A stretch of 64,000 nt of DNA from the NCBI GenBank assembly GCA_043760135.1, contig JAYUPL010000007.1, positions 64,106 to 128,105 on the forward strand, written 5' to 3'. The translations under genes were made by a program, and so were the position numbers. Below, one piece after another: positions 1 to 64,000 of the stretch. Numbering within the stretch: position 1 is the first letter of the stretch; each line of letters opens with the position of its first letter. The DNA comes from Candidatus Parcubacteria bacterium. Its GTDB lineage: Bacteria; Patescibacteriota; Minisyncoccia; Phycocordibacterales; CAIZLB01. The notes beneath the pieces were generated by a model. The model did not search any database, was not told where the DNA came from, and worked only from the letters and a program-made list of their open reading frames with translations.

Positions 1-361
1 ACCTATCAGATGGATATTGGACGATGCTTTTGCATTCGTAAAAAAAGAATTACGAAGAGGAAATACCTATCAAGGAATTATTATGGACCCTCCAGCCTTC
101 GGCCGTGGGGCAGCAGGGCAGGTGTGGAAGCTTGAAGAACAGTTTGTGGACTTTGTACAAGAAACAGCAAAGCTATTGGCTGACGATGCCTTATTTTTCG
201 TTGTAAACGGGTATGCGAGCGGATACTCTCACATTGCCTATAAACAAAACCTAGAAGCGATATTTTCCAAAGGAAAGGTGGAAAGTAAGGAGCTAACCAT
301 CGAGGACTCTACTGGAAAATTATTACCTTGTGGAATCGTAGCTAGATGGAAGTCTGAATAA
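1..361 (+). CDS. 3' fragment of a class I SAM-dependent RNA methyltransferase (RlmI/RlmK-like); 5' end lies outside the window
   Basis: ORF is open to the window edge; DPPAF motif (IMDPPAFGRG) typical of RlmI-type rRNA methyltransferases. Confidence 0.5.
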   Translation, partial: PIRWILDDAFAFVKKELRRGNTYQGIIMDPPAFGRGAAGQVWKLEEQFVDFVQETAKLLADDALFFVVNGYASGYSHIAYKQNLEAIFSKGKVESKELTIEDSTGKLLPCGIVARWKSE

Positions 362-457
362 CTTGACTTGGTTTTAGTATTTGTTATTATAACTATATTC
401 CTACATTCGATTCCGAAAGCGAATCAATGATCCAGATATCAAAATCTGGTGACTACA

Positions 458-850
458 TTAAGAAAGCTCTAATAGAGATATTAGTTGCTTTTTTATTTTA
501 GCGAAGTCTCCAATATTTATATATCCAATATAATAATAGAATCGATTAATAGAAATTAATCTGATTTGATTTAACATAATCCAATTCTTTTTATTATTAA
601 TATTATTTAATTCATAAAACCAAGATCCTGAATTTTTCTGTGTTGTTAAGGGTAATATTATACAGGTTTTACTATCTAATTTTTTAAGAATTAGCACAGG
701 ACGAGAAAAATTATCGCCAACTCCATCTTGTTCTTGCCCAATATTTTTACCAATTTTGCACCACCAAATATCCCTTTCTCTAACAAGGATATCCATATCT
801 TTTATAGCTTTCTTTTTTTCATTCCATTCGTCATATATGTTTATATTCAT
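458..850 (-). CDS. MazF/PemK-family endoribonuclease toxin-like protein (solitary)
   Basis: Motifs DIWWCKIG..GQEQDG...RPVLIL and ILPLTTQK...ILNQIRLI align with E. coli MazF (GDLIWVDF..GSEQAGHRPAVVLS; CVPCTTQSKG); paralog of 18412..18774. Confidence 0.6.
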   Translation of the reverse strand: MNINIYDEWNEKKKAIKDMDILVRERDIWWCKIGKNIGQEQDGVGDNFSRPVLILKKLDSKTCIILPLTTQKNSGSWFYELNNINNKKNWIMLNQIRLISINRFYYYIGYINIGDFAKIKKQLISLLELS

Positions 851-862
851 CTAAATATAATA

Positions 863-893
863 CAAAAATTACAATAAAGTATTCTTGAAGAAG
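863..893 (-). promoter_or_regulatory. Conserved upstream element TTCTTCAAGAATACTTTAT (copy 1 of 5), ends 13 nt before the MazF-like start
   Basis: Same core as 18368..18399, 42309..42330, 53704..53734 and 60631..60662. Confidence 0.45.
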
Positions 894-953
894 CTATAAA
901 ATAATTAATATTAAATTACCTTATATTTAAATCGTATTAACAGAAATATAAAT

Positions 954-1889
954 TCATATAAGCAAATTTTTGATTTTATTTTCAAACTCTTCATCTTGTG
1001 TATTAAACCAAACAATCTTCTCCTTTAATTCTTTATTGTTCCTAAACCAGGTTTTTTGCCTTTTGGCATAATGGCAAATCGCAAAATATAATTTTTCTTT
1101 GAACTCGTTCATTGTCAATATGCCTGTCAGTAGATCTGAAATAAATTTATATTCTAAACCTAGCTTTTGTAATTTTTCATGAGTAATTTTATTTTCTTTT
1201 AATAAATTCTCAACCTCCTGAATCATTCCTTGATCCAATCTTTTGTCTATTCTTGTTTGAATTCTTTTTTGTAAAATTTCATACTCAGTATCGAGTCCCA
1301 TAATAATGTTTTCATATTTATCATTAATTTTTATTTCAGGAATATATTTAAGTTCGGTAATAATCTCTATCGCTCGGATAACTCGTCTTTTATTTTTTAT
1401 GTCTATTTTTGAAATATTTGCATCATATTTTTCGGCGAGATTTTTTAATTCATTTTGTAAATATTCTAAACTTTCTTTTTCTAATATTTCTCTCAATTCT
1501 GGATTTTGTTTTGCAGGTGCTCCAGCTATTTCAAAGAGAAGGGCGTTGATATATAAACCTGTACCTCCGCAGACTATAGGGGTAATATTTTTTGATAATA
1601 AATCGTCTATAATTTTATTTGCATCTTGAGCATATTGAAAAACAGAATACTCCTGATCTGGGTTTAGTATGTCCAACATGTGATGAGGTACACCTTTCAT
1701 TTCATCTTTCGTTATTTTTCCAGTGCCGATATCCAAGTGTTTATAAATCTGTCGTGAGTCAGCAGAAATTATCTCGGAATCAAGGTTATATTTTTCTTTT
1801 AACCATAGAGAAATAGACACAGCAAGATCTGATTTACCGATGGCTGTGGGTCCTATTATGCTTATAATTTGAGGTTTTTTTCTGGACAT
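954..1889 (-). CDS. miaA: tRNA dimethylallyltransferase
   Basis: P-loop GPTAIGKS and full-length MiaA-like sequence (QIYKHLDIGTGK, CGGTGLY). Confidence 0.9.
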   Translation of the reverse strand: MSRKKPQIISIIGPTAIGKSDLAVSISLWLKEKYNLDSEIISADSRQIYKHLDIGTGKITKDEMKGVPHHMLDILNPDQEYSVFQYAQDANKIIDDLLSKNITPIVCGGTGLYINALLFEIAGAPAKQNPELREILEKESLEYLQNELKNLAEKYDANISKIDIKNKRRVIRAIEIITELKYIPEIKINDKYENIIMGLDTEYEILQKRIQTRIDKRLDQGMIQEVENLLKENKITHEKLQKLGLEYKFISDLLTGILTMNEFKEKLYFAICHYAKRQKTWFRNNKELKEKIVWFNTQDEEFENKIKNLLI

Positions 1890-1932
1890 GTATCTTATTT
1901 TTATACTATATTTCTGCTATAATTCAAACTAT

Positions 1933-4686
1933 ATGAAAAAATTCCTAAAAATCTCAATCCTTGCGATTTCATTATTTATTTTCAACAGAGCCGAGGCCAC
2001 TGATGCCATTGTTGGAAATATTGAGCTACAAACAACCATTTTCCAAGGTATTGGAAATACTCCGAGGCAATCTGTTGTGGTGGGGACCAAACTGTATGTT
2101 ATGAATGCAGGTTCTCACAATGTGTCTGTTGTTGACACAACTACGAATGAGGCAGTTGCGATGATTACTATCCCTGGTTTTACCCCTACTCCTGGATTTA
2201 TTATTGCTGTTGGTACAAAAGTGTATGTGCTTAATACTTCAACTAGTGATGTGAGTATTATAGACACAGTAACTGATACTGTCACTCAAACTATCACCAT
2301 TGGAGGTCTTCCTGCGCATGCAACTCTTGTTGGATCAAAATTGTACATTACGAATAATGGATCTGACAATGTCAGTGTGCTTGACACGGCTACGGACACC
2401 ATAACAGACACAGTATCTGTTGGATCAAATCCTCTATCTTCAACATTGGTTGGCACCTCAACTTTGTATGTAAATAATTACGGCGGTTTTAGTGTGTCCG
2501 TAATAAATACAAACACTAATACTGTAACTGATACTATTACTGTAGGGGATTCTCCTATTAGTTCAACACTTGTGGGCACAAAACTATATGTAAATAATCA
2601 GAACAGTGGAGGTTCTGTTTCCGTGATCAATACAACAACGAACACAGTTACTTCTACGTTAACAGGAACCGTGATAGGGCCTATTTCTTCAACACTGGTT
2701 GGTACCTCAACTTTGTATGTAAATAACCACGGTAGTTCGACTGTCTCTGTAATCAATACAAATACTGATACAATAAGTCAAACAATAAATATTGTTCGTT
2801 CCGCACCCACATTTTCCACACTAGTTGGTACCAAGCTCTACGTGGGCACTCAAGAATTAGATGTTAATAGTTCAAGTACTGTGGTTATTATTAATACAAC
2901 AAACAATACAGTGGTAGAAAATGTGTCTGTTGGAGGAGGTCCTTTGAGTCAAACCTTGGTGGGTACAAAGCTGTATACAAACAATGCTAACAGCGGTGTT
3001 CACAATGTCAGTGTACTCGACACAGTTACTGACACTGTTATTGCTACAATACCTTCATACAGAGCACTTGCACCAGAAGCTCAGTTTTCAACCGTAATAG
3101 GTACAAAGCTGTACGTGAATAACTCAGGTTCAACTGTGGTAACTGTTGTTGATACATTGACGGATACTATTTTGCAAAATATAACGGTTGGTACTGGACC
3201 ACTAAACTCTTTACTGGTGGGTACGAGACTATATGTCAATAATTATCTCTCCAACAATGTTTCAGTTGTTGATGTAAATACAAATACGGTCATAGCAACT
3301 ATTCCAGTTGGTGGTAATCCAAATGATCTAGTACTGTCTGGTACGAAATTGTATATAAATAATTCTGATTCTGGAACTATAACTGTGATTGATACAACAA
3401 ATAATACAGTTCTCACAACTGTTACAGTTGGTACGTATCCATCGCACCCAACCCTACTTGGCACCAAACTGTATGTTCACAATTTTTATTCGAACACTGT
3501 TTCTGTGATTGATACTGCAACTGATACAGTTGTGCAAACTATAGCTGGTTTCAGTTACCCTCGTTCTTCAACATATGTAAATGGAAAATTATATGTAAGT
3601 AATGGTGGTGGTAATAATTTAAAAATTATTGATCCTAATACAAATACGATTGTTCAAACTATTGCAGTAGGTGAGAGTCCAATGAAATCAACATTATTGA
3701 ATGGAATGTTGTATGTAAATAACTTTGATTCAAACTATATTTCTGTTGTAAATCCTATAACAAATACTGTAACTCAAATCATTCCAAGTGTGGGTGTAAA
3801 CTCTGTGTATATAAACTCTTCTAATAGTAAGCTCTATGTTGCTGGTGCAGATTCGAATCTTGTTATTATAGATTTATCAAATAATGCAATTGTTCAGACT
3901 ATTCTTATTGATGGATATCCTGCATCGGCAAATATTATGGGTACAAAAATGTATGTGAATAAGTATGACTCAGAACTTACTATAATCCAGTTAGATGCAC
4001 CTGATGTTATTTCAACAGTAAATGGCTCAGCTCTGACTATTATTTATCCTCAAACTTTATCTACTTCATCGATTCCTAGTTTATCAAATTTTACCTTTGG
4101 GAGTCATGGTATTCAGGCTATTGCCATAGGGGGTAATCAGGTTAATCTAACATTGTCATCTCCAGTTACTCCTACAGAGGATTTCTCAGTTACTTATACT
4201 GTTCCTGTCGTTAATCCGTTACAAGATGTACTTGGAAATAACCTTGCGCCGATAATTGCAAAACCTGTTATTAATCTTACACCATCTACTGTCTCAAGTT
4301 CCGCGTCAGGAGGCTCAAGTGGTGGTGGAAGTGGTGGTGGAAGTGGTGGTGGATATGTCGCAGCTAATTTACCAAAAATAGTAAATGCTACATCAACCAA
4401 TGTTATAGCAAGTTCTTCGCTCGCTTGTCCTTACTTTACACAGAATTCAAAACAAGGAAGTAAAAATTTAGAAGTGATTAAAATAAAAAAATTCTTGAAT
4501 GAATTTTCAAAAGAAAAACTAAATATAAATTCAAATGTGTATGACCTAGCCCTACTTAATGCAGTGAAAAGATTTCAAGTAAAATATAAAGCCCAAATAT
4601 TGACTCCTTTAAAACTTAAATATGGTACAGGTTTATGGTATGCATCTACGAAAGCTCAGGCTAATAAGGTGGTGGGTTGTAGGTAA
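1933..4686 (+). CDS. Secreted/cell-surface protein with about 20 YVTN-type beta-propeller repeats, a Gly/Ser linker and a C-terminal peptidoglycan-binding-like domain
   Basis: Signal peptide MKKFLKISILAISLFIFNRAEA; reiterated about 40-aa units (LYV.N.GS..VSVIDT.T.TV..TI.VG..P..TLVGTK); linker SGGSSGGGSGGGSGGG; C-terminus (VYDLALLNAVKRFQVKYK...TGLWY) resembles PG_binding_1. The track ORF starts at 1888, but MKKFL at 1933 is the likely start. Confidence 0.7.
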   Translation: MKKFLKISILAISLFIFNRAEATDAIVGNIELQTTIFQGIGNTPRQSVVVGTKLYVMNAGSHNVSVVDTTTNEAVAMITIPGFTPTPGFIIAVGTKVYVLNTSTSDVSIIDTVTDTVTQTITIGGLPAHATLVGSKLYITNNGSDNVSVLDTATDTITDTVSVGSNPLSSTLVGTSTLYVNNYGGFSVSVINTNTNTVTDTITVGDSPISSTLVGTKLYVNNQNSGGSVSVINTTTNTVTSTLTGTVIGPISSTLVGTSTLYVNNHGSSTVSVINTNTDTISQTINIVRSAPTFSTLVGTKLYVGTQELDVNSSSTVVIINTTNNTVVENVSVGGGPLSQTLVGTKLYTNNANSGVHNVSVLDTVTDTVIATIPSYRALAPEAQFSTVIGTKLYVNNSGSTVVTVVDTLTDTILQNITVGTGPLNSLLVGTRLYVNNYLSNNVSVVDVNTNTVIATIPVGGNPNDLVLSGTKLYINNSDSGTITVIDTTNNTVLTTVTVGTYPSHPTLLGTKLYVHNFYSNTVSVIDTATDTVVQTIAGFSYPRSSTYVNGKLYVSNGGGNNLKIIDPNTNTIVQTIAVGESPMKSTLLNGMLYVNNFDSNYISVVNPITNTVTQIIPSVGVNSVYINSSNSKLYVAGADSNLVIIDLSNNAIVQTILIDGYPASANIMGTKMYVNKYDSELTIIQLDAPDVISTVNGSALTIIYPQTLSTSSIPSLSNFTFGSHGIQAIAIGGNQVNLTLSSPVTPTEDFSVTYTVPVVNPLQDVLGNNLAPIIAKPVINLTPSTVSSSASGGSSGGGSGGGSGGGYVAANLPKIVNATSTNVIASSSLACPYFTQNSKQGSKNLEVIKIKKFLNEFSKEKLNINSNVYDLALLNAVKRFQVKYKAQILTPLKLKYGTGLWYASTKAQANKVVGCR

Positions 4687-4867
4687 AATGGCAGGACTTG
4701 ATCTCTACGAGATCAGTATGGATATTTTGATTATTTAGGTCTGGACATATCGTTAATGTAGTTCCCTAGAAAGGGACTTGGTCCTTACAGGACCATTATA
4801 CCTTTGCAATTTTTTCAAATTTTACAAATTCTCAAAAATATAGCAAAGCTTTTTCAAGTCCCTCCCG

Positions 4868-4927
4868 AAACTGCCATTGGGCAGTTTCTTCCATCCCAAA
4901 AGAAAACTGTCCCTAAAGGACAGTTTT
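4868..4927. terminator. Two tandem hairpins (AAACTGCC-attg-GGCAGTTT and AAAACTGTCC-ctaaa-GGACAGTTTT) with T/A runs on both sides; bidirectional termination zone between the YVTN gene and tRNA-Leu
   Basis: Perfect inverted repeats read directly from the sequence. Confidence 0.5.
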
Positions 4928-4973
4928 CTGTTTGTGCGACTTGCTTTGATTTATCAAAGCAGAAGTACTCTTG

Positions 4974-5058
4974 TGGTGCTGAGAGAGGGACTTGAACCCT
5001 CACTAGGTTGCCCTGCGCGATTTTGAGTCGCGTGCGTCTACCATTCCGCCATCTCAGC
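4974..5058 (-). tRNA. tRNA-Leu(CAA), type II with long variable arm, CCA encoded
   Basis: Reverse complement: GCTGAGA TG GCGG AATGGTAGACGC...anticodon loop CTCAAAA...long arm...GGGTTCAAGTCCC...TCTCAGC ACCA. Confidence 0.85.
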
Positions 5059-5079
5059 CTATGTGCTATACTATAATAC

Positions 5080-5679
5080 ATGAAAAGAATAATAATAACA
5101 ATAATACTATTTGTAGTCATAGCTCTAGGGGTAATCCTATATAGAGGTATGTCTGATAACACATTTAAGGATGTATCAGGAGAAACTGATGCAGCCCTTA
5201 TAGCTAAGAGCTTTATAGATAAAATGATTCCTCACCATGAAGGGGCTGTTGCTTCGTCTTTGATTGTTATGAACGATTTGGGCATAACAGAATCTAAGGT
5301 TAGAGTGCTTGCTGCGAATATAGTTGACTCACAAACTTTTGAAATAGCAAAAATGAAAAGTATGTACGCGGAATATCTTGGTAGTGAATATCCTGCATCA
5401 ACAACTCATCATACTATGTCTGCAATTGATGGTTTGAAAGGAGATGTACTGGGTCGAGCATATGCAACTGCAATGATTACTCATCATGAAGATGCTATTA
5501 AGATGTCTAAAGATTATATAAAATTGGTTGATAAGTTTAAAAAAGATAGTGAGGTAAAAGAGGAAGGTTTAACTGTTTCAAACAATCACCCTGCTCTAGA
5601 GTTAACTTATGAGTTGGCAAAACAAATCATCGATACACAAGAAAAGGAGATTGAACAAATGAAAACTTGGTATAAGTAA
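5080..5679 (+). CDS. DUF305-family (ferritin-like, His-rich) membrane-anchored protein
   Basis: N-terminal TM; duplicated MIPHHEGA / MITHHEDAI motifs characteristic of DUF305. Confidence 0.7.
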   Translation: MKRIIITIILFVVIALGVILYRGMSDNTFKDVSGETDAALIAKSFIDKMIPHHEGAVASSLIVMNDLGITESKVRVLAANIVDSQTFEIAKMKSMYAEYLGSEYPASTTHHTMSAIDGLKGDVLGRAYATAMITHHEDAIKMSKDYIKLVDKFKKDSEVKEEGLTVSNNHPALELTYELAKQIIDTQEKEIEQMKTWYK

Positions 5680-5703
5680 AACCCTCGTAAAAAATAAAAA
5701 AGT

Positions 5704-5738
5704 CGCGGTCCCTGTAAGGGTCCGCGCTTTTGTTTATT
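5704..5738. terminator. Rho-independent bidirectional terminator (CGCGGTCCC-tgtaa-GGGTCCGCG followed by TTTTGTTTATT, A-run upstream)
   Basis: GC-rich hairpin between convergent genes. Confidence 0.6.
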
Positions 5739-5745
5739 ATATCGA

Positions 5746-6174
5746 CTACATCTGAACTGCTTGTTGAATGCCAATTCTTTCACGATCACAAATCATAATC
5801 AAGACATGTCGTTCAAAGTCGCTTAAGCGATGGTGAAGGATCTCATCTTGCTGGTGCCACAGGGAATTGATTGAAGGCGTAAGGTCGTTTGTTGCGAATT
5901 CTTCTGCGGTGTAGATGAAAACAACTTTGCCTCCGTTGTGTAGGATCCCTTGATGCTTCAAACATTCAGGGGAGGTTAGGATGTCGCACCTGTACAATTC
6001 ATCGCACACCATTTGACGAATATTAACACTACCTGTATCAACATCGCAAGTTGTGTTAAATCGGAATGTTCCCCATTTACCTTCATTATTGGTATTGAGA
6101 AGAATTCTCCCAGCCTTGTCGATAACAAAGACCATCATGGAGGTTGTCCATGGAAAATGATTGATTGGTTCCAT
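5746..6174 (-). CDS. Hypothetical protein (possibly a degenerate NUDIX-like fold)
   Basis: ORF only; weak GKWG..F motif; no clear NUDIX box. Confidence 0.35.
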   Translation of the reverse strand: MEPINHFPWTTSMMVFVIDKAGRILLNTNNEGKWGTFRFNTTCDVDTGSVNIRQMVCDELYRCDILTSPECLKHQGILHNGGKVVFIYTAEEFATNDLTPSINSLWHQQDEILHHRLSDFERHVLIMICDRERIGIQQAVQM

Positions 6175-6263
6175 CAGTTTTTGTGTTTATGTTTTTCAAA
6201 ATTGCTAACTGTACACAAAATACCATTTTTATTTTATGTTAGCAATGAGTGTCTTGTACAAAA

Positions 6264-6788
6264 CTAGTCAGTCGATACAGTACCTATTCTTACAATTTTA
6301 TCTCCCTCCAGTCTATATTCTATCGTCTTCTCAATATTCCATTTTTGTTCTGTGCAATCTTCACCACAATCTAAACCTTTCCCAGTCAAGGAAATTACAC
6401 CATCTTTGATTGTAACTAAACTCAAGTCACTTTTTGTGGCTGAAGATGATTTGTATCCATCAAAAGAAACATTGTCTAAAGATTGAGTTGATCTATTTTC
6501 AACATTCAATATAACTTCTAAACTCAATGAACACGATGCTCCACAAAATACCACAGCCATGATGGCATCTTCGTATGTGTCATTATTTAAATCTCCTTTA
6601 GCTAAAATGTTTGCATCAGCATCCTGAGTCGCAGCAATAAACATATTGTCACCAAGGATAACAGGTGTGGTTGTTGCAAGTATAGTTTCCTCCATTGGAG
6701 TAGGAGGGTTAAATGCTTTGTTTAGATAATAATAGGCAATACCCCCAATGATAAGTATTGCGAGTGTGATTTGGATACCTTTTTTCAT
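6264..6788 (-). CDS. Hypothetical membrane-anchored protein
   Basis: N-terminal TM helix (ITLAILIIGGIAYYYL); Cys-containing extracytoplasmic region. Confidence 0.45.
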   Translation of the reverse strand: MKKGIQITLAILIIGGIAYYYLNKAFNPPTPMEETILATTTPVILGDNMFIAATQDADANILAKGDLNNDTYEDAIMAVVFCGASCSLSLEVILNVENRSTQSLDNVSFDGYKSSSATKSDLSLVTIKDGVISLTGKGLDCGEDCTEQKWNIEKTIEYRLEGDKIVRIGTVSTD

Positions 6789-6874
6789 AGGGTTAATTAT
6801 ACCAGAATAATAGGGAGTTTTTTATATTTGACAAAACCTTTTACATAATTTGTAATCTATGTTATACTTCAAAT

Positions 6875-7210
6875 ATGAAAACAGAGAGACCAACTACTAT
6901 ATATAAAACAATATGTGACACCTGTCACCAGGCTTGCGAAGTGCCTTTTAAACCAAACGGCAAGAAGCCTGTATTTTGTGATGCGTGTTTTAAACATATG
7001 AGAGAACCTTCAGTTGTTGAAGGTGCATATGTGAGAAGAAAAGATAAAACTATATTTGATACACCTGAAAACTTTGTTCAACCAACAAACCCTATGACAT
7101 CAACCTATGCTCCATCACAAGAAGTGAGAATTGCTGAGTTAAAAAGAGAGTTGTCGTCTGCAAATGCAAAACTCGATAAGTTGATTGATATGTTCAATAA
7201 GTTGAAATAG
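6875..7210 (+). CDS. Zinc-ribbon (C-x2-C-x3-C...C-x2-C) protein with C-terminal coiled coil
   Basis: CDTCHQAC...FCDACFKH cysteine cluster; terminator follows. Confidence 0.45.
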   Translation: MKTERPTTIYKTICDTCHQACEVPFKPNGKKPVFCDACFKHMREPSVVEGAYVRRKDKTIFDTPENFVQPTNPMTSTYAPSQEVRIAELKRELSSANAKLDKLIDMFNKLK

Positions 7211-7232
7211 AAATCTTAACCCTCATAAAAAG

Positions 7233-7266
7233 CCGTCGTCCAAGAAATGACGACTCTTTTTTATTC
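7233..7266 (+). terminator. Rho-independent terminator (GTCGTC-caagaaat-GACGAC followed by TCTTTTTTATT)
   Basis: Hairpin plus T-run directly after the stop codon. Confidence 0.6.
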
Positions 7267-7295
7267 AGGTTCAGAGGCTAAGACAAAATAAAAAA

Positions 7296-7327
7296 ATTCC
7301 TCAAGGTTGTAAATCTTGAGGTTTTTG
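7296..7327 (-). terminator. Hairpin (CCTCAAG-gttgtaaat-CTTGAGG) with T-runs on both strands; terminator for the minus-strand small membrane protein gene
   Basis: Read from the sequence. Confidence 0.45.
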
Positions 7328-7344
7328 GTTTTTTTGAAATTGGT

Positions 7345-7620
7345 TCAGTCAGCGACCTTGCTAGAATTTTCAGGTTTAATGGCGGACGCAAGAAGGATAA
7401 AGAATCCAAAAGGTAGAAAAAGGATTAGAAAATACACCATTCCCATAAAACTCGATTTTTTAAGACGGAGTAATTTGTTGCTGTATAGGAAAAAAGAAGC
7501 TATACCGGCTAAACCATATGTAATGATGGTAGCAAGTAAAATTCCTAAGCCAAAGCCAAGGATGAGAGAAAAGATGAGAAGGAAACTGAGGATCATTCGG
7601 GATATGTGGTTTGTGCTCAT
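7345..7620 (-). CDS. Small multi-pass membrane protein (hypothetical)
   Basis: Strongly hydrophobic helices and a terminator just downstream; the overlapping plus-strand ORF is K/R-rich antisense noise. Confidence 0.35.
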   Translation of the reverse strand: MSTNHISRMILSFLLIFSLILGFGLGILLATIITYGLAGIASFFLYSNKLLRLKKSSFMGMVYFLILFLPFGFFILLASAIKPENSSKVAD

Positions 7621-7675
7621 AGGTGCGTTTTTTGGTACTCGGATATTATACTACTTATTAGACTAAAAGTCAAAA

Positions 7676-8056
7676 TTATATACTACTTTTCACTCTAAAG
7701 AGTACAATTTTTGTGATGAGATCATATGGAATCAATTTATCATCAATAGGAAATTGGACTGCACCTTTTGATGTTTTGTATTTTGATAATTTTTTTTTGA
7801 ATTTAGTCATAGCTGATGGAGTGGGGTAGAATCCAATATGATTTTGGTACGCAGTGAAATGAACAAGATTTTCATTTAAGTAGTATGTTGGCATTCCGTA
7901 TGATATTTTTTCTATTGCTTTAGGTGCAGCTTTTTTTATGGTGGTCCGGATTTTCTTGAGAATTTTTTGTGTTGAGGTGGGGAAGGTGGAGATGTATTCA
8001 GGGATTGTTGAATATGTTTGCATACAAAAATTATACCACATAATATATTTTGCCAT
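7676..8056 (-). CDS. DUF1801 (YdhG/YdeI-like) domain protein
   Basis: Pattern PEYISTFP...ISYGMPTY...LVHFTAYQNHIGFYP...KGAVQFP; true start may be the internal MQTYS (8023). Confidence 0.55.
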   Translation of the reverse strand: MAKYIMWYNFCMQTYSTIPEYISTFPTSTQKILKKIRTTIKKAAPKAIEKISYGMPTYYLNENLVHFTAYQNHIGFYPTPSAMTKFKKKLSKYKTSKGAVQFPIDDKLIPYDLITKIVLFRVKSSI

Positions 8057-8061
8057 CTGGT

Positions 8062-8078
8062 GAACTAAGGTTTACAAT
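8062..8078 (+). promoter_or_regulatory. Candidate Cheo/SOS-type box GAAC-taag-GTTT overlapping a TACAAT -10, 8 nt upstream of the umuD ATG
   Basis: Near-palindrome GAACnnnnGTTY adjacent to a -10 hexamer. Confidence 0.3.
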
Positions 8079-8085
8079 ATACTCA

Positions 8086-8517
8086 ATGCGCGTTATTGAT
8101 TATAAAAAAACAACATATAAACCCATCCCTTTGGTATCCTCATACGTCAAAGCTGGTTTTGCTTCGCCTGCAGATGATTACACAGAGCGAGTGATTGATA
8201 TCAATGATTTATTCCAAGTTGATGAATCAACATCTTTTTATGTTCGGGCTGAAGGTCAGTCTATGAAAAATTCAGGTATTATCCCAGAAGACATTTTATG
8301 TGTTCGAAAAGACCTTGAACCTATCGATGGAGATATTGTCATCGCCGCCATTGATAATGAGTTCACGGTAAAAACATTTCGTCGTAAGGAAAACAGTATT
8401 TTCTTCGAAGCATCGAACGAAGATTTTCCAAACATTATTCCGGTTGAAGGACAGGAGGTGCAAGTGTGGGGAGTTGTGACAGGATTAGCGCGAGTATTAA
8501 AGAGAAACAAAAAATGA
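8086..8517 (+). CDS. umuD: Translesion polymerase V accessory subunit UmuD (S24 LexA-like peptidase)
   Basis: GFASPADDY...RVIDINDL...YFVRAEGQSMKNSGI..DIL.V......GDIVIAAIDNEFTVK aligns with UmuD; stop overlaps the umuC start (ATGA). Confidence 0.75.
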   Translation: MRVIDYKKTTYKPIPLVSSYVKAGFASPADDYTERVIDINDLFQVDESTSFYVRAEGQSMKNSGIIPEDILCVRKDLEPIDGDIVIAAIDNEFTVKTFRRKENSIFFEASNEDFPNIIPVEGQEVQVWGVVTGLARVLKRNKK

Positions 8518-9866
8518 AAATAAAACTTTTTGCACCCATCGATTGTTCATCTTTTTATTGCTCATGCGAGCGCGTCTTTCGTCCTGAACTGAAAGATAGA
8601 TCTATTTGTGTGTTATCCAACAATGATGGTTGTGTTATTTCTTTAACGCCCGAAGTAAAAAGTTTAGGCATACGCATCGGTACGCCATTTTTCAAAGTAC
8701 GCGATATGTTGGCGAAAAATAAAGTTGTTGTATTTTCATCTAATTATTGTCTGTACGGAGACATGAGTCGAAGGGTGATGCAGGTGATAAAACAATTTAG
8801 CGACAAGGTGGAAGTGTATTCTATCGATGAGGCGTTTATAGAAATAGAAGCAGAGGATGAGGATATTGAGAATGAAAGAATCAGATTACAAAAGATAGCA
8901 GAGGAAATTCATCATACTGTTATGAGAGGAACGGGTATTCCTGTTCGTGTATCTATTGCAGAAACAAAAACATTGGCCAAGGTAGGGAGTGATGTCACAA
9001 AGAAATTATTGAAGGAGAAAAAGATTCCTACCGTATGCTTTTGGAATCATCCTGATAAAATTGTTTCCATGAAAACTACATCTATAGGTGATGTCTGGGG
9101 TGTAGGGCGCGGTTGGGCAGATAAGTTGCAGGATATTGGAATATACACAGCCTATAATTTATTTGAAGCAGATAATATGATGATTGGTAAAAAATATAGT
9201 GTAATTCTTCAAAGAACTACATTCGAACTACAGGGTGTTATTTGTAATCCTATCGAGTCAGAAAATTCACAAAGAAAGAGCTTGATACGAAGTCGAATGT
9301 TTGGGTATAAGTTAACTGATCCAAAATTGATACTACAGGCTGTCTCAACTCATGTTGCTCGAGGTGCAGAAAAATTAAGAGAGGAGAAGCTGGTAACAGG
9401 AGTTCTCTCTGTTGCTATAACCACAGGGCGGCATTCTACAAATAAAAATCTAGGACGTGCATCAATAGAATTATCAAAGCCAACAAATGATACACTTGTC
9501 TTAAGCAAGATTGCTGCTGATTTGTTTAAGAAATGTTATGCAGAAAAAAATGAAAAAGGGGAAGTATATCAATATGTAAAAGCTGGAGTTGTGTTTTATG
9601 ACTTGAAAAGAGATGATACGCAAACACATTCTTTCTTTGAATTTATAAATACCGAGAAAAATGAAATAATGGATACGTTGGATAAGATAAATAAAAAATT
9701 TGGTACCAATGCGATCGTGGTGGCGTCCCAAGGAACTCCGGATAAGTTGAGAGGGAATAGTGCAGCCAATAAGAAAGAGTCGACGGAGTGGTCCATGAAG
9801 AGAAATCATATGAGTCCAAGGTATACGACAGTGTGGAGGGAGTTGATGAAGGTGAAGATTGGGTAA
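8514..9866 (+). CDS. umuC: Y-family DNA polymerase V catalytic subunit UmuC
   Basis: N-terminus MKIKLFAPIDCSSFYCSCERVFRPELKDRSICVLSNNDGCVIS matches the UmuC signature (DCNSFYASCE..VLSNNDGCVIA); SIDEAF. Confidence 0.85.
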   Translation: MKIKLFAPIDCSSFYCSCERVFRPELKDRSICVLSNNDGCVISLTPEVKSLGIRIGTPFFKVRDMLAKNKVVVFSSNYCLYGDMSRRVMQVIKQFSDKVEVYSIDEAFIEIEAEDEDIENERIRLQKIAEEIHHTVMRGTGIPVRVSIAETKTLAKVGSDVTKKLLKEKKIPTVCFWNHPDKIVSMKTTSIGDVWGVGRGWADKLQDIGIYTAYNLFEADNMMIGKKYSVILQRTTFELQGVICNPIESENSQRKSLIRSRMFGYKLTDPKLILQAVSTHVARGAEKLREEKLVTGVLSVAITTGRHSTNKNLGRASIELSKPTNDTLVLSKIAADLFKKCYAEKNEKGEVYQYVKAGVVFYDLKRDDTQTHSFFEFINTEKNEIMDTLDKINKKFGTNAIVVASQGTPDKLRGNSAANKKESTEWSMKRNHMSPRYTTVWRELMKVKIG

Positions 9867-9882
9867 GTAAAATAGAGGTTTT

Positions 9883-10434
9883 TTACAACCCAAAAAACTC
9901 AGCCGACTTTCTATATTCGGCATCAAACAAATTATCCAAAACAGAACTTACTCCCTTACATTGATCGCCAACCATCTTCGTACCTTTTGTATATTCTTTT
10001 CTAATATCTACACTCCAATTTTCTTTTGGATCATTTCTCACACCTCGCATGTTAGATGTTTGATCGCATATTTTTATTCTCTTGATACTATCGCTTTTTG
10101 TTTTTACACGTTCAGCCTGGATAGGTTTTCTTTTGGCTAGTGGCAAATCTTTAATATCATCTTTATCAGTTAATCCATCAACCATGTCAGCCACCTCATT
10201 TCCAAACATGTTTCTAATATCTTCGATTGTGTTAGGTGTATCTTCAACAACATCGTGTAACCAAGCAGCAGCTATTTCAACGTCCGTTCCTCCTGAACAC
10301 CAAACAAGATCAGCCACTTCTTGGAGATGGTGTGATTGTGGTCTTTCAAAACCCCAGATACTTAGACGTTTTCTTTCTTTGTGGGCTTCGAGGGCAAAAT
10401 GCTTAGCTTTCATGATGATGTTTATTTCTTGCAC
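9883..10434 (-). CDS. RelA/SpoT-type HD-domain protein, small alarmone ((p)ppGpp) hydrolase-like
   Basis: HHLQEVA...GG.DVEIAAAWLHDVVEDT; start may be the internal MKAKHF. Confidence 0.65.
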   Translation of the reverse strand: MQEINIIMKAKHFALEAHKERKRLSIWGFERPQSHHLQEVADLVWCSGGTDVEIAAAWLHDVVEDTPNTIEDIRNMFGNEVADMVDGLTDKDDIKDLPLAKRKPIQAERVKTKSDSIKRIKICDQTSNMRGVRNDPKENWSVDIRKEYTKGTKMVGDQCKGVSSVLDNLFDAEYRKSAEFFGL

Positions 10435-10517
10435 TGGTTGATTATATCATTAATGATATATTTTGACTATATATTACAAATATGCTATAATATATACATA
10501 AGTTTTACAGTCAAAAC

Positions 10518-11024
10518 TTGCAACCAAACCACCAACTGCACCTTATCATGAGCTTATTCTATACTGACCCATCCGTTGTCGATGAGCAAGAAGTCCTCGC
10601 GACCGCCGCTGAGCGCAAATTCATTCCTCCTGATGTGTTCTCCGAAGTCCTCAAATGGCTTCCGATTGCAACATCGGATTTCGTCCTCACTCGTTTTTTT
10701 GGTGGTCGCCGGGAATTCCTCCTTGGCTACCGTGCTGAAGCACCGTTTCAAAACACATGGTTCGTTCCGGGTGGACGGATCAATTGGAGTGAATCTCCAG
10801 ATGTTGCCTGCAAGCGCCATATCAAGCGCGAGCTCGGCATCGAAGACGTGTCACCGGAATTTATTGGACACATAAACGTGATCAATCCGGCAAGCGAAAC
10901 TCGGCCTCTCTGGCATTCAATTTGGCATCTCTATGAAGTTTCAGCCCCGGCCAACATCGAAGTCAAACCGAACAATGAGAATGCGAAAGTTCGGTGGTTC
11001 ACTGGGATTGACCGGACCCTGTAA
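10518..11024 (+). CDS. NUDIX hydrolase
   Basis: NUDIX box GGRINWSESPDVACKRHIKRELGI (GX5EX7REUXEEXGU); visibly higher G+C than flanks; alternative start at 10548. Confidence 0.7.
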   Translation: MQPNHQLHLIMSLFYTDPSVVDEQEVLATAAERKFIPPDVFSEVLKWLPIATSDFVLTRFFGGRREFLLGYRAEAPFQNTWFVPGGRINWSESPDVACKRHIKRELGIEDVSPEFIGHINVINPASETRPLWHSIWHLYEVSAPANIEVKPNNENAKVRWFTGIDRTL

Positions 11025-11081
11025 GAGAAGCACTTTTTATGCTCGGCTTCGAATAAGAACCTGAGGGTTCGAAAAACAAAA

Positions 11082-11119
11082 ACGTCTGCACCAATTACTT
11101 GGTGCAGACGTTTTATTTG
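11082..11119. terminator. Bidirectional rho-independent terminator (ACGTCTGCACC-aattactt-GGTGCAGACGT followed by TTTATTTG; A-run upstream)
   Basis: 11-bp perfect stem between the NUDIX gene and tRNA-Glu. Confidence 0.7.
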
Positions 11120-11191
11120 TGACCCCACGGAGAGTCGAACTCCGCTTAACAGATTGAAAACCTGCTGTCCTAACCGATAGACGATGGGGCC
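11120..11191 (-). tRNA. tRNA-Glu(UUC)
   Basis: Reverse complement GGCCCCATCGTCTATCGGTTAGGACAGCAGGTTTTCAATCTG...GTTCGACTCTCCGTGGGGTCA; close match to the E. coli tRNA-Glu pattern; no encoded CCA. Confidence 0.85.
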
Positions 11192-11236
11192 TTATTTATT
11201 TGTTGTATTATAACAACAAATAAAAGATAAAGCAAA

Positions 11237-11602
11237 CTATGATGTTGGCATAGTTTCAATTCCTAATTCTCTTAGATCATTTTCAATTTTAGCTATTTCT
11301 AAATCATATCCAGCAACTATTTTTTCATAGGTTGCTTTGCCTAATTCGTCTTCAGGAGTACCATCCATTTCTAGTTGAAATTTTCTATTCATTGCTTTTT
11401 CTCGAGCAATTTGAAGATCTTTAATTAATAATTCTTGAGACTGTTCAAGGCTCAAGTTTTTTGTGTTTTCCTCACTTGAGTGTAATTTACCTTCAAATGT
11501 TTCAGGATCTGCCCAAACGTCCTGTGGACCTTCATTATTGTTAAAATTTATCATACCCTCCATAATACCCCAGAAAACCCCTAAATCCCATTTGCCTCGC
11601 AC
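11237..11602 (-). CDS. Hypothetical protein
   Basis: ORF only; acidic, coiled-coil-like C-terminus. Confidence 0.35.
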   Translation of the reverse strand: MRGKWDLGVFWGIMEGMINFNNNEGPQDVWADPETFEGKLHSSEENTKNLSLEQSQELLIKDLQIAREKAMNRKFQLEMDGTPEDELGKATYEKIVAGYDLEIAKIENDLRELGIETMPTS

Positions 11603-11627
11603 AAAACTTTATGCTATATTATGGACC

Positions 11628-11936
11628 ATGTTAAACATAAGACTACAAAGAGTTGGAAGAAAAAACGACTCATCATTCAGACTTGTATTGATCAATTCAA
11701 AGTATGCTGCGAGAAGTGGTAAGGCTATTGAGGTGCTTGGATCTGTTGATTTTCGTAAGAAAACTATAGACAAAGAATCATTCAAAGCTGACAAGATCAA
11801 GGCTTTTATCAAAGATGGTGCTCAAGTATCACCAACAGTATTCAACCTATTTGTTGACGCAGGGATCATGGAGGGTAAAAAGAAAAATGTGTTACCTAAA
11901 AAAACACCTCAAAAGAAAGAAGAATCTAAGAAATAA
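11628..11936 (+). CDS. rpsP: 30S ribosomal protein bS16
   Basis: MLNIRLQRVGRKNDSSFRLVL matches the S16 N-terminus (MLKIRLARFGRKKRPFYRIVV); K-rich tail. Confidence 0.85.
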   Translation: MLNIRLQRVGRKNDSSFRLVLINSKYAARSGKAIEVLGSVDFRKKTIDKESFKADKIKAFIKDGAQVSPTVFNLFVDAGIMEGKKKNVLPKKTPQKKEESKK

Positions 11937-12027
11937 TCCTAAGGTATAAAAAACGACACTACTATACATTGTGTTGTTTTTTGTTATAATAGAGTTATTA
12001 CCAATAATCAGTAACCAATACAAACAT

Positions 12028-12288
12028 ATGACACAAATAGACGACACACAATTCCTCCTAAATATAATAAAACCTCTTGTTGAAGATCAAGAGAATATTA
12101 AGGTTATCAGGACAGTAGACGAAATGGGTGTTTTGCTAACTCTTGAAGTTAATAAGAACGACATGGGTAAAATCATAGGCCGCGAAGGTTCTACAGCCAA
12201 AGCTATCAGAACACTACTTAGAGTTTTCGGGATGAAAAACAATTCTAGACTAAACCTAAAGATTAACGAGCCTACTGAGACAGCCTAA
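12028..12288 (+). CDS. KH-domain RNA-binding protein (YlqC/UPF0109 family)
   Basis: GKIIGREGSTAKAIRTLL KH motif; conserved position after rpsP. Confidence 0.65.
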   Translation: MTQIDDTQFLLNIIKPLVEDQENIKVIRTVDEMGVLLTLEVNKNDMGKIIGREGSTAKAIRTLLRVFGMKNNSRLNLKINEPTETA

Positions 12289-12389
12289 ATAGCCATTTTC
12301 TACTCATTGAATAAATTAAAAACAACTCTTTCTTTTCTTGGAAGATGTTGTTTTTATTTGGGGTAGATTATGCTATAGTAACGGGAAAT

Positions 12390-13469
12390 ATGGCATTTAA
12401 TTTCCTCAAATCATTCTCAAAAAATAAGATCTCAAGCGCAAAGGGTCAGGGTATAGGGATAGATCTTGGCACTGCCAACACACTCGTGTACGTTGAAGGA
12501 AAGGGGGTTATTATCAATGAACCTTCAGTTGTTGCTATTAACCAAAAAACGAATCAAGTTGTGGCTGTAGGAAATCAGGCTAAGATCATGCTTGGAAAAA
12601 CACCAAGTCATATTGCAGCTATTAGGCCTTTGGTTGATGGGGTGATTTCTGACTTCGAAGTAACAGAAGAAATGTTGGCTTATTTTATAAAAAAGACTAT
12701 TGAAGTTTTGAAAACATCATCACTGCAATCTGTTGTGATTGGTGTACCATACGGTGTTACAAACGTTGAGAGACGTGCTGTTCGTGATGCTGCCTACAAT
12801 GCTGGAGCTCGATATGTATTTATTATTGAAGAACCGATTGCAGCAGCGATTGGTATTGGTTTACCGATAAAAGAGGCGCAAGGAAATATGGTAATTGATA
12901 TTGGTGGAGGAACTACTGATATTGCTATTATCTCTTTGAGTGGAATCGTTCGTGGTAAAAATATAAAGATTGCCGGTGACAGATTTAATACTGATATCAT
13001 TTCATACATCAGAAATGAGTTTAAGGTTTTGGTAGGTGAGAAGTCTGCCGAACAATTAAAGATGGAATTATCAAACATTATTCCATCTGACCCGGTAAGG
13101 GAGTCGACTATTCGAGGAAGAGATTTAATAACTGGTTTGCCAAAAGAGATTGTTGTTACAGAAGAAGATATACACGATGCTATACATCTATCAGCTGATT
13201 CACTTTTTGAATCAGTGAAAGAGGTTTTAGAATCAACACCACCAGAAGTTCTGTCAGATATTATGGAACATGGTATTTATTTAACAGGGGGAGGTGCCCT
13301 TATCAAAGGATTAGATGAAGCATTGTCAGAATACCTTGGTATTAAAGTTGCCATTGCAGAGGATCCATTAACGGCAGTTGTGCGTGGAACAGGTATGATC
13401 GCATCGAACATAGAATACTATCGTGATATAATTATAGAAAATGAAGATGAATTATCAATCAGGAGATAA
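12390..13469 (+). CDS. mreB: Rod shape-determining actin homolog MreB
   Basis: IGIDLGTANTLVYV...INEPSVVAI...full actin/MreB fold motifs; start set at MAFNF. Confidence 0.9.
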   Translation: MAFNFLKSFSKNKISSAKGQGIGIDLGTANTLVYVEGKGVIINEPSVVAINQKTNQVVAVGNQAKIMLGKTPSHIAAIRPLVDGVISDFEVTEEMLAYFIKKTIEVLKTSSLQSVVIGVPYGVTNVERRAVRDAAYNAGARYVFIIEEPIAAAIGIGLPIKEAQGNMVIDIGGGTTDIAIISLSGIVRGKNIKIAGDRFNTDIISYIRNEFKVLVGEKSAEQLKMELSNIIPSDPVRESTIRGRDLITGLPKEIVVTEEDIHDAIHLSADSLFESVKEVLESTPPEVLSDIMEHGIYLTGGGALIKGLDEALSEYLGIKVAIAEDPLTAVVRGTGMIASNIEYYRDIIIENEDELSIRR

Positions 13470-14385
13470 ACTAAAAAACAGATATTTATCAAACGATGCA
13501 TTTACAAGCTTAACTAATAAGTTAGGTGGTAGAAGTATTATAAGTTTAGGAAATAGAAGAAAGCAAAGTGCCTACAAGGTCGCTAATCAAGGGATGAATC
13601 TTTTTGATTACAAGTCTATTATTTATAGAACTTTCGTACTATTATTTTTGTTTATTGTTTGTGTGTATGTAATTCCTCAAACAAGATATTTTGTGCACGG
13701 ACATATTTCACAAAAAATCAGTGCAAATACTGAAAATGTATCTACATATAAAAGTGTTTCAACAGACGTATATGATGTGGCACCAGTATTTTTGAAAACA
13801 GATGAATTCATTGCAAAGCAAAAAGATACACCTGTGGGTGATGGTATTTCTGTATATGATTTTTTCTCTGACTATGTTATGGGTGTGACTGTTGGAAATT
13901 CATCCTCAACAATACATATAAAACTATTTTCTGATGCTGGTTTTAAAAATAATTTTTTGATTGAACAAGATGGTCCGGTACAACCTGCCGCCACAACTCC
14001 ACTGCAAATAGTGGTTGATGACCTAAGCACTACGACTTCAACAACGACTGACAATGTACAAGTACAACCTGAAGTTGTACAAGAAGAAAATCGTACCTAT
14101 CAATCGTATGTTTTTGAAGGTCTTGGGTATGGACAGTTGATTGCCAAGGTACCACCAAAAACTGTAGTTAAAAAAGACTCATATGTGTATATTAGAACTG
14201 TGAGTGGACTAAAGCCGTTTGCTAAAATTATTAACGTTGATGAGGACAACAAATCAACATTTACCATTGTCTACGCTCAGCTTATTGTTTCTCCACAGAA
14301 TATATATAAGGTTACTTTCACCACAAAAGGTACTTCTGTTTTGATAAATCAAAACAAGTCGCAAATAAAATTAAGTCATAAATGA
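13441..14385 (+). CDS. mreC: Putative MreC (divergent), membrane-anchored
   Basis: Position between mreB and PBP2; single TM; overlaps the mreB end; sequence divergent. Confidence 0.45.
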   Translation: MKMNYQSGDKLKNRYLSNDAFTSLTNKLGGRSIISLGNRRKQSAYKVANQGMNLFDYKSIIYRTFVLLFLFIVCVYVIPQTRYFVHGHISQKISANTENVSTYKSVSTDVYDVAPVFLKTDEFIAKQKDTPVGDGISVYDFFSDYVMGVTVGNSSSTIHIKLFSDAGFKNNFLIEQDGPVQPAATTPLQIVVDDLSTTTSTTTDNVQVQPEVVQEENRTYQSYVFEGLGYGQLIAKVPPKTVVKKDSYVYIRTVSGLKPFAKIINVDEDNKSTFTIVYAQLIVSPQNIYKVTFTTKGTSVLINQNKSQIKLSHK

Positions 14386-16160
14386 ACAAACATATATCTC
14401 CAGAAGACATATTAATTGATCAGTTAAATTTACCCTCATTCGATCACAGTCAATTAGAAGGTCGCATCATAAAACCAATCTCAAATTATATTTTTTATAT
14501 AATTATTTTCGGAGTGTTTGTAGTTTTTGCCTGGTTCTTTTTTAATTCCTACAAATTACAAATAGTGAAGGGTGATTATTATAAAAATAAAGCTGAAAAT
14601 AATCGTTTTGAAACCACGCCAATTTTCTCAGCTCGTGGTGTGATTTACGACAGAAACAAGATTCCTCTTGCATGGAATGAAGAAACCGCGACAACAACAG
14701 AGGCGACGAGTACAGATAATACACAGATCAGAAAATATAAAGAATCAAACGGAATTGGAAATTTGTTAGGTTATATAAAATTTCCCAAAAGAGATAAGAA
14801 TGGATTTTATATCAATAAAGAAGTTGAGACTGTCGGTGGTATAGAAAAATTTTATAATGAGACGCTAAATGGTAAGGCGGGATACTTTTATTCTGAAATA
14901 GATTCTGCTGGTAATTTAATTTCTCAAAATACGGTTGATCTTCCAGAAAATGGAACAGATGTGCACTTAACTGTTGATTATGACATCCAAAAATCTTTAT
15001 TTGAAACATTCAAAAAAGCCGCTCAGGAAAGTGGGTATAACGGAGGCGTGGCACTTATTGCTGATGTTACAAATGGATCTATTTTGGCGGCTGTAACATA
15101 TCCTGATTTTGATTCAAATGTGATGTTTGATGGAACAGATGTTGAAAAAATTACAAAGTATATAAATGATCCGAGAAGTATTTTCTTAAATCGATATGTG
15201 GATGGGTTGTATGCACCTGGATCTGTTGTAAAGCCGATGTTCGCTTTGGCCGGGCTACATGAAGGAGTTGTGACACCAAGGGAGAAAATCCTATCTACAG
15301 GATCACTGATTGTACCGAACCCATACAATCCAGGTCAAAATACAATCTTTAAAGACTGGAAGGCTCATGGTTATACTGATGTACGCGAGGCTATTGCAGT
15401 ATCATCAGATGTGTATTTCTATACTATTGGTGGAGGTGTGCCAGGAAAGAAAGGTTTAGGTATTTCTAAACTTGAAGAATATTCAAAATATTTTGGTTTA
15501 GACAATAGACATACAGATACATTTTTTAATACAAAACAATCGGTTATCCCTACACCTGAATGGAAATTAAAAGCTTTCAATGGCGACATATGGAGACTCG
15601 GAGATACGTACCACTCATCTATTGGACAATACGGATTTTCAGTTTCTCCTATTCAAATCTTAGGGATGACAACAATACTTGCACGTGATGCAAAGGATGT
15701 TCCAGAGTTTAGGGTAAATACTGCGGAACCTGTGAAGTATGTTGAAATTGCTGACAAGTTAAAGAAAATTGATCAAAATTATTTTAACGAAATTTCTGAA
15801 GGTATGAGATTGACGGTTACAGCCGGAACTGCAAAATCTTTGGATTTTGAAGGATTAAAACTGGCTGGTAAAACTGGTACAGCTCAAACAGGAAATCGCA
15901 ACCAGTTTATAAACTCCTGGTTTGTTGGATTTTGGCCGTACACTAACCCAAAATATGCCATAGTGTATATGTTAGAAAAAGGTCCATCGACAAACACAAG
16001 AGGTGCAGCATCTTACTTAAGAGAGTTCTTGCAAGCTTGTTCTGTGTACCAATGTGATTTTGATCATAAGGATAAAAAAGATATCGCAGTACCGGTAACT
16101 GTACCAGTGCCGGGGTTACTTGAAGAAAACGAAGTACTAACAGCTAGTTCAACAGAATAA
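14382..16160 (+). CDS. mrdA: Penicillin-binding protein 2 (peptidoglycan D,D-transpeptidase)
   Basis: N-terminal TM; SxxK (GSVVKP), SSD and KTGTA motifs; ATGA overlap with the upstream gene. Confidence 0.85.
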   Translation: MNKHISPEDILIDQLNLPSFDHSQLEGRIIKPISNYIFYIIIFGVFVVFAWFFFNSYKLQIVKGDYYKNKAENNRFETTPIFSARGVIYDRNKIPLAWNEETATTTEATSTDNTQIRKYKESNGIGNLLGYIKFPKRDKNGFYINKEVETVGGIEKFYNETLNGKAGYFYSEIDSAGNLISQNTVDLPENGTDVHLTVDYDIQKSLFETFKKAAQESGYNGGVALIADVTNGSILAAVTYPDFDSNVMFDGTDVEKITKYINDPRSIFLNRYVDGLYAPGSVVKPMFALAGLHEGVVTPREKILSTGSLIVPNPYNPGQNTIFKDWKAHGYTDVREAIAVSSDVYFYTIGGGVPGKKGLGISKLEEYSKYFGLDNRHTDTFFNTKQSVIPTPEWKLKAFNGDIWRLGDTYHSSIGQYGFSVSPIQILGMTTILARDAKDVPEFRVNTAEPVKYVEIADKLKKIDQNYFNEISEGMRLTVTAGTAKSLDFEGLKLAGKTGTAQTGNRNQFINSWFVGFWPYTNPKYAIVYMLEKGPSTNTRGAASYLREFLQACSVYQCDFDHKDKKDIAVPVTVPVPGLLEENEVLTASSTE

Positions 16161-16164
16161 ATAT

Positions 16165-17352
16165 ATGACAATAGATCAATTTAAAAAAATAAAAATTGAA
16201 GATAGTCCCGGTGTTTATTTTTTTCAAAAAGGAAAAGATATTTTATATATTGGGAAAGCGACTTCGCTCAAAGAAAGAGCGAAAAGTTATTTTTCTAATG
16301 ACCTGATTAAAACTCGAGGTATGCTTTTGGTTGATATGGTTACCAAGGCTGATACGATCAAATTTCAAAAAACAAACTCTGTGTTGGAGGCATTGCTTTT
16401 GGAAACAGAATTGATTAAAAAAAATCATCCACACTACAACACCAAAGAAAAAGATGATAAAAGTTATTCGTACATCGAGATTACTGAAGAGGAATTTCCT
16501 GCTGTAAGAATTGTGCGCGGGCGTAATGTAGAAAATTTAAAAACTGATAATTATTATGGTCCATTTTTATCAACGGTACAGCTCCGTGCCGCTCTGAAAA
16601 TTGTCAGACGCCTCTTTCCTTATCGAGATGAAAAATGTGTGATGGGCAAAAATAGACCATGCTTTAACTACAGTATAGGACTGTGTCCAGGAACTTGTGT
16701 TGATAAGATTTCTGCCAAAGACTATAAAAAACAGATTGAAAAAATAAAATTATTCTTATCTGGAAATACTGACAAAGTTTTAAAAATTCTTTCCAAGGAA
16801 ATGGGGGATTTGGCGAAGAAAAAAGAGTTTGAACAAGCTGCGCTTATTCGAAATAAAATATATGCACTTAATCATATTAACGATATATCTTTGATCAATA
16901 GAGAGTCCACTGAAAATGATGTGCGAATCGAAGCCTATGACATCGCACATATGTCCGGAAAGAATATGATTGGTGTGATGGTTGTGATGGTCAATGGGCA
17001 ATTTCGAAAACATGAGTATAAAAAATTTATTATCCGAGGTCAGGAAACAGCTGATGATGGTCGTGCATTGTATGAAGTACTGACACGTCGCTTTAAACAT
17101 ACGGAATGGGGAATGCCGGATCTTGTAGTAACTGATGGTAATCAAGTTCAACTTGGTATCGCTCAAAAATTTTTTAAAGATTCAGTTTCTATTGTGAAAG
17201 ATAAAAAACATAAAGCCAGGGAAGTGCTCAATGGTGAAATTTTAAAAGAAAAGAATGTTAAGCAGGATGATATCATAAAAATAAATGCAGAAGCACACAG
17301 ATTTGCGATAGGATTTTTTAGAGAGAAATTACGAAAGAGTGCTTTTAAGTAA
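16165..17352 (+). CDS. uvrC: Excinuclease ABC subunit C, compact form (GIY-YIG + Cys motif + UVR + RNase H-like endonuclease domain; no C-terminal HhH pair)
   Basis: PGVYFF..ILYIGKA..LK.R..SYF; RPCFNYSIGLCPGTC; FEQAALIRNKIYAL; RIEAYDIAHMSG...DDGRAL.EVL.RRF...PDLVVTDG. Confidence 0.75.
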   Translation: MTIDQFKKIKIEDSPGVYFFQKGKDILYIGKATSLKERAKSYFSNDLIKTRGMLLVDMVTKADTIKFQKTNSVLEALLLETELIKKNHPHYNTKEKDDKSYSYIEITEEEFPAVRIVRGRNVENLKTDNYYGPFLSTVQLRAALKIVRRLFPYRDEKCVMGKNRPCFNYSIGLCPGTCVDKISAKDYKKQIEKIKLFLSGNTDKVLKILSKEMGDLAKKKEFEQAALIRNKIYALNHINDISLINRESTENDVRIEAYDIAHMSGKNMIGVMVVMVNGQFRKHEYKKFIIRGQETADDGRALYEVLTRRFKHTEWGMPDLVVTDGNQVQLGIAQKFFKDSVSIVKDKKHKAREVLNGEILKEKNVKQDDIIKINAEAHRFAIGFFREKLRKSAFK

Positions 17353-17375
17353 TAAAAATTATATAATAAAAATAT

Positions 17376-18344
17376 ATGCAAAAGTTTTTATTTATTAAAC
17401 CCGCTCACATAGATGATGAAGCAACTCGTTACAACGTGCAGGAAGATATTGTATCGCTCGAACAAACTCTCATAAAGGCGTATAAGGATATTGATATAGA
17501 AATATGTGCAGTAACAGCTGACTCTGAATGGTTAATGCACGGTAGAAAAATTACTCCTGAAATTAAATTAAAAAAATATGACAAGGTGTTTGTGTTTGTA
17601 CACAACATTGACAAGGCTGTTGACAATATAAAAGAAAATACAAAATTGTTTGCAAAGCAGGCTACTTTTCTATACAAGGCTGAGGATGAGATTTTTCATA
17701 ATGCAGAAAAGCTGGAGGAGTTGGTAAGAATAAATAATACTGAAAACTTTAAGATAAAATTCCCCCACCAGATTCATGTGAGCACCAAAGAATATAATGA
17801 AAATGCAACAACCACCAATCAAATAGTTGCTAAGTTCATGAGGCATTTATTTTTACCAATTCACACACTCGAGACAAAACATTCAAAGCATAAGAATCAT
17901 AAAAATATAAACCTTTCGTACAACGCTCAAGAGTTTGTGGAAAACATCGATAGTCTGCGTCACAAATTTGACGAATTAACTTTTCGTGAATATATCGAAG
18001 GGTACCAAGTGTATGTGGCTGTTATTCCTGATTTTAAAGGGGAAGAATTTTATACATTTATTCCACTTATAGAAAAAGATGTAAACGGTATTCCAATGTT
18101 TGAGGTTGCACCACTTTCAATGCTTGAAAAAGAAGGGGTTAGAAATATTGTTAAAAACATTTCTAAAATATCATTTCAGCGCCAACCTGTTGTGTACAAG
18201 CTTTCGGTTCATAAAAAGAGAGGAATCTTTGTTCAACATTCTTCATCATTGTTAACGTATTTGTTGTATTACCCTGACTTTGTATTTGAGTCCGTGGGGT
18301 CTTTAGGGTTGGATATAGAGCAATTTTTGGCGAAGATTTTTTAG
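17376..18344 (+). CDS. Hypothetical protein with weak ATP-grasp (D-Ala-D-Ala-ligase-like) C-terminal similarity
   Basis: REYIEGYQVYVAVIPDFKGEEFYTF and a C-terminal segment reminiscent of Ddl; no Gly-rich ATP loop. Confidence 0.3.
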   Translation: MQKFLFIKPAHIDDEATRYNVQEDIVSLEQTLIKAYKDIDIEICAVTADSEWLMHGRKITPEIKLKKYDKVFVFVHNIDKAVDNIKENTKLFAKQATFLYKAEDEIFHNAEKLEELVRINNTENFKIKFPHQIHVSTKEYNENATTTNQIVAKFMRHLFLPIHTLETKHSKHKNHKNINLSYNAQEFVENIDSLRHKFDELTFREYIEGYQVYVAVIPDFKGEEFYTFIPLIEKDVNGIPMFEVAPLSMLEKEGVRNIVKNISKISFQRQPVVYKLSVHKKRGIFVQHSSSLLTYLLYYPDFVFESVGSLGLDIEQFLAKIF

Positions 18345-18367
18345 AAATAATTAATCTTTTCTTTCAG

Positions 18368-18399
18368 ATTTCTTTATGAGAACTTTATAAGGTGTTTGG
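18368..18399 (+). promoter_or_regulatory. Conserved upstream element ATTTCTTTATGAGAACTTTATAAGGTGTTTGG (copy 2 of 5), ends 13 nt before the MazF-like start
   Basis: Near-identical to 53704..53734. Confidence 0.45.
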
Positions 18400-18411
18400 T
18401 AGGATTATTGG

Positions 18412-18774
18412 ATGAATGAAAATAACACAGACAAAGAAAAAGATTTAATTGTAAAACTAGGTGAAATATTTTGGTGCTATTTGGGTGTAAACGTTGGTTC
18501 AGAACAAAACGGAAGTGGAACTGATAAAACTAGGCCAGTATTAATTATTAATAAGTTTTCAGAGAAATTTTTTCTCGGAGCACCATTGACTAGTAAAAAA
18601 CATAAAGGCGATTGGTATGTAAAAATATCCTTTAATGATTCCTGTGTAATATTAAATCAAGTTAGGCCTATTGATATAAAAAGATTAATAGATAAAGTTG
18701 GGCAAATATCCGAAGAAGATCTAGAAAATATTTTATATAAATATGTTGATCTTATAAAACACAAAAAACACTAA
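18412..18774 (+). CDS. MazF/PemK-family endoribonuclease toxin-like protein (solitary)
   Basis: GEIFWCYLGVNVGSEQNGSG...RPVLIIN; APLTSKKHKGDWYVKI; ILNQVRPIDIKRL; paralog of 458..850. Confidence 0.6.
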   Translation: MNENNTDKEKDLIVKLGEIFWCYLGVNVGSEQNGSGTDKTRPVLIINKFSEKFFLGAPLTSKKHKGDWYVKISFNDSCVILNQVRPIDIKRLIDKVGQISEEDLENILYKYVDLIKHKKH

Positions 18775-19017
18775 ATAAATAGTGTTTTTTGAGCTAAACA
18801 AAAGTATTTTCATACTTTCGGCTGGGTAGTCGACCCCGAAACTGTAGCTTCATTTTAGCAAATAAGTTTAACTTGTCAAATTTATATAAATCGTCACTCG
18901 ACCAAAGTCGAAAGGATTGATAAAACTTCAACCCTCAAAGGTGATATTATTGTACCAAAAATATAATCTCTGTCAAACCTCGAAAAACCAATAAATCTAT
19001 GCTAAAATATTGTCTAT

Positions 19018-19569
19018 ATGTCATACAATTTTTCAAATTTCCTTACAAAAGCTAAATCCATAGAAGCTTGGCTACAAAACGAATATCAAAACATCAGAAC
19101 AGGTAGAGCATCAACAGCTTTTCTTGATCAAGTTCGTGTAGAATCATATGGAGAGATGGTTCCATTATCAAACGTGGCCTCGATAGGTATAGAAGATGCA
19201 AAATGTATCCGTGTATCTCCGTGGGATGGTGGGCTTATTAAAGCGATAGAAAAAGCTGTGATCGTAGCTGATCTTGGTGTTTCTACAGCCGTTGATGAAA
19301 AGGGTCTTCGTATCATTTTTCCTGATCTAACGGGAGAAAGAAGGATTCAACTTGCTAAACAAGCAAAAGAAAAACTGGAAGATGCTCGTGTATCTCTTCG
19401 TCAAGAAAGAAATGGAGTAAATGATGATTTGAATAATCAAAAGAAAGAAGGAGAGATGTCAGAAGACGACGTTGCAAGAGCTAAAAAAGAATTCGATAAA
19501 CATATGGAAACAGCCATGTCGTCACTCGACACATTATTCGCTAAAAAAGAAAAAGAAATTATAAACTAA
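19018..19569 (+). CDS. frr: Ribosome recycling factor
   Basis: Full-length Frr-like sequence (NIRTGRASTAFLD.V.VE.YG...L...A). Confidence 0.9.
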   Translation: MSYNFSNFLTKAKSIEAWLQNEYQNIRTGRASTAFLDQVRVESYGEMVPLSNVASIGIEDAKCIRVSPWDGGLIKAIEKAVIVADLGVSTAVDEKGLRIIFPDLTGERRIQLAKQAKEKLEDARVSLRQERNGVNDDLNNQKKEGEMSEDDVARAKKEFDKHMETAMSSLDTLFAKKEKEIIN

Positions 19570-20625
19570 ATGATCACTACACTTTTATTTTTACTCGTTT
19601 TATCAATCCTAGTTTTTGTTCACGAACTTGGACACTTTCTTTTTTCAAAACTTTTCAAAGTTCGTGTAGATGAATTTGCACTTGGATTTCCTCCGAGAGT
19701 TTTCTCATTTAAAAAAGGTGAAACTACTTACGCTCTAAACGCTCTACCACTTGGTGGATATGTGAAGATTCACGGTGAAAATCCAGAGGACGGTGATGAT
19801 AAAGGGGATAAAAGGAACTTCCAAAATATATCAGCATGGAAACAGATTGTTATATTGTGTGCTGGGGTTGTTTTTAATCTTTTGTTTGCATGGTTGTTAA
19901 TGTCACTCACTCTGCTGATAGGAACATCAAAAGTTGCACTTGATGGAGTGGATGATAAATACATCGAAGGACCACGTCAGGTGTTGATTCATCAAATATT
20001 AAAGGATAGTCCGGCAGATCTTGCAGGTATTAAAGCTGGGGACTATGTGGTGTCAGTAAATGGTTCAAGTACAACTGATATTAAACAAGTACAAGAAAGT
20101 ATTAAAAACGCTCCATCACCTTTCACTGTTGTATTATCTAAGGCTAATGCAACTTCATCTGTGGAAGTTGAGAAATCGGCAAATAACACTATTGGTGTTG
20201 GTTTGGCTGAAACTGCAAAAGTTCGTATGGGATTTTTTGCAAGTATCTACTATGGAGCTCAAGGAACATACAATCTTACAACTCAAGTTTTCACAGGTGT
20301 GGCTGGGTTTTTTGGAAAATTGTTTACAGGACAGGGCTCATGGTCCGAGGTTTCTGGTCCAGTTGGAATCGCTAAAGTTGTAGGAACATCATCACAAGAA
20401 GGATTTGTTTCTCTTTTGTTTATCACTATCATCATATCTATATCTTTGGCTGCGATGAACATATTACCGTTTCCGGCTCTTGATGGAGGACGTGTGGTGA
20501 TTGCTGTGATAGAGGGGGTGTTAAAAAGAAAATTACCTATCAAATTTGTGAATGCTTTAAATGGAATAGGGTTTATATTATTATTAACATTAATGCTAGT
20601 TGTTACTGTGAAAGATATATTATAA
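19570..20625 (+). CDS. rseP: RIP zinc metalloprotease RseP (site-2 protease with PDZ domain)
   Basis: HELGHF motif, PLGGYVKIHGE, PDZ segment, C-terminal TM with LDGG. Confidence 0.85.
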   Translation: MITTLLFLLVLSILVFVHELGHFLFSKLFKVRVDEFALGFPPRVFSFKKGETTYALNALPLGGYVKIHGENPEDGDDKGDKRNFQNISAWKQIVILCAGVVFNLLFAWLLMSLTLLIGTSKVALDGVDDKYIEGPRQVLIHQILKDSPADLAGIKAGDYVVSVNGSSTTDIKQVQESIKNAPSPFTVVLSKANATSSVEVEKSANNTIGVGLAETAKVRMGFFASIYYGAQGTYNLTTQVFTGVAGFFGKLFTGQGSWSEVSGPVGIAKVVGTSSQEGFVSLLFITIIISISLAAMNILPFPALDGGRVVIAVIEGVLKRKLPIKFVNALNGIGFILLLTLMLVVTVKDIL

Positions 20626-20637
20626 TTAATAAGAACA

Positions 20638-21981
20638 ATGGAAAATAACCCCTACAACAGTGATTATCATAAATATCTAGAAAATCTGAAAGCAAATTTA
20701 GATCAATCTAATGGGTATGTTAATTCTGGTCATCACACTGAAGGGGAAGTTTCCGCTCCATTAAAGCCTACCAATAGTTTGTGGAAGTTTGGTTTAGGGG
20801 CTGTTGGCGTTGCTGTTGTCGGTGTGTCAGTTGTTTCGTTTTTGACGCAGGGTGTATTATTGTTTTTTGATAAAAATGAAAAATCTCAAACAATTACAGT
20901 TGTGAAATCAGATCAAGAAAAAGTGAATGATGAATTAAAAAAAATGTATGTAAGAGCTGATTTGGATAGAGGTGTTTTTGCTACAACAACAGAGGCGACA
21001 ACTACAGAAATAAAAAAAGTTGAAGTTGCTGTAAAAGAACCTTTCGATATAACAAAATACTTCGATATAGATATTCCTGGTGTCTCTCGCATTGGATTTG
21101 ATGAGAGTATGGGTAATCAGTATTTAACTGATAATATAAATAAATACAGTGATAAAACTTTGGTTATAGGAACAAGGGAAAATCCAAATGAAATTTATCC
21201 TGGTGGAGACGATATGCTGGAAGATAAGTATGATCTTATTGCAAAGGCTACATTCCCGACCTTATCTTCGAGATCGTATCTTATGGCAGATTTGGATAGT
21301 GGTGAAATAATTCTAGAAAAAAACTCTGATGACATATATCCCATCGCTTCTATTAGTAAGATTATGACCGCAGTTATAGCAACAGAAAAAATGAATCTTC
21401 AAGATGTGGCTATTGTCTCAAGAGATGCAACCAATGCCTATGGTGGGCAAGGTGGTCTTTTGCTTGGTGAAAAAATAAGATTATCCGATCTTGTGTTTCC
21501 TCTTTTGATGGAATCAAGTAATGATGCTGCAGAGGTTTTTGCTGATCATTTTGGTCATCAAGAATTTATGGATGAGATGAATATTAAAGCAGCTTCACTC
21601 GGGATGAGTGATACGTATTATAATGACCCATCCGGATTAGATCCAAAAAATAGTTCAACTCCAAAAGATTTATTAAAATTAGTTCGTTATATTTGGAAAC
21701 ATGACCCAACAATATTTGACACTACTCGTGTAAAACAATTTTCTATCAAAGGTCACACATGGTTAAATAGAAATGCACAGCTTCCATTAGCAGGATATGT
21801 AGGAGGAAAAAATGGGTATATCGATCAAGCATTGCAAACAACAGCATCTATATTTGAAATTCCAACATTGAAGGGTGGAACTCGAAAAGTTGTGATCGTT
21901 GTACTCAAAAGTAACGATAAAAATGGAGATGTGGTAAAACTTATTAATTTCCTTAAGAAGAGCACGGTGTATACTCCATAA
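20638..21981 (+). CDS. dacA: D-alanyl-D-alanine carboxypeptidase (S11, PBP5-like) with N-terminal extension and TM anchor
   Basis: ASISKIMT (SxxK), MESSNDAAE (SxN), GGKNG (KTG-like). Confidence 0.7.
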   Translation: MENNPYNSDYHKYLENLKANLDQSNGYVNSGHHTEGEVSAPLKPTNSLWKFGLGAVGVAVVGVSVVSFLTQGVLLFFDKNEKSQTITVVKSDQEKVNDELKKMYVRADLDRGVFATTTEATTTEIKKVEVAVKEPFDITKYFDIDIPGVSRIGFDESMGNQYLTDNINKYSDKTLVIGTRENPNEIYPGGDDMLEDKYDLIAKATFPTLSSRSYLMADLDSGEIILEKNSDDIYPIASISKIMTAVIATEKMNLQDVAIVSRDATNAYGGQGGLLLGEKIRLSDLVFPLLMESSNDAAEVFADHFGHQEFMDEMNIKAASLGMSDTYYNDPSGLDPKNSSTPKDLLKLVRYIWKHDPTIFDTTRVKQFSIKGHTWLNRNAQLPLAGYVGGKNGYIDQALQTTASIFEIPTLKGGTRKVVIVVLKSNDKNGDVVKLINFLKKSTVYTP

Positions 21982-21995
21982 TAAATTTATTTATT

Positions 21996-22073
21996 TCATT
22001 CTGTTTCAGTCCTCGACTCTTGTCTAGGACAAAAGGTCTGCGAAGCGCTTTGCCTAGGGTAAAGTGACATTCC
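21996..22073 (+). repeat. Intergenic structured repeat, copy A (shorter copy of the 40593..40688 element, opposite orientation)
   Basis: Shares GTTTCAGTCCTCGAC...GTCTGCGAAGCGCTTTGCC(C)TAGG..AAAGTG.CATTCC with the reverse complement of copy B. Confidence 0.7.
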
Positions 22074-22092
22074 ATAAATAAATGTAAGAGAA

Positions 22093-23847
22093 ATGACCAA
22101 CCTAAATTTTTGTGGTAAAATCAGGGATATGCAAGACGAAAAGAAACAAAACGACATAACCTATTTTGGTGTTACTGATGCCCGTGGAAAACAAGTAAAA
22201 TTCGGTATCAGAAAAGAGGACCGTCTTCGTCATATGTATGCTATTGGTAAAACTGGTATGGGTAAATCAACTTTACTTGAAAATATGGCCATTCAAGACA
22301 TTCAAAATGGTGAAGGAATGGCTTTCCTCGACCCACACGGTAAAACCGCTGAATTGCTCTTAGAATTCGTTCCAGAGCATCGTATAAAGGACGTTATATA
22401 CTTTGCACCTTTTGATCTAGAGCACCCCGTAGCATTGAACGTGCTCGAAGATACAGCACTGGGAGATGAATCATCATCAAGTATTCGATCACAATTTATA
22501 GTGTCAGGTCTGATGTCAACCTTTAAGAAAATTTGGAAAGATCAATGGTCAGCTCGTATGGAGTATATTTTGAACTATACACTTTTAGCTTTATTGGAAA
22601 TTCCAGAAGCGACACTTTTGGACGTTAACCGTATGCTCTCAGATAAGACATTTCGTAAAGACGTGATTGATCGACTGAAAGAGCCAACTGTAAAAGCCTA
22701 TTGGGAAAAAGAATTTGCATCGATGACCGACAAGATGGTAGCCGAAGCTGTACCAGCTATTCAAAACAAAGTAGGACAATTTATTTCAAATGCTTTGATT
22801 AGAAATATTATAGGTCAAACAAAATCCTCATTCGATTTTAGACAAGCGATGGATGAGAAAAAAATAATTATTTTTAATCTTTCTATTGGACGTATAGGAG
22901 AAGATGCAGTAAACCTATTGGGATCTCTCTTTGTTACAAAAATATACCTTGCAGCCATGAGTCGTGCTGATATGACTGATAGAGAAATGAAGGACGTTCC
23001 AAACTTCTACTTGTACGTGGATGAGTTCCAAAATTTTATCAATGATTCATTTGCTCAGATTTTGTCTCAAGCTCGTAAGTACAAACTCGGACTTATTGTT
23101 GCGCACCAATATGTAAAGCAAATGTCTGAAATAGTTCATGATGCTATCTTTGGAAACGTCGGGACAATGATTGCGTATCGTATTGGTGCTGACGATGCCG
23201 ATGCATTTGAAAAAGAATTTAAACCAACTTTTTTACCTGAAGATTTTACAAACATTGGTCGTTTTCAAATGTATCTTAAACTTATGATTGATGGAGTAAC
23301 TTCGCCAGCTTTTTCTGCAACGGGTATGGGTCCATGGCCAGAACCAGAGCAAAGTTTTGTGAAAGAGATTATTGAATCATCACGTGCTCTTTATTCACAT
23401 CCAAGAAAAGATGTAGAGGCTCATATTTTAAAGTGGACATTGGGTGGAGATAGGGGCGGTAAAGCTGAGGGTTCTCAACCTAAACCAACAATAGATCAAC
23501 CAAGAAGAATGGAACAACCTCGAACTGAGCCAAGACGTGATGAAAGGCCACGAGAAATAAGTCGCGATCAAAATCGAGAGCCTCGAAGGGAACCTGTTCG
23601 AAATGAAATACGAAATGATAGACCAAGAACAGAATCAAGACCTCCTATGGATCGTCCTGTGCCATTGCATAACCCATTCAAAGTAGCTTTTAAAGAGATA
23701 GAAAAAGTTGATGAACCTGTTAAACAAAAAGAACCTGAAATCATTGATGTGACAAAAGTTCCAGAAATAACATTTGAACCAAAACTTGTAGAAAGAAAAG
23801 AGGTTGATGAGGATACTCTTAAAGACGTTTTAGGTTTGAAGGAGTAA
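22093..23847 (+). CDS. VirD4/TraG/TraD-like type IV coupling-protein ATPase (soluble) with R/E/P-rich low-complexity C-terminal tail
   Basis: Walker A GKTGMGKST; FLDPHG (DPKG-like); YVDEFQNF Walker B; tail RRDERPREISRDQNREPRREP. Confidence 0.5.
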   Translation: MTNLNFCGKIRDMQDEKKQNDITYFGVTDARGKQVKFGIRKEDRLRHMYAIGKTGMGKSTLLENMAIQDIQNGEGMAFLDPHGKTAELLLEFVPEHRIKDVIYFAPFDLEHPVALNVLEDTALGDESSSSIRSQFIVSGLMSTFKKIWKDQWSARMEYILNYTLLALLEIPEATLLDVNRMLSDKTFRKDVIDRLKEPTVKAYWEKEFASMTDKMVAEAVPAIQNKVGQFISNALIRNIIGQTKSSFDFRQAMDEKKIIIFNLSIGRIGEDAVNLLGSLFVTKIYLAAMSRADMTDREMKDVPNFYLYVDEFQNFINDSFAQILSQARKYKLGLIVAHQYVKQMSEIVHDAIFGNVGTMIAYRIGADDADAFEKEFKPTFLPEDFTNIGRFQMYLKLMIDGVTSPAFSATGMGPWPEPEQSFVKEIIESSRALYSHPRKDVEAHILKWTLGGDRGGKAEGSQPKPTIDQPRRMEQPRTEPRRDERPREISRDQNREPRREPVRNEIRNDRPRTESRPPMDRPVPLHNPFKVAFKEIEKVDEPVKQKEPEIIDVTKVPEITFEPKLVERKEVDEDTLKDVLGLKE

Positions 23848-24877
23848 TTTTGTCAAGAGTTTTGTCAAGAATTATTTTTCCACGACGCTCAAATAGCTTG
23901 TGCACAAGATAGGATAGACCAAGTATAAAAATAATCATGGCTGGAAATGATACATATAAAGGTATATTTTTTATACCTGCATAGGTAAATAATATTTTTC
24001 CAATTTGATGATGAAGAAGATATACGGGGTATGTTAAAAGTCCTAGTGTGTTTATATATGTATTATTTGGAATTTTGAATTTATTTAAAGAAATTAACAA
24101 AAAGATGATATAGAAAGATAAGAAATAAAGTGTAATAGTTGTTGGGTTAAATGGTACTCCATAACCTTCACTTAGATATGGGATTCTCCTTAAGGTGAAA
24201 ATAAGAGATGCAATAAGTGTGTTACACAATGCAAATATTCTCCAATTTGTTAAACCTTCTTTATAGACTTTATAAAATATGACTCCAGCGATAAAGTTTG
24301 GAATCCAAACTATTTCAGAGTCGACCACAATCGGGAAGATCAACATTAAAACTGATAAGATGATTGCCATAACTTCAATGTCTTTAAATTTTTTAAAGAG
24401 GAGTGATAAGAAAATAACAAAATAAAATTTCATCTCAACAGTCAGTGTCCAATATGTTCCATCAAGTGGATCAATATTGAAAAAATATGGAAGCATGGTC
24501 ATGCTGGCCCAAAATCGAGGCCATGACATATATGAAGATATTAAATGTCCGCCAAACAATAAAAACAAAGTGGTAATGAGAGCACAAACCCAAAATACAG
24601 GATATAGTCGCCCAACTCTAGATTTGAAAAACCCATAGGCATTTCTACCTTCGGCAGACAGGGAAATGACAAAACCTGAAATGATAAAAAATAAATCTAC
24701 TCCTAAGTATCCATACTGAAATAACTGTCGTAATACTGGGATATCTATATAAGGTATTTCCTTATAATAAAATGAGAATGCATAATGATATACAACCACA
24801 AAAGCCGCTGCAATAAAACGTAATGTGTTTATTGCACCAATCTTTTTAGTGTTTGAGGATTGTGATTCTAATGTCAT
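23819..24877 (-). CDS. Acyltransferase family 3 (OafA/OatA-like) integral membrane O-acyltransferase
   Basis: LRFIAAAFVVVYH...GYLGVDLFFIISGF; about 10 TM helices. Confidence 0.75.
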   Translation of the reverse strand: MTLESQSSNTKKIGAINTLRFIAAAFVVVYHYAFSFYYKEIPYIDIPVLRQLFQYGYLGVDLFFIISGFVISLSAEGRNAYGFFKSRVGRLYPVFWVCALITTLFLLFGGHLISSYMSWPRFWASMTMLPYFFNIDPLDGTYWTLTVEMKFYFVIFLSLLFKKFKDIEVMAIILSVLMLIFPIVVDSEIVWIPNFIAGVIFYKVYKEGLTNWRIFALCNTLIASLIFTLRRIPYLSEGYGVPFNPTTITLYFLSFYIIFLLISLNKFKIPNNTYINTLGLLTYPVYLLHHQIGKILFTYAGIKNIPLYVSFPAMIIFILGLSYLVHKLFERRGKIILDKTLDKITPSNLKRL

Positions 24878-24878
24878 A

Positions 24879-25655
24879 TTATAATTGTACCCAAGTTTTT
24901 GGTAGGATTTCAAGTCTATCAGACGACTCCGTATTAGTCCATTGTTTTGGGGCTATAACTATTTTATGAGGATTCTTGTTGAGATATGCAGCCCACCAAG
25001 AAAATGTTGAGTTGGCAATAATATTATGTGAACACTGACTCATCAACATAAGTTCTTCAGCTTCAGATATGTCCCCATTTGAAACGAAAGTCTCAGCACC
25101 TATCTGTATATTTTTTTTTGCCCATTCGATGTCGTCTGAAAATATAAAAAAATGAGGAGTGTTGAGTTGCGATTTAATATGATGCAAGGCTTTGTAATAA
25201 TACTCTAGATCACATAGTCCGTGGTGACTGTTGTTTACATAATCACCACGACGTATATGAATTGAGACAGAATCAGTTTGTATATTTTTAGCCACTTCTT
25301 GTGCAGCCTGACTTAGGGGATTTTTTAAAGTAAATTCTTTTAGGACTTGATTTTTGATGTCGATAAAATATTTTTCACTTTGATAATAGCTGTAGTTTCT
25401 AGTTATTTTTTGCACAACTTTTTTGAAAATTTTTATAAGCGGATTTACGGGTATTTGTTTAAAATTTTCAGATAAACTAATGTTGAACTTATCTAGAAGG
25501 AAAGGGCGGTGGATATCTTTTCTGGTATTGTTAAAAAATGATGTATCAAATATAATGTGCTTTTTATCAATCAGGGATAATTTTAATCCATATGCATATT
25601 GAAAAAGTTGGTTACCGAGACCGCCTTTGATTGTGATTATTTTTGTTTGTGTCAT
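24879..25655 (-). CDS. GT11 alpha-1,2-fucosyltransferase
   Basis: GGLGNQLFQYA; HIRRGDY; ANSTFSWWAAYL. Confidence 0.85.
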   Translation of the reverse strand: MTQTKIITIKGGLGNQLFQYAYGLKLSLIDKKHIIFDTSFFNNTRKDIHRPFLLDKFNISLSENFKQIPVNPLIKIFKKVVQKITRNYSYYQSEKYFIDIKNQVLKEFTLKNPLSQAAQEVAKNIQTDSVSIHIRRGDYVNNSHHGLCDLEYYYKALHHIKSQLNTPHFFIFSDDIEWAKKNIQIGAETFVSNGDISEAEELMLMSQCSHNIIANSTFSWWAAYLNKNPHKIVIAPKQWTNTESSDRLEILPKTWVQL

Positions 25656-26411
25656 TTATTTTAGTATACTCCTTAGTTTGTCTATGGTTTTGGCGAGTAT
25701 GTATCCATTATACGATTTTTTATATTTTTCTATAATAAGTGCCTGAGTATCTTTCCCTACTTTTATTTTCATGGCATTGCTCTGACTATTATGTTTTCTG
25801 TAGGCAGTTGTGTATTGGTGTAGATTGGCGAACTTATATTTCAGGCCTATTTTAAGCCACAGGTCATAATCTTCCCAGATAGCAAGTCCAACATCATACC
25901 CACCCAAGTTTAATATATCTTCTTTACGATACAATACGCTTGAGTGGCAAAATAGATTTTTCATCAATAGAAGATTCTTAATTATAAAGTTACTTGAAGG
26001 GTATTTTACTTTTTTGATGGTGTGACCTTGTTCATCGACAATAATCATATTTGATCCTATAAGGGTGTGATCTTTGTGCAGGTCCAAGAACTCGTTTTGA
26101 AGAGAAAGTTTGTTGGTATCAATCCAATAATCGTCACTATCGAGCACTGCAACATATTCACCGGTCGACAGAGAAAGACCTTTGTTTCGATTTTTGGTTA
26201 TCCCTAAATTTTCAGAATTTTTAATGTATCTAATTCGAGAGTCTGTGTATGAAGAAATTATCTCCTCTGTATTATCAGTTGAACAATCGTCTACTATAAT
26301 CAATTCCCAATCTTGAAAAGTTTGAAAAAGAACAGAGTCGATGGCTTGTTTTATAAAATGTGCTCGGTTGTACGTACACATTTGTATGCTTATTTTTGGA
26401 GTGTGTGTCAT
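25656..26411 (-). CDS. Glycosyltransferase family 2
   Basis: ISIQMCTYNRAHFIKQAIDSVLFQTFQDWELIIVDDCSTDNT; LDSDD. Confidence 0.8.
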   Translation of the reverse strand: MTHTPKISIQMCTYNRAHFIKQAIDSVLFQTFQDWELIIVDDCSTDNTEEIISSYTDSRIRYIKNSENLGITKNRNKGLSLSTGEYVAVLDSDDYWIDTNKLSLQNEFLDLHKDHTLIGSNMIIVDEQGHTIKKVKYPSSNFIIKNLLLMKNLFCHSSVLYRKEDILNLGGYDVGLAIWEDYDLWLKIGLKYKFANLHQYTTAYRKHNSQSNAMKIKVGKDTQALIIEKYKKSYNGYILAKTIDKLRSILK

Positions 26412-26427
26412 GTGAATTTATTTTAAT

Positions 26428-27156
26428 CTATTTTTTAATAAACCAAAAACATCCACAGCCGTATGTTTCATTTTTTACGAGGGCAGGATTGGCATTCGCT
26501 ATAATTCCGCCTTTTTCTCCAGACTCTGGGATAAGAGAAAATTCTTTTAATTCAAATCCATCAAAGTAGGAAATAATCTGCTCATATGAATAGATGCGGT
26601 GGGCGTTGAACTCAATTTTTGGTTTTCCTACCGGTGTTACGAACAAAAGGTTACCTCCAAGTTGAACTACTCTTTTAAGCTCGTCTATGGCTTTGATATC
26701 ACCTTCAGCATCTATTGGGTCGCCATACCTACCAAGTCCAATATGCTCGATCGTATGCATGCAAGAAATTGACAGAACACTATTATTATCAAATGGGAGA
26801 GAGTGAAGGTTTCCTTCAAGGCTTCGTAGTCCACTTAATTTAAGGTCGGCTGGTCTGTAGTCATAAAAATCCACATCAGTAAAAGCTGAGACGATTCCAC
26901 AGAAATATAAACTCGATGAGATATCAATGTGCTTGATCGGATTTATCTCTTTTACTTTTCGGGCGGCCCATGAAGTGTGATAGACATAATGTCGATCAAA
27001 TCCAGTCTTAATAGTCTTATCTTTTACTTGGGGATAAAAGTCTTTGAAGCTCAGGGAAAAACGATCTGATTTTGCGGCTTTTTTGAAGGCGAAATAATCC
27101 TTCAAGACAAAAGGAGAGAGAATTATTCTGATTGCTTTTTTAATGATTTTTTTCAT
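26428..27156 (-). CDS. SAM-dependent methyltransferase-like protein (DUF268-like)
   Basis: DISCMHTIEHIGLGRYGDPID...LKRVVQLGGNLLF. Confidence 0.45.
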   Translation of the reverse strand: MKKIIKKAIRIILSPFVLKDYFAFKKAAKSDRFSLSFKDFYPQVKDKTIKTGFDRHYVYHTSWAARKVKEINPIKHIDISSSLYFCGIVSAFTDVDFYDYRPADLKLSGLRSLEGNLHSLPFDNNSVLSISCMHTIEHIGLGRYGDPIDAEGDIKAIDELKRVVQLGGNLLFVTPVGKPKIEFNAHRIYSYEQIISYFDGFELKEFSLIPESGEKGGIIANANPALVKNETYGCGCFWFIKK

Positions 27157-27773
27157 TATAAAATATGAATTATGTCTTTGTCGGTAAATACCTTAAGTTT
27201 GAGATTTTTTGATTGCACAAACTCTACCAAATCTTTCATGTGAGGATAATTATCTGTTCCATTAAAAAGTCGAGCATCATCAATCAGTACAACACTCTCA
27301 TCAACCCAATGATTTAAGACAATTTCCAACTCTTTTGATATAGGTGTATGTCCAAAATCTGCACTAGCCTCTGTTATACCTGCTGAATAGTGCGCATCAA
27401 GCCAAAATAATTTTTTAGAAGTGTTGTTTTGCACTATTTTTTCAATCAATAGTCCACTATCTCCTTGAAGGATTTCGACCTGCTTTTTATTTTTAAAATA
27501 TTTTTTAGCTTCATTAGCCAAAGTCTCACTCAATTCGATTGAATAAAGTTTTTTAAAATATTTCTTAACGTAATTTGTCGTAACTCCCAAATAGGTTCCG
27601 GTTTCAATAAAAGTGTCTATGTTGAATAGTTCCTTGGCTGCCAGTATCTTTTCGATTTTATTAATATGAAAAAGCTTGTCTTTGTGTACCGATCGTTTTA
27701 TTTTTTGTATTAAAAATTCTGACTTGATGACAGCTATGTTTCTTTTAATATTGCGTTTTATGTTTTGTATCAT
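27156..27773 (-). CDS. Putative class I SAM-dependent (sugar O-)methyltransferase
   Basis: FIETGTYLGVTT...WLDAHY...VVLIDDA pattern (TylF/CmcI-like). Confidence 0.4.
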   Translation of the reverse strand: MIQNIKRNIKRNIAVIKSEFLIQKIKRSVHKDKLFHINKIEKILAAKELFNIDTFIETGTYLGVTTNYVKKYFKKLYSIELSETLANEAKKYFKNKKQVEILQGDSGLLIEKIVQNNTSKKLFWLDAHYSAGITEASADFGHTPISKELEIVLNHWVDESVVLIDDARLFNGTDNYPHMKDLVEFVQSKNLKLKVFTDKDIIHIL

Positions 27774-28678
27774 TGTTGTGTATTAATTATTTCTAAATAG
27801 TTTTGCACCGAAACTTTGTCTGACAAATTTTCTATACAATACTTTCTGGGATTATAAGCTGAGGCGTTATTCAAAATTGAATCCAGTTGTACATCCAAGG
27901 TCTCTGCGGTGAAGAATCTTCCTGAATCATTTGTTTGATATGGCGCCGCGATCTTTTCGTTAGACCATGCGTATGTGTCATATTGCCAGTCCTTATTTTG
28001 CCAAACCAGCGTTGGGATATTGTATGCCCAAGCCTCTTGAAGGGCTAAGCCTTGACTCTCTGTTTTTTGAAGATAAATTAATACAGATGCGGATAATAGC
28101 TTTTGAAGATAATCCTTTCTAGCATATGTACCATAGGTTATTATATCATATTGTATCTTTTTATCATCTAGCTTTTTAAGGACTTTTTGGTATATTTCTT
28201 CAGGGACATTTTTTTTAAATACTAGGACTTTTTCCCGACTTGAAGTTTCTTCAGGAATTTGAACGCCCGCTGGCCATATTTTTATCTTGTCATTCAGGCT
28301 TGGCTCTAGGTTGATAAACCAGTCTTTGGTCCATTTTGATGGGAAGAGAAGAATGTCTATGTTTTTATCCTGGATGAGGTTTTTGTAATCATATGGGGTT
28401 TGAACGGTTGATGGTCCAACTATCAATTTCTTTATTTTTCCTGCAGATTTTTTATGGACCATCTCCTTTAATATTTCTATACCTGAGAGGACATGAATGG
28501 TGTCATATTTTGGCTTAACCGGATTCACTTCAAATTGGATGTTCAATTCACTCAGTCCTCGAACCAAACTATCCAATACGGCATCAGGTCCAGAATATTT
28601 TCCCAGCATTTTTTTGATAGAATATTTCCAGAATTCTTTTTTGAATATGTTATTTGTTCTTGTGTAGATGGATATCAT
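27770..28678 (-). CDS. Putative glycosyltransferase (GT-B-like C-terminal half)
   Basis: ESQGLALQEAWAYNIPTL resembles the GT1/GT4 E-X7-E region. Confidence 0.4.
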   Translation of the reverse strand: MISIYTRTNNIFKKEFWKYSIKKMLGKYSGPDAVLDSLVRGLSELNIQFEVNPVKPKYDTIHVLSGIEILKEMVHKKSAGKIKKLIVGPSTVQTPYDYKNLIQDKNIDILLFPSKWTKDWFINLEPSLNDKIKIWPAGVQIPEETSSREKVLVFKKNVPEEIYQKVLKKLDDKKIQYDIITYGTYARKDYLQKLLSASVLIYLQKTESQGLALQEAWAYNIPTLVWQNKDWQYDTYAWSNEKIAAPYQTNDSGRFFTAETLDVQLDSILNNASAYNPRKYCIENLSDKVSVQNYLEIINTQQ

Positions 28679-28679
28679 A

Positions 28680-29909
28680 TTACTTTACGGATTCATTGAT
28701 TATGTTTTCATACTTATTGATTATATTTTCAATCAAAAATAATTTCTCACCTTTTTCTTTGGCTTTTTGTCCCATTTCTTTTAACTTTCCTGATTTATGA
28801 AATTCTATAAACTCAATCATGTTTTTTGCGTATTGTTCATAATCACCTTTTTCGGAATATCGACTAAATGAGTCATCAAGGTATTCGAGGTGTGCATTCC
28901 AGATATGTGACTTGTGGGTTAGGATTGGATTTCCAACGAGCATTGATTCCGCAATGTTTAAGCCGAATGATTCACCATCTCTTCTGAAATGAGCCAGTAC
29001 ATCGACAGCTTGGTGAAATACCCAGACATCTTCTTCGAGATAGCTTGGTTCAAGCCAATGCACATTTGGTATCTTGCGTTCGATAACTAGCTTTTTGGCT
29101 GCATCAGCAGGGGACATGATGAGATAATGAATATCCGGATTTGTTTTTATGACAATCTCAAAGGCCAATAGTCCAATAGAATCAAAGATGGAGTCATCCG
29201 CTCTGCCGATTCGCCCAAAGACTAAGTCTGTATCTATGATATTAAATCTTTCTCGCAATGCCTGTGCTTTTTCTGGATTTAAGATAGGTCGCTCAGAAGG
29301 AATATATTGAACAGTAAGTCTATCTTCGCTAACTACTCTTTTTGCTAATTTTTTAACTTCTTCTGATATACAGATGTGTTTTACAATATTATCCTGTACT
29401 GTAAATGAACCAAAAATATTTATAAGAATTATTGGAATATTTCTTATATTGATAAGTGGGTAAATTGTTTGTCCGGGAGTTGCGGTTATTATGCAATGTA
29501 TTTTATTATCATTGATAATATTTTCCATCTGTGGATTCATGTCATTGACTATGTATGGCCAGTTTGGTACAACGGAGGCATATGTAAAAGGAATAATCTT
29601 TACATTTGTATGTTGAAGGTAGGCAAGTCGGCTTTTCTCATTTTCCGTTGCATGCATAATAAAAACATTATATTTAGTTGGATCTAGATATTTAGCAATC
29701 ATTTGCAGATTCTTTTCAGTGCCTCCAAAGCTGAGTGCAGTTTTGTGATAGATTAATACATTTGTCTTACTATTTGAACCTTTTTTATTTTGAAATATTC
29801 TATCGTTTTTGTTTGTTTCAGTAAATCTTACATAGAAAAAAGCTGATAATTCAATCGTCTTTATGATTAAATGTCTTACAGGATTTGGTAATATGTAAAA
29901 AAATTTCTT
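28680..29909 (-). CDS. Glycosyltransferase family 4-like
   Basis: GESFGLNIAESMLVGNPIL (EX7E); start set at MKKFFYIL. Confidence 0.55.
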   Translation of the reverse strand, partial: KKFFYILPNPVRHLIIKTIELSAFFYVRFTETNKNDRIFQNKKGSNSKTNVLIYHKTALSFGGTEKNLQMIAKYLDPTKYNVFIMHATENEKSRLAYLQHTNVKIIPFTYASVVPNWPYIVNDMNPQMENIINDNKIHCIITATPGQTIYPLINIRNIPIILINIFGSFTVQDNIVKHICISEEVKKLAKRVVSEDRLTVQYIPSERPILNPEKAQALRERFNIIDTDLVFGRIGRADDSIFDSIGLLAFEIVIKTNPDIHYLIMSPADAAKKLVIERKIPNVHWLEPSYLEEDVWVFHQAVDVLAHFRRDGESFGLNIAESMLVGNPILTHKSHIWNAHLEYLDDSFSRYSEKGDYEQYAKNMIEFIEFHKSGKLKEMGQKAKEKGEKLFLIENIINKYENIINESVK

Positions 29910-29913
29910 CATT

Positions 29914-30774
29914 TTATAAAATAATATTCTTATGGTTATCTTTATGCATAAACAAGAACATCCGTACACCTTTAGCTGGTGGATTATCTAGATCAAATTT
30001 CTTTAAGGTGCCATACTCGAGTATTTGAGTGCTGTATTCCAACGATTCGAGTAGTCTAATTGTTTCAGAAAAATTTTGGTTTTTGTATAGTCCATCACGC
30101 CCATCTTTTGTGTGACAAATTTCAACGAATAGTATTGGTTTATGTGTCTTTATGGAATCTAAGGCTCCTTTTAATACATCAAACTCAAATCCTTCAACGT
30201 CAATTTTAATAAAATTAATATGAGAAATCCCTTTTTCTTTTACAACATCATCCAGTCTTTTGATGGGGATGTTTAACTTATTCTCTGTATTCGTTGTGAA
30301 CTCTTTGATGAGAGTTGTGCCTGAACCAGCTGTATATATATCTATATTTCCGCTAGTTTCGCCTAATGCACATTCATTAATATCGACATTAGACAATCTA
30401 TTTAAATATACACTTTCTTTTATTGAATCGAAGTGAAGACTGATAGGCTCAAAGCTGTATGTTTTTGAATTTGGAAACATATAGGCTGACATTATTCCAT
30501 AATATCCGGTATTGGCACCTATATCTAGTAAGACAAAGTCAGATGAAAGTTGTGTCAGTATTTTTTGAACCAAAATGGTTTCTTCTTGCTCAACTACTCC
30601 GTTTGCTGCGATTCCATAAGCTATGTCGTTGATATCATACAGATTGCCACAATACCAAAAACCATCTTTTGATTTTACTGCGTGCGGATAGCTCAGGTTT
30701 GCTGTTGATATGAGTAGTATTTTTCTTTTTATTAAAATTCCTACAGCATTGATTAGTTTGTGTATTATTTTCAT
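29914..30774 (-). CDS. FkbM-family methyltransferase
   Basis: DIGANTGYY...FEP...IDFIKIDVEGFEFDVLKGA. Confidence 0.8.
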   Translation of the reverse strand: MKIIHKLINAVGILIKRKILLISTANLSYPHAVKSKDGFWYCGNLYDINDIAYGIAANGVVEQEETILVQKILTQLSSDFVLLDIGANTGYYGIMSAYMFPNSKTYSFEPISLHFDSIKESVYLNRLSNVDINECALGETSGNIDIYTAGSGTTLIKEFTTNTENKLNIPIKRLDDVVKEKGISHINFIKIDVEGFEFDVLKGALDSIKTHKPILFVEICHTKDGRDGLYKNQNFSETIRLLESLEYSTQILEYGTLKKFDLDNPPAKGVRMFLFMHKDNHKNIIL

Positions 30775-31512
30775 TTATTTTAATTTATTCTTTACAAATC
30801 TAATCACCCTGTTTGTTTTATTTTTCAAGCCGTCCAGTATCCACAGTGTTTTTTCTTTTGTAGTGGGTGTAAAATAGTTTATTTTTGAACCTGCTTTAAC
30901 TTTTCTACCAAAGACACCACTTTGATAACCTGTATTTTCGAGGCTAAAAAACTCCAATTGCCAGTCAGGTAAATTTTTGGCCCACCAGTTTTTACTTCTG
31001 ATATGCCACATGCTTTGCTGAATGTTTCTATCATATCTTTCGTCAAAAAAGAGTGCTGATCCTTCAGGTAGGATATTTACCTCCTTTAAAAAATCCTTTA
31101 CATAAAAATCCTTGATGTGTGACAAAACAGTTGAGGTAGTAATGAAAGCTGGTTCGTTGAGTTTTAACATTTTCATTCCATCAACCATATCCATGTTTAC
31201 AAACTCAAGATTTGAGAAATTTCCCCGTTCGGTGATAATTTGCTTATTTATTTCGATTATTTCTTTCACAGGCTCTATTCCAATAACTCTTTTAAATAGG
31301 GGTGATGTCTTGTGCATGAGCCATGCAGAACCGCACCCGATGTCTACGTGCGTGTGAATATTATTGAGCATACTTATTGCTTTTTCAAAGCCTAGTTTTT
31401 CGAACATCTTACCATCTTCCTGCTTTTTTAAAATATTTTGCACGTATTCGGGCGTATGTAGTTTCAAATAGTCTTGTTCATGTTCTTTAAAGCTTTGCAA
31501 ATCTTTCTTCAT
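30775..31512 (-). CDS. Class I SAM-dependent methyltransferase
   Basis: Motif I VDIGCGSAWL. Confidence 0.65.
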   Translation of the reverse strand: MKKDLQSFKEHEQDYLKLHTPEYVQNILKKQEDGKMFEKLGFEKAISMLNNIHTHVDIGCGSAWLMHKTSPLFKRVIGIEPVKEIIEINKQIITERGNFSNLEFVNMDMVDGMKMLKLNEPAFITTSTVLSHIKDFYVKDFLKEVNILPEGSALFFDERYDRNIQQSMWHIRSKNWWAKNLPDWQLEFFSLENTGYQSGVFGRKVKAGSKINYFTPTTKEKTLWILDGLKNKTNRVIRFVKNKLK

Positions 31513-31516
31513 GTTT

Positions 31517-32422
31517 TTATTTTATTTTTTTTATTTGGTTTTTAATGGTGTTTAATGTTACAAGCCATTTCGGAAATTTTTTTGGCTCAGGCTTTCTTCC
31601 TGTTTCTTGTATGAATAATTCCTCAAGTTCTGATAAATGCCATATGTCTAAGGGTTCAAAGTAGAGTGCTCCATGTTCCTTAAGTTTTGATACTATCTCA
31701 TCTCTTTGCCAGATATTATCTTGTTGTATTAACGGCATTGTTTTCGGCTGTTTCTCAGAATTGTTTATCTCCCTACAAGTAAATTCCTTTGTGTGTCCGT
31801 ACATGTTGTTGATTCGCTTGGCTGATTTTTCTTTTTTTAAAAATTCAGAGATCATGTACCATACTTGCTTATACTGACAGCGTTTTTGGTCAATAAATTG
31901 ATAATGGAATATGAGATTATTACCTTCAATCCTTTTTGCCTCGATTCCAGTTGTTGGTACTCTTGGTATGCCAATGAACCCTGGTGCAAATACTGAAACT
32001 CCGTCATCGCAAAATGCAAAAGTTTTGAAAATCTGCGGTTTCTTAAATGTAGTTTTTGAACAGAGATTAAGCCATTCAAGTTCTAGTGATTGTCCAGGCT
32101 TTAAGGACTGCAGAATTTCTCTTGCGTTTTTTTGAAATTCTTCTGAGCAGGCCTCATCCGCATCAAGTGCTATGATGTGAGTGGCACCTTGCTCTCGTGC
32201 AGCCTGCAATAGTCGGGTACGAATCTCGTATTCTTTCCACCCTACGTTTGTAGAAGTTTCAAAGGGAATAATTGTACAATTATATTTTTTTAAAATTTCT
32301 AAAGTAGAGTCGGTTGAGTTGTCGTCAATAGTGATAATGCTATCAGCAAATGATAGGGATGTGAGACAATGTTCTAAACACCACTCTTCATTTTTAACAG
32401 GTAATAGTGCAATAATTTTCAT
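31517..32422 (-). CDS. Glycosyltransferase family 2
   Basis: IIALLPVKNEE...IITIDDNSTDST; DxD ALDADE. Confidence 0.7.
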   Translation of the reverse strand: MKIIALLPVKNEEWCLEHCLTSLSFADSIITIDDNSTDSTLEILKKYNCTIIPFETSTNVGWKEYEIRTRLLQAAREQGATHIIALDADEACSEEFQKNAREILQSLKPGQSLELEWLNLCSKTTFKKPQIFKTFAFCDDGVSVFAPGFIGIPRVPTTGIEAKRIEGNNLIFHYQFIDQKRCQYKQVWYMISEFLKKEKSAKRINNMYGHTKEFTCREINNSEKQPKTMPLIQQDNIWQRDEIVSKLKEHGALYFEPLDIWHLSELEELFIQETGRKPEPKKFPKWLVTLNTIKNQIKKIK

Positions 32423-33352
32423 TTATTTAATAAGTAATTTTTTAATATATGTTTTAAGTACATATATTAATTTATTATATCCAGTTGTTGATTTGAGTAA
32501 GGTTTTAAAGATACTTTTGTGTATTTCGTTTTCAGTGTTTTGAATAATAAGTACATAGTTGGGTACGAATTTTTTAACAGGGAAGGATTCATTAAAGAAA
32601 GTTATGTATGGGATCGAATATTCTACAGTTCGTGGCAAGAAGGTTAGGTCTATTTTATCAAAAATTCCGTACCGCAACTCGATAACTGTTCGTTCTGCAG
32701 GTTGCTTTGAGTTTGGTCTCGTACTGGCTCCTTTGCCTTCGTTTAAGTAATATCCTAAAAGTTCTTTGGCAATTGCTACTTTTCCGTTATATGCCAGTCT
32801 GATAGAGAGGTCAAAATCTGCTCCTGATTTTAATTGTTCATCAAAGTATCCAGCTTTTTCACATAGACTTTTCTTAAACATAAGAAAAGGACCAAAGACC
32901 ATTGATCTCTTGTATTCCTCCGGGTCAATATTTCCATGTTTAACAACTGAACCTTCAGTGGCTCCAAATTTTCTTACAATAGTGTAATCGCCAATAGCAA
33001 TATCAGCATCATTTCCGATAATCGCATTTACTTGGGATTCGATTGAGTTAGGTGTTCGTAAATCATCAACATTCCAGATAGTAACCAGCTCTCCTGAAGC
33101 CTCTTTGATACATCTATTCATCGATGTTCCAATAGGATCAACTTTTTCAATAATAATGTGTTTTATTTTATTTGGGTATTTTGCATCAAATTCTTTCACC
33201 CAGTTTATCTCTTCCTGATCAGGCTCATTATGGTCAAGAACCACTTCTAAATTATCAAAATACGTTTGCTGAGGTAACTCATCAAGGAATTTTTTTAAAT
33301 ATGGCTTCATTCTGAAGCATGGAGTGATGGTGCTGACTTTTAGTTTTGACAT
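32423..33352 (-). CDS. Glycosyltransferase family 2
   Basis: VSTITPCFRMKPYLKKFLDEL.QQTY..LEVVLDHNEPD; NVDD. Confidence 0.65.
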   Translation of the reverse strand: MSKLKVSTITPCFRMKPYLKKFLDELPQQTYFDNLEVVLDHNEPDQEEINWVKEFDAKYPNKIKHIIIEKVDPIGTSMNRCIKEASGELVTIWNVDDLRTPNSIESQVNAIIGNDADIAIGDYTIVRKFGATEGSVVKHGNIDPEEYKRSMVFGPFLMFKKSLCEKAGYFDEQLKSGADFDLSIRLAYNGKVAIAKELLGYYLNEGKGASTRPNSKQPAERTVIELRYGIFDKIDLTFLPRTVEYSIPYITFFNESFPVKKFVPNYVLIIQNTENEIHKSIFKTLLKSTTGYNKLIYVLKTYIKKLLIK

Positions 33353-33360
33353 TATAGGTA

Positions 33361-34161
33361 TTATAGATTTTTATGTTTTTTCATATCTTCTACCATTTTT
33401 GCAAGGCCTTTTTGTAAATCTACTCTCGGAGACCATCCTGGAATCTTTCCTTTGATAGGTGTGTCAGGGGTTGATCCCAGTTTTTCACCTGGAATAACTT
33501 TTGCGCCGGTGAGTTCTGCAATGATATTGGCCAAATCTATTACCCTAACCCACTCAAAACTGGTAACATCGTGAATTCCTTTAAGGTTATCTTCCATGGC
33601 TTTGTACCAAGCTTCGGTTACGTCATCAATATGTATAAAATGTCTTTTTTCCTCGCCAGAAGTCAACATACGGATCTCCCCGGTAGTCAGAGCTTGTGAT
33701 ACAAAGTCGGAAACAACGTGACTTCTGATTGATTCTTCTTCGATTGGACCATATACGTTCCACTGTCTAATAAATACACCTCCTAAAAGGCGTGTCCACA
33801 CCTCTCCAAGTCTTTTTGTAACACCATATACGGTGTCATATTCTTCGGCAAGTTGAGATGAAATAAAGAGAAATGGTTTCTTGCTTTTTTCCAATTGCCC
33901 CATTACGTTGTGTAATAGCTTTAAGTTTCCGCTTAGTTGACCCAATTGCAGGTCTTGGTGATATAAAAACTTGGCACCACCAACGTCCCAGGCCAAGAAA
34001 TAAACTCTATCTATTTCGTCAAAATTTATTTGTGCAATTCGAGCATCTTCGTGCTCACCGTTTTTTATATCAAATACAACAACTTCCTCACCTTTAGATT
34101 TTAAGAAGTGTACAAAAGGTTTTCCTATAAAGCCTTCTCCTCCAATTACTAGATTTCTCAT
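33361..34161 (-). CDS. NAD-dependent epimerase/dehydratase (SDR)
   Basis: GGEGFIG Rossmann motif; YGVTK catalytic YxxxK. Confidence 0.85.
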   Translation of the reverse strand: MRNLVIGGEGFIGKPFVHFLKSKGEEVVVFDIKNGEHEDARIAQINFDEIDRVYFLAWDVGGAKFLYHQDLQLGQLSGNLKLLHNVMGQLEKSKKPFLFISSQLAEEYDTVYGVTKRLGEVWTRLLGGVFIRQWNVYGPIEEESIRSHVVSDFVSQALTTGEIRMLTSGEEKRHFIHIDDVTEAWYKAMEDNLKGIHDVTSFEWVRVIDLANIIAELTGAKVIPGEKLGSTPDTPIKGKIPGWSPRVDLQKGLAKMVEDMKKHKNL

Positions 34162-34258
34162 GATATAGATATATAATTTTAGTTAGTTAATTTGATAAAT
34201 TTTACCACACTATTTGGTTTTAAGAAAATTGTTTAATTATGCGTTTTATTGGATATTA

Positions 34259-35554
34259 TTATGACCGAATCATTGCTATGATCCTGTTTCGAGGTACTTT
34301 AAACAGCATTACACTCAATGGTCCAAGAGTGTAAGAGGTGAGGGTGGCGAATGCTGAGCCGTTTATTCCATATTCAGGTATGAGTAGGATGTTTAATACA
34401 ACATTCAACACCATCCCAATTATTGACATATATAGAATAATAGAAGAAAGCTTTTCTGCTACTAAATACTGCATAATAACCATTCCAAGACTTATACCTA
34501 CTCCTGACCATATATAGAGTTGTAATACTTGGTATCCCGCAATAAAATTTACACCGAAGACTAAGTGTAAAATTGGTTTGGCATAAATACTTCCAATTAT
34601 TGCAATAATCGAAGAAGTTAGAATTAAAAAACCTGTTAATTTTAAAACTCTTTTTGTATAGATATATGTGTCAGTCATTTGAGCATTCAATATAGAAGGA
34701 AATAAAGTTGATACAATAATTGCCGGTATAAAATACCAAGCTTCAGATAACGTAACTGCTGCACTATATAAGCCAACAGCCTCGGCATTTATGTAGTTTT
34801 TGAGTAAAACTTGATCAACTCTGGAGTATATGAGGATAAAAATACTTGAAAACATAAGTGGTAACGATGCTTTTATTATTTCCTTGGCGATGGATAGTTT
34901 AAAATTCCATTTTTTTAATTTTCCATAAAATTTAGAATAATATATCAGAAAAAAAGTTCCATATAATAGTGGTTCTATTATTAAAACAAAGCCTAAAAAT
35001 AGGACCCCTTTATTCATGAACACGATGCTAAGTTTTAATAATGCTAAAATTATGCTCACTGATATTGTTATAAGTGAAAGTTTTTTGTTTTCAAGTCGTG
35101 CCTGAAAGGTATAAGTGATAACACTGAAAGCTTGAAAAATATATGAAATTGAGATAATGAATATTAATTTTCCTTCTAAGGGGTTTGTGGTAAAAAATAA
35201 TGAAACTAAAAAAGTTGTAACCAAAGCTAAAAAACCACCACTCATTTTCAATATAAAAGAAGTTCCAAGAATATCAGCCTCTTTCTCTGGATTCTTAATG
35301 ATCTCTCTGTATAAGATTTGGTCTATACCCAAAGTTGCAATAAAAGAAAATAATCCGACAAAGCTAATTGCATAGCTCAGCGTTCCGTATTTTTCAGGTC
35401 CTAGGTATCGGGCGACTATGGCTATTACAAAAAAGGATATACCCAAGCTTATTACTCGAGAAAAGAAAAGCCATCCAATGTTTTGGAAATACTTCTGGAA
35501 GCCTGCATGCTCCCATTTTTCTGTGAGGTATTTTTTTAAATCAACTATTTTCAT
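34259..35554 (-). CDS. Wzx-type oligosaccharide flippase (MOP superfamily polysaccharide biosynthesis protein)
   Basis: About 12-14 TM helices; typical Wzx/PST organisation; start set at MKIVDLKK. Confidence 0.8.
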   Translation of the reverse strand: MKIVDLKKYLTEKWEHAGFQKYFQNIGWLFFSRVISLGISFFVIAIVARYLGPEKYGTLSYAISFVGLFSFIATLGIDQILYREIIKNPEKEADILGTSFILKMSGGFLALVTTFLVSLFFTTNPLEGKLIFIISISYIFQAFSVITYTFQARLENKKLSLITISVSIILALLKLSIVFMNKGVLFLGFVLIIEPLLYGTFFLIYYSKFYGKLKKWNFKLSIAKEIIKASLPLMFSSIFILIYSRVDQVLLKNYINAEAVGLYSAAVTLSEAWYFIPAIIVSTLFPSILNAQMTDTYIYTKRVLKLTGFLILTSSIIAIIGSIYAKPILHLVFGVNFIAGYQVLQLYIWSGVGISLGMVIMQYLVAEKLSSIILYMSIIGMVLNVVLNILLIPEYGINGSAFATLTSYTLGPLSVMLFKVPRNRIIAMIRS

Positions 35555-35590
35555 ATAACTTTCTTTAAAATACATGTTATAATACTCCGC

Positions 35591-37744
35591 ATGAATACAC
35601 AAATACAAGACATTAAAAAAGCTCTAAGATTCATTACTATTATATTGATCGGAGCGACATTATTAACCCCTTTTATCTTCTCCGGCGAATTATTCTTTCC
35701 ATATATCACGAGCAAAGCATTTTTTATGAGATTGATGATCGTATTGTCTACAGTATCTTATATAGGTTTGGCATTAATTGATAAAAATTCACGTCCTAAA
35801 AAATCAGCCATGCTCTATGCAATGGGTGCTTTTATGGTCGTACTTCTGTTGGCAACATTAAATAGTGTGAATCCTACACGAAGTCTCTGGTCAAATTTTG
35901 AAAGAATGGAAGGTTTGGTAACTATGTTATATATGGCTGCATTATTTGTTATGTCTGCCTCAACACTCAGAAAGAAAGAGTGGACGCATATGATGCATTT
36001 TTCTCTCCTGATATCCGTTGTTACAGGTTTGCATGCGTTGGGTGATGCGAGTCCTCGTATATCTGGTCACCTCGGTAACTCTTCGTATCTTGGGGTGTAT
36101 GCTTTAATGCATGTATTTTTTGGCCTATTGGGTGCCGCGATGGTATTTAGAGGTAATAGAGAAAGGGAATTATTAGAATCAGGCGAACATAAGGCTGCCC
36201 ATAGATTAACAACAAATAATTACATGTCTATCGCACTATATATAGCGTTAGCTGTATTTAACCTATTTATCTTATTTAAAACAGGAACAAGAGGAGCTTT
36301 TGTTGGACTGGTTGTTGGTTTGATATTGTCGTCTATCTATTTGGTCTGGAAAGAGAAGAATAAGATCATCCGCTTCGGGGCTATGGGTTTTTTGATTGCT
36401 GTTGTGATGTCTGTTTCTTTTTTAGGTATTTTTAAGCATTCATCTTTCGTTGAGAATAATGTCTTGCTGTCTCGTTTTGCAGCTTTGGTTACAACAGACT
36501 ATAAAGCAGTATTGAACAACCAAGGTGAAAGTCGTACAATGATCTGGAAAATGGCATTTGAAGGGGTGAAAGAAAGACCTCTACTTGGTTGGGGGCAAGA
36601 TAATTTTGGGTATGTGTTTGCAAAATACTATAACCCTCACATGTATGCACAAGAGCAGTGGTTTGATAGATCTCACAATGTGTTTATGGATTGGTTGATT
36701 GCTGCGGGTATATTAGGTCTCGCAGGATACTTGTCTCTGTTTGTTATCGCACTGTATTTTATATTTTCTAAAAAATCTAAATTTACCATTATTGAAAAAT
36801 CAATATGGCTTGGATTGCTAGCATCATATTTTATACATAATATATTCGTATTTGATAACCTTTCAAGTTATGTACTATTCTTCCTGATATTGGGTTATAT
36901 AAATGATAGGTATACACACGATAGGAATGAAAAGGTAGATAGATCTTTATCTGAAAATGAAATGAATAAAATTATTCTTATAAGTATAATTTCACTTGGA
37001 GCGTTGTCTTATATTTCTTATCACACAATCTTAAGACCATATTCTCAAAATATTGCCTTGATAGAAGTTCTGAGAAATACACAAACTGTGGGAGTTTCTA
37101 AAACTATTGATAAAGATTTTGAAAATGTTTTACAAAAAGGTCCGACTGGAAAGTTTGAAATATTTGAACAAATATCAACTGCATTCCCAAAGATTGCAAA
37201 TGAACCTACACTATCTACTACAACGAAACAAAATCTATTTAATGTGTATAGAAAAATTGTTGCTGAATATGATAAAGAAATAAGTAATGATGCTCGATAT
37301 AATTATTTTGTATCTAATACATATAAAACTATCGGTATGAACGATCAAGCGTTGGTGTATATAAATAAGGCATATGATTTATCACCAACAAAGCAAACCT
37401 TCGCATACAGTAAAGCTATTTTATTGATAGATACAGGTGATATAAATGGTGCCATAGCGTTGCTAAAAAAAGCATATGAAGATGCACCAGAGAATATTAC
37501 TGCTTACGGATATTATGTTGGGACACTTTCTGAATTGGCGAAGAAGAATAATTATGCTTCAGCCGACATGGATAAGATCGCACAAGTATTAGCTGAAGGG
37601 TATACTAAAAATGGTTATGACTTAATTATTAAAAAAGAATTCTGGGATTTATTTACAAATCAAAAAGTAAAAACTGTGTTAGTAAATAAAATTTCCGAGT
37701 TAGTACCAGAATTAAAGTTAGGAATTATGAACGCATCGAGATAA
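35591..37744 (+). CDS. O-antigen ligase/polymerase (Wzy_C) family membrane protein fused to a C-terminal TPR-like domain
   Basis: Multi-TM N-terminal half with RSHNVFMDWLIAAGILG (Wzy_C-like); C-terminal about 250 aa soluble repeat region. Confidence 0.7.
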   Translation: MNTQIQDIKKALRFITIILIGATLLTPFIFSGELFFPYITSKAFFMRLMIVLSTVSYIGLALIDKNSRPKKSAMLYAMGAFMVVLLLATLNSVNPTRSLWSNFERMEGLVTMLYMAALFVMSASTLRKKEWTHMMHFSLLISVVTGLHALGDASPRISGHLGNSSYLGVYALMHVFFGLLGAAMVFRGNRERELLESGEHKAAHRLTTNNYMSIALYIALAVFNLFILFKTGTRGAFVGLVVGLILSSIYLVWKEKNKIIRFGAMGFLIAVVMSVSFLGIFKHSSFVENNVLLSRFAALVTTDYKAVLNNQGESRTMIWKMAFEGVKERPLLGWGQDNFGYVFAKYYNPHMYAQEQWFDRSHNVFMDWLIAAGILGLAGYLSLFVIALYFIFSKKSKFTIIEKSIWLGLLASYFIHNIFVFDNLSSYVLFFLILGYINDRYTHDRNEKVDRSLSENEMNKIILISIISLGALSYISYHTILRPYSQNIALIEVLRNTQTVGVSKTIDKDFENVLQKGPTGKFEIFEQISTAFPKIANEPTLSTTTKQNLFNVYRKIVAEYDKEISNDARYNYFVSNTYKTIGMNDQALVYINKAYDLSPTKQTFAYSKAILLIDTGDINGAIALLKKAYEDAPENITAYGYYVGTLSELAKKNNYASADMDKIAQVLAEGYTKNGYDLIIKKEFWDLFTNQKVKTVLVNKISELVPELKLGIMNASR

Positions 37745-37756
37745 AAACCTTTGATA

Positions 37757-37792
37757 AAAAAATCCCATTCAAGGAAAGAATGGGATTTTTTC
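37757..37792 (+). terminator. Rho-independent terminator (ATCCCATTC-aaggaaa-GAATGGGAT followed by TTTTTTC)
   Basis: Hairpin plus T-run after the ligase-like gene. Confidence 0.65.
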
Positions 37793-37952
37793 TATCTCAG
37801 GTTTAGAAGAGGTAATCATACAGATAAAGGTTCTTTTCAAACTTTGAAATACAAATTTTAATTTTTTTAAAAATATTTTCACAAAGAAAAAAATAAAAAT
37901 AAAAAAAATATTTAAAAAATAATTATCCACAAAATATTTTCATAAAAAATGT

Positions 37953-37982
37953 TTGCATTGTAAAAAATAATTAGTGTATAAT
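37953..37982 (+). promoter_or_regulatory. Sigma-70-like promoter TTGCAT-18 nt-TATAAT in an AT-rich tract
   Basis: Near-consensus hexamers about 85 nt upstream of the small KA-rich ORF. Confidence 0.45.
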
Positions 37983-38069
37983 AAAGACACGTGAGAAGAA
38001 AATGTTTGTCGAACATAAAGCTTCACACGCGATAATCATTTCTAAATAATTTTTAAATAAAATAAATAT

Positions 38070-38204
38070 ATGGCAGTAAAAAAAGCAGCAAAAAAAGTTG
38101 TAAAAAAAGCAGTTAAAAAAGCAGCTCCTAAAAAAGTTGTAAAAAAAGCAGCTCCTAAAAAAGCAGTTAAAAAAACTGTAAAAAAAACAGCAAAAAAAAG
38201 ATAG
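38070..38204 (+). CDS. Small (44 aa) Lys/Ala-rich histone H1/Hc1-like basic protein; not in the ORF track
   Basis: MAVKKAAKKVVKKAVKKAAPKKVVKKAAPKKAVKKTVKKTAKKR; promoter upstream, strong terminator downstream. Confidence 0.5.
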   Translation: MAVKKAAKKVVKKAVKKAAPKKVVKKAAPKKAVKKTVKKTAKKR

Positions 38205-38223
38205 TTCACTCTATCCCACAAAC

Positions 38224-38266
38224 AAAAGTACGTAAGATGTAAAAATCCTACGTACTTTTGTTTTAC
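38224..38266 (+). terminator. Rho-independent terminator (AAAAGTACGTA...TACGTACTTTT followed by GTTTT)
   Basis: 8-11 bp stem plus T-run. Confidence 0.6.
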
Positions 38267-38302
38267 TTACTGTTTTTAACGTTTTGTGATATAAATATAC
38301 AC

Positions 38303-40579
38303 ATGTCATTTTTAAATTTATTAGGTTCTCCTATAAAAAAATATCAAAAAAAGGTTGCTATTATTAACGATTTAGAGGCTTCTGTTTCTGCCTTGACTTC
38401 CACAGAATTAAAAGAAAAATCATTAACCTTAAAATCTGTTTTAATCGGCGCTGATAAAACAAAACTGGATGAGAATCTTCCTGAGGCTTTTGCACTCGTT
38501 CGTGAGTCAGCAAAAAGAACTCTAAATCAGCGTCACTATGATGTACAACTTATTGGTGGAATGATCTTACACGATAACAATGTTGCAGAAATGAAAACCG
38601 GTGAAGGAAAAACACAGATGGCAACATTACCAACCTATCTGAATGCACTTGTTGGGAAAGGTGTGCACGTAGTAACGGTGAACGATTATCTTTCAGGGCG
38701 TGATGCGGTATGGATGGGGCAAATATATTATGCACTTGGTTTATCAACTGCTGTAATCATGCAAGACAAATCTTTTATCTATGATCCAACACATACAACA
38801 AAGGAAGACGATAAAGGTGTGGATGAGACAGGTTCATTCAAAGTTGAATATGAATTCTTGAGACCAGTCACACGAAAAGAAGCATACGAGGCTGATATTA
38901 CATATGGAACAAATTCAGTGTTTGGTTTTGACTATCTGTTTGACAACATTGCTAACTCAAAAGAAGAATTAAGACAACGAGGACATTATTTTGCAATTAT
39001 CGATGAGGCTGACTCTATTCTTATAGATGAATCACGAAGTCCTTTGATTGTATCTCAACCAGCTGAAGAGTCGGATGATGTCTACAAGACATTCGCAGCC
39101 ATTGTTCGTGATTTTAAAAGAGATGAGCATTATATATATGATGAGAAGTTTAAATCAATTCAAGTTACAGATGCAGGTATTGATTTGGCTGAGAAAAAAC
39201 TAAATATAACTGATTTATATAATAATGAAAATATTAAACTTGTTCACCATCTAGAGACAGCTATTAAAGCCAAAGCGGTTTATCATAAAGAGGTTGATTA
39301 TCTTATTAAAGAAGGGGAGGTTCTTATTGTTGATACTTCAACAGGAAGAGTTCAGCCAGGTAGACGTTGGTCAGATGGTATTCATCAAGCTATTGAGGCT
39401 AAAGAAGGGGTTAAGATTCAAAGAGAAAGTAAGACTGCTGCGTCTATTACATATCAAAACTTGTTTAGATTGTATGAAAGACTTTCAGGTATGACAGGAA
39501 CAGGTATGACTTCTCGCGAAGAGTTTATTAAAGTATACGGTTTGGATGTGGTTGCTGTACCAACTCATAAACCAGTTACTCGTGTTGATAAAGATGATCT
39601 TATTTTCATGACCGAACTTGGAAAATTTAAAGCCATCGCAAAAAAGATAAAAGAGTTAAATCAAAAAGGACAACCTGTGCTTGTTGGTACAATTTCTATT
39701 GAGAAAAATGAATTATTGTCACAATATTTAAAAATTGCTGGCGTTAAGCATAATCTATTGAATGCTAAACCTGAACTTGCAGAACGTGAAGGAGAGACTA
39801 TTGCACAAGCAGGAAAAAAGGGTGCGGTAACTATTGCAACTAACATGGCGGGTCGTGGAGTTGATATTAAACTTGGAGGTATTCCTTGTACACCAGAAGA
39901 AAATCAAGAAATAAAAGATCTTGGTGGTTTATATGTGATTGGAACAGAGAGACATGATTCACGACGTGTTGATAATCAGCTACGTGGCCGCTCAGGACGT
40001 CAAGGAGACGCCGGTGAGACGCAGTTCTATGTATCACTTGAAGATGAACTTATGCGTGTGTTTGCAAACAATGCAATCAAAGGTTTGATGGCTCGTATGC
40101 AATTACCAGAAGATGAGGCGATACAACACAAACTTGTTTCAAGATCATTAGAGTCTGCACAAAAGAAAATCGAAGGCTTTCATTTTGATTCAAGAAAAAG
40201 AGTGTTGGAGTTTGATGATGTATTAAATCAACAAAGACAAAACATTTATTCTAGAAGAAGAGCTATCTTGCTTGCTGAGGGTGAGGAGTTAAAAAACTTG
40301 GTTGATGATATGTTGGTAAACCTTGAAATTCCTGAACATAAAAAGACAGATGATTTCTATAAAATCTGCAAACAAGTCTTGCTTCAAATCAATGATTATT
40401 ACTGGATGAATCACCTTGATAATATGGGTCATCTACAAACTTCCGTAAACTTCAGAGCGATCGGACAACATGATCCAATCGTAGAGTATAAGAGGGAAGG
40501 GTTAATTGCCTTTAAACAGCTTAACGAAAAGATAAAGTCTGATTTTGTTGGTAATGCTTCAAGGTTGGCATCTTCATAG
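38303..40579 (+). CDS. secA: Preprotein translocase ATPase SecA (short form without C-terminal zinc-binding tail)
   Basis: LIGGMILHDNNVAEMKTGEGKTQMATLP...; DEAD-like motifs; start set at MSFLNLL. Confidence 0.9.
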   Translation: MSFLNLLGSPIKKYQKKVAIINDLEASVSALTSTELKEKSLTLKSVLIGADKTKLDENLPEAFALVRESAKRTLNQRHYDVQLIGGMILHDNNVAEMKTGEGKTQMATLPTYLNALVGKGVHVVTVNDYLSGRDAVWMGQIYYALGLSTAVIMQDKSFIYDPTHTTKEDDKGVDETGSFKVEYEFLRPVTRKEAYEADITYGTNSVFGFDYLFDNIANSKEELRQRGHYFAIIDEADSILIDESRSPLIVSQPAEESDDVYKTFAAIVRDFKRDEHYIYDEKFKSIQVTDAGIDLAEKKLNITDLYNNENIKLVHHLETAIKAKAVYHKEVDYLIKEGEVLIVDTSTGRVQPGRRWSDGIHQAIEAKEGVKIQRESKTAASITYQNLFRLYERLSGMTGTGMTSREEFIKVYGLDVVAVPTHKPVTRVDKDDLIFMTELGKFKAIAKKIKELNQKGQPVLVGTISIEKNELLSQYLKIAGVKHNLLNAKPELAEREGETIAQAGKKGAVTIATNMAGRGVDIKLGGIPCTPEENQEIKDLGGLYVIGTERHDSRRVDNQLRGRSGRQGDAGETQFYVSLEDELMRVFANNAIKGLMARMQLPEDEAIQHKLVSRSLESAQKKIEGFHFDSRKRVLEFDDVLNQQRQNIYSRRRAILLAEGEELKNLVDDMLVNLEIPEHKKTDDFYKICKQVLLQINDYYWMNHLDNMGHLQTSVNFRAIGQHDPIVEYKREGLIAFKQLNEKIKSDFVGNASRLASS

Positions 40580-40592
40580 CAAACTTATTTAC

Positions 40593-40688
40593 GGAATGAC
40601 ACTTTGCCCTAGGCAAAGCGCTTCGCAGACCCGCCTACCCTGAGGGTAGGTGTTCCTAGAAAATGGGTCGAGGACTGAAACGGAATGG
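40593..40688 (-). repeat. Intergenic structured repeat, copy B (contains the perfect hairpin CCTACCC-tga-GGGTAGG absent from copy A)
   Basis: Reverse complement matches 21996..22073; bracketed by the inverted 11-mers CAAACTTATTT / AAATAAGTTTG. Confidence 0.7.
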
Positions 40689-40739
40689 AGCAAATAAGTT
40701 TGATTGATAAATCAATAGAATTTTGGTACTATACTAAAC

Positions 40740-40982
40740 ATGAATGAAGAGTATAAGGCGATTTCAGATCGTCTAGACAATATAGAAGAAGACCTTAGAC
40801 AATCTAATCAAGTGCTACACCGCATTGAAAGAAGATCTCGTTGGGCTTTACTTTTTTCATCTCTAAAATGGTTTATTATTATAGGACTCTCTTTGGGAAC
40901 GTTCTACTATACAAAACCATACTTGGAGCAGTTGATGGAAACATACAGTCAACTTTCAAATATTGGATCATTCATGAGATAG
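40740..40982 (+). CDS. Small membrane protein (hypothetical)
   Basis: Coiled-coil N-terminus plus one TM. Confidence 0.35.
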   Translation: MNEEYKAISDRLDNIEEDLRQSNQVLHRIERRSRWALLFSSLKWFIIIGLSLGTFYYTKPYLEQLMETYSQLSNIGSFMR

Positions 40983-40990
40983 TATAAAAC

Positions 40991-41066
40991 GCCAAGGTAG
41001 CTCAGTTGGTAGAGCATATCCCTGAAGAGGATGGGGTCGCCGGTTCGAGCCCGGCCCTTGGCACCA
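40991..41066 (+). tRNA. tRNA-Phe(GAA), CCA encoded
   Basis: GCCAAGGTAGCTCAGTTGGTAGAGC...anticodon loop CTGAAGA...GGTTCGAGCCCGG...CTTGGCACCA. Confidence 0.9.
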
Positions 41067-41071
41067 AAAAT

Positions 41072-41113
41072 AAAAATTCAGCAAAATTTAACAATTGCTG
41101 AATTTTTATTTTT
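41072..41113. terminator. Bidirectional rho-independent terminator (AAAAATTCAGCAA...TTGCTGAATTTTT)
   Basis: Perfect 10-bp stem flanked by A- and T-runs. Confidence 0.7.
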
Positions 41114-41290
41114 GGTGTAGGGAAGAAATCTGAAAGATTTTTAGGGCGAGAAAAGCTTTGTGATGTTTTCGAAAACTCGTAGAGTTTAAGAAAACCACAA
41201 AGGTCTACTGGTCCTGTAACCTCAAGGGTCATAATATAAGGACCGAGATCCCGGCCTGTAAAACAAAAAAATTTATGCTAAAATTACTAC

Positions 41291-41659
41291 ATGAAATCAC
41301 AAAAAGCATCAATCATAATCTTATCTTTCTTTGCGGCACTGTACTTAATTTTAGGTGCAGTGCTCATCTTTGGCTCAGAATATGTTATCCCAGGTATTAT
41401 TTATGTAGTAGCAGGTCTTGTTTCTGTATTATCAATCACAGCCATTAAGAAACAAAACAAAGTATTATTATGGATCGGAATAATATTGGGGGCTATTCAA
41501 ATTCTGGATGGATTATCAGCAATTGTAAACATGTTTGCGTATGGGGATACAAATATTATATCTACAATGCTTCATGTGATTATATCAATACTATTTTTCT
41601 TCCCAGTCAGATTGATGTATAAAATGACAAAGTACAAAAAACTACCTAAGAGTCTGTAG
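41291..41659 (+). CDS. Small 4-TM membrane protein (hypothetical)
   Basis: Four hydrophobic helices; TGCTAAAAT extended -10 upstream. Confidence 0.45.
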   Translation: MKSQKASIIILSFFAALYLILGAVLIFGSEYVIPGIIYVVAGLVSVLSITAIKKQNKVLLWIGIILGAIQILDGLSAIVNMFAYGDTNIISTMLHVIISILFFFPVRLMYKMTKYKKLPKSL

Positions 41660-41684
41660 GCTGTCTCTGCTGAACCTGAAAAGT

Positions 41685-41722
41685 AAAATAACTTATACTT
41701 TTTCGTATAAGTTATTTTCTTT
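41685..41722. terminator. Bidirectional terminator (AAAATAACTTATAC-tttttc-GTATAAGTTATTTT)
   Basis: 14-bp stem between convergent genes. Confidence 0.65.
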
Positions 41723-41730
41723 GAGGGTTC

Positions 41731-42255
41731 CTACATATTCTTCACCTTCAAACTGGCCTTTCTCTCTCTGTCGATTCTCGGAAGTCTCAATGTGAGCATT
41801 CCTTGTGATTCTGTAGCTTCAGCTCTATCAATATCAACTTCATGTGGTAGTTTTACTGTTCTTGAAAATGCTCCCCAATACAGTTCTCTATAATGATAGT
41901 CATCTTCAGCAATAGTTTTCTCATCTTTTCTCTCACCTCTAATGGTTAACATATCTCTTGATAGAGAAATATCAATATCTTCTTTTCGCACTCCTGGAAT
42001 CATAGTTTTAACTATAACCTCAACAGCCGTCTCAAAAAGATCTATGCCAAGTTGTCCTTCAATTGCAATTGGAATGTCCATATCATCCTCATTGTCATCT
42101 GTATCGTCATCTCTATCATCCTCGTCGATGTCTCTTGTGTTTAGACTATTAAAAGATTTTCGGTTTACTTGGCTCATTTTTTCTATAGCCTCATCATCAT
42201 CTTCTTTAAAGCTACCAGTCAATCTTTGTAAAAATGATTTGCGTGTATTGTTCAT
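41731..42255 (-). CDS. Hsp20/alpha-crystallin small heat-shock protein with acidic N-terminal extension
   Basis: DLFETAVEVIVKTMIPGVRKEDIDISL..DMLTIRGERK...G.F.R...LP..VD...A....GMLTLRLPR. Confidence 0.8.
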   Translation of the reverse strand: MNNTRKSFLQRLTGSFKEDDDEAIEKMSQVNRKSFNSLNTRDIDEDDRDDDTDDNEDDMDIPIAIEGQLGIDLFETAVEVIVKTMIPGVRKEDIDISLSRDMLTIRGERKDEKTIAEDDYHYRELYWGAFSRTVKLPHEVDIDRAEATESQGMLTLRLPRIDRERKASLKVKNM

Positions 42256-42308
42256 ATATCTATTTTAAATGTTTAGAGGCCGATGTGCAAGTGCTTTGGC
42301 TTCTTTAG

Positions 42309-42330
42309 ACTTTCTTTATTAGAACTTCAT
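42309..42330 (+). promoter_or_regulatory. Conserved upstream element ACTTTCTTTATTAGAACTTCAT (copy 3 of 5), upstream of the DUF3800 gene
   Basis: Same core as the other four copies. Confidence 0.4.
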
Positions 42331-42353
42331 CTCACTATTGTTATTATTTTTTG

Positions 42354-42911
42354 ATGACCAAAATCATATACATCGATGAATCAGGAATAAGCTCTAAGAT
42401 GGGGCATAGTGTACACGTGTCTTTATATATTGAGTTTAACAACCGTTTAGATTTATCAAACGAAATTACAAAGATAGAAAAACAACTTAAAATATCATAT
42501 ACACAATGGACCGAAATGCCCTGGAAGTTAAGATTAAAATTTGCTGAAAAGATAAAAGACTTAGACTTTGAGGTAAAAGCACTTGTTTACAGTAATCCTA
42601 TTTTACCGGAAGCAGGTTTAAGGATATCGTTGTTTGAGTTTGCTAAAGATAGTGGTATAGCAAGTATTTTTATTGATGGAAAAAAGAATAAGGGTTATGA
42701 GAAAGAATTAAAGGCCTTATTACGAAATAGGGGGATAAAAGTGTATGATCTAAGAATAATTGATGATAAAAAGGAGTCGTTAATACGAATTGCAGACTTT
42801 ATGGCTGGATTAATAAGGTCTTATACAGATTTTTCAAATAAGTACAGTATATTCATCTTTAATCTGTTAAAAGACAAAATTGAAATAGATAAAGCAAAAA
42901 TGCCCGATTAA
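42354..42911 (+). CDS. DUF3800-family protein
   Basis: IYIDESG N-terminal motif...LIRIADFMAG; the track ORF starts at 42351 (TTG), ATG at 42354. Confidence 0.5.
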   Translation: MTKIIYIDESGISSKMGHSVHVSLYIEFNNRLDLSNEITKIEKQLKISYTQWTEMPWKLRLKFAEKIKDLDFEVKALVYSNPILPEAGLRISLFEFAKDSGIASIFIDGKKNKGYEKELKALLRNRGIKVYDLRIIDDKKESLIRIADFMAGLIRSYTDFSNKYSIFIFNLLKDKIEIDKAKMPD

Positions 42912-43042
42912 GGGCATTTTCACTCCATGCGACAGGGCGCCGGCGCAGAGGATAAGGACTTTTACATCCACGGTCTAACGGACCTTTTTCGCCTCCTGCC
43001 TGTTACTCTTACTATTTTATCAAATCTGTAAAACCTGTCAAG

Positions 43043-43813
43043 CTAGATCCTACATTTTATTTGTTTAAGATTTTCAAGGCTTAAAATTATAAAAATAATT
43101 ACAATCCAAGTTGCTAAAAATACGAATATTATTGAATTTACAGATGTCAGTAAGAATATATTAAAGAACCAGTGAGCTAAAGTTGCTACGAGTAACCCCA
43201 GCCAGATATATATTTCACGAACAAGTGGTCGTTTACAAAATGAATAGCCGATACACAGTGCTAATAATCCACTTGAGGCAACGTGCAATAGATTTGCTCC
43301 AATAAATCTAATGTTAGAATTTATTATTAAATCTATTGTCTGTCCTGCCAATAGAGGGTTTATCAAATAAAATATGTTTTCCATAGCTGCAAATCCAATA
43401 GCTGCTGTCATTAGGTATAAAAAGGCATCTATTGGCTCATTAAAGAGCTTTGTTCTAAAGAAAATAACATAGGCACAAGCGAATTTTACAAATTCTTCAA
43501 TAATAACAAAGATTAAATTAACAGTTTTGTAGTTTGTAATATCTATTGTATACCAATTAAAATACCAATTAAACACGTGTTGAAAAAATAGGGAGACAAA
43601 AGCCCCCGCCATACCGAGTAGAAAAGTAATCAGGATGATTTTTCGAGGCTCCTTGTGTTTATTATCTTCATGCATCCAGAACCAGAGCCATATAAGAGAA
43701 GGAATAAGACCTCCAATAAGCGCGTAAAAGAAAACCGTTAAACTGCTGTGGAGTACAGATGCCATTTCATTATATAAGACCATGGAAGTTATTATACAGT
43801 ATCCAAAGACCAA
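43043..43813 (-). CDS. PrsW-family intramembrane protease
   Basis: IIEEFVKF (EExxK) and GFAAMENIFY (FxxxEN) motifs in a multi-TM protein; start may be the internal MASVL. Confidence 0.65.
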   Translation of the reverse strand: MVFGYCIITSMVLYNEMASVLHSSLTVFFYALIGGLIPSLIWLWFWMHEDNKHKEPRKIILITFLLGMAGAFVSLFFQHVFNWYFNWYTIDITNYKTVNLIFVIIEEFVKFACAYVIFFRTKLFNEPIDAFLYLMTAAIGFAAMENIFYLINPLLAGQTIDLIINSNIRFIGANLLHVASSGLLALCIGYSFCKRPLVREIYIWLGLLVATLAHWFFNIFLLTSVNSIIFVFLATWIVIIFIILSLENLKQIKCRI

Positions 43814-45027
43814 TCTCCATCAGGCTTAAGTTCTACAAACTCTTTATCTGTTGGGTATATAATTTGCACATATTCATTTTTCAACCCAATAATCGCAGCC
43901 AAAGCAATCATGACTGCATTGTCGGTCGCTAAAGATTTTTCAGGTTTAAGAAAATTAACAGAGTTTATTGTGCACCATGTTTGTATGTTTTCTTTTAAAA
44001 ACTCATTGGCTATAACACCACCTGCAACAATTAGGTTTTTATATTTTTGACGATGAACCTTGTGGGCAAAACTTAACTTGCTAATTAAAACCTCGGAAAC
44101 TGAATTTTCAAATTCATGACAGATAAGATCAATTGTTTCTTCAGGTAATTTTTCTATATTTTCTTTTTTCTTTAAATCACGCACCATATACAGTACAGCT
44201 GTTTTGAGTCCAGAAAAAGATAAATCTAAATCCTTACTGTGGATCATAGGGCGAGGAAGTTTGATGTTGTGTATCCTTTTGAGTGCTTGTATATGGCTTT
44301 CATTGTATAAATCTCTCAATTTTTGAGCTTTTCCTGCTACCAGTGGTCCACCCGGGTACGAAAGATCAAGTATTCGGGCTACCTTGTCGTACGCTTCACC
44401 AACAGCATCGTCGCGAGTTTTGCCAATGATACTGTATTTTCCCCAATTTTCCACATCAACCAACTCGGTATGTCCGCCTGAGATAAGGAGAGCAAGGGTT
44501 GGAAATTCTATGTGACCTGAGTCTATTAAGATAGAAGAAATGTGTCCTTCCATGTGGTTTATTGGAAGCATAGGCTTTTGCCATAGTTGGGATAAAAACT
44601 TTACAAAACTCAAACCGACCCAAAGGGCTGGTTCAAGCCCAGGACCTCTTGTTACTGCAATATAATCTATATTTGGAATTTTATGCAGTGGGGAATTCGT
44701 ATTTTCTAGCTCGATTCTTAATTTTTCCGTTAGTTCTTTTTCACGATTTATTAAGTCAAAGTCTATATTTTCTTTATTAATATTTGATTCGTCACCCTGT
44801 ATAATTTTATCTAGACAAGATGTCAAGAGTTCTGTCAAGTTATTACCGTGCTCACGTTTGGCTAGCATAGGGAACACACCACCAAATTCTTTGTGGATTT
44901 CTATTTGACTATTAAGAGAATCAGCTAAAACAGTATATTTATTTGTATCTTTGTTGTATTCAACGATAGAAATACCTGTCTCGTCACAGCTTGTTTCTAT
45001 GCTTAGGATTCTAGTTGTACTATTCAT
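43792..45027 (-). CDS. tsaD: tRNA N6-adenosine threonylcarbamoyltransferase TsaD (Kae1/Gcp)
   Basis: ILSIETSCDETGISIV...HMEGH...ISGGHTEL. Confidence 0.9.
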   Translation of the reverse strand: MNSTTRILSIETSCDETGISIVEYNKDTNKYTVLADSLNSQIEIHKEFGGVFPMLAKREHGNNLTELLTSCLDKIIQGDESNINKENIDFDLINREKELTEKLRIELENTNSPLHKIPNIDYIAVTRGPGLEPALWVGLSFVKFLSQLWQKPMLPINHMEGHISSILIDSGHIEFPTLALLISGGHTELVDVENWGKYSIIGKTRDDAVGEAYDKVARILDLSYPGGPLVAGKAQKLRDLYNESHIQALKRIHNIKLPRPMIHSKDLDLSFSGLKTAVLYMVRDLKKKENIEKLPEETIDLICHEFENSVSEVLISKLSFAHKVHRQKYKNLIVAGGVIANEFLKENIQTWCTINSVNFLKPEKSLATDNAVMIALAAIIGLKNEYVQIIYPTDKEFVELKPDGDWSLDTV

Positions 45028-45095
45028 ATTATGTAACGCTATAATCTCATATTATTATGGAAAGATAAAGCCGAATATGTTACAATTCTCCTCAT

Positions 45096-47585
45096 ATGCC
45101 AAAGTCGCGAATAAACCAAAATGACAACGAAAATACAGAGGAAGTTGAAATTATACCCCATCAGAACGTGATCCAGAGAAATATAGTAGACGAAATGGAG
45201 GAGTCATATATCGATTATGCCATGAGTGTTATTACCGACCGTGCTCTACCCGATATTCGCGACGGTCTAAAACCTGTACAAAGACGTATTTTGTTTGCTA
45301 TGAGTAGGTTAGGTCTTTTACCAACTGCTAAATTTCAAAAGTCAGCCAAAGTGGTCGGAGAAACTATGGGTAACTACCACCCTCACGGTGATGCTGCCAT
45401 CTATCAAACTATGGTGAATATGGTGCAAGATTTTAACATGAGATATCCTTTGATCTGGGGACAAGGAAACTTTGGTAACGTTGATGGATATCCTGCAGCG
45501 GCTTCTCGTTATACTGAAAGTAAATTAAATAAAATCACTCTAAACATTTTAGCCGATCTTGATAAAGACACAGTGGATTTTCGTCCAAACTATGACGGAA
45601 CAAGAAAAGAACCTTCTGTATTACCAACACAGATTCCAAACTTCCTATTAAATGGTACTTTAGGTATTGCTGTGGGTATGGCCACAAACATTCCTCCTCA
45701 CAACCTAAATGAAGTGATGGATGCAGTGAACCATCTTGTTGATAATCCTGACGCAACCGTTCTTGATTTGATGCAATTTATCAAAGGACCAGATTTTCCT
45801 ACAGGCGCCATTGCATTTAACCAAAAAGATATAGAACATGCATGTACCCATGGTCGTGGTGGTGTTGTTGTGCGTGGTGAAGCTGAAATAGTTGAGGAAA
45901 AAGCTGGACAATCAAAGATTGTGATCAACTCTATTCCTTATAGAGTAAATAAATCATCGCTTATAGAGGCTATAGCCGACCTTGTGCGTGATAAAAAGCT
46001 TGAGGGTATCAAAGATATCAGAGATGAGTCTACAAGTGATATACGTATCGTTATAGAGCTTAAGAACGGAATGTACCCACAAAACATCCTAAACTATTTG
46101 TATAAACATACTCAATTGGAATCAACATTTCACTATAACTTAGTTGCATTAGTTGATGGTGTGCCTCAAACTTTGTCTATTAAGTCAGCTCTTGAAAATT
46201 TTGTTGGACATAGAAAAACAGTTATCAGACGTAGAACTGAGTTTGATCTTAGAAAAGCTGAAGATCGCGAGCATATCTTGCTTGGATTGAAAAAAGCTCT
46301 GGACCATATCGATGAAATCATTGCTATTATCAAGAAAAGTAAAGATACACCAGCTGCTCATATTGCCTTGATGAAAGAGTTTAAGTTCTCTGATCGTCAA
46401 ACTACAGCTATTTTGGAAATGAAACTGGCTCGTCTTGCGTCTCTCGAAAGAAAGAAAATTGAAGATGAATTAAAAGCACTGCAAGAAATTATCAAAGACT
46501 TGAAAGATATTCTAAAGAATACTTCAAGAATCTTGACTATTATTAAAGATGAATCAAATGCGATCAAAGAAAAATTTGGTGATGAAAGACGAACTCGTAT
46601 TGTAAAAGGTGGTGTAGCCAACGTTGGTGTAGAAGATGTGATTCCAGATCAAGAGTCTGTGCTTGTATTAACTGCCGGCGGATACATCAAACGTACAAAT
46701 CCAGATGAATACAAAAAACAACGAAGAGGAGGTGTGGGTGTTGTTGATGTTGATGTAAAGGAGGAGGATTTCATAACTCATCTTGTATCAGCTACGATGC
46801 ATAACGAGCTATTATTCTTCACTGATAAAGGTAAAGCATATCAAATCAAAATGTATGATATTCCAGAAGGAAAACGTGCAACTCGTGGTAAATCAATCAT
46901 GAACTTCTTATCTCTAGCACAAGATGAAAAAGTTACATCAATTCTTCCAATGCCAAAAGAAGTTAAAAAAGTTGATGATATATCTTTGATGTTGATCACT
47001 AAACTTGGTACAGGAAAGCGTGTAAACTTGTCTTCTTTCCGTGATGTAAGACGAAGTGGGATTATTGCTATCTCACTTGATGACAGTGATAGTTTGATTT
47101 CAGCTTCTTTTGTAAATGAAAAAGATTCTATGATTTTAGTTGCAACTGATGCACAATCAATCAGATTCTCTATCAATGAAATACGTGAAATGGGTAGATC
47201 GGCCGGTGGTGTTCGTGCAATGAAGCTCGATAAAAATGTTTCTATTATTGGTGCTATTCCGGTTAAATTTGGTTCTAAAGATGATGCTGAACTCTTAACC
47301 GTTTCTGCAAATGGATATGGTAAAAAAACCTCACTTTCAGAATACAAGATCCAAGGACGTGGTGGATCAGGAATAAAAACTTTTAAAGTTACAAGTAAAA
47401 CCGGAGACCTTATTGCTTCACAAGTTGTAACTCCAGAGCTCGATGAGATTGTTGCAATCAGTAAAAAGAGTCAGGTGATTAGATGTGAATTGAAAGAGAT
47501 TCCAAATCTTGGACGCGATACACAAGGCGTAAGAGTTATGAAATTACGTGAAGGGGATAGTCTCGCATCAGTTATAGGGGTATAA
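45096..47585 (+). CDS. gyrA: DNA gyrase subunit A
   Basis: [21 protein letters not shown]...[13 protein letters not shown]...; C-terminal beta-pinwheel repeats. Confidence 0.9.
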
Positions 47586-47690
47586 TATTAATACCTCTAC
47601 GCAGAGCTCCGAGGTATTAATATTGTTAACTCCTCGGTTCGGAAATACATATGGTACATATGTATTTCGCTCACTCTACGTCGTTAATAA
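47586..47690 (+). repeat. Structured repeat X: hairpin 1 (TATTAATACCTC...GAGGTATTAATA), GTTAACTCCTCGGTTCGG, hairpin 2 (GAAATACATATG-gta-CATATGTATTTC), CGCTCACTCTACGTCGTTAATAA
   Basis: Same architecture and arm sequences as reverse-complemented 50961..51073; the hairpin sequences differ but the pairing is preserved. Confidence 0.7.
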
Positions 47691-47712
47691 ATAATAAACA
47701 AAACAAAATAAA

Positions 47713-49029
47713 ATGAGCTCATCCAAAGATTTAAATATATTTCAGGTTCTAACAATAATCGTATTTCTTATCGTTGGTATTATAGGTATAGCAATGTTTG
47801 CTACCGGAAAAGCTGGTATAGGTGGATCAAGTTATAAAGCGACTATTTGGGGAGTGTTGCCAAAAGCAAATATTGATGCAGGTTTAGAACCTTTTAGAAT
47901 CAGGGGACAAGATCCAAGTTTTACCTACATAGAATTTCCAGAACAGGGGTTTGAGCAGGCGATATTAAAAGCTATTGCTGAGGGTAATGGACCAGATGCA
48001 ATCATTTTCCCTGACTACATGTATTATGGTCAGATAAATAAGCTACTCACTATTCCAAATTCAACTGTAACTGCTGAGACTTTTGCGAATACGTATTTGG
48101 ATATAGCTCAAAAATTTACTGTTCAAGGCGGTATAAAAGCCTTTCCGATTCTGATTGATCCTTTGGTGATGTATTACAATGTTGATTTATTAAAATCTGA
48201 AGGAATTTTGATACCACCAAAAGATTGGGTTGAATTTGCAAACCTTACAGAAAAAGTGGTGCGTAAACAAGACAACGGTATTATAGATAGAGCATACACT
48301 GCTCTAGGTGAGTATGATAATATTGATCACGCTAAAGATATATTGTTTGCCATGCTTGCTCAAGTTGGTGTAAATCTATCTTTTTATGATGTTGGAATAG
48401 GGTCATATGCATCAGGTTTAGTAAGTCAAGAATCATCAAGTCGTCTATCTCGTGAAGTTATGATTTATTATACAGAATTCGCCAATCCGACAAAAACATC
48501 ATATACCTGGAACAAATCTTTTAAGTCATCAAGAGAAGCATTTTTGGCTGGAGATTTGGCGATTTATTTTGGTCCTGGATCTGAAGTTGAATACATGAGA
48601 ACTCGTAACCCAAATCTAAATTTTGCAATTGCTGCAATACCTCAAGCATATTCAGATAAAAAAGTTACCCAAGCTAAGATATATTCTTTAGGATTCATGG
48701 TTACTTCAAGAGATCCTAACGCAACCTATCAAAATGTGATGAGTTTTTTCAACACGTTTGAGATGAATAAATCACTTTCTGATTCTGTACGTCTTGCTTC
48801 AGCTCGTCGTGATGTATTATTAAAATCAGAATTAGCAAAAACTAATGCTGATGTGGCAGTGATAAATAATTCAGCGATATATGCCGAATCTTGGATCGAT
48901 CCTGATGCCTATGAAAGTGATGATGTGTTTTCTAAGATGATAAATTCAATAGTCACTGGTACTCAAAATATTTCTGATGCGATCAATGATGCTGCTGAAA
49001 GGTTAGATAGATTATATTTAATAAGATAA
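47713..49029 (+). CDS. Membrane-anchored extracellular solute-binding-protein-like protein (SBP_bac_1-like), orphan
   Basis: N-terminal TM; DPLVMYYNVDLLKSEGILIPPKDWVEF resembles MalE-type SBPs; no permease/ATPase nearby. Confidence 0.5.
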   Translation: MSSSKDLNIFQVLTIIVFLIVGIIGIAMFATGKAGIGGSSYKATIWGVLPKANIDAGLEPFRIRGQDPSFTYIEFPEQGFEQAILKAIAEGNGPDAIIFPDYMYYGQINKLLTIPNSTVTAETFANTYLDIAQKFTVQGGIKAFPILIDPLVMYYNVDLLKSEGILIPPKDWVEFANLTEKVVRKQDNGIIDRAYTALGEYDNIDHAKDILFAMLAQVGVNLSFYDVGIGSYASGLVSQESSSRLSREVMIYYTEFANPTKTSYTWNKSFKSSREAFLAGDLAIYFGPGSEVEYMRTRNPNLNFAIAAIPQAYSDKKVTQAKIYSLGFMVTSRDPNATYQNVMSFFNTFEMNKSLSDSVRLASARRDVLLKSELAKTNADVAVINNSAIYAESWIDPDAYESDDVFSKMINSIVTGTQNISDAINDAAERLDRLYLIR

Positions 49030-49046
49030 TATGATAATATAAACCT

Positions 49047-49391
49047 ATGGAATTATTTTCAAAACTAAATGCTTGTATGGGGACAAGTATACAGGCTCGA
49101 CAGAAAGGTGGTTGTGGATGGGCAGAGTTAGGTCCGATTATAAATGAGTTACTATCCAACATTTTACTTCTTGGTATTTTTATTGCAGTGATAATGATAA
49201 TGTATGCTGGTTATATACTAGTTAACGGTCAAGGTTCACCAGACTCTCGTAGTCGTGCTAAAAAAATATTTATAGGAATAGTGATTGGTATGATTTTACT
49301 TGTTGGATCATATTACATAGTTGAATTTGTATTGGATACATTGGGTGTAAGTAATGACTATAGAAACAATTCACTCATTAAAAGAAATTAA
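49047..49391 (+). CDS. Small two-helix membrane protein, TrbC/VirB2-pilin-like topology (paralog 1 of 5)
   Basis: TM1-loop(NGQGSPDSRSRAKK)-TM2 hairpin shared with the four following ORFs. Confidence 0.45.
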   Translation: MELFSKLNACMGTSIQARQKGGCGWAELGPIINELLSNILLLGIFIAVIMIMYAGYILVNGQGSPDSRSRAKKIFIGIVIGMILLVGSYYIVEFVLDTLGVSNDYRNNSLIKRN

Positions 49392-49406
49392 TATATAATT
49401 ATACAT

Positions 49407-49874
49407 ATGAAAAACATCAAGAAAATAGTAATCATGGTTATAATATCGGTAGTATCGTTTGGTTCTGTTAGTGTTTCGGCTCTAAGTCCCGACAGGCAGG
49501 CAGAGGTTGATGCTGCGGCTGCAAGAAATAATCCTACTACCAATAATCCATCAAATAATACATCAAACACAAACACCCCTGCTCGTCCACTATTGAATCC
49601 TCCTCTTGGAAATGGAACTGCTGGAGGATCTGATCTAAAAACAATCTTCTTAAATGTGCTCGATGTTACTCAAGTTATTATCATCATGGTTACAACTCTA
49701 TATCTTATATTGGCTGGTTTTATGTTTGTGACGGCAAAAGGAGATCCAGGAAAACTCAAAAAAGCCAGAGATGCATTACTTTGGGGTCTTATCGGTGCTG
49801 CTTTGATATTGTGTGCTGAGGTGTTGGCTTACGGTATAGGTGACACGGTTAAAGAAGTCTTTAAAGGAAAATAA
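49407..49874 (+). CDS. Small two-helix membrane protein, pilin-like (paralog 2 of 5), signal peptide plus N/T/P-rich region
   Basis: TAKGDPGKLKKARDALLWGLIGAALIL conserved hairpin. Confidence 0.45.
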   Translation: MKNIKKIVIMVIISVVSFGSVSVSALSPDRQAEVDAAAARNNPTTNNPSNNTSNTNTPARPLLNPPLGNGTAGGSDLKTIFLNVLDVTQVIIIMVTTLYLILAGFMFVTAKGDPGKLKKARDALLWGLIGAALILCAEVLAYGIGDTVKEVFKGK

Positions 49875-49904
49875 TTAAAATCATAAACTAATCAAAAAAA
49901 ATAT

Positions 49905-50459
49905 ATGAAAAAATTGGTAATACTAATAATGATGCTGATACTGAGTGTAGGAGTGAGTGCGGATACGACAAATTCAAACGGAGTAGGCGATGATACAAAT
50001 TCGAATGGAGTAGGTGATACAACCAACTCAAATGGTTTAGGAGATGACACTCCAAATGACTATGATCCAAAAGTAGATCCAAATTTCTATAAGGACGGGA
50101 CTCCAAAAAGTACAAGTAAGGCAGGTTTTGATCCATCAAATTTAAATAAAAATCCTTTTTCATCTGGATCTGAAGGGGTTCCAAAGCTTTCTTTGTTAGG
50201 TATAGTGTACTGGCTCGCAGGTTTGATGAATCAGTTGGTCTATTTGATTATTGGAGCATCACTTGTTTGTTTTTTATATGGAATATTTAAACTATCATTT
50301 GTAGATGGACAAAAACCAGAAGCTCGAGAGCAAGCACGAAAATTTATGTTCTGGGGAATCGTTTCTCTGTTTGTAATGATGTCAGTTTGGGGATTGGTTA
50401 ATATACTAAAACTTTCACTCTTCGGTCCTGGAGACTTGATTATACCAAGACTTAAGTAG
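49905..50459 (+). CDS. Small two-helix membrane protein, pilin-like (paralog 3 of 5), signal peptide plus TNSNGVGDD repeats
   Basis: VDGQKPEAREQARKFMFWGIVSLFVMMSVWGLVNIL. Confidence 0.45.
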   Translation: MKKLVILIMMLILSVGVSADTTNSNGVGDDTNSNGVGDTTNSNGLGDDTPNDYDPKVDPNFYKDGTPKSTSKAGFDPSNLNKNPFSSGSEGVPKLSLLGIVYWLAGLMNQLVYLIIGASLVCFLYGIFKLSFVDGQKPEAREQARKFMFWGIVSLFVMMSVWGLVNILKLSLFGPGDLIIPRLK

Positions 50460-50513
50460 TATAATATGTGCATCATTATAAATAATAAAAAATATTAAAA
50501 AACACTAAACAAA

Positions 50514-50906
50514 ATGAAAAAAATACTATCATTACTCATCACACTGTCACCAACAGTTTTACTGGCTAACGACGACCAAGCACCTATCGCAAGAACTGTT
50601 GATGGACTGCTTAACTGGCTTATATACATAGCTGGACGAGCACTACCTCTTCTTATTCTAGCTGCTCTTGTACTATTTTTGTTCGGTATAGTAAAAAGAT
50701 TCTTCTGGGCAAAAGATACAGCAGATAAAGGTGAAGCTGGAAGATATATATTGTGGGGTGTGGTTGCTTTGTTTGTTATGGTATCAGTTTGGGGACTTGT
50801 AAACGTTTTAAGAGGTTCATTTAATCTAGATAACAACAACGTGCCTCTCGCACCTGCTGTTCCTGTACAAAATGCTCCATATGCAGCTCCTACAACAAGA
50901 CCATAG
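50514..50906 (+). CDS. Small two-helix membrane protein, pilin-like (paralog 4 of 5)
   Basis: AKDTADKGEAGRYILWGVVALFVMVSVWGLVNVL. Confidence 0.45.
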   Translation: MKKILSLLITLSPTVLLANDDQAPIARTVDGLLNWLIYIAGRALPLLILAALVLFLFGIVKRFFWAKDTADKGEAGRYILWGVVALFVMVSVWGLVNVLRGSFNLDNNNVPLAPAVPVQNAPYAAPTTRP

Positions 50907-50960
50907 GTCTCTCTAATGTTAGTTATAAAAAGATTTGCGGTTCATAGCCTCAAGTCTTTT

Positions 50961-51073
50961 TTTGTTATTAACGACCGTTGGGTGAGTGAAATGAACGTGT
51001 TAGCACTTTCATTTCCGAACTGAGGAGTTAACATGATTACCACCTGGATGCTTTGCGTCGAGAAGGTAATCAT
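50961..51073 (-). repeat. Structured repeat Y (inverted copy of X): TTATTAACGACCGTTGGGTGAGTG, hairpin (GAAATGAA...TTCATTTC), CCGAACTGAGGAGTTAAC, hairpin (ATGATTACC...GGTAATCAT)
   Basis: Arms match the reverse complement of 47625..47690. Confidence 0.7.
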
Positions 51074-51080
51074 TATATAA

Positions 51081-51386
51081 TTGTTCTATATGCAAAAAGT
51101 CTATTCAATAATATCTAAGATCAATGATATTATTATTAATCCTATTATCCTCCTTTTGTTTTCAGTAGCGCTACTTTATTTTATGTTTGGAGTGTTTGAG
51201 TACATATGGAAATCGAGATCAGATCCAGGAAAAATTAAAGAAGGTAGATCTCATATGGGTTGGGGATTGTTCGGGATGTTTATTATGATTTCAGTTTTTG
51301 GTTTATTTAAAATTTTGCTGAATACTGTACCGGTGAGTGAGAGAACTAAAACAAATGTGAATAGGGTAATGGATCTCGATAAATAA
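51081..51386 (+). CDS. Small two-helix membrane protein, pilin-like (paralog 5 of 5), outside the X/Y-bracketed segment
   Basis: WKSRSDPGKIKEGRSHMGWGLFGMFIMISVFGLFKIL. Confidence 0.45.
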   Translation: MFYMQKVYSIISKINDIIINPIILLLFSVALLYFMFGVFEYIWKSRSDPGKIKEGRSHMGWGLFGMFIMISVFGLFKILLNTVPVSERTKTNVNRVMDLDK

Positions 51387-51396
51387 AAAGAAAGAA

Positions 51397-51430
51397 CGCT
51401 CGCCTGATGAACAGGCGGGCGCTTTTTTGA
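51397..51430. terminator. Bidirectional rho-independent terminator (CGCTCGCCTG-atgaa-CAGGCGGGCG followed by CTTTTTTGA)
   Basis: GC-rich hairpin plus T-run. Confidence 0.7.
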
Positions 51431-51439
51431 TGGTTGATT

Positions 51440-51985
51440 TTATTCTTTCCGTCCCATCATGACGGCCAGGGTTTTGTCTGGGGCTGCTGGGACGAAACGA
51501 ACACGGGAAGCATTCATCCGGATTGCGAGGAATTGTTTTGGGTCGATGACGACCTTGGAAAACTCACTATTATCTAACCGGAGGTAGGACTCGTTGGTAT
51601 CGCTGTCTTTCCAGACAGCTGTGACTTTGTTCGGGTCGTCCTTGGATTGGAATTCGATGACACAGTCTTTTTTGACACGGTATGTTGTGTTGAATGTGTT
51701 TACTGGTCCACGCATTACGAACCATTCGGTCGTATTGGTGGCAGCTGTGGTTGGGGTGAACCAATCGTAGCCGTGACTGTCGACCCCCTTATGGTCAAAG
51801 TTCCAGCCGGTTGGGCTTTCAGGTTGACGAGGGGTTGGAAGTGGACGTTCGGCGGGGAGTGGGGTGATGACGGTTTTTTTAATGGTCTGAACAGTGTTGT
51901 AACTGTTTTTCCGGAAGAATATTTCATCCCGGAAAAAATAGAACATAGCTCCGATGAATACGAGGATCAGGATTATTGCTTTCAT
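51440..51985 (-). CDS. Hypothetical N-terminally anchored secreted protein, higher-GC gene
   Basis: N-terminal TM; Pro-rich linker; visibly G+C-richer codons than the genome background. Confidence 0.45.
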   Translation of the reverse strand: MKAIILILVFIGAMFYFFRDEIFFRKNSYNTVQTIKKTVITPLPAERPLPTPRQPESPTGWNFDHKGVDSHGYDWFTPTTAATNTTEWFVMRGPVNTFNTTYRVKKDCVIEFQSKDDPNKVTAVWKDSDTNESYLRLDNSEFSKVVIDPKQFLAIRMNASRVRFVPAAPDKTLAVMMGRKE

Positions 51986-52016
51986 GATTGGTGTTTGTTG
52001 AATGTTTTACCTATAT

Positions 52017-52046
52017 ATTATAGCATACTTTATAGGTAAAAGTCAA
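52017..52046 (-). promoter_or_regulatory. Near-consensus sigma-70 promoter on the minus strand (TTGACT-18 nt-TATAAT), overlapped by the palindrome TTACCTATA-n15-TATAGGTAA
   Basis: Reverse complement reads catacTTGACTtttacctataaagtatgcTATAATatataggtaa, about 35 nt before the ATG of 51440..51985. Confidence 0.5.
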
Positions 52047-52062
52047 GTATGTATATAATAAA

Positions 52063-52092
52063 AACCCTAGAACCGGTGAGGGTCCTAGGGTT
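52063..52092 (-). terminator. Rho-independent terminator for 52116..53192 (AACCCTAG...CTAGGGTT; T-run on the minus strand)
   Basis: 8-bp stem followed by TTTTTATTA on the minus strand. Confidence 0.55.
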
Positions 52093-52115
52093 GGAGGACT
52101 GAGTAGGCTTCTCAA

Positions 52116-53192
52116 TCAAATATCAAGGATTGTACGTCCTGCACCTCTGCCTGTCAGGATTTTCTTCTGGATGATTCCACGCTGAGTCATGACAATTGCC
52201 TGTGCCTCTTTATAGCTTAGAGGCTTGGTAGGATCCACTTCCTTGGACTTGTCGATCACCATCTGGATCTGATCGTTTAGTGCCGCTGTATCGACTTTCT
52301 CACGAGCATCCAGTGCTGCTTGAGCTCTGGCTGCTGATGCATCGTCAATTTGCTGTTTAATCTGCGCGGCCGGTTCTTGGATGTCCACAAGGTTGAAGTT
52401 GCTGATTTGATCGCCGTATCTTCCTTCAACAGGTGCCATTGCTTCACCCAAATGGGTTTCAATGTCATTCTTATCTATCTTCAAGGCTTTGACATCCTTG
52501 TACTTGTGGGCAGAGTCGTTGGTCCAATCGGTCAGTGCCTCAGTCAGAACATTAATTAGATCTTCATCCTTGTGAGGATTAGTGATATAAAGATATGTGT
52601 CTACTGTTGTTGCTGCAAAGTTTACATCAAAGTCCGCCTGAAACTTTTTCCCCTCCGAGTCACCATCTATCTCGATCTGGATGGATATAGTCTTTTTGAT
52701 CACTCGAGCTGTATTGTCCAGTGCATGAATCTTGACTAAAAATGCTGGGAGTCCTGTAAACAGGCCGATTGCAGAATTTTTCTGATTCTTGAATGCTATA
52801 GGCATCCAGCCATTGATTGACAGCTGCCCGATCTGGGTTTCTGACAACCTCTTCTTGTCCCAGCACGATAATATTGAAGCAACTGCCAAGGTGGCGAGAA
52901 TGGCTTTGAAGGTTGCCCGTAAGCCAATCCGTAACCATTCAGCGAGTGGGTGCCACTCAACATTAAATGCCGGTCCAAGCACATAGAGGATGAAGAAGTA
53001 GGCTATCGTGAAGATCATCGCATGGTATGCAACGAACATCAAGACTTTCGACAACATCAGCCAGCTAATGTAGGCTACCAAAGCAACCAGGATGCATACT
53101 GAAATTTTCCATTCGAAGGGTGAGATTATCAATGCAATCAGAATTGCAAATCCTCCCACCCAATTAAGCATTTGCCTTTGTTTTACTGTCAT
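52116..53192 (-). CDS. Multi-TM protein with C-terminal SPFH/band-7-like domain (tentative), higher-GC gene
   Basis: Four N-terminal TM helices; C-terminal Ala/Gln-rich coiled segment and a core reminiscent of stomatin/HflK. Confidence 0.4.
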   Translation of the reverse strand: MTVKQRQMLNWVGGFAILIALIISPFEWKISVCILVALVAYISWLMLSKVLMFVAYHAMIFTIAYFFILYVLGPAFNVEWHPLAEWLRIGLRATFKAILATLAVASILSCWDKKRLSETQIGQLSINGWMPIAFKNQKNSAIGLFTGLPAFLVKIHALDNTARVIKKTISIQIEIDGDSEGKKFQADFDVNFAATTVDTYLYITNPHKDEDLINVLTEALTDWTNDSAHKYKDVKALKIDKNDIETHLGEAMAPVEGRYGDQISNFNLVDIQEPAAQIKQQIDDASAARAQAALDAREKVDTAALNDQIQMVIDKSKEVDPTKPLSYKEAQAIVMTQRGIIQKKILTGRGAGRTILDI

Positions 53193-53367
53193 TTTCGTGT
53201 CTTTCTTCGTGTGTTATTGTTTTGAAATTTCATCCTGGACCTACATAGGTTTCAGGTAATGATGTGTATATTATAGCATGTTTTAATTAAAAAATCAAGG
53301 TATCCACTAATAGGCCTTAAAATCAGTATCTGGTAAAAAACTCGCTATACTATATAAGGTTGTTTTA

Positions 53368-53452
53368 TGGTGGGCAAGGAGGGACTCGAACCCTCAATCC
53401 GTGAAGAACTAGTTCCTAAGACTAGCGCGTATACCAATTCCGCCACTTGCCC
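53368..53452 (-). tRNA. tRNA-Leu(UAG), type II, CCA encoded
   Basis: Reverse complement GGGCAAG TG GCGG AATTGGTATACGC...loop CTTAGGA...long arm...GGTTCGAGTCCC..CTTGCCC ACCA. Confidence 0.85.
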
Positions 53453-53466
53453 AACTTCCTAACTTG

Positions 53467-53539
53467 TCCGCCTAATAGGATTTGAACCTATGACCGTTCG
53501 CTTAAGAGGCGACTGCTCTACCAACTGAGCTATAGGCGG
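53467..53539 (-). tRNA. tRNA-Lys(CUU) with C1:G72 acceptor pair
   Basis: Reverse complement CCGCCTA TA GCTCAGTTGGTAGAGC AGTCGCCTCTTAAGCGAAC GGTC ATAGGTTCAAATCCTAT TAGGCGG A; parallels E. coli tRNA-Lys. Confidence 0.8.
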
Positions 53540-53566
53540 TTATATGTATTCAATTCTAATAAGCTG

Positions 53567-53639
53567 TGGACCCGAGGGGATTCGAACTCCTGACCTCCTC
53601 AGTGCAAATGAGGCGCTCTACCAACTAAGCTACGGGCCC
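53567..53639 (-). tRNA. tRNA-Ala(UGC) with G3:U70
   Basis: Reverse complement GGGCCCG TA GCTTAGTTGGTAGAGC GCCTCATTTGCACTGAGG AGGTC AGGAGTTCGAATCCCCT CGGGTCC A. Confidence 0.85.
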
Positions 53640-53703
53640 AATGGAGATAATATACTATTTTTTAAGCCAGAAAGCAATACTTTTATTCGAAGTTTCTTTA
53701 TTA

Positions 53704-53734
53704 TTTCTTTATGAGAACTTTATTGAGGTTTTTC
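53704..53734 (+). promoter_or_regulatory. Conserved upstream element ATTTCTTTATGAGAACTTTATTGAGGTTTTT (copy 4 of 5)
   Basis: Near-identical to 18368..18399; partially duplicated just upstream (GTTTCTTTATTA). Confidence 0.45.
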
Positions 53735-53770
53735 TATGATATATGAATAACAACCAGAAATTTACAAAAA

Positions 53771-54154
53771 ATGAAAAATCTTATTAAAGTCTATTATTCA
53801 CTAGATCAAGGTATTCCTATTGACCATCATTTAGAATTAATCAGGATTCATGATAGTTGCGATATTTATATTTCCAGAAAGGCATTGAAACATTTTGTTG
53901 AAAGCCGAAAAAAAGAGATGATTGAAACCCGTAATCAGAAAGAGATCTGTGATAAGTTATGTTTTGCTGTTAAAAATGTAATTTTTACATATATAAAGTA
54001 TGACAGAATTGAACAATCATCACTAAATAGGTTGATATATATAAAATATTTTAAAAAATTGCGAAATTCCAGTTTAGGTATTGTGGTAGAACGAGTTGAA
54101 GACAGGAGTGAAATTTGTTCAATACATTTCAAGAAACACAAAAAACCACCTTAA
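53771..54154 (+). CDS. Hypothetical small protein, 'ISRKALKHFVESR' family (paralog 1)
   Basis: Paralog of 60741..61085 (HLELIRI...ISRKALKHFVESRKKEM vs FLELVFV...ISRRALKHFVESRSSEM); stop codon lies in a terminator loop. Confidence 0.5.
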   Translation: MKNLIKVYYSLDQGIPIDHHLELIRIHDSCDIYISRKALKHFVESRKKEMIETRNQKEICDKLCFAVKNVIFTYIKYDRIEQSSLNRLIYIKYFKKLRNSSLGIVVERVEDRSEICSIHFKKHKKPP

Positions 54155-54166
54155 AGTGGTTTTTTG
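54139..54166 (+). terminator. Rho-independent terminator (AAAAAACCACC-ttaaa-GTGGTTTTTT), stop codon in the loop
   Basis: Read from the sequence. Confidence 0.7.
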
Positions 54167-54175
54167 TGAGACTTA

Positions 54176-54283
54176 GGATGACGGCAAGGACAAATAATTA
54201 CTTACTTGTGTTTTCATCCATGAGTACGTTGATATTTCTACCAAGTCCGCAGCACAGCCGATTGTTAATTTTCTGTCGTTAAG
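54176..54283 (+). other. Conserved about 110-nt 3' tail (copy 1): GGATGACGGCAA...TTTCATCCATGAGTACGTT...CCAAGTCCGCAGCACAGCCGATTGTTAATTTTCTGTCGTTAAG; possible structured RNA
   Basis: Three conserved blocks shared with 61112..61214; GGATGA/TCATCC form a stem around a variable loop. Confidence 0.4.
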
Positions 54284-54316
54284 TCTTATGTAACAATATT
54301 ATCAAAAAAAATAACC

Positions 54317-54748
54317 TTGTCAATAAAAATGAAAAAAACAACAAATAATGAACAACATGGCTTTATAACCCTATTTTTTATATTGGGGGTATCATTTACT
54401 TTTCTAACCTGGATTTCGTTGAGTTCGGAAAGGGTATTTGGGTACATACGTATAAAGGATGATTTTATTGCATCCAGATCTGTACTACATGATCATATTC
54501 TCTGTGCTGATGCTTTTATTAATATAGTGATTGAATCTCGACATAATTTGAGTTTTAATGGTGGCATCTATAATTTTAAGAGGAATTTGTATTTCGTGGA
54601 TGATTTTTCATGCAATATTAAATCTATAAGCTCAACCCATGAAGATAACACTATTAAGACTGTTTTCTTTACTATTGGTGAATTTCGCTTTGAGTATCAG
54701 TTTAAAAATGGTTTTGTAAACTCTATCAAATCTTTCAATTTATTTTAG
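54317..54748 (+). CDS. Putative minor pilin / pseudopilin-like protein (non-canonical prepilin N-terminus)
   Basis: QHGFITLFFILGVSFTFL hydrophobic N-terminal segment immediately upstream of a canonical type IV pilin. Confidence 0.3.
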   Translation: MSIKMKKTTNNEQHGFITLFFILGVSFTFLTWISLSSERVFGYIRIKDDFIASRSVLHDHILCADAFINIVIESRHNLSFNGGIYNFKRNLYFVDDFSCNIKSISSTHEDNTIKTVFFTIGEFRFEYQFKNGFVNSIKSFNLF

Positions 54749-54802
54749 GGGTGTTTGTCTACAATAAGTACATTATCAATTAATTAAATAAACAAAAAAA
54801 AT

Positions 54803-55309
54803 ATGAAAAACACAAAAAAATACCAAAAGGGCACTTCTTTTTTGCCAAGGCAAAACAAGTCGCAAAAAGGGTTTACCCTTATCGAAATATTAGTAGTGAT
54901 CGGTATTATCGGGATCCTGGCCACGGTGGTTTTGGTGGCAGTAAATCCGAGTCGTCAATTTAAACAAGCAAGAGATTCGCAACGGGTAGCGAACGTGAAT
55001 ACTATATTGAATGCTCTCGGTCAAAATATTGCTGACCACCAAGGTAACTTGTTTTGTGACGGGGCAATCACCCCTTTAGATTATAACTCTACACATGAGA
55101 TAAGTAGTACTGCCGGAGCCTTTGATGTCGCAAACTGCTTGATTCCTGAATATTTACCTAAGCTGCCATATGACCCTAAAAATGATACTTCCCACTATAC
55201 GAATGAAGATGAATACAATACTGGATATAACTTGTCTGTTGATGATGGAGGACGTCTCACAGTAACTGCTGCGGGGGAGATACAATCAGAAATTTCAGTA
55301 ACAAGGTAA
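54803..55309 (+). CDS. Type IV pilin (prepilin-type N-terminal cleavage/methylation domain)
   Basis: KGFTLIEILVVIGIIGILATVVLVAV class III signal peptide. Confidence 0.8.
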   Translation: MKNTKKYQKGTSFLPRQNKSQKGFTLIEILVVIGIIGILATVVLVAVNPSRQFKQARDSQRVANVNTILNALGQNIADHQGNLFCDGAITPLDYNSTHEISSTAGAFDVANCLIPEYLPKLPYDPKNDTSHYTNEDEYNTGYNLSVDDGGRLTVTAAGEIQSEISVTR

Positions 55310-55362
55310 TCTGAACGATATCACTTGAATTAATATTCTATTAATGTTATATTGTATGAATT

Positions 55363-55485
55363 ATGAAATTATTATCGTCACTCAAAAAAGCAGATCTTCG
55401 CCAAGGTGAATTTATTGTACGTCGTGGAAAGCATCTATATCGTATTAATAAGGCAAATCGTAAACGAAACGCAAAACAAGGCTAG
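55363..55485 (+). CDS. rpmJ: 50S ribosomal protein bL36, Cys-less (zinc-independent) type; not in the ORF track
   Basis: MKLLSSLKKADLRQGEFIVRRGKHLYRINKANRKRNAKQG versus [37 protein letters not shown]. Confidence 0.65.
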   Translation: MKLLSSLKKADLRQGEFIVRRGKHLYRINKANRKRNAKQG

Positions 55486-55500
55486 GCCTTGTTTTTGTTT
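55476..55500 (+). terminator. Terminator (CAAGGC-ta-GCCTTG followed by TTTTTGTTTT)
   Basis: Hairpin overlapping the rpmJ stop codon. Confidence 0.5.
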
Positions 55501-55726
55501 TCTATCGACCTTTCAGACCGGTCGGTGAGTCAGCCTGTGAATTGACTCTAGTGTAAAAGACATCATGATTTCTCGAGTTATGATGTCTTTTAGTATCCCC
55601 ATAATGTCCTATATGTCCTTGATAACAAAGGCTAAGCTAATTTAGACTTTATGCAGTTGTCCTTGACACAGCACTTGACTCTTATTTGACTTATATTAAC
55701 AAACATGATACAAATATGAAAACATT

Positions 55727-56779
55727 ATGGCAAATACTTCAACACCTACATTTTCATTTAAGGTGAAAAATGTAACTAAAAAATTATTATCAGCTATACC
55801 CGAACGCTCAAGGGTTATTATCTCACACCGCTTTGGACTTGATAAAAGTACTGAGAAAATGACTCTTGAAGCTATCGGTGAAAACTATGATATTACTCGT
55901 GAAAGAGTAAGACAGATAGAAGCTAACTCTATAGTGACTATTAGAAAGTCTCAAGTGTTCAAAGAAGAGTCTAAGGTCTTTGAAGAGTTGGCTTTATATA
56001 TCAAAAAAATAGGAGGTATTATCGCTGAGCATGATTTGCTGAACCATCTATCAAAAGATGAGTCAACTCAAAATCATTATCATTTCCTATTGATCATCGG
56101 AGATCAATTTAAGAAAGAGAAGGAAACTGAAGAATTCCACCACCGATGGCATGTTGATTCAGAGCTATCTAAGAAGATTCACGATGCTTTGAAAAAACTA
56201 TATACAAACTTAGATGACAACTCATTGATCCCTGAAAACGAGATGATCAAATCTTTCATGGATAATGTGAAGGATATATCAGATGAATTGAAAAATGACG
56301 AAATCTCAAAGAGATGGTTGCGTATTTCAAAACATATCGATAAGAACCCTCTTGGTGAATGGGGTAAATCAGCTTCAACTAATGTAAAGGTGAAAGGTAT
56401 TAGAGATTATGCTTACCTTGCAATGAGAAAACATGGATCTCCTGTTCACTTTAAAGAAATCGCTAAATTGATCCAAAATGTGTTCGGTAAAAGAGCACAT
56501 GAAGCTACAACTCACAATGAGCTTATAAAAGATAATCGATTCGTTCTTGTAGGACGTGGTCTATATGCCTTGGCTGAATGGGGATATGTGTCAGGTGTGG
56601 TAAAAGACGTTATAGTTAAGGTTTTGGGTAAATATGGTCCTATGACAAGAGAAGAGATATTCGATAAGGTGATGAAGGAGAGGTATGTTAAAGAAAACAC
56701 TATATTGGTCAACTTGCAAAACTCATCGGCTTTCAAAAAGGATTCTTCAGGCAAATATCACGTAATAGCTGAAAAATAA
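55727..56779 (+). CDS. DNA-binding protein: N-terminal sigma-70 region-4-like HTH plus C-terminal HARE-HTH (RNAP delta-subunit-like) domain
   Basis: ERSRVIISHRFGLDKSTEKMTLEAIGENYDITRERVRQIEANSI (sigma region 4); GSPVHFKEIAKLIQ...HNELIKDNRFVLVGRGLYALAEWGY (HARE-HTH). Confidence 0.55.
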   Translation: MANTSTPTFSFKVKNVTKKLLSAIPERSRVIISHRFGLDKSTEKMTLEAIGENYDITRERVRQIEANSIVTIRKSQVFKEESKVFEELALYIKKIGGIIAEHDLLNHLSKDESTQNHYHFLLIIGDQFKKEKETEEFHHRWHVDSELSKKIHDALKKLYTNLDDNSLIPENEMIKSFMDNVKDISDELKNDEISKRWLRISKHIDKNPLGEWGKSASTNVKVKGIRDYAYLAMRKHGSPVHFKEIAKLIQNVFGKRAHEATTHNELIKDNRFVLVGRGLYALAEWGYVSGVVKDVIVKVLGKYGPMTREEIFDKVMKERYVKENTILVNLQNSSAFKKDSSGKYHVIAEK

Positions 56780-56859
56780 ACTTGATTCACAATATTATTT
56801 GTGCTATGCTTTTCTTACTATTTATTAATCAAACAAATCATTCAAATTAAACAAATTAC

Positions 56860-57237
56860 ATGCGTATATTAGGTATCAATCTTAACGATAATCAAAGAAT
56901 AGAGATGGCATTAACAGCTGTCTTTGGAATTGGACGTTCACGTGCACACACTATATTAGATAAAGCTGGCATCGAGTATGGAGCAAAAGCAAAAGATCTT
57001 TCTGTTGATGACGAAAATAAGATTCGTTCAGAGATCGAGGATTTCAAACTAGAAGCTGATCTAAAAAGAGAGATCGGTACAAACATTAAAAGATTGAAAG
57101 ATATCAAATCTTATAGAGGTACAAGACATGCGAAAAGATTACCTGTACGTGGACAACGAACAAAATCAAATGCTCGTACTCTTAAAGGTGTTAAAAAGAC
57201 TATGGGATCTGGTAAAAAGAAAGAGACTAAGAAATAA
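56860..57237 (+). CDS. rpsM: 30S ribosomal protein uS13
   Basis: MRILGINL..NQRIEMALTAVFGIG; basic C-terminus. Confidence 0.9.
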   Translation: MRILGINLNDNQRIEMALTAVFGIGRSRAHTILDKAGIEYGAKAKDLSVDDENKIRSEIEDFKLEADLKREIGTNIKRLKDIKSYRGTRHAKRLPVRGQRTKSNARTLKGVKKTMGSGKKKETKK

Positions 57238-57268
57238 AATAAATTAAACTAAATCAACATTCATTATT

Positions 57269-57685
57269 ATGGCAAAAACAATAGTTAAAAAAACAGCTAA
57301 AGATGCAAAAGCTTCATCTAACAAGCTAAGTAAAAGAAAAATGGCATATGCTATTTTGAATATTCAATCTACATATAACAACACAAAAGTTGTATTAACA
57401 GATGAAAAAGGAAATCCAGTAGCATCTTCATCATCAGGATCACTTGGATTCAATGGTGCTAAAAAAGGTACACCTTTTGCTGCTGCTAAGATCGGTGAAG
57501 TACTGGCTGATAAAGCTATCATGATGGGAGTTAAGGAAGTTGGTGTTGTTATTAAAGGGACAGGTTCAGGTCGTGAGTCAGTGGTGAGATCATTTATATC
57601 AAAAGGTATTTCAATCGATACTATAAAAGATAGAACTCCTGTGCCACACAATGGTCCAAAACCTAAAAAGCCTAGAAGAATATAG
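57269..57685 (+). CDS. rpsK: 30S ribosomal protein uS11
   Basis: GSLGFNGAKKGTPFAAAKIGEVLADKAIMMGVKEVGVVIKGTGSGRES. Confidence 0.9.
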   Translation: MAKTIVKKTAKDAKASSNKLSKRKMAYAILNIQSTYNNTKVVLTDEKGNPVASSSSGSLGFNGAKKGTPFAAAKIGEVLADKAIMMGVKEVGVVIKGTGSGRESVVRSFISKGISIDTIKDRTPVPHNGPKPKKPRRI

Positions 57686-57744
57686 CAATAGAATCTAGTT
57701 GAGAATCTAATAATTAAAAGTATTTAAATAATAAATCAAACAAT

Positions 57745-58350
57745 ATGAAAATCGGTCCAAAATTTAAAATAGCAAAACGCCTAGGTGCTCCAATCTTTGA
57801 GAAAACTCAAACTCAAAAATTTAGAGTAAAAATGGAAAATGCTCCAAAGAAAAAAGGTAAGAAGAATGTATCTTCATACGGTCTTCAGTTGATTGAAAAA
57901 CAAAAAGCTCGTTTTACATATGGTATTACAGCCGGACAATTTGGAAGATATATCAAAGAAGTTATTGATTCTAAAACTGTTTACGGTCCAGAAGAACTAT
58001 ATAAAAAATTAGAAACAAGATTGGATAATGTTGTATATCGTATGGGACTATCTAACACAAGACGTTTTGCAAGACAAATCGTATCTCACGGTCATATCTT
58101 GATCAACGGTGTTAAAAACACTATTCCATCAGCCGTAGTGAGAGCTGGAGATATTATTTCAGTACGTGAGGGAAGTAAGAAAACAAAAACTTTCCACGAT
58201 TATTCAGAAAGATCTAAGAGTTTGACTATTCAAGACTGGTTATCATTTGACGGAGACAAGATGACAGGAAAAGTTGTTAAACTACCGACACTAACAGGAC
58301 AAGATGTATTATTTGATTTAGGTCAAGTGATAGAGTTCTCAAAGAGATAA
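57745..58350 (+). CDS. rpsD: 30S ribosomal protein uS4
   Basis: LETRLDNVVYRMGLSNTRRFARQIVSHGHILINGV (S4 domain). Confidence 0.9.
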   Translation: MKIGPKFKIAKRLGAPIFEKTQTQKFRVKMENAPKKKGKKNVSSYGLQLIEKQKARFTYGITAGQFGRYIKEVIDSKTVYGPEELYKKLETRLDNVVYRMGLSNTRRFARQIVSHGHILINGVKNTIPSAVVRAGDIISVREGSKKTKTFHDYSERSKSLTIQDWLSFDGDKMTGKVVKLPTLTGQDVLFDLGQVIEFSKR

Positions 58351-58389
58351 GATACATTAATAATTTATTAAATAAAAATAAACAAAATT

Positions 58390-59367
58390 ATGAACACATC
58401 AATAGTATCACCATCAAAACCAAAAATTATCAAAGAAACTGATAATAAGGGTTCTTATGAAATAGGTGGATTGTATCCAGGATATGGACATACACTTGGA
58501 AACTCTCTAAGAAGAATCATCCTATCATCACTTCCAGGTGCTGCGATAACTTCTATCAAGATTGCAGGTATTCCTCATGAATTTTCTACTATCAAAGGTA
58601 TAAAAGAAGATGTTATTTCAATGATCTTAAACCTAAAGAAGATCAAATTTTCTATAGTGGCAGGTGAAGAAATCGTTCTCACTCTTAAGAAAAAAGGTAT
58701 AGGTACGGTTACTGCAGCTGACATCGATGTTGCCGGTCAAGTTGAAGTTTTGACTCCAGATCAGCATATTGCAACTATCACAGAATCAGATGCTGTTTTA
58801 CAAATGGAAATCACTCTATCAAACGGTATTGGCTATGTTTCTAAAGAAGTATTGCAAAAAGAAAGAGTACCAGTTGAGTCTATTGCGCTTGATGCAGCTT
58901 TCTCACCTATTGTAAACGTGTCATATGATGTAGATCAAATGCGTGTTGGTGATAGAACTGACTTCAACAGACTTATTATAAACATCGAAACTGATGGTTC
59001 AGTCACCCCAAAAGCCGCGCTTGAGAAATCAATAGAAATAATGATTTACCAACTAAAAGCTATTATCGACTTCCAAGATGTTGAAGTTGTTAAAGAAGAA
59101 GTTGAAAGTAAAAAAGAGGAATTTAAAGATGACGATGAAAGTAAGCTAGATAAAGACGTTCTTGACGATGTTTTGAAAACTAGAATCGAGTCACTTGAAA
59201 TAAGTCAAAGAACTATCAATGCACTTATCGAAGCCAATATCAGAACTATCGGTGGATTGATCAGGAAGAAAGAGAAAGATCTACTCGATGTTGATGGAAT
59301 GGGCAAGAAAGGGCTAGATGAATTGAAAGAAATATTAGCTAAATTTGATTTAACAATTAAAGAATAA
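58390..59367 (+). CDS. rpoA: DNA-directed RNA polymerase subunit alpha
   Basis: GHTLGNSLRRIILSSLPGAAITSIKIAGIPHEFSTIKGIKEDV; C-terminal HhH domain. Confidence 0.9.
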   Translation: MNTSIVSPSKPKIIKETDNKGSYEIGGLYPGYGHTLGNSLRRIILSSLPGAAITSIKIAGIPHEFSTIKGIKEDVISMILNLKKIKFSIVAGEEIVLTLKKKGIGTVTAADIDVAGQVEVLTPDQHIATITESDAVLQMEITLSNGIGYVSKEVLQKERVPVESIALDAAFSPIVNVSYDVDQMRVGDRTDFNRLIINIETDGSVTPKAALEKSIEIMIYQLKAIIDFQDVEVVKEEVESKKEEFKDDDESKLDKDVLDDVLKTRIESLEISQRTINALIEANIRTIGGLIRKKEKDLLDVDGMGKKGLDELKEILAKFDLTIKE

Positions 59368-59408
59368 TACTTGATTTTTAACAGTATTTAAGATATATTT
59401 ACAAGACT

Positions 59409-59759
59409 ATGAGACATCACAATGCAAACAGAAAATTTAATAGAGGCAGAAATCAGAGAAAAGCTTTGATCAGATCTTTGGTGCGTGAACTTTTTGTACA
59501 CGGAAAAATAGAGACAACTTTAGCTAAAGCTAAAGAGTCAGCTCCATATGCAGAAGATTTTATCACAAAAGCTCGAATCGATACTGTTGCATCTCGTCGT
59601 GATGTTGCAAGAAGAATGGCCAATAACGACATAGTTGGAAAATTGTTCTCAGAAATTGCTCCAAAATATATCGGAAGAAATGGTGGCTATACAAGAATTA
59701 TCAAGAAAGGACCAAGACAGGCTGATGGCGCTCTTATGGCTATCATAGAATTAGTATAA
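59409..59759 (+). CDS. rplQ: 50S ribosomal protein bL17
   Basis: MRHHNANRKFNRGRNQRKALIRSLVRELFVHGKIETTLAKAKE. Confidence 0.9.
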   Translation: MRHHNANRKFNRGRNQRKALIRSLVRELFVHGKIETTLAKAKESAPYAEDFITKARIDTVASRRDVARRMANNDIVGKLFSEIAPKYIGRNGGYTRIIKKGPRQADGALMAIIELV

Positions 59760-59770
59760 TAAATAACACA

Positions 59771-60115
59771 ATGAAATACACAATCGACGCAACAAATAAA
59801 AGATTAGGTAATTTGGCACAAGACGTGGCTAAACACCTTATGGGTAAAAACTCAGTAGACTTCGCCAAAAACGTAGTTGCTGATGTTCAGGTTTTGGTTA
59901 TCAACGCTGATAAGCTTGATATCACAGATAAGAAAAAAGATGAGAAATATTATCTAACATACTCAGGATATCCAGGTGGACAAAAGAAAGAGTTCCTAGG
60001 ACACTTACTTGAAAGAAAAGGAGTGGAGGAAGTTATTGTTCGTGCTGTATCAAGAATGTTACCAAAAAACAAACTAAGAGATAGAATGCTTTTAAATATA
60101 GAAATAACTAAATAA
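59771..60115 (+). CDS. rplM: 50S ribosomal protein uL13
   Basis: L13-like sequence ([21 protein letters not shown]...). Confidence 0.85.
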
Positions 60116-60120
60116 TAATT

Positions 60121-60528
60121 ATGGCAACAAAATCAACATCAAAATATTATGAAGCAGTAGGAAGAAGAAAAACATCTTCTGCACGCGTTCGTATTACACC
60201 AGCTGCAAAAACAAGTATGGTTATAAACGATAAAGATCACACAGAATATTTTAAAACTAAAGAATTACAAAATCTTTCAATCGAGTCTTTGGTAAAAACT
60301 CTTCCTGAAAAAGGCTTTGAGATTACTGTTAAAGTTACAGGTGGTGGTATCAATGGTCAAGCCGAGTCAGTAAGACTTGGTATCGCAAGAGCACTTGAGG
60401 CTTTTGATGCAGAACTAAGAGCTCCTCTTAAAAAAGAAGGATTTCTAACGAGAGATGGAAGAGCTAAAGAAAGAAGAAAATTCGGTTTGAAGAAAGCGAG
60501 AAAGAGTAAGCAATGGTCAAAGCGTTAA
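60121..60528 (+). CDS. rpsI: 30S ribosomal protein uS9
   Basis: [19 protein letters not shown]...[25 protein letters not shown]. Confidence 0.9.
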
Positions 60529-60538
60529 TATACAGAGA

Positions 60539-60562
60539 CTTCATCAAAAGATGGAGTTTTTT
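60539..60562 (+). terminator. Terminator (CTTCATC-aaaa-GATGGAG followed by TTTTTTG)
   Basis: 7-bp stem (one G·U) plus T-run after rpsI. Confidence 0.5.
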
Positions 60563-60630
60563 GTTTGGAAAGTTTATAACTACGAAAGTACAATACTGAT
60601 TAAGGATAATTCCAAAGCCATTTTTTTATC

Positions 60631-60662
60631 AATTCTTCAAGAGAACTTTATGTGGTCTTTGG
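60631..60662 (+). promoter_or_regulatory. Conserved upstream element AATTCTTCAAGAGAACTTTATGTGGTCTTTGG (copy 5 of 5)
   Basis: Same core; about 80 nt upstream of paralog 2. Confidence 0.4.
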
Positions 60663-60740
60663 TAAAATTCTTAAATCACTATAAATACAAGCACAATTAA
60701 AAAATTAATAAATGAATATTTTCATTTAAAAACAGGCGAA

Positions 60741-61085
60741 TTGATTGCCGATTTTTTAGAATTGGTATTTGTTTGTAAACTGAACAGTAAAGACGTATCT
60801 ATCTCTAGGAGGGCATTAAAGCACTTTGTGGAGAGTAGGTCTAGCGAAATGGCAGATAGTTACGAAAACAACAGTATCTTGGAAAAGATGTATTACATAA
60901 TAGATAATGTCGAAGATGTGCTCAATATGTATGATGTCTTTCAAACTATGAATGGCAGGTATTATTTTACTAAGCATTATTGGAAACTAGATAAACCCTC
61001 AATAAGAATAGTTTTAGAATTGGTAGATAATCACTTTGAAATAGTTACGATGTATTATAAGAAAACTAAAAACACCACCGAATGA
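60741..61085 (+). CDS. Hypothetical small protein, 'ISRRALKHFVESR' family (paralog 2; TTG start, lacks the N-terminal ~17 aa of paralog 1; possibly degenerate)
   Basis: Paralog of 53771..54154; the frame has no ATG; stop codon in a terminator loop. Confidence 0.4.
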   Translation: MIADFLELVFVCKLNSKDVSISRRALKHFVESRSSEMADSYENNSILEKMYYIIDNVEDVLNMYDVFQTMNGRYYFTKHYWKLDKPSIRIVLELVDNHFEIVTMYYKKTKNTTE

Positions 61086-61099
61086 ACGGTGGTGTTTTT
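61068..61099 (+). terminator. Rho-independent terminator (AAAAACACCACCG-aatgaa-CGGTGGTGTTTTT)
   Basis: Read from the sequence. Confidence 0.7.
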
Positions 61100-61111
61100 A
61101 GTTGTAGTCTG

Positions 61112-61214
61112 GGATGACGGCAACGCCTATTTTTCAATAGACACTTTCATCCATAAGTACTTTGTCTTTCAACAAAGTCCGCAGCAAGCCGATTGGTTAT
61201 TTTCTGTCCTTCAG
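61112..61214 (+). other. Conserved about 105-nt 3' tail (copy 2): GGATGACGGCAA...TTTCATCCATAAGTACTTT...CAAAGTCCGCAGCAAGCCGATTGGTTATTTTCTGTCCTTCAG
   Basis: Block-wise identical to 54176..54283 with variable spacers. Confidence 0.4.
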
Positions 61215-61429
61215 ATTACGTTGTTTATTTTAGCAAAATATATTTTATTGTCAAATTTTGTAAAAATAGCACCCTATAAAAGCGAAAAAGTGCCTGACAC
61301 CGCTTAGGGCACAGGACCTTTTTCTTCTGTGTTTTTATAATATCAAATCTCTGATTGTTGTCAAATTTTACCCCATAAAAAACAAAATCCGACAATGGAG
61401 TTCTTACATTTTTAGTATATAATAGACGC

Positions 61430-62068
61430 ATGAATAATGACGCAAATGACGAAATCAAAATAGATCTTGACACCGAACTTGACACTGACTTAGATATAAA
61501 ACTAGAGCCTTTAGTGCATGATATAGAGCCAGAAATTGTCCATGATGAAGATGACATTGTATCGGAAGATGAGTCAGAAAACCCAAAAGCAGCCATTAAA
61601 AAGCTTAAAGACGAACTTAAACAAGCTAAGCAGGATAAGATGGATATGCTGACAAACTGGCAAAAGGATAAAGCAGAATTCATCAATGCTAGAAAGCGAG
61701 ATGAAGATGCAAAGCAAGAGATCATCAAATATTCTAATCAAATGCTTATTGGAGACCTTCTTCCAATAATCGATGGCTATGAACAAGCTAAAGCACAACC
61801 AACCTGGAGTACTGTTGACGAAGCCTGGAGAAAAGGCATTGAAGCTATCATCGACAAAGTATACAGTGCACTTAAAAAAGTTGGCGTTGAATCATACGGA
61901 ACAGTTGGTGATCAATTCGATCCAAATATTTACGAAGCATTAGGGCAAGATATTACAACAGAAAAAGAAAAAGACCACACAGTTTCAATGATTATGCAAA
62001 AGGGATACAAACTTCATGACAAAGTCATACGAGTGGCACTGGTAAAAGTATTCCACTTCGAGCTATAA
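61430..62068 (+). CDS. grpE: Nucleotide exchange factor GrpE
   Basis: Acidic N-terminus; ...ARKRDEDAKQEIIKYSNQMLIGDLLPIIDGYEQA...GTVGDQFDPNIYEALGQ...V.MQKGYKL.DKVIR.ALV.V. Confidence 0.85.
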   Translation: MNNDANDEIKIDLDTELDTDLDIKLEPLVHDIEPEIVHDEDDIVSEDESENPKAAIKKLKDELKQAKQDKMDMLTNWQKDKAEFINARKRDEDAKQEIIKYSNQMLIGDLLPIIDGYEQAKAQPTWSTVDEAWRKGIEAIIDKVYSALKKVGVESYGTVGDQFDPNIYEALGQDITTEKEKDHTVSMIMQKGYKLHDKVIRVALVKVFHFEL

Positions 62069-62164
62069 ACCTTATTGACTTGACAGCTAGTGTATAATAG
62101 AGAGTACAAACAATTATTAATCATTATCAATTATTAATAAATAACGAAAAAATATATATAAATT

Positions 62165-64000
62165 ATGGCAAAAATACTAGGAATCGATTTAGGAACAACA
62201 AACTCAGCTGTCGCCATTATGGAGGTAGGTGAGCCAAAAATATTAGAAAATGCAGAGGGTGCTCGTACAACACCGTCAATTGTTGCGATATCTAAAACAG
62301 GCGAAAGACTTGTTGGACTATTGGCAAAGAGACAAGGTGTAACAAACCCTAAAAATACTGTTTTTGGTATTAAAAGATTTATCGGCCACTCATTTGACGA
62401 AAACAATGTGCAAAAAGATAAAGGTACTGTTCCTTTCGAGATCACTAAAACTGATACAAATGGTGTTGGTATTACAATGGCTGAAAAGACATATACTCCA
62501 GAGGAAGTATCAGCGATGATTTTAACAAAACTTAAAAATGATGCAGAGGCAAGAATCGGTGAGAAGATTACAGAAGCAGTTATCACTGTTCCTGCTTACT
62601 TTAACGATGCACAAAGACAAGCAACAAAAGATGCTGGCCGTATTGCAGGTCTTGATGTAAAAAGAATTATCAACGAGCCAACGGCTGCAGCTCTCGCATA
62701 TGGGTTTAATAAAAAAGCAGATGAAAAAATCGCAGTGTTTGACTTTGGAGGTGGAACATTTGATATTTCTATTCTTGAGGTTGGAGCAGACATTGTTGAG
62801 GTAAAATCAACAGATGGAGATGCACACCTTGGAGGAAAAGATATCGATCAAAAAATCATTCACTGGATTGCTGATGAATTTAAAAAGGAATCAGGTATCG
62901 ATGTTCGAAGTGATGCTTTGGCACTACAAAGACTTGATGAAGCAGCAGAAAAAGCAAAAATAGAATTATCTTCTGCAATCGATACTGAGATCAATATTCC
63001 ATTTATCACATCAGACGCTACAGGACCAAAACATTTGGTACTAAAAATGACTCGTGCAAAACTTGAAGAGATTGCCGATGAATTTATTACACGTGCTATT
63101 CAAATTACAAAAAGAGCAATCGAAGCATCACCTTATAAGATTGCTGATATTCAAGAAGTTATTCTTGTTGGAGGACAAACTCGTATGCCTAAGATTAAGG
63201 AGGCTGTAAAAGCATTGTTTGGTCGTGAACCAAATCAATCAATCAACCCAGATGAAGTGGTGGCCTTAGGAGCTGCAGTACAAGGAGGTATTCTAGGTGG
63301 TGACGTGAAAGATATTCTTCTGCTTGATGTTATTCCACTATCTCTTGGTATTGAAACTATGGGAGGGGTCGCAACTCATCTTATAGAAAGAAATACAACT
63401 ATTCCAACATCTCGTTCACAAGTATTCTCCACAGCGGCCGACAATCAAACATCGACTGAGATCCATATCGTGCAAGGAGAAAGAGCGATGGCAGGAGATA
63501 ATAAGTCTCTTGGACGTTTCGTTCTTGACGGTATTCCACCGGCACCACGAGGTATTCCTCAAGTTGAAGTTACCTTTGATGTTGATGCCAATGGTATCTT
63601 AAATGTGAAGGCTAAAGATAAAGCTTCAGGAAAAGAAAATACTATTAGAATCGAAGCTTCAACAGGTTTATCAAAAGATGATATCGAGCGTATGAAAAAA
63701 GAGGCTGAAGCTCATGAGGGTGAGGATAAGAAAAAGAAAGAATTGATAGAGGTGAGAAACACTGCAGATCAGGCTATTTACACAGCTGAGAAGAGTTTGA
63801 GAGAAAGCAAAGATAAGTTGTCAGCAGAGCTTGTGGCAGCTGTAGAGACAAAAATAGGTGCTTTAAGACTATCAAAAGATAAAGATGATATGAATGTTAT
63901 TAAGACTGATACCGATGCATTGTCGATGGAATTGGCTAAGGTGCATGATGAGATTGCGAAGGCAAATCCTGAGAATGCAGCGGGACAAGGTGGGGAAGGT
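62165..64000 (+). CDS. dnaK: Chaperone DnaK (Hsp70), 3' end beyond the window
   Basis: [41 protein letters not shown]...; open to the window end, which is why it is absent from the ORF track. Confidence 0.9.

Follow-up and report, generated by a model that had tools for sequence, protein, structure and literature searches.

The window, which is the whole 64-kb stretch of DNA from a Parcubacteria-type (candidate phyla radiation, CPR) bacterium analysed here, contains two copies of a compact module in which a plus-strand gene for a probable ribonuclease (RNase) is faced by a predicted minus-strand gene for a structured small RNA (sRNA). The favoured reading, to which a probability of about 0.5 is assigned, is that of a toxin/RNA-antitoxin-like module, combining an RNase with a convergent structured sRNA that would resemble type III systems by function and not by layout. 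The sequences themselves show the transcription signals, the strand on which the RNA lies, its structure, the link of the protein to a family, the strict linkage of gene and RNA, and their spread over several genomic contexts. RNase activity, toxicity, binding of the RNA to the protein and neutralisation of the protein are the parts of this reading that we infer. The module is of interest as a case of a covarying RNA (23 of 28 pairs) that is absent from Rfam and tied to a predicted RNase toxin.

Organization and age of the duplicated module

The duplication is real and old. The two encoded proteins are paralogues with 37% identity (copy 1 against copy 2, E 6e-19), as an earlier sequence-only reading of the window had recognized. 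The coding DNA of the copies is 50% identical, with 34% identity at third positions of aligned codons, whereas the unpaired RNA blocks of the downstream tail retain 82-91% identity, including matches at 28 of 34 positions in the long unpaired block J1/2; in the P3 region, 21 of 23 positions agree. Since flanks and coding DNA have diverged while the RNA blocks are conserved, a recent segmental duplication is excluded, and the earlier claim of a duplicated unit survived this attempt at refutation, with about 30 further units located in other genomes.

The same reading described a tail conserved block by block behind each gene and placed both stop codons in hairpin loops, and both descriptions are accurate. 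The tail block GGATGACGGCAA occurs exactly twice in the 64 kb (0.13 occurrences expected), both times in the tails, and the stop codons, TAA at 54152-54154 and TGA at 61083-61085, sit in the loops of the terminator hairpins. The 5' arm of the copy 1 terminator also codes for the C-terminal residues KKPP. The geometry of the copy 1 mRNA promoter recurs in about 20 homologous loci. The coordinates of all features are collected in Table 1.

Table 1. Positions of the module features and of a related cassette gene in the window.
Feature	Positions	Strand	Description
DUF3800 gene	42351-42911		Same cassette layout as the two studied copies
Copy 1 promoter region	53693..53740	+	Phased CTTTAT repeats over the -35 position (TTTCTTTAT-TA-TTTCTTTAT-GAG-AACTTTAT, period 11 bp), then -10 box TATGAT at 53735-53740
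Copy 1 protein gene, PBECR3-like BECR-fold RNase candidate	53747..54154	+	Frame opens at ATA 53747, 7 nt past the -10 box (predicted +1, leaderless); first ATG at 53771 gives the 127-aa version
Bidirectional intrinsic terminator, copy 1	54137..54168	both	Common to mRNA (+) and sRNA (-)
Copy 1 sRNA	54130..54289	-	Predicted, about 160 nt, 54289 to about 54130; ends inferred from promoter and terminator; structured core 54164-54290
Copy 1 sRNA promoter	54296..54323	-	TTGACA-N16-(TG)A-TAATAT, from the scan for promoter-like sites
Copy 2 promoter region	60633..60668	+	TTCTTCAAGAGAACTTTAT, then TGG-TAAAAT; -10 box at 60663-60668
Copy 2 protein gene	60675..61085	+	Frame opens at ATC 60675 (predicted +1); ORF callers begin at TTG 60741, giving 114 aa
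Bidirectional terminator, copy 2	61064..61103	both	17-bp perfect arms
Copy 2 sRNA	61057..61219	-	Predicted, about 160 nt, 61219 to about 61057; structured core 61100-61222
Copy 2 sRNA promoter	61227..61254	-	TTGACA-N16-(TG)C-TAAAAT, 11/12 consensus positions

The conserved tail as a predicted minus-strand small RNA gene

The stretch behind each protein gene, initially taken for the 3' tail of the mRNA, is a predicted minus-strand transcription unit for an sRNA of about 160 nt. Both copies carry a near-consensus sigma-70 sRNA promoter with an extended -10 box (TTGACA-N16-TGnTAAAAT). Among the promoter-like sites between 53 and 62 kb, three of the four highest-scoring lie on the minus strand, outside the two tails, and all three have the TG-extended -10 box; two of them are the sRNA promoters of Table 1 (54323 to 54296 for tail 1 and 61254 to 61227 for tail 2), and the third lies 110 nt farther out from tail 2 (61364 to 61337). 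The best terminator-like sites are the same stop-codon hairpins read on the minus strand (54168 to 54137 and 61103 to 61064). A strict pattern, TTGAC-N14-TGnTAnnAT, is matched 7 times in the 64 kb against an expectation of 0.09, every match lying at the outer end of a cassette and pointing toward its protein gene. Among homologues, the -10 box ends 18-20 nt ahead of CAGAAAAU in 21 of 28, placing a promoter-like site at a near-constant distance in most, and a terminator follows the RNA in 27 of 28.

The helices also favour the minus strand. The alignment of homologous RNAs contains 39 G·U against 8 A·C combinations in the minus sense, and anchor-based folding yields summed energies for P2 and P3b of -113.6 and -135.9 kcal/mol in the minus sense, compared with -56.0 and -91.5 kcal/mol for the reverse complement. 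On the plus strand, transcription meets the terminator before the tail, and the mRNA should accordingly stop short of the tail. An RNA read from the opposite strand, between a promoter and a terminator of its own, would be neither an mRNA 3' tail nor a riboregulator of the downstream plus-strand gene; among the functions first suggested for the tail, the riboregulator is thus discarded, and an sRNA or antitoxin RNA provides the best fit. A coding reading of the tail, based on plus-strand ORFs of 55 aa and 72 aa, was rejected: measured against the conserved blocks, the two copies are in different reading frames, and the length differences among the hairpins are not multiples of three.

RNA structure and conservation

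The RNA fold is a three-way junction (P1, P2 and P3/P3b), in which P1 closes the junction and is followed by J1/2, P2, the sequence UACUYAU, P3 with P3b, and the terminator. J1/2 (GACAGAAAAUUAACAAUCGGCUUGCUGCGG) forms a nearly invariant, 32-nt single-stranded junction, P2 often has a GAAA loop, and P3 (GGAUGA/UCAUCC) is accompanied by an internal loop, AA / UGCCG, and the variable P3b hairpin. In copy 1 the core consists of P1, the 32-nt conserved junction, P2 with its GAAA loop, UACUCAU, P3 (GGAUGA/UCAUCC) and the P3b hairpin. The pairing of GGATGA with TCATCC, proposed from the window sequence, proves to be a real helix with covariation, appearing as GGGUGA/UCACCC and AGGUGA/UCACCU in homologues.

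In a covariance-model alignment of 27 sequences, pairing reaches 95.1% of cells and 23 of 28 pairs show double changes; this alignment is fitted to the model, and the search patterns themselves fix some of the block invariance (part of P3 or J1/2). In the controls, slid partners are paired in 28-41%, and none of 500 shuffles attains the observed values. The same degree of conservation is nevertheless seen in the loci that were reached through the protein. MAFFT/RNAalifold misaligned the variable hairpins, recovered P3 only, and was replaced by this alignment together with anchor-based folding, in which every sequence forms P1, P2 and P3b despite differing sequences. The covariance model, built from 8 homologous RNAs including window copy 1, has exactly two matches in the window, both on the minus strand and corresponding to the structured cores of copy 1 (54164-54290, 139 bits) and copy 2 (61100-61222, 85 bits), and one match per related locus.

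A search for tertiary or pseudoknot covariation returned clade-linked single columns only; the CGGC/GCCG complementarity is invariant, hence no covariation is readable in it. No Rfam 15 family is matched at its gathering score, and matches with E up to 10 are chance matches, mostly over the terminator. The assignment of the RNA to a covarying class absent from Rfam, belonging to no described family, is well supported by these comparisons.

Protein family, fold and catalytic residues

The protein is probably an active, remote PBECR3-like RNase and not a formal Pfam member, a call drawn from a sub-threshold colinear match to PF18812, a helix/sheet model and the pattern of catalytic residues. It comprises about 127-135 aa and appears soluble, having a confidently predicted alpha/beta fold and no evident membrane segment. 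Window copies 1 and 2, searched alone, reach no Pfam threshold, give no PBECR3 match and match nothing in PADLOC, and the family profile has no match among PDB sequences. Within the family, 14 of 38 members match PF18812 (PBECR3) below threshold, the best reaching 28.2, 27.0 and 24.0 bits (E 2e-6 to 4e-5) against a gathering score of 30 bits. The match of these best members runs colinearly from position 21 to position 113 of the 115-position profile, and three members carry a precomputed PF18812 annotation.

The AF2 model (pLDDT 87.5) contains a helix at residues 36-50, two short helices, and strands at 79-84, 87-94, 100-109 and 112-122, in agreement with the BECR core fold, in which a sheet of four or five strands comes after a helix (PMC5512222). 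The helix begins at the invariant motif ISRxALKHFVESR. In the alignment of family members, the helix start (LKHFVESR) has an invariant K40 and an H41 with conservation of at least 90%; on the last strand, Ser or Thr occupies position 117 (CSIH or VTMH), and H119 again reaches at least 90%. PBECR and colicin-like BECR RNases are characterized by a catalytic set of Lys-His in the N-terminal helix, a C-terminal Ser/Thr and a second His on the last strand (PMC5512222; 10.64898/2026.08.28.747851). K40, H41, Ser/Thr117 and H119 match this arrangement, and the likeness to these RNases also includes the near-full-length HMM match and the helix with four strands. In contrast to PBECR3, which comprises domains of phage polyvalent proteins, the present proteins are encoded by solo chromosomal Parcubacteria genes and score below gathering, and their loci have an RNA gene in place of a protein immunity gene.

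Foldseek against the PDB returns nothing significant (best E 0.03). Its weak matches include BrnT (3u97), with a probability of 0.99 over 54 columns, and HigB1 is listed; NTF2-like folds score about as well as BrnT and HigB. The top BFVD matches are phage polyvalent proteins. The earlier guess of a "RelE-like" protein holds at the superfold level, as a remote PBECR3/BECR (Barnase-EndoU-ColicinE5/D-RelE) relationship.

Translation start and status of copy 2

The mRNA is apparently leaderless and usually begins with a weak AUC, AUA or AUU codon; the lack of a leader together with a near-cognate start makes this an unusual expression design. Nearly every family member has its frame starting exactly 7 nt past the -10 box, a spacing typical of leaderless transcripts. 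About 20 lineages have ATC, ATA or ATT as the +1 codon, loci L011 and L018 have ATG, and L013 has GTG. The residues that follow the start, ITxNxxxKIKKLIxxYY, are conserved with synonymous changes and whole-codon indels. At the equivalent distance past the -10 box, the three remaining cassette genes in the window carry ATG.

Copy 2 had been suspected of decay on account of a missing ATG and N-terminus. Its open frame reaches back to 60675 and specifies ITINTSTIKKLINEYFHLKTGELIADF, which has its homologue in copy 1; the absent ATG is the family norm, and the short called length is common to orthologues, lengths of 114-117 aa arising because gene callers accept only ATG, GTG and TTG. Judged from its sequence, copy 2 is not decaying.

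Homologues and linkage of gene and RNA

Relatives of the protein form 39 + 16 close clusters, and a profile search yields 109 representatives at 50% identity among 1.8 billion proteins, with source names, where given, in Parcubacteria (Nomurabacteria, Taylorbacteria). Loci L001-L009, L037 and L038 were fetched through the protein alone and L010-L036 through two independent RNA patterns, giving 27 distinct complete RNAs from other Parcubacteria MAGs and metagenomes. In every locus with enough flank to judge, a family gene adjoins the RNA in convergent orientation, and this linkage holds in the loci found through the protein alone, namely L001, L004, L007, L009, and L037 and L038 with the most remote homologues (31-39% identity).

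The modules occupy varied contexts, such as tRNA/pilin, rpsI/grpE and HIT/uvrD-like, and some MAGs hold three or four copies. Two loci depart from the intact arrangement. In L015, the catalytic core of the protein has been lost by an in-frame deletion and the RNA with its promoter is intact; in L036, the RNA is truncated by a deletion and the adjoining gene is still open. Neither RNA pattern has a match in IMG/VR, leaving a phage origin unsupported, and a mobile element with terminal repeats was rejected, as the modules have no terminal direct or inverted repeats.

Proposed mechanism and alternative explanations

In the proposed mechanism, the plus-strand gene would produce a protein of about 135 aa, remotely related to the PBECR3 family of BECR-fold, metal-independent endoribonucleases, from the promoter with phased CTTTAT repeats over the -35 position. 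The sRNA would be transcribed convergently from the stronger promoter and end at the terminator common to both genes. It would then bind the RNase directly, the invariant junction possibly acting as a pseudo-substrate for the invariant K-H active-site helix, and hold the enzyme inactive. A decrease in sRNA supply or an increase in toxin synthesis, for instance under stress, phage attack or loss of the locus, would leave free RNase to cut cellular or invader RNA.

Neither J1/2 alone nor the whole structured core shows complementarity above shuffled controls to the cognate mRNA upstream of the terminator, a result that favours protein binding over antisense action. Taken together with the strict linkage of gene and RNA, an RNA type that follows the protein type, the presence of an invariant element on both partners, and the locus L015, it favours a directly binding toxin/RNA-antidote pair. 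Several points weigh against the module reading: the counter-example of L036, where a truncated RNA lies beside an open gene; the overlap of the two transcripts over the terminator (about 32-40 nt), through which an antisense contribution is conceivable; a layout unlike every known type III system, with a toxin that is not ToxN-like; and the sub-threshold Pfam scores and non-significant Foldseek result given above. Type III systems (ToxIN, CptIN, TenpIN) share the proposed logic, in which an abundant structured RNA is dedicated to keeping an endoribonuclease inactive and is made from the same small locus, and may likewise be present as several paralogous copies per genome. Their antitoxin, however, consists of tandem repeats located upstream on the same strand and processed by the toxin, whereas the present RNA is single-copy, convergent, downstream and equipped with its own promoter; a ToxI-like repeat array was rejected, since tandem repeats are absent in and near the RNA. 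The predicted toxin fold is also different, BECR and not ToxN/AbiQ, and in the present pair binding and neutralisation are a proposal.

An unlikely but serious alternative is that the RNA acts as a positive partner of the RNase, serving as cofactor, scaffold, specificity determinant or sensor in a two-part ribonucleoprotein with a role in defence or regulation. The strict 1:1 linkage and the co-conservation of invariant elements on both partners would suit such a role, and the RNA is conserved at a level that Weinberg et al. associate with "sophisticated biochemical function" (PMC5737381). The persistence of the L015 RNA beyond the deleted catalytic core is, however, an asymmetry expected of an antidote and less so of a cofactor, and sister cassettes in the window carry bona fide toxins (PemK/MazF) with no other antitoxin.

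Bacillus txpA/RatA and bsrG/SR4 are type I systems with 3'-overlapping convergent RNAs, and a comparable cis-antisense action is improbable here, though it has points in its favour. The sRNA would act through its 32-40 nt of perfect complementarity to the mRNA 3' end, at the common terminator, leading to RNase III cleavage or mRNA destabilisation. The convergent layout with overlapping 3' ends fits this, as does a near-consensus sRNA promoter opposite a weaker mRNA promoter, a strong antitoxin promoter being shared with those systems, and the opposing RNA of the PemK cassette at 458-850 is predicted to end within the coding region. The overlap is nevertheless limited to a bidirectional terminator, as is common in compact genomes, and antisense action does not need a covarying three-way junction with a 32-nt invariant single strand, a large domain that, as described above, shows no complementarity to the mRNA above shuffled controls. 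Type I toxins are also small hydrophobic membrane peptides, unlike the present soluble, enzyme-like protein of about 135 aa.

Riboswitches controlling antisense RNAs are known, and the build of the present RNA is aptamer-like, with a conserved junction, a closing P1 and a terminator directly past P1. A sensor of this type, in which the three-way junction would serve as a ligand aptamer controlling its own terminator and read-through would generate a long antisense RNA across the toxin gene, is very unlikely. No same-strand gene lies downstream, the sequence past the terminator being only the antisense of the protein gene, and no conserved anti-terminator alternative is seen. Different protein families in one genome each have their own different RNA, which indicates recognition that is protein-specific rather than metabolite-specific, and Weinberg et al. 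rejected the riboswitch reading for analogous motifs (PMC5737381).

A plus-strand structured 3' UTR element or the conserved recombination end of a mobile mini-cassette is scarcely credible. The stretch does lie directly 3' of the gene and the modules occur in different intergenic contexts across genomes, but the tail lies behind the plus-strand terminator, the helix energies and the excess of G·U over A·C favour the minus strand, a minus-strand promoter and terminator bracket the stretch, and terminal repeats are missing. The earlier mini-cassette suggestion stands only in a loose sense, in that the unit has a promoter at either boundary and behaves like a cassette; its conservation is explained by covarying RNA structure and not by a recombination site.

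Sister cassettes in the window

The upstream element of phased CTTTAT repeats over the -35 position, previously noted at both copies, is present at three other genes as well. It has 5 matches in the window against 0.89 expected, located ahead of the two copies, two PemK/MazF genes and one DUF3800 gene. A sixth match, at 46502-46528, lies inside a coding region and is taken as chance. Each of the PemK/MazF and DUF3800 genes is then followed by a convergent sRNA-like unit with a consensus promoter, and the sister-cassette RNAs have no Rfam match. The two PemK/MazF genes are found without any MazE gene and with no antitoxin gene upstream, their neighbours being an unrelated 322-aa gene and a 311-aa gene read as miaA-like.

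RNA motifs associated with DUF3800 genes (DUF3800-I to -XI), together with the drum and skipping-rope RNAs, have been described, without a proposed function, as highly conserved, terminator-ended RNAs with multiple stems (Weinberg et al. 2017, PMC5737381). The present RNA resembles them in having a conserved covarying structure followed by an intrinsic terminator, in lying outside a 5' UTR, and in being tied to one nearby protein family, which for those motifs may be encoded on either strand. It differs in that neither these motifs nor the other families of Rfam 15 match it in sequence or structure, and its partner is a PBECR3-like RNase and not DUF3800. The shared cassette frame with DUF3800 and with PemK/MazF genes lacking a protein antitoxin nevertheless yields a testable hypothesis for the DUF3800, drum and skipping-rope RNAs, namely that they are RNA antidotes or effector partners. 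It further suggests that streamlined CPR genomes may substitute RNAs for protein antitoxins or immunity proteins.

A wider generalization, which is tentative, is that cassettes of a toxin and an RNA antidote form a general class in Parcubacteria that has so far gone undescribed. Each of several unrelated effectors (BECR RNase, PemK/MazF, DUF3800) would be combined with its own non-repetitive, structured, convergent sRNA transcribed from a near-consensus promoter, while the effector would be kept near-silent through a -35-less promoter with phased repeats and, for the RNase, through a leaderless mRNA with an AUC, AUA or AUU start. If this is true, the DUF3800-associated RNA motifs, which have been without even a hypothesis since 2017, would be RNA antitoxins, and toxins of the MazF family would have RNA as well as protein antidotes. 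DUF3800 genes with a convergent RNA are also present as cassettes in L011 and L031, and the L031 RNA is visibly homologous to the DUF3800 RNA of the window.

Promoter repeats and start codons of the cassette protein genes

Examining the regions upstream of the cassette protein genes reveals CTTTA(T) repeats, phased every 11 bp, that cover the -35 position of 5/5 such genes in the window and recur in other genomes. The repeats look like a putative site bound by a common activator or repressor. The mRNA of the predicted RNase family appears to be leaderless, both in the window (53747 and 60675) and at homologous loci. In about 20 lineages it opens with AUC, AUA or AUU, whereas the homologous loci L011 and L018 have ATG at this codon and L013 has GTG. 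Such a conserved near-cognate start is unusual, with very low translation expected.

Cassettes with other protein genes

Both PemK/MazF genes are opposed by an sRNA-like unit. The plus-strand gene has a spacing of 7 nt between its -10 box and ATG, no antitoxin gene was found upstream of it, and its convergent unit has a fold score of z -5.3. For the minus-strand gene, the upstream neighbour looks miaA-like, and the opposing unit (z -4.1) has its predicted terminator within the 3' end of the PemK/MazF coding region. The DUF3800 gene carries the same promoter element as the other window cassettes and likewise faces a convergent sRNA-like unit. The RNA behind the DUF3800 gene of L031 is a homologue of the window DUF3800-associated RNA; that behind the gene of L011 differs from it. 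None of the three RNAs matched an Rfam model, DUF3800-I to -XI included.

Features of the cassettes and associated RNA units
Feature	Position	Strand	Remarks
Phased CTTTA(T) repeats	53696-53723, 60635-60661, 18361-18387, 42303-42329, 875-890
PemK/MazF toxin gene (cassette 18361-18976)	18412-18774	+	PF02452, E 2.8e-14
Its upstream element	18370-18388		Same element as at copies 1 and 2 (RNase cassettes)
Its bidirectional terminator	18762-18791
Promoter, convergent sRNA-like unit	18852-18879	-
Second PemK/MazF gene (cassette 363-892)	458-850	-	E 2.7e-12
Its upstream element	874-892
Promoter, opposing sRNA-like unit	363-390	+
DUF3800 gene	42351-42911	+	PF12686, E 1.3e-6
Promoter, convergent sRNA-like unit	43014-43041	-
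DUF3800 cassettes compared	window 42303-43041; L031 2447-3130; L011 3797-4540
Extra consensus promoters	18949-18976, 61337-61364	-
Hairpin-containing units with these promoters	18880-18976, 61262-61364	-
Mechanical ORFs over sRNA region	54115-54282, 61089-61307	+	55 and 72 aa

Partnerless units and damaged loci

Two short hairpin-containing units, each with an extra promoter, lie directly behind a cassette sRNA and have no partner gene; they may represent sRNAs that are orphans or remnants. The unit at 61262-61330 is kept in L010, L019 and L020, and its 5' part (GAAAAAGGUCC) is similar to the RNA that accompanies the DUF3800 gene. Additionally, two homologous loci are damaged. In L015 (~960-1090), syntenic with copy 1, an in-frame deletion has removed the catalytic core of the protein, while the sRNA (covariance-model score 140.6 bits) and its promoter are whole. 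In L036 (~518-601), a deletion takes out the RNA terminator, helix P3 and part of helix P2, and also alters the protein C-terminus.

The mechanical ORFs over the sRNA region were rejected as genes because their reading frames do not stay in register with the RNA blocks. The same holds for P0010 (157 aa), another read-through call of this type.

Other genes in the window

At 49905-51386, three small membrane proteins of 184, 130 and 101 aa are encoded in tandem; they are paralogues with a common hydrophobic motif at the C-terminus (...WG.V.LF.M.SVWGL.N.L...). Downstream of copy 1, at a distance of a few genes, a 350-aa protein (55727-56779) has a syntenic counterpart of identical length in L001-L003, displaying Sigma70_r4 and a faint HARE-HTH match.

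Follow-up and report, generated by a model that had tools for sequence, protein, structure and literature searches.

The window, a stretch of 64,000 nucleotides from a Candidatus Parcubacteria bacterium, encodes a 350-aa protein combining a sigma region 4-like helix-turn-helix (HTH) domain with four winged helices. Our tentative reading, which may be correct, is a predicted DNA-binding transcription factor that recognizes -35-like TTGAC boxes and probably regulates its own gene; we infer its binding, specificity, and autoregulation. As judged from sequence comparisons, the family is at least class-wide, spread across the tiny-celled Paceibacteria (Parcubacteria) lineage of Patescibacteria. As the strong class-wide conservation is combined with a primary-sigma -35-reading domain with invariant residues and with a strong consensus promoter, the protein is a prime candidate for a general transcription or chromosome factor of this lineage.

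Gene and local layout

The gene, hereafter the sigma4-HARE gene, was located by the ORF calls at 55727-56779 on the forward strand, at the coordinates given in the preliminary description, and the local order was pilin-rpmJ-sigma4-HARE gene-rpsM.

55363..55485 (+): rpmJ-like gene, 40-aa Cys-less (type-B-like) ribosomal protein L36 (Pfam/NCBIfam profiles, codon comparison)
55554..55592 (+): second long hairpin, perfectly paired, with an outer stem of 13 bp (not conserved in the 91%-identical relative L087)
55727..56779 (+): sigma-region-4 + 4x winged-helix (HARE-HTH type) protein, 350 aa
56782..56810 (+): promoter-like site of rpsM, directly after the stop codon of the sigma4-HARE gene, TTGATT ... 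TGTGCTATGCT (relaxed extended -10 scan)
56860..60528 (+): rpsM, rpsK, rpsD, rpoA, rplQ, rplM, and rpsI, the alpha operon with the genes that continue it (order shared by L005, L087, L088, and L091-L093)

The preliminary description had the rpmJ-rpsM order broken by the 350-aa gene, and this was borne out by three more distant Paceibacteria (L091-L093), which have infA-rpmJ-rpsM; in these, a canonical CxxC...C..H L36 stops 16-26 nt 5' of rpsM. The gene had also been described as lying within the alpha operon, immediately upstream of rpoA, and as flanked by its own hairpins. In fact, rpsM, rpsK, and rpsD intervene between it and rpoA. The rpsM gene retains its own conserved promoter right after the stop codon of the sigma4-HARE gene, with the -35-like element and the extended -10 kept in the relatives L087, L005, and L088; thus, the sigma4-HARE gene lies beside the operon and is not a part of it. 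Strong hairpins were found upstream (RNA fold z = -6.4), as described, but none was significant downstream (z = +0.6), and no terminator was found between the gene and rpsM.

The region from rpmJ to the sigma4-HARE gene was variable, with a PGA_cap/DUF192 gene in L005 and L088 and none here or in L087. The hairpin at 55554..55592, which may mark the site where this gene is missing, was present as a single copy in the window when sought as a repeated element. Rfam returned no known RNA element for the rpmJ-to-gene or gene-to-rpsM spacers, and neither a second copy of the sigma4-HARE gene nor infA nor a canonical L36 was found within the window.

Conservation of the protein family

Database searches with the 350-aa protein gave >8000 matches, and 566 clusters at 50% identity reached E <= 1e-30. 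The best 120 matches showed 62-98% identity, and all but a few truncated fragments covered 94-100% of the query. Thirty-four homologues at 61-95% identity were conserved over the entire length, and full-length conservation persisted to 35% identity. Family members were about 345-351 aa long and had the same two-domain architecture, with both Pfam domains present in 140/140 diverse members (32-91% identity). At least 549 stretches from genomes of species representatives contained an orthologue. No paper on the combination of sigma-4 and winged helices in CPR (Patescibacteria) was found in the literature.

Domain architecture and structural model

The sigma region 4-like HTH and the HARE-HTH domain proposed in the preliminary description were both recovered with Pfam, as Sigma70_r4 (PF04545; residues 20-74, 43.7 bits against a GA of 24.1) and PF05066 (residues 228-285, 34.9 bits against a GA of 25.9). 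The AlphaFold (AF2) model of the protein (pLDDT 96.7, pTM 0.88) consisted of a sigma region 4 HTH followed by four winged helices (W1-W4) of H-E-H-H-E-E topology, which W3 displays at residues 225-283.

55763..55966 (+): sigma70 region-4-like HTH (regions 4.1 + 4.2), codons 13-80 (Pfam, sigma70 profile, Foldseek)
55970..56371 (+): winged helices W1 (82-143) and W2 (145-215), codons 82-215, acidic to neutral (AF2 secondary structure, hhalign)
56399..56575 (+): W3, the Pfam HARE-HTH, codons 225-283, the best-conserved segment of the family (HNELIKDxRFVLVGRGxYAL)
56600..56764 (+): W4, second basic HARE-like winged helix, codons 292-346 (hhalign, AF2)

Profile comparison with hhalign gave probabilities of 69% for W1 and W2, 90% for W2 and W4, and 91% for W3 and W4 (E about 1e-6), and by this sequence comparison the four winged helices are related to one another. 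The C-terminal domain was a folded basic winged helix with a pLDDT above 90, and no alpha-CTD (PF03118) match was found in the 350-aa protein. The whole protein carries a net charge of +10 (pI 9.3; family mean +13), and the sigma-4 domain, W3, and W4 are each basic.

In the profile alignment, residues 11-72 were matched to residues 541-601 of E. coli sigma70, including TRERIRQIE, and Foldseek matched the domain to sigmaA region 4 at an rmsd of 1-2 A and 33-37% identity. Five residues (R58, E59, R60, R62, and Q63) were invariant across 140 family sequences; R58/E59/R62/Q63 align with sigma70 R584/E585/R588/Q589, which we take to be the -35 element contacts (sigmaA region 4/-35 DNA structure 1KU7). 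Residues 46-190 also gave a weak profile match with the non-conserved region of sigma70, at 8.7 bits (E 7.9), which was dismissed for lack of significance.

Promoter and TTGAC boxes

The upstream region of the sigma4-HARE gene contained a consensus promoter and an array of direct TTGAC boxes, the third of which (start 55686) is the -35 element of the promoter.

55663..55691 (+): three direct TTGAC boxes, starts 55663, 55675, and 55686, spacing 12 and 11 bp
55686..55714 (+): promoter of the sigma4-HARE gene, TTGACT, 14 nt, TGATACAAA (extended -10; relaxed extended -10 scan)

This promoter ranked among the best consensus promoters in its neighbourhood. The boxes, unlike the variable bases between them, were kept in L087, L005, and L088, and in L005 and L088 they persisted within the 3' end of an upstream coding gene. 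In 78/87 genomes, the 200 nt upstream of the orthologue contained the pattern TTGAC-N14-17-TGnTA. Additional TTGAC boxes phased at 11-12 bp (doublets or triplets) were present in 16/87 genomes (18%; loci phylogenetically related to varying degrees), compared with 0.08 on average and at most 2 in shuffles. Of the 30 phased TTGAC doublets in 1.07 Mb, 21 were upstream of the sigma4-HARE gene, and a phased second box was observed for 10/57 promoters of this gene and 0/32 other strict promoters (Fisher p = 0.012). It is equally conceivable that the boxes are bound by sigma-A itself or by another factor.

The basic, monomer-sized protein consists of a domain derived from primary-sigma region 4 and, C-terminal to it, four winged helices that are related to one another and form a rigid array, the third being a classical HARE-HTH. 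Under the proposed mechanism, the sigma-4-like HTH would read -35-like TTGAC(A/T) hexamers through the residues that sigma70 uses, and the basic W3 and W4 would supply additional DNA contacts; these two may also have a protein-binding role. At the consensus promoter of its own gene, the protein would bind to the phased TTGAC boxes and compete or cooperate there with the sigma-A holoenzyme, resulting in autoregulation.

A wider version of this reading, which we consider somewhat unlikely, is that of a Paceibacteria-universal general transcription factor in which a free-standing sigma domain 4 with four HARE-type winged helices is predicted to read TTGAC independently of the holoenzyme. To our knowledge, no other bacteria have a universal factor composed of sigma domain 4 and HARE-type winged helices. 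Patescibacteria (CPR) have tiny genomes with few recognizable regulators, and their transcription control is experimentally almost unstudied. If the wider version is true, the factor could sit on promoters or pre-mark them, use phased TTGAC arrays to control its own promoter, or serve as a trans-acting sigma-4 docked on the beta-flap, and it would represent a new promoter-recognition layer in organisms with very few classical regulators.

Genomic neighbourhood in relatives

The position beside rpsM was common only to relatives at >= 83% identity. In 75/82 neighbourhoods of more distant genomes (49-69% identity), the orthologue preceded DUF8128, usually in the order leuS-orthologue-DUF8128-yceG, and the recurrent neighbours were leuS, DUF8128, yceG, and mnmA; rpsM was beside the orthologue in none of the 82. 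No homologues of leuS, DUF8128, or yceG were found in the window, which differs from the typical neighbourhood in position only. The conserved neighbour DUF8128 gave no functional hint and no match in the Pfam copy used. As only the relatives at >= 83% identity share the rpsM position, the place of the gene next to the alpha operon reflects a local rearrangement, which brought it between rpmJ and rpsM in one genus-level clade. The attractive argument from synteny that the gene is "next to rpoA" thus collapsed when relatives were checked, which is a methodological lesson in itself.

Cys-less L36

The same genus-level clade appears to have also switched L36 from the zinc-ribbon type to a Cys-less type. 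The Cys-less L36 of the preliminary description was supported: the product of the 40-aa ORF at 55363-55485, MKLLSSLKKADLRQGEFIVRRGKHLYRINKANRKRNAKQG, contains no Cys and lacks the zinc-ribbon (C+) CxxC ... C ... H ligands. In the sister lineages L091-L093, L36 has C11, C14, C27, and H33, and its gene is located between infA and rpsM. The change from the zinc type in these three sister genomes to the Cys-less type here is a small, clean C+ to C- change at or beside a ribosomal protein locus.

55325..55353 (+): promoter-like site of rpmJ, TTGAAT, 17 nt, TG-TATATT (consensus scan 9/12 with TG; relaxed extended -10 scan; kept in L087)
55466..55502 (+): rpmJ intrinsic-terminator hairpin, stem overlapping the stop codon, followed by a T-run (kept in L087)

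The product scored 25.9 bits with Pfam Ribosomal_L36 (PF00444; GA 26.1), and its best NCBIfam match was "type B L36" (NF002021; E 1e-9, 38 bits, under the model cut-off of 70). In favour of L36 were the length of 40 aa, the C-terminal ...KQG, the purifying selection, the location near the alpha operon, and a terminator and promoter of its own, the predicted promoter being the site at 55325..55353. The rpmJ-like gene was overlooked by gene callers in relatives. Its product was 88-95% identical in L005, L087, and L088, and the codon comparison indicates that it is under purifying selection, because 15-17 synonymous and 2-5 non-synonymous differences were counted to these three relatives.

Alternative explanations

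The preliminary description had proposed an RNAP-associated accessory factor, either a lineage-specific subunit or a competitor of sigma region 4, and we regard this as doubtful. In one variant, the sigma-4-like domain would dock on the beta-flap tip. The N-terminal domain does span the whole of region 4 (4.1 + 4.2) of group-1 sigmas, the beta-flap-binding part, its best Foldseek matches were sigmaA-r4/beta-flap-tip chimeras, and the conservation of the family is as high as is typical of core machinery. The alignment to one chimera, 8d5v_D, spans 83 columns and hints that helix 76-94 may fill the groove in which the flap-tip helix binds in 8D5V/7KUF. However, what is invariant is the set of sigma region 4.2 residues that read DNA, and the pTM of 0.88 predicts that the sigma-4 domain is part of a rigid body and does not hang free on a tether. 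In the other variant, the HARE-type winged helices would bind beta' like the N-terminal domain of delta, a domain that binds RNAP according to PMC7749165. W3 matched the NCBIfam model of RNAP delta (TIGR04567) weakly (E 2e-7), but the score of 30.9 bits is under the cut-off of 42. The delta C-terminal region has a net charge of -47 (as given in PMC7749165), whereas the window protein, at +10, is without an acidic C-terminal region; a delta-like role is therefore not supported, and identity with the RNAP delta subunit (RpoE) was rejected on the score, the basic charge, and the different architecture. The gene does adjoin the rpoA operon in this clade, but synteny was rejected as evidence for an RNAP link, as the adjacency is clade-specific. 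An RNAP-linked role is possible given the sigma-4 domain itself; the gene position lends this role little support.

Identity as a true sigma factor was also rejected. There is no region 2, and no Sigma70_r2 or r3 match was obtained from Pfam at E <= 1; the NCBIfam and PDB profile matches to sigma factors were restricted to positions equivalent to region 4. With no sigma region 2, no acidic delta-type tail, and a basic charge, the protein is thus neither a sigma factor nor RNAP delta.

A nucleoid-associated protein or modified-DNA reader appears improbable. Here, the HARE-type winged helices would sense, for example, N6-methyladenine and the sigma-4 HTH would provide general DNA affinity, leading to global chromosome organization or methylation-dependent regulation instead of TTGAC-specific control. 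According to PMC4738411, which cites Aravind and Iyer 2012, HARE-HTH domains are associated with N6A restriction-modification systems and have been suggested to read modified DNA. The four tandem winged helices, the basic protein, and the high expression implied by the consensus promoter would suit this explanation. However, no methyltransferase or nuclease was fused or conserved adjacent among the neighbours (leuS, DUF8128, yceG, and mnmA), and the sigma-type residues that contact bases are strictly invariant, which speaks for sequence-specific reading.

It is very unlikely that the protein acts as a trans-acting "split sigma" supplying region 4 to a primary or alternative sigma without region 4 in reduced genomes. 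The domain most closely resembles region 4 of group-1 sigmas, and the family looks universal across the lineage. Against this, the RpoD proteins of Patescibacteria are, as far as is known, full length. A search of the window and of about 1 Mb of related loci gave no rpoD; there, tblastn with sigma70 regions 2-4 matched region 4 only.

The explanation that junk or a mobile element without host function recently entered the alpha operon, to which the clade-specific position and the variable upstream region might point, is refuted by the conservation data (the >8000 homologues with their full-length conservation, the orthologues in species-representative genomes, and the conserved promoter) and by the lack of transposase or phage matches; the absence from all relatives that the preliminary description associated with junk did not occur, as the 34 homologues demonstrate. 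An origin from a defence system or phage was rejected, as PADLOC and PHROGs matched the sigma-4 segment only.

Comparison with known systems

The sigma-4 domain has the same fold and signature over about 62 residues as region 4 of group-1 sigma70-family proteins (RpoD/SigA), with RFGxD in 4.1 and TLExIGxxxxxTRERxRQIE in 4.2. Unlike group-1 sigmas, the window protein is without regions 1.2, 2, and 3, and thus without a core-binding or -10-melting module. Its sigma-4 domain is N-terminal instead of C-terminal, is followed by four winged helices, and is predicted to be rigidly packed rather than tethered. With the delta subunit (RpoE) of Firmicutes RNA polymerase, it has in common a HARE-HTH-type winged helix with the D-x-RF...G...W motif (matching PF05066). 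It differs from delta in its 350 aa, charge of +10, missing acidic tail, combination of four winged helices with a sigma-4 HTH, and occurrence in another phylum.

Aravind and Iyer reportedly described in 2012 bacterial HARE-HTH proteins combining features of the RNAP alpha-subunit and sigma factors. Compared by description, these proteins have in common with the window protein a HARE-HTH tied to a sigma-derived module and a predicted role in transcription. Among annotated proteins, the window protein is a full-length member of the uncharacterized family named "sigma factor-like helix-turn-helix DNA-binding protein" by PGAP in Patescibacteria, and it differs from most members in genomic position only, being encoded beside rpsM instead of upstream of DUF8128. 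The rpmJ-like product lacks the zinc-ribbon cysteines, as do the type-B (Cys-less, "C-") L36 paralogues such as E. coli YkgO; its gene, unlike theirs, is located near the alpha operon and not at a zinc-regulated locus.

Domain architecture, family and predicted structure

The 350-aa product of the sigma4-HARE gene matched Pfam Sigma70_r4 at residues 20-74 (43.7 bits; GA 24.1) and HARE-HTH at residues 228-285 (34.9 bits; GA 25.9). As both matches lay above the Pfam GA, the two domain calls of the preliminary description were correct. NCBIfam returned only the C-terminal ends of sigma factors, together with a sub-threshold RNAP delta match. The family was found to be very large, with at least 8000 candidates in a word-indexed protein search; the best 120 of these matches showed 62-98% identity, nearly all with both domains, and several members carried the PGAP name 'sigma factor-like helix-turn-helix DNA-binding protein'. 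An exhaustive search of 50%-identity representatives yielded 566 clusters at E <= 1e-30, and among the cluster matches listed, nearly all were 320-390 aa long and aligned end to end. Both domains were present in all 140 sequences of a diverse alignment spanning 32-91% identity, and at least 549 orthologues were confirmed among the 600 pattern matches listed for species-representative genomes. By sequence, the protein is a bona fide member of a catalogued but uncharacterised Patescibacteria family. No publication on the sigma4 + HARE architecture in CPR was found in the literature; prior computational notice is possible in a 2012 HARE-HTH paper, the abstract of which reportedly describes bacterial proteins that share traits both with sigma factors and with the RNAP alpha-subunit.

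The HARE region was uncertain in the AlphaFold model from a shallow alignment (pLDDT 81). With the 140-sequence alignment, the model reached a pLDDT of 96.7 and a pTM of 0.88, and comprised five domains:

Residues 13-80: sigma-4 domain, four helices
Residues 82-143: winged helix W1
Residues 145-215: winged helix W2
Residues 225-283: winged helix W3, the Pfam HARE-HTH
Residues 292-346: winged helix W4

W1-W4 are probably all HARE-type repeats; profile-profile comparison of alignment slices gave probabilities of 91% (W3 and W4), 90% (W2 and W4), 69% (W1 and W2), and 55% (W1 and W4). Foldseek against the PDB matched region 4 of sigmaA (8D5V, 7KUF, 4G6D, and 1KU7; rmsd 1-2 A, 33-37% identity) and the loosely similar tandem winged-helix arrays of UFL1/DDRGK1, RPC62, and Dcc1 (TM about 0.2), and found no solved structure with a sigma4 + four-winged-helix architecture. 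A BFVD structure search gave no better match than the PDB ones.

In the family profile, residues 11-72 corresponded to E. coli sigma70 541-601, i.e., the full regions 4.1 and 4.2, the aligned segment including RFGID in region 4.1. The only invariant N-terminal positions in the 140 sequences were R35, L47, G51, R58, E59, R60, R62, and Q63, of which R58, E59, R62, and Q63 align with sigma70 R584, E585, R588, and Q589. As these four are invariant and their sigma70 counterparts contact the -35 hexamer in 1KU7-type complexes, the sigma-4 domain appears to retain the equipment for reading TTGACA-like DNA. With a net charge of +10 (family mean +13) and a pI of 9.3, the protein is basic; the domains contribute +6 (sigma-4), +6 (W3), +4 (W4), -5 (W1), and -1 (W2), and charge analysis revealed no acidic tail.

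Gene order and synteny

The genome is that of a low-GC Patescibacteria member, and its nearest relatives with a name go by the labels Candidatus Parcubacteria, Paceibacterota, or Pacebacteria. The features around the gene are as follows:

54803-55309 (+): prepilin-type gene, upstream end of the gene order
55325-55353 (+): promoter-like site of the rpmJ-like ORF (sequence scan)
55363-55485 (+): rpmJ-like ORF, 40 aa (Pfam and NCBIfam L36 matches, codon comparison)
55466-55502 (+): rpmJ terminator hairpin, overlapping the stop codon (RNA folding)
55554-55592 (+): second hairpin, perfect 13-bp (RNA folding)
55663, 55675, and 55686 (+): starts of three TTGAC boxes in 12- and 11-bp steps, the third being the -35
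55727-56779 (+): sigma4-HARE gene, 350 aa (Sigma70_r4 + HARE-HTH), 240 bp after the 40-aa ORF
56860-60528 (+): rpsM, rpsK, rpsD, rpoA, rplQ, rplM, and rpsI, directly after the sigma4-HARE gene

The 40-aa product, MKLLSSLKKADLRQGEFIVRRGKHLYRINKANRKRNAKQG, contains no cysteine and scored 25.9 bits against Pfam L36 (GA 26.1) and E 1e-9, under the model cut-off, against NCBIfam 'type B L36'. Compared with three relatives, its ORF showed 15-17 synonymous and 2-5 non-synonymous codon differences; as the former far outnumber the latter, a purifying pattern, the ORF is by this comparison a genuine coding gene. Its earlier identification as a Cys-less L36 missed by ORF calling is probably right: gene callers overlooked it, it is also uncalled in the close relative L087, and just two clusters occurred in a collection of 5.8 billion proteins. 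In three more distant Paceibacteria, rpmJ is of the canonical zinc type, lies between infA and rpsM (L091:4869-4985, L092:4859-4975, and L093:4859-4975), and stops 16-26 nt upstream of rpsM; neither infA nor a canonical L36 was found within the 64-kb window. The interruption of the infA-rpmJ-rpsM order and the Cys-less L36, as read from these loci, are real and particular to the window's clade, in which this L36 is separated from infA, with its own promoter-like site and terminator, while L36 is still of the zinc-ribbon form in the three sister genomes.

The gene had also been described as flanked by its own hairpins. Upstream hairpins do exist, RNA 55465-55610 folding much more stably than shuffles (z = -6.4), but there was no significant RNA structure downstream (z = +0.6). 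The rpmJ terminator is kept in L087 (91% identical), the second hairpin is not kept there and has no other copy within the window, and in the clade members L005 and L088 a PGA_cap/DUF192 gene fills the spacer; the upstream hairpins are a property of rpmJ or of a variable spacer.

We compared 87 distinct neighbourhoods of the gene, window included and three duplicate loci dropped. The gene lay directly upstream of rpsM only in the window, L005 (83% protein identity), L088 (86%), and L087 (91%). The 82 remaining neighbourhoods came from more distant genomes (49-69% identity), and none of them showed rpsM adjacency; in 75/82 the gene preceded DUF8128 (PF26449, roughly 416 aa, e.g., L001:6108-7358), usually with leuS before and yceG and mnmA after. 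On a 771-kb contig (L003, L091), the gene and rpsM share a strand about 13 kb apart, so a local rearrangement suffices to explain the new adjacency. Immediately 3' of the gene's stop, an rpsM promoter-like element is kept within the clade (TTGATT/TTGCGT, then a TGTGCTATGCT-type extended -10), and the gene lies beside the alpha operon, not inside it. Read-through into rpsM is possible, since no terminator was found between them.

Three short contigs with the Paceibacteria-typical leuS-gene-DUF8128 order (L011, L064, and L074) are filed as Thermodesulfobacteriota, Spirochaetaceae, and Azotimanducaceae MAGs and are probably mis-binned; many 'Saccharibacteria' labels of TPA assemblies look doubtful. 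Four tandem small genes matching T4SS_pilin (TrbC/VirB2-like; 49047-50906 (+)) and, elsewhere in the window, a VirD4/TraG-like coupling ATPase (22093-23847 (+)) were observed; the same run of pilin genes precedes the alpha-operon region in L087.

Promoter and TTGAC boxes

Promoters of the genome are generally of the type TTGACA-N14-TGnTAnAAT, to which 11 sites in the window conform strictly. The strong pattern TTGAC(A/T)-N14-TGnTAnAAT, a -35 with an extended -10 (e.g., 10463 +, 18879 -, 43041 -, 52046 -, and 61254 -), helps annotate transcription units in the lineage. Two paralogous units, 78% identical (54125-54305 (-) and 61045-61235 (-)), each show a consensus TTGACA/extended -10 promoter followed by a terminator-like hairpin with a T-run, and share a conserved stretch of about 150 nt, GACAGAAAAT.A.CAATCGGCT.TGCTGCGGACTT...ATGGATGAAA...TTGCCGTCATCC. 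They matched no Rfam family; each is a candidate small RNA or a candidate leader containing a tiny ORF. The unit at 54125-54305 overlaps a 127-aa ORF (53771-54154) in antisense.

The sigma4-HARE promoter consists of a -35 TTGACT at 55686 and TGATACAAA at 55706. A comparable promoter precedes the orthologue in 78/87 distinct genomes, and in related DNA totalling 1.07 Mb, 57 of the 89 strict promoter matches were the gene's own promoter. Because its extended -10 (promoter 55686-55714) ends about 12 nt upstream of the ATG at 55727, with no Shine-Dalgarno sequence visible before it, the clade's mRNA may be nearly leaderless; orthologues outside the clade have leaders of 30-90 nt.

The TTGAC boxes are kept in L087, L005, and L088 despite variation in the intervening bases, and in L005 and L088 they fall inside the 3' end of the upstream coding gene. 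Phased doublets or triplets (box starts 11-12 bp apart) preceded the orthologue in 16/87 genomes, scattered over the identity range (shuffled controls: mean 0.08, maximum 2), 21/30 TTGAC-N5-8-TTGAC doublets in the 1.07 Mb lay upstream of the gene, and a phased second box accompanied 10/57 sigma4-HARE promoters vs 0/32 other strict promoters (Fisher p = 0.012), counts that overstate independence because the loci are phylogenetically related. This suggests a TTGAC-binding protein acting at the promoter, for which the gene's own product would be the obvious candidate.

Proposed function

We tentatively favour a DNA-binding transcription factor, in which the sigma-derived HTH would read -35-like boxes, the basic HARE-type winged helices would assist DNA binding, and the protein would autoregulate its own promoter. 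An accessory factor docking on RNAP via the beta-flap or beta' is unlikely, though worth weighing. Operon position had been taken as a sign of RNAP association; both the gene and its domain content are genuine and intriguing, but this argument fails, and adjacency to the rpoA operon carries little functional weight because 0/82 distant neighbourhoods adjoin rpsM. A role in reading modified DNA, or as a nucleoid protein, is less probable still, the former drawing on the link of HARE-HTH to N6-methyladenine systems (PMC4738411). That the protein supplies a sigma-4 in trans to a truncated sigma seems far-fetched; a search for rpoD across the window and roughly 1 Mb of related loci came up empty. 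A junk insertion, barely conceivable, is ruled out by the large, full-length-conserved family with its fixed two-domain architecture.

Compared with known systems, the autoregulatory DNA-binding protein proposed here differs from sigma factors in having no region 2, which rules out a sigma factor, and from RNAP delta, likewise ruled out, in its score under the cut-off, its missing acidic region, and its different architecture.
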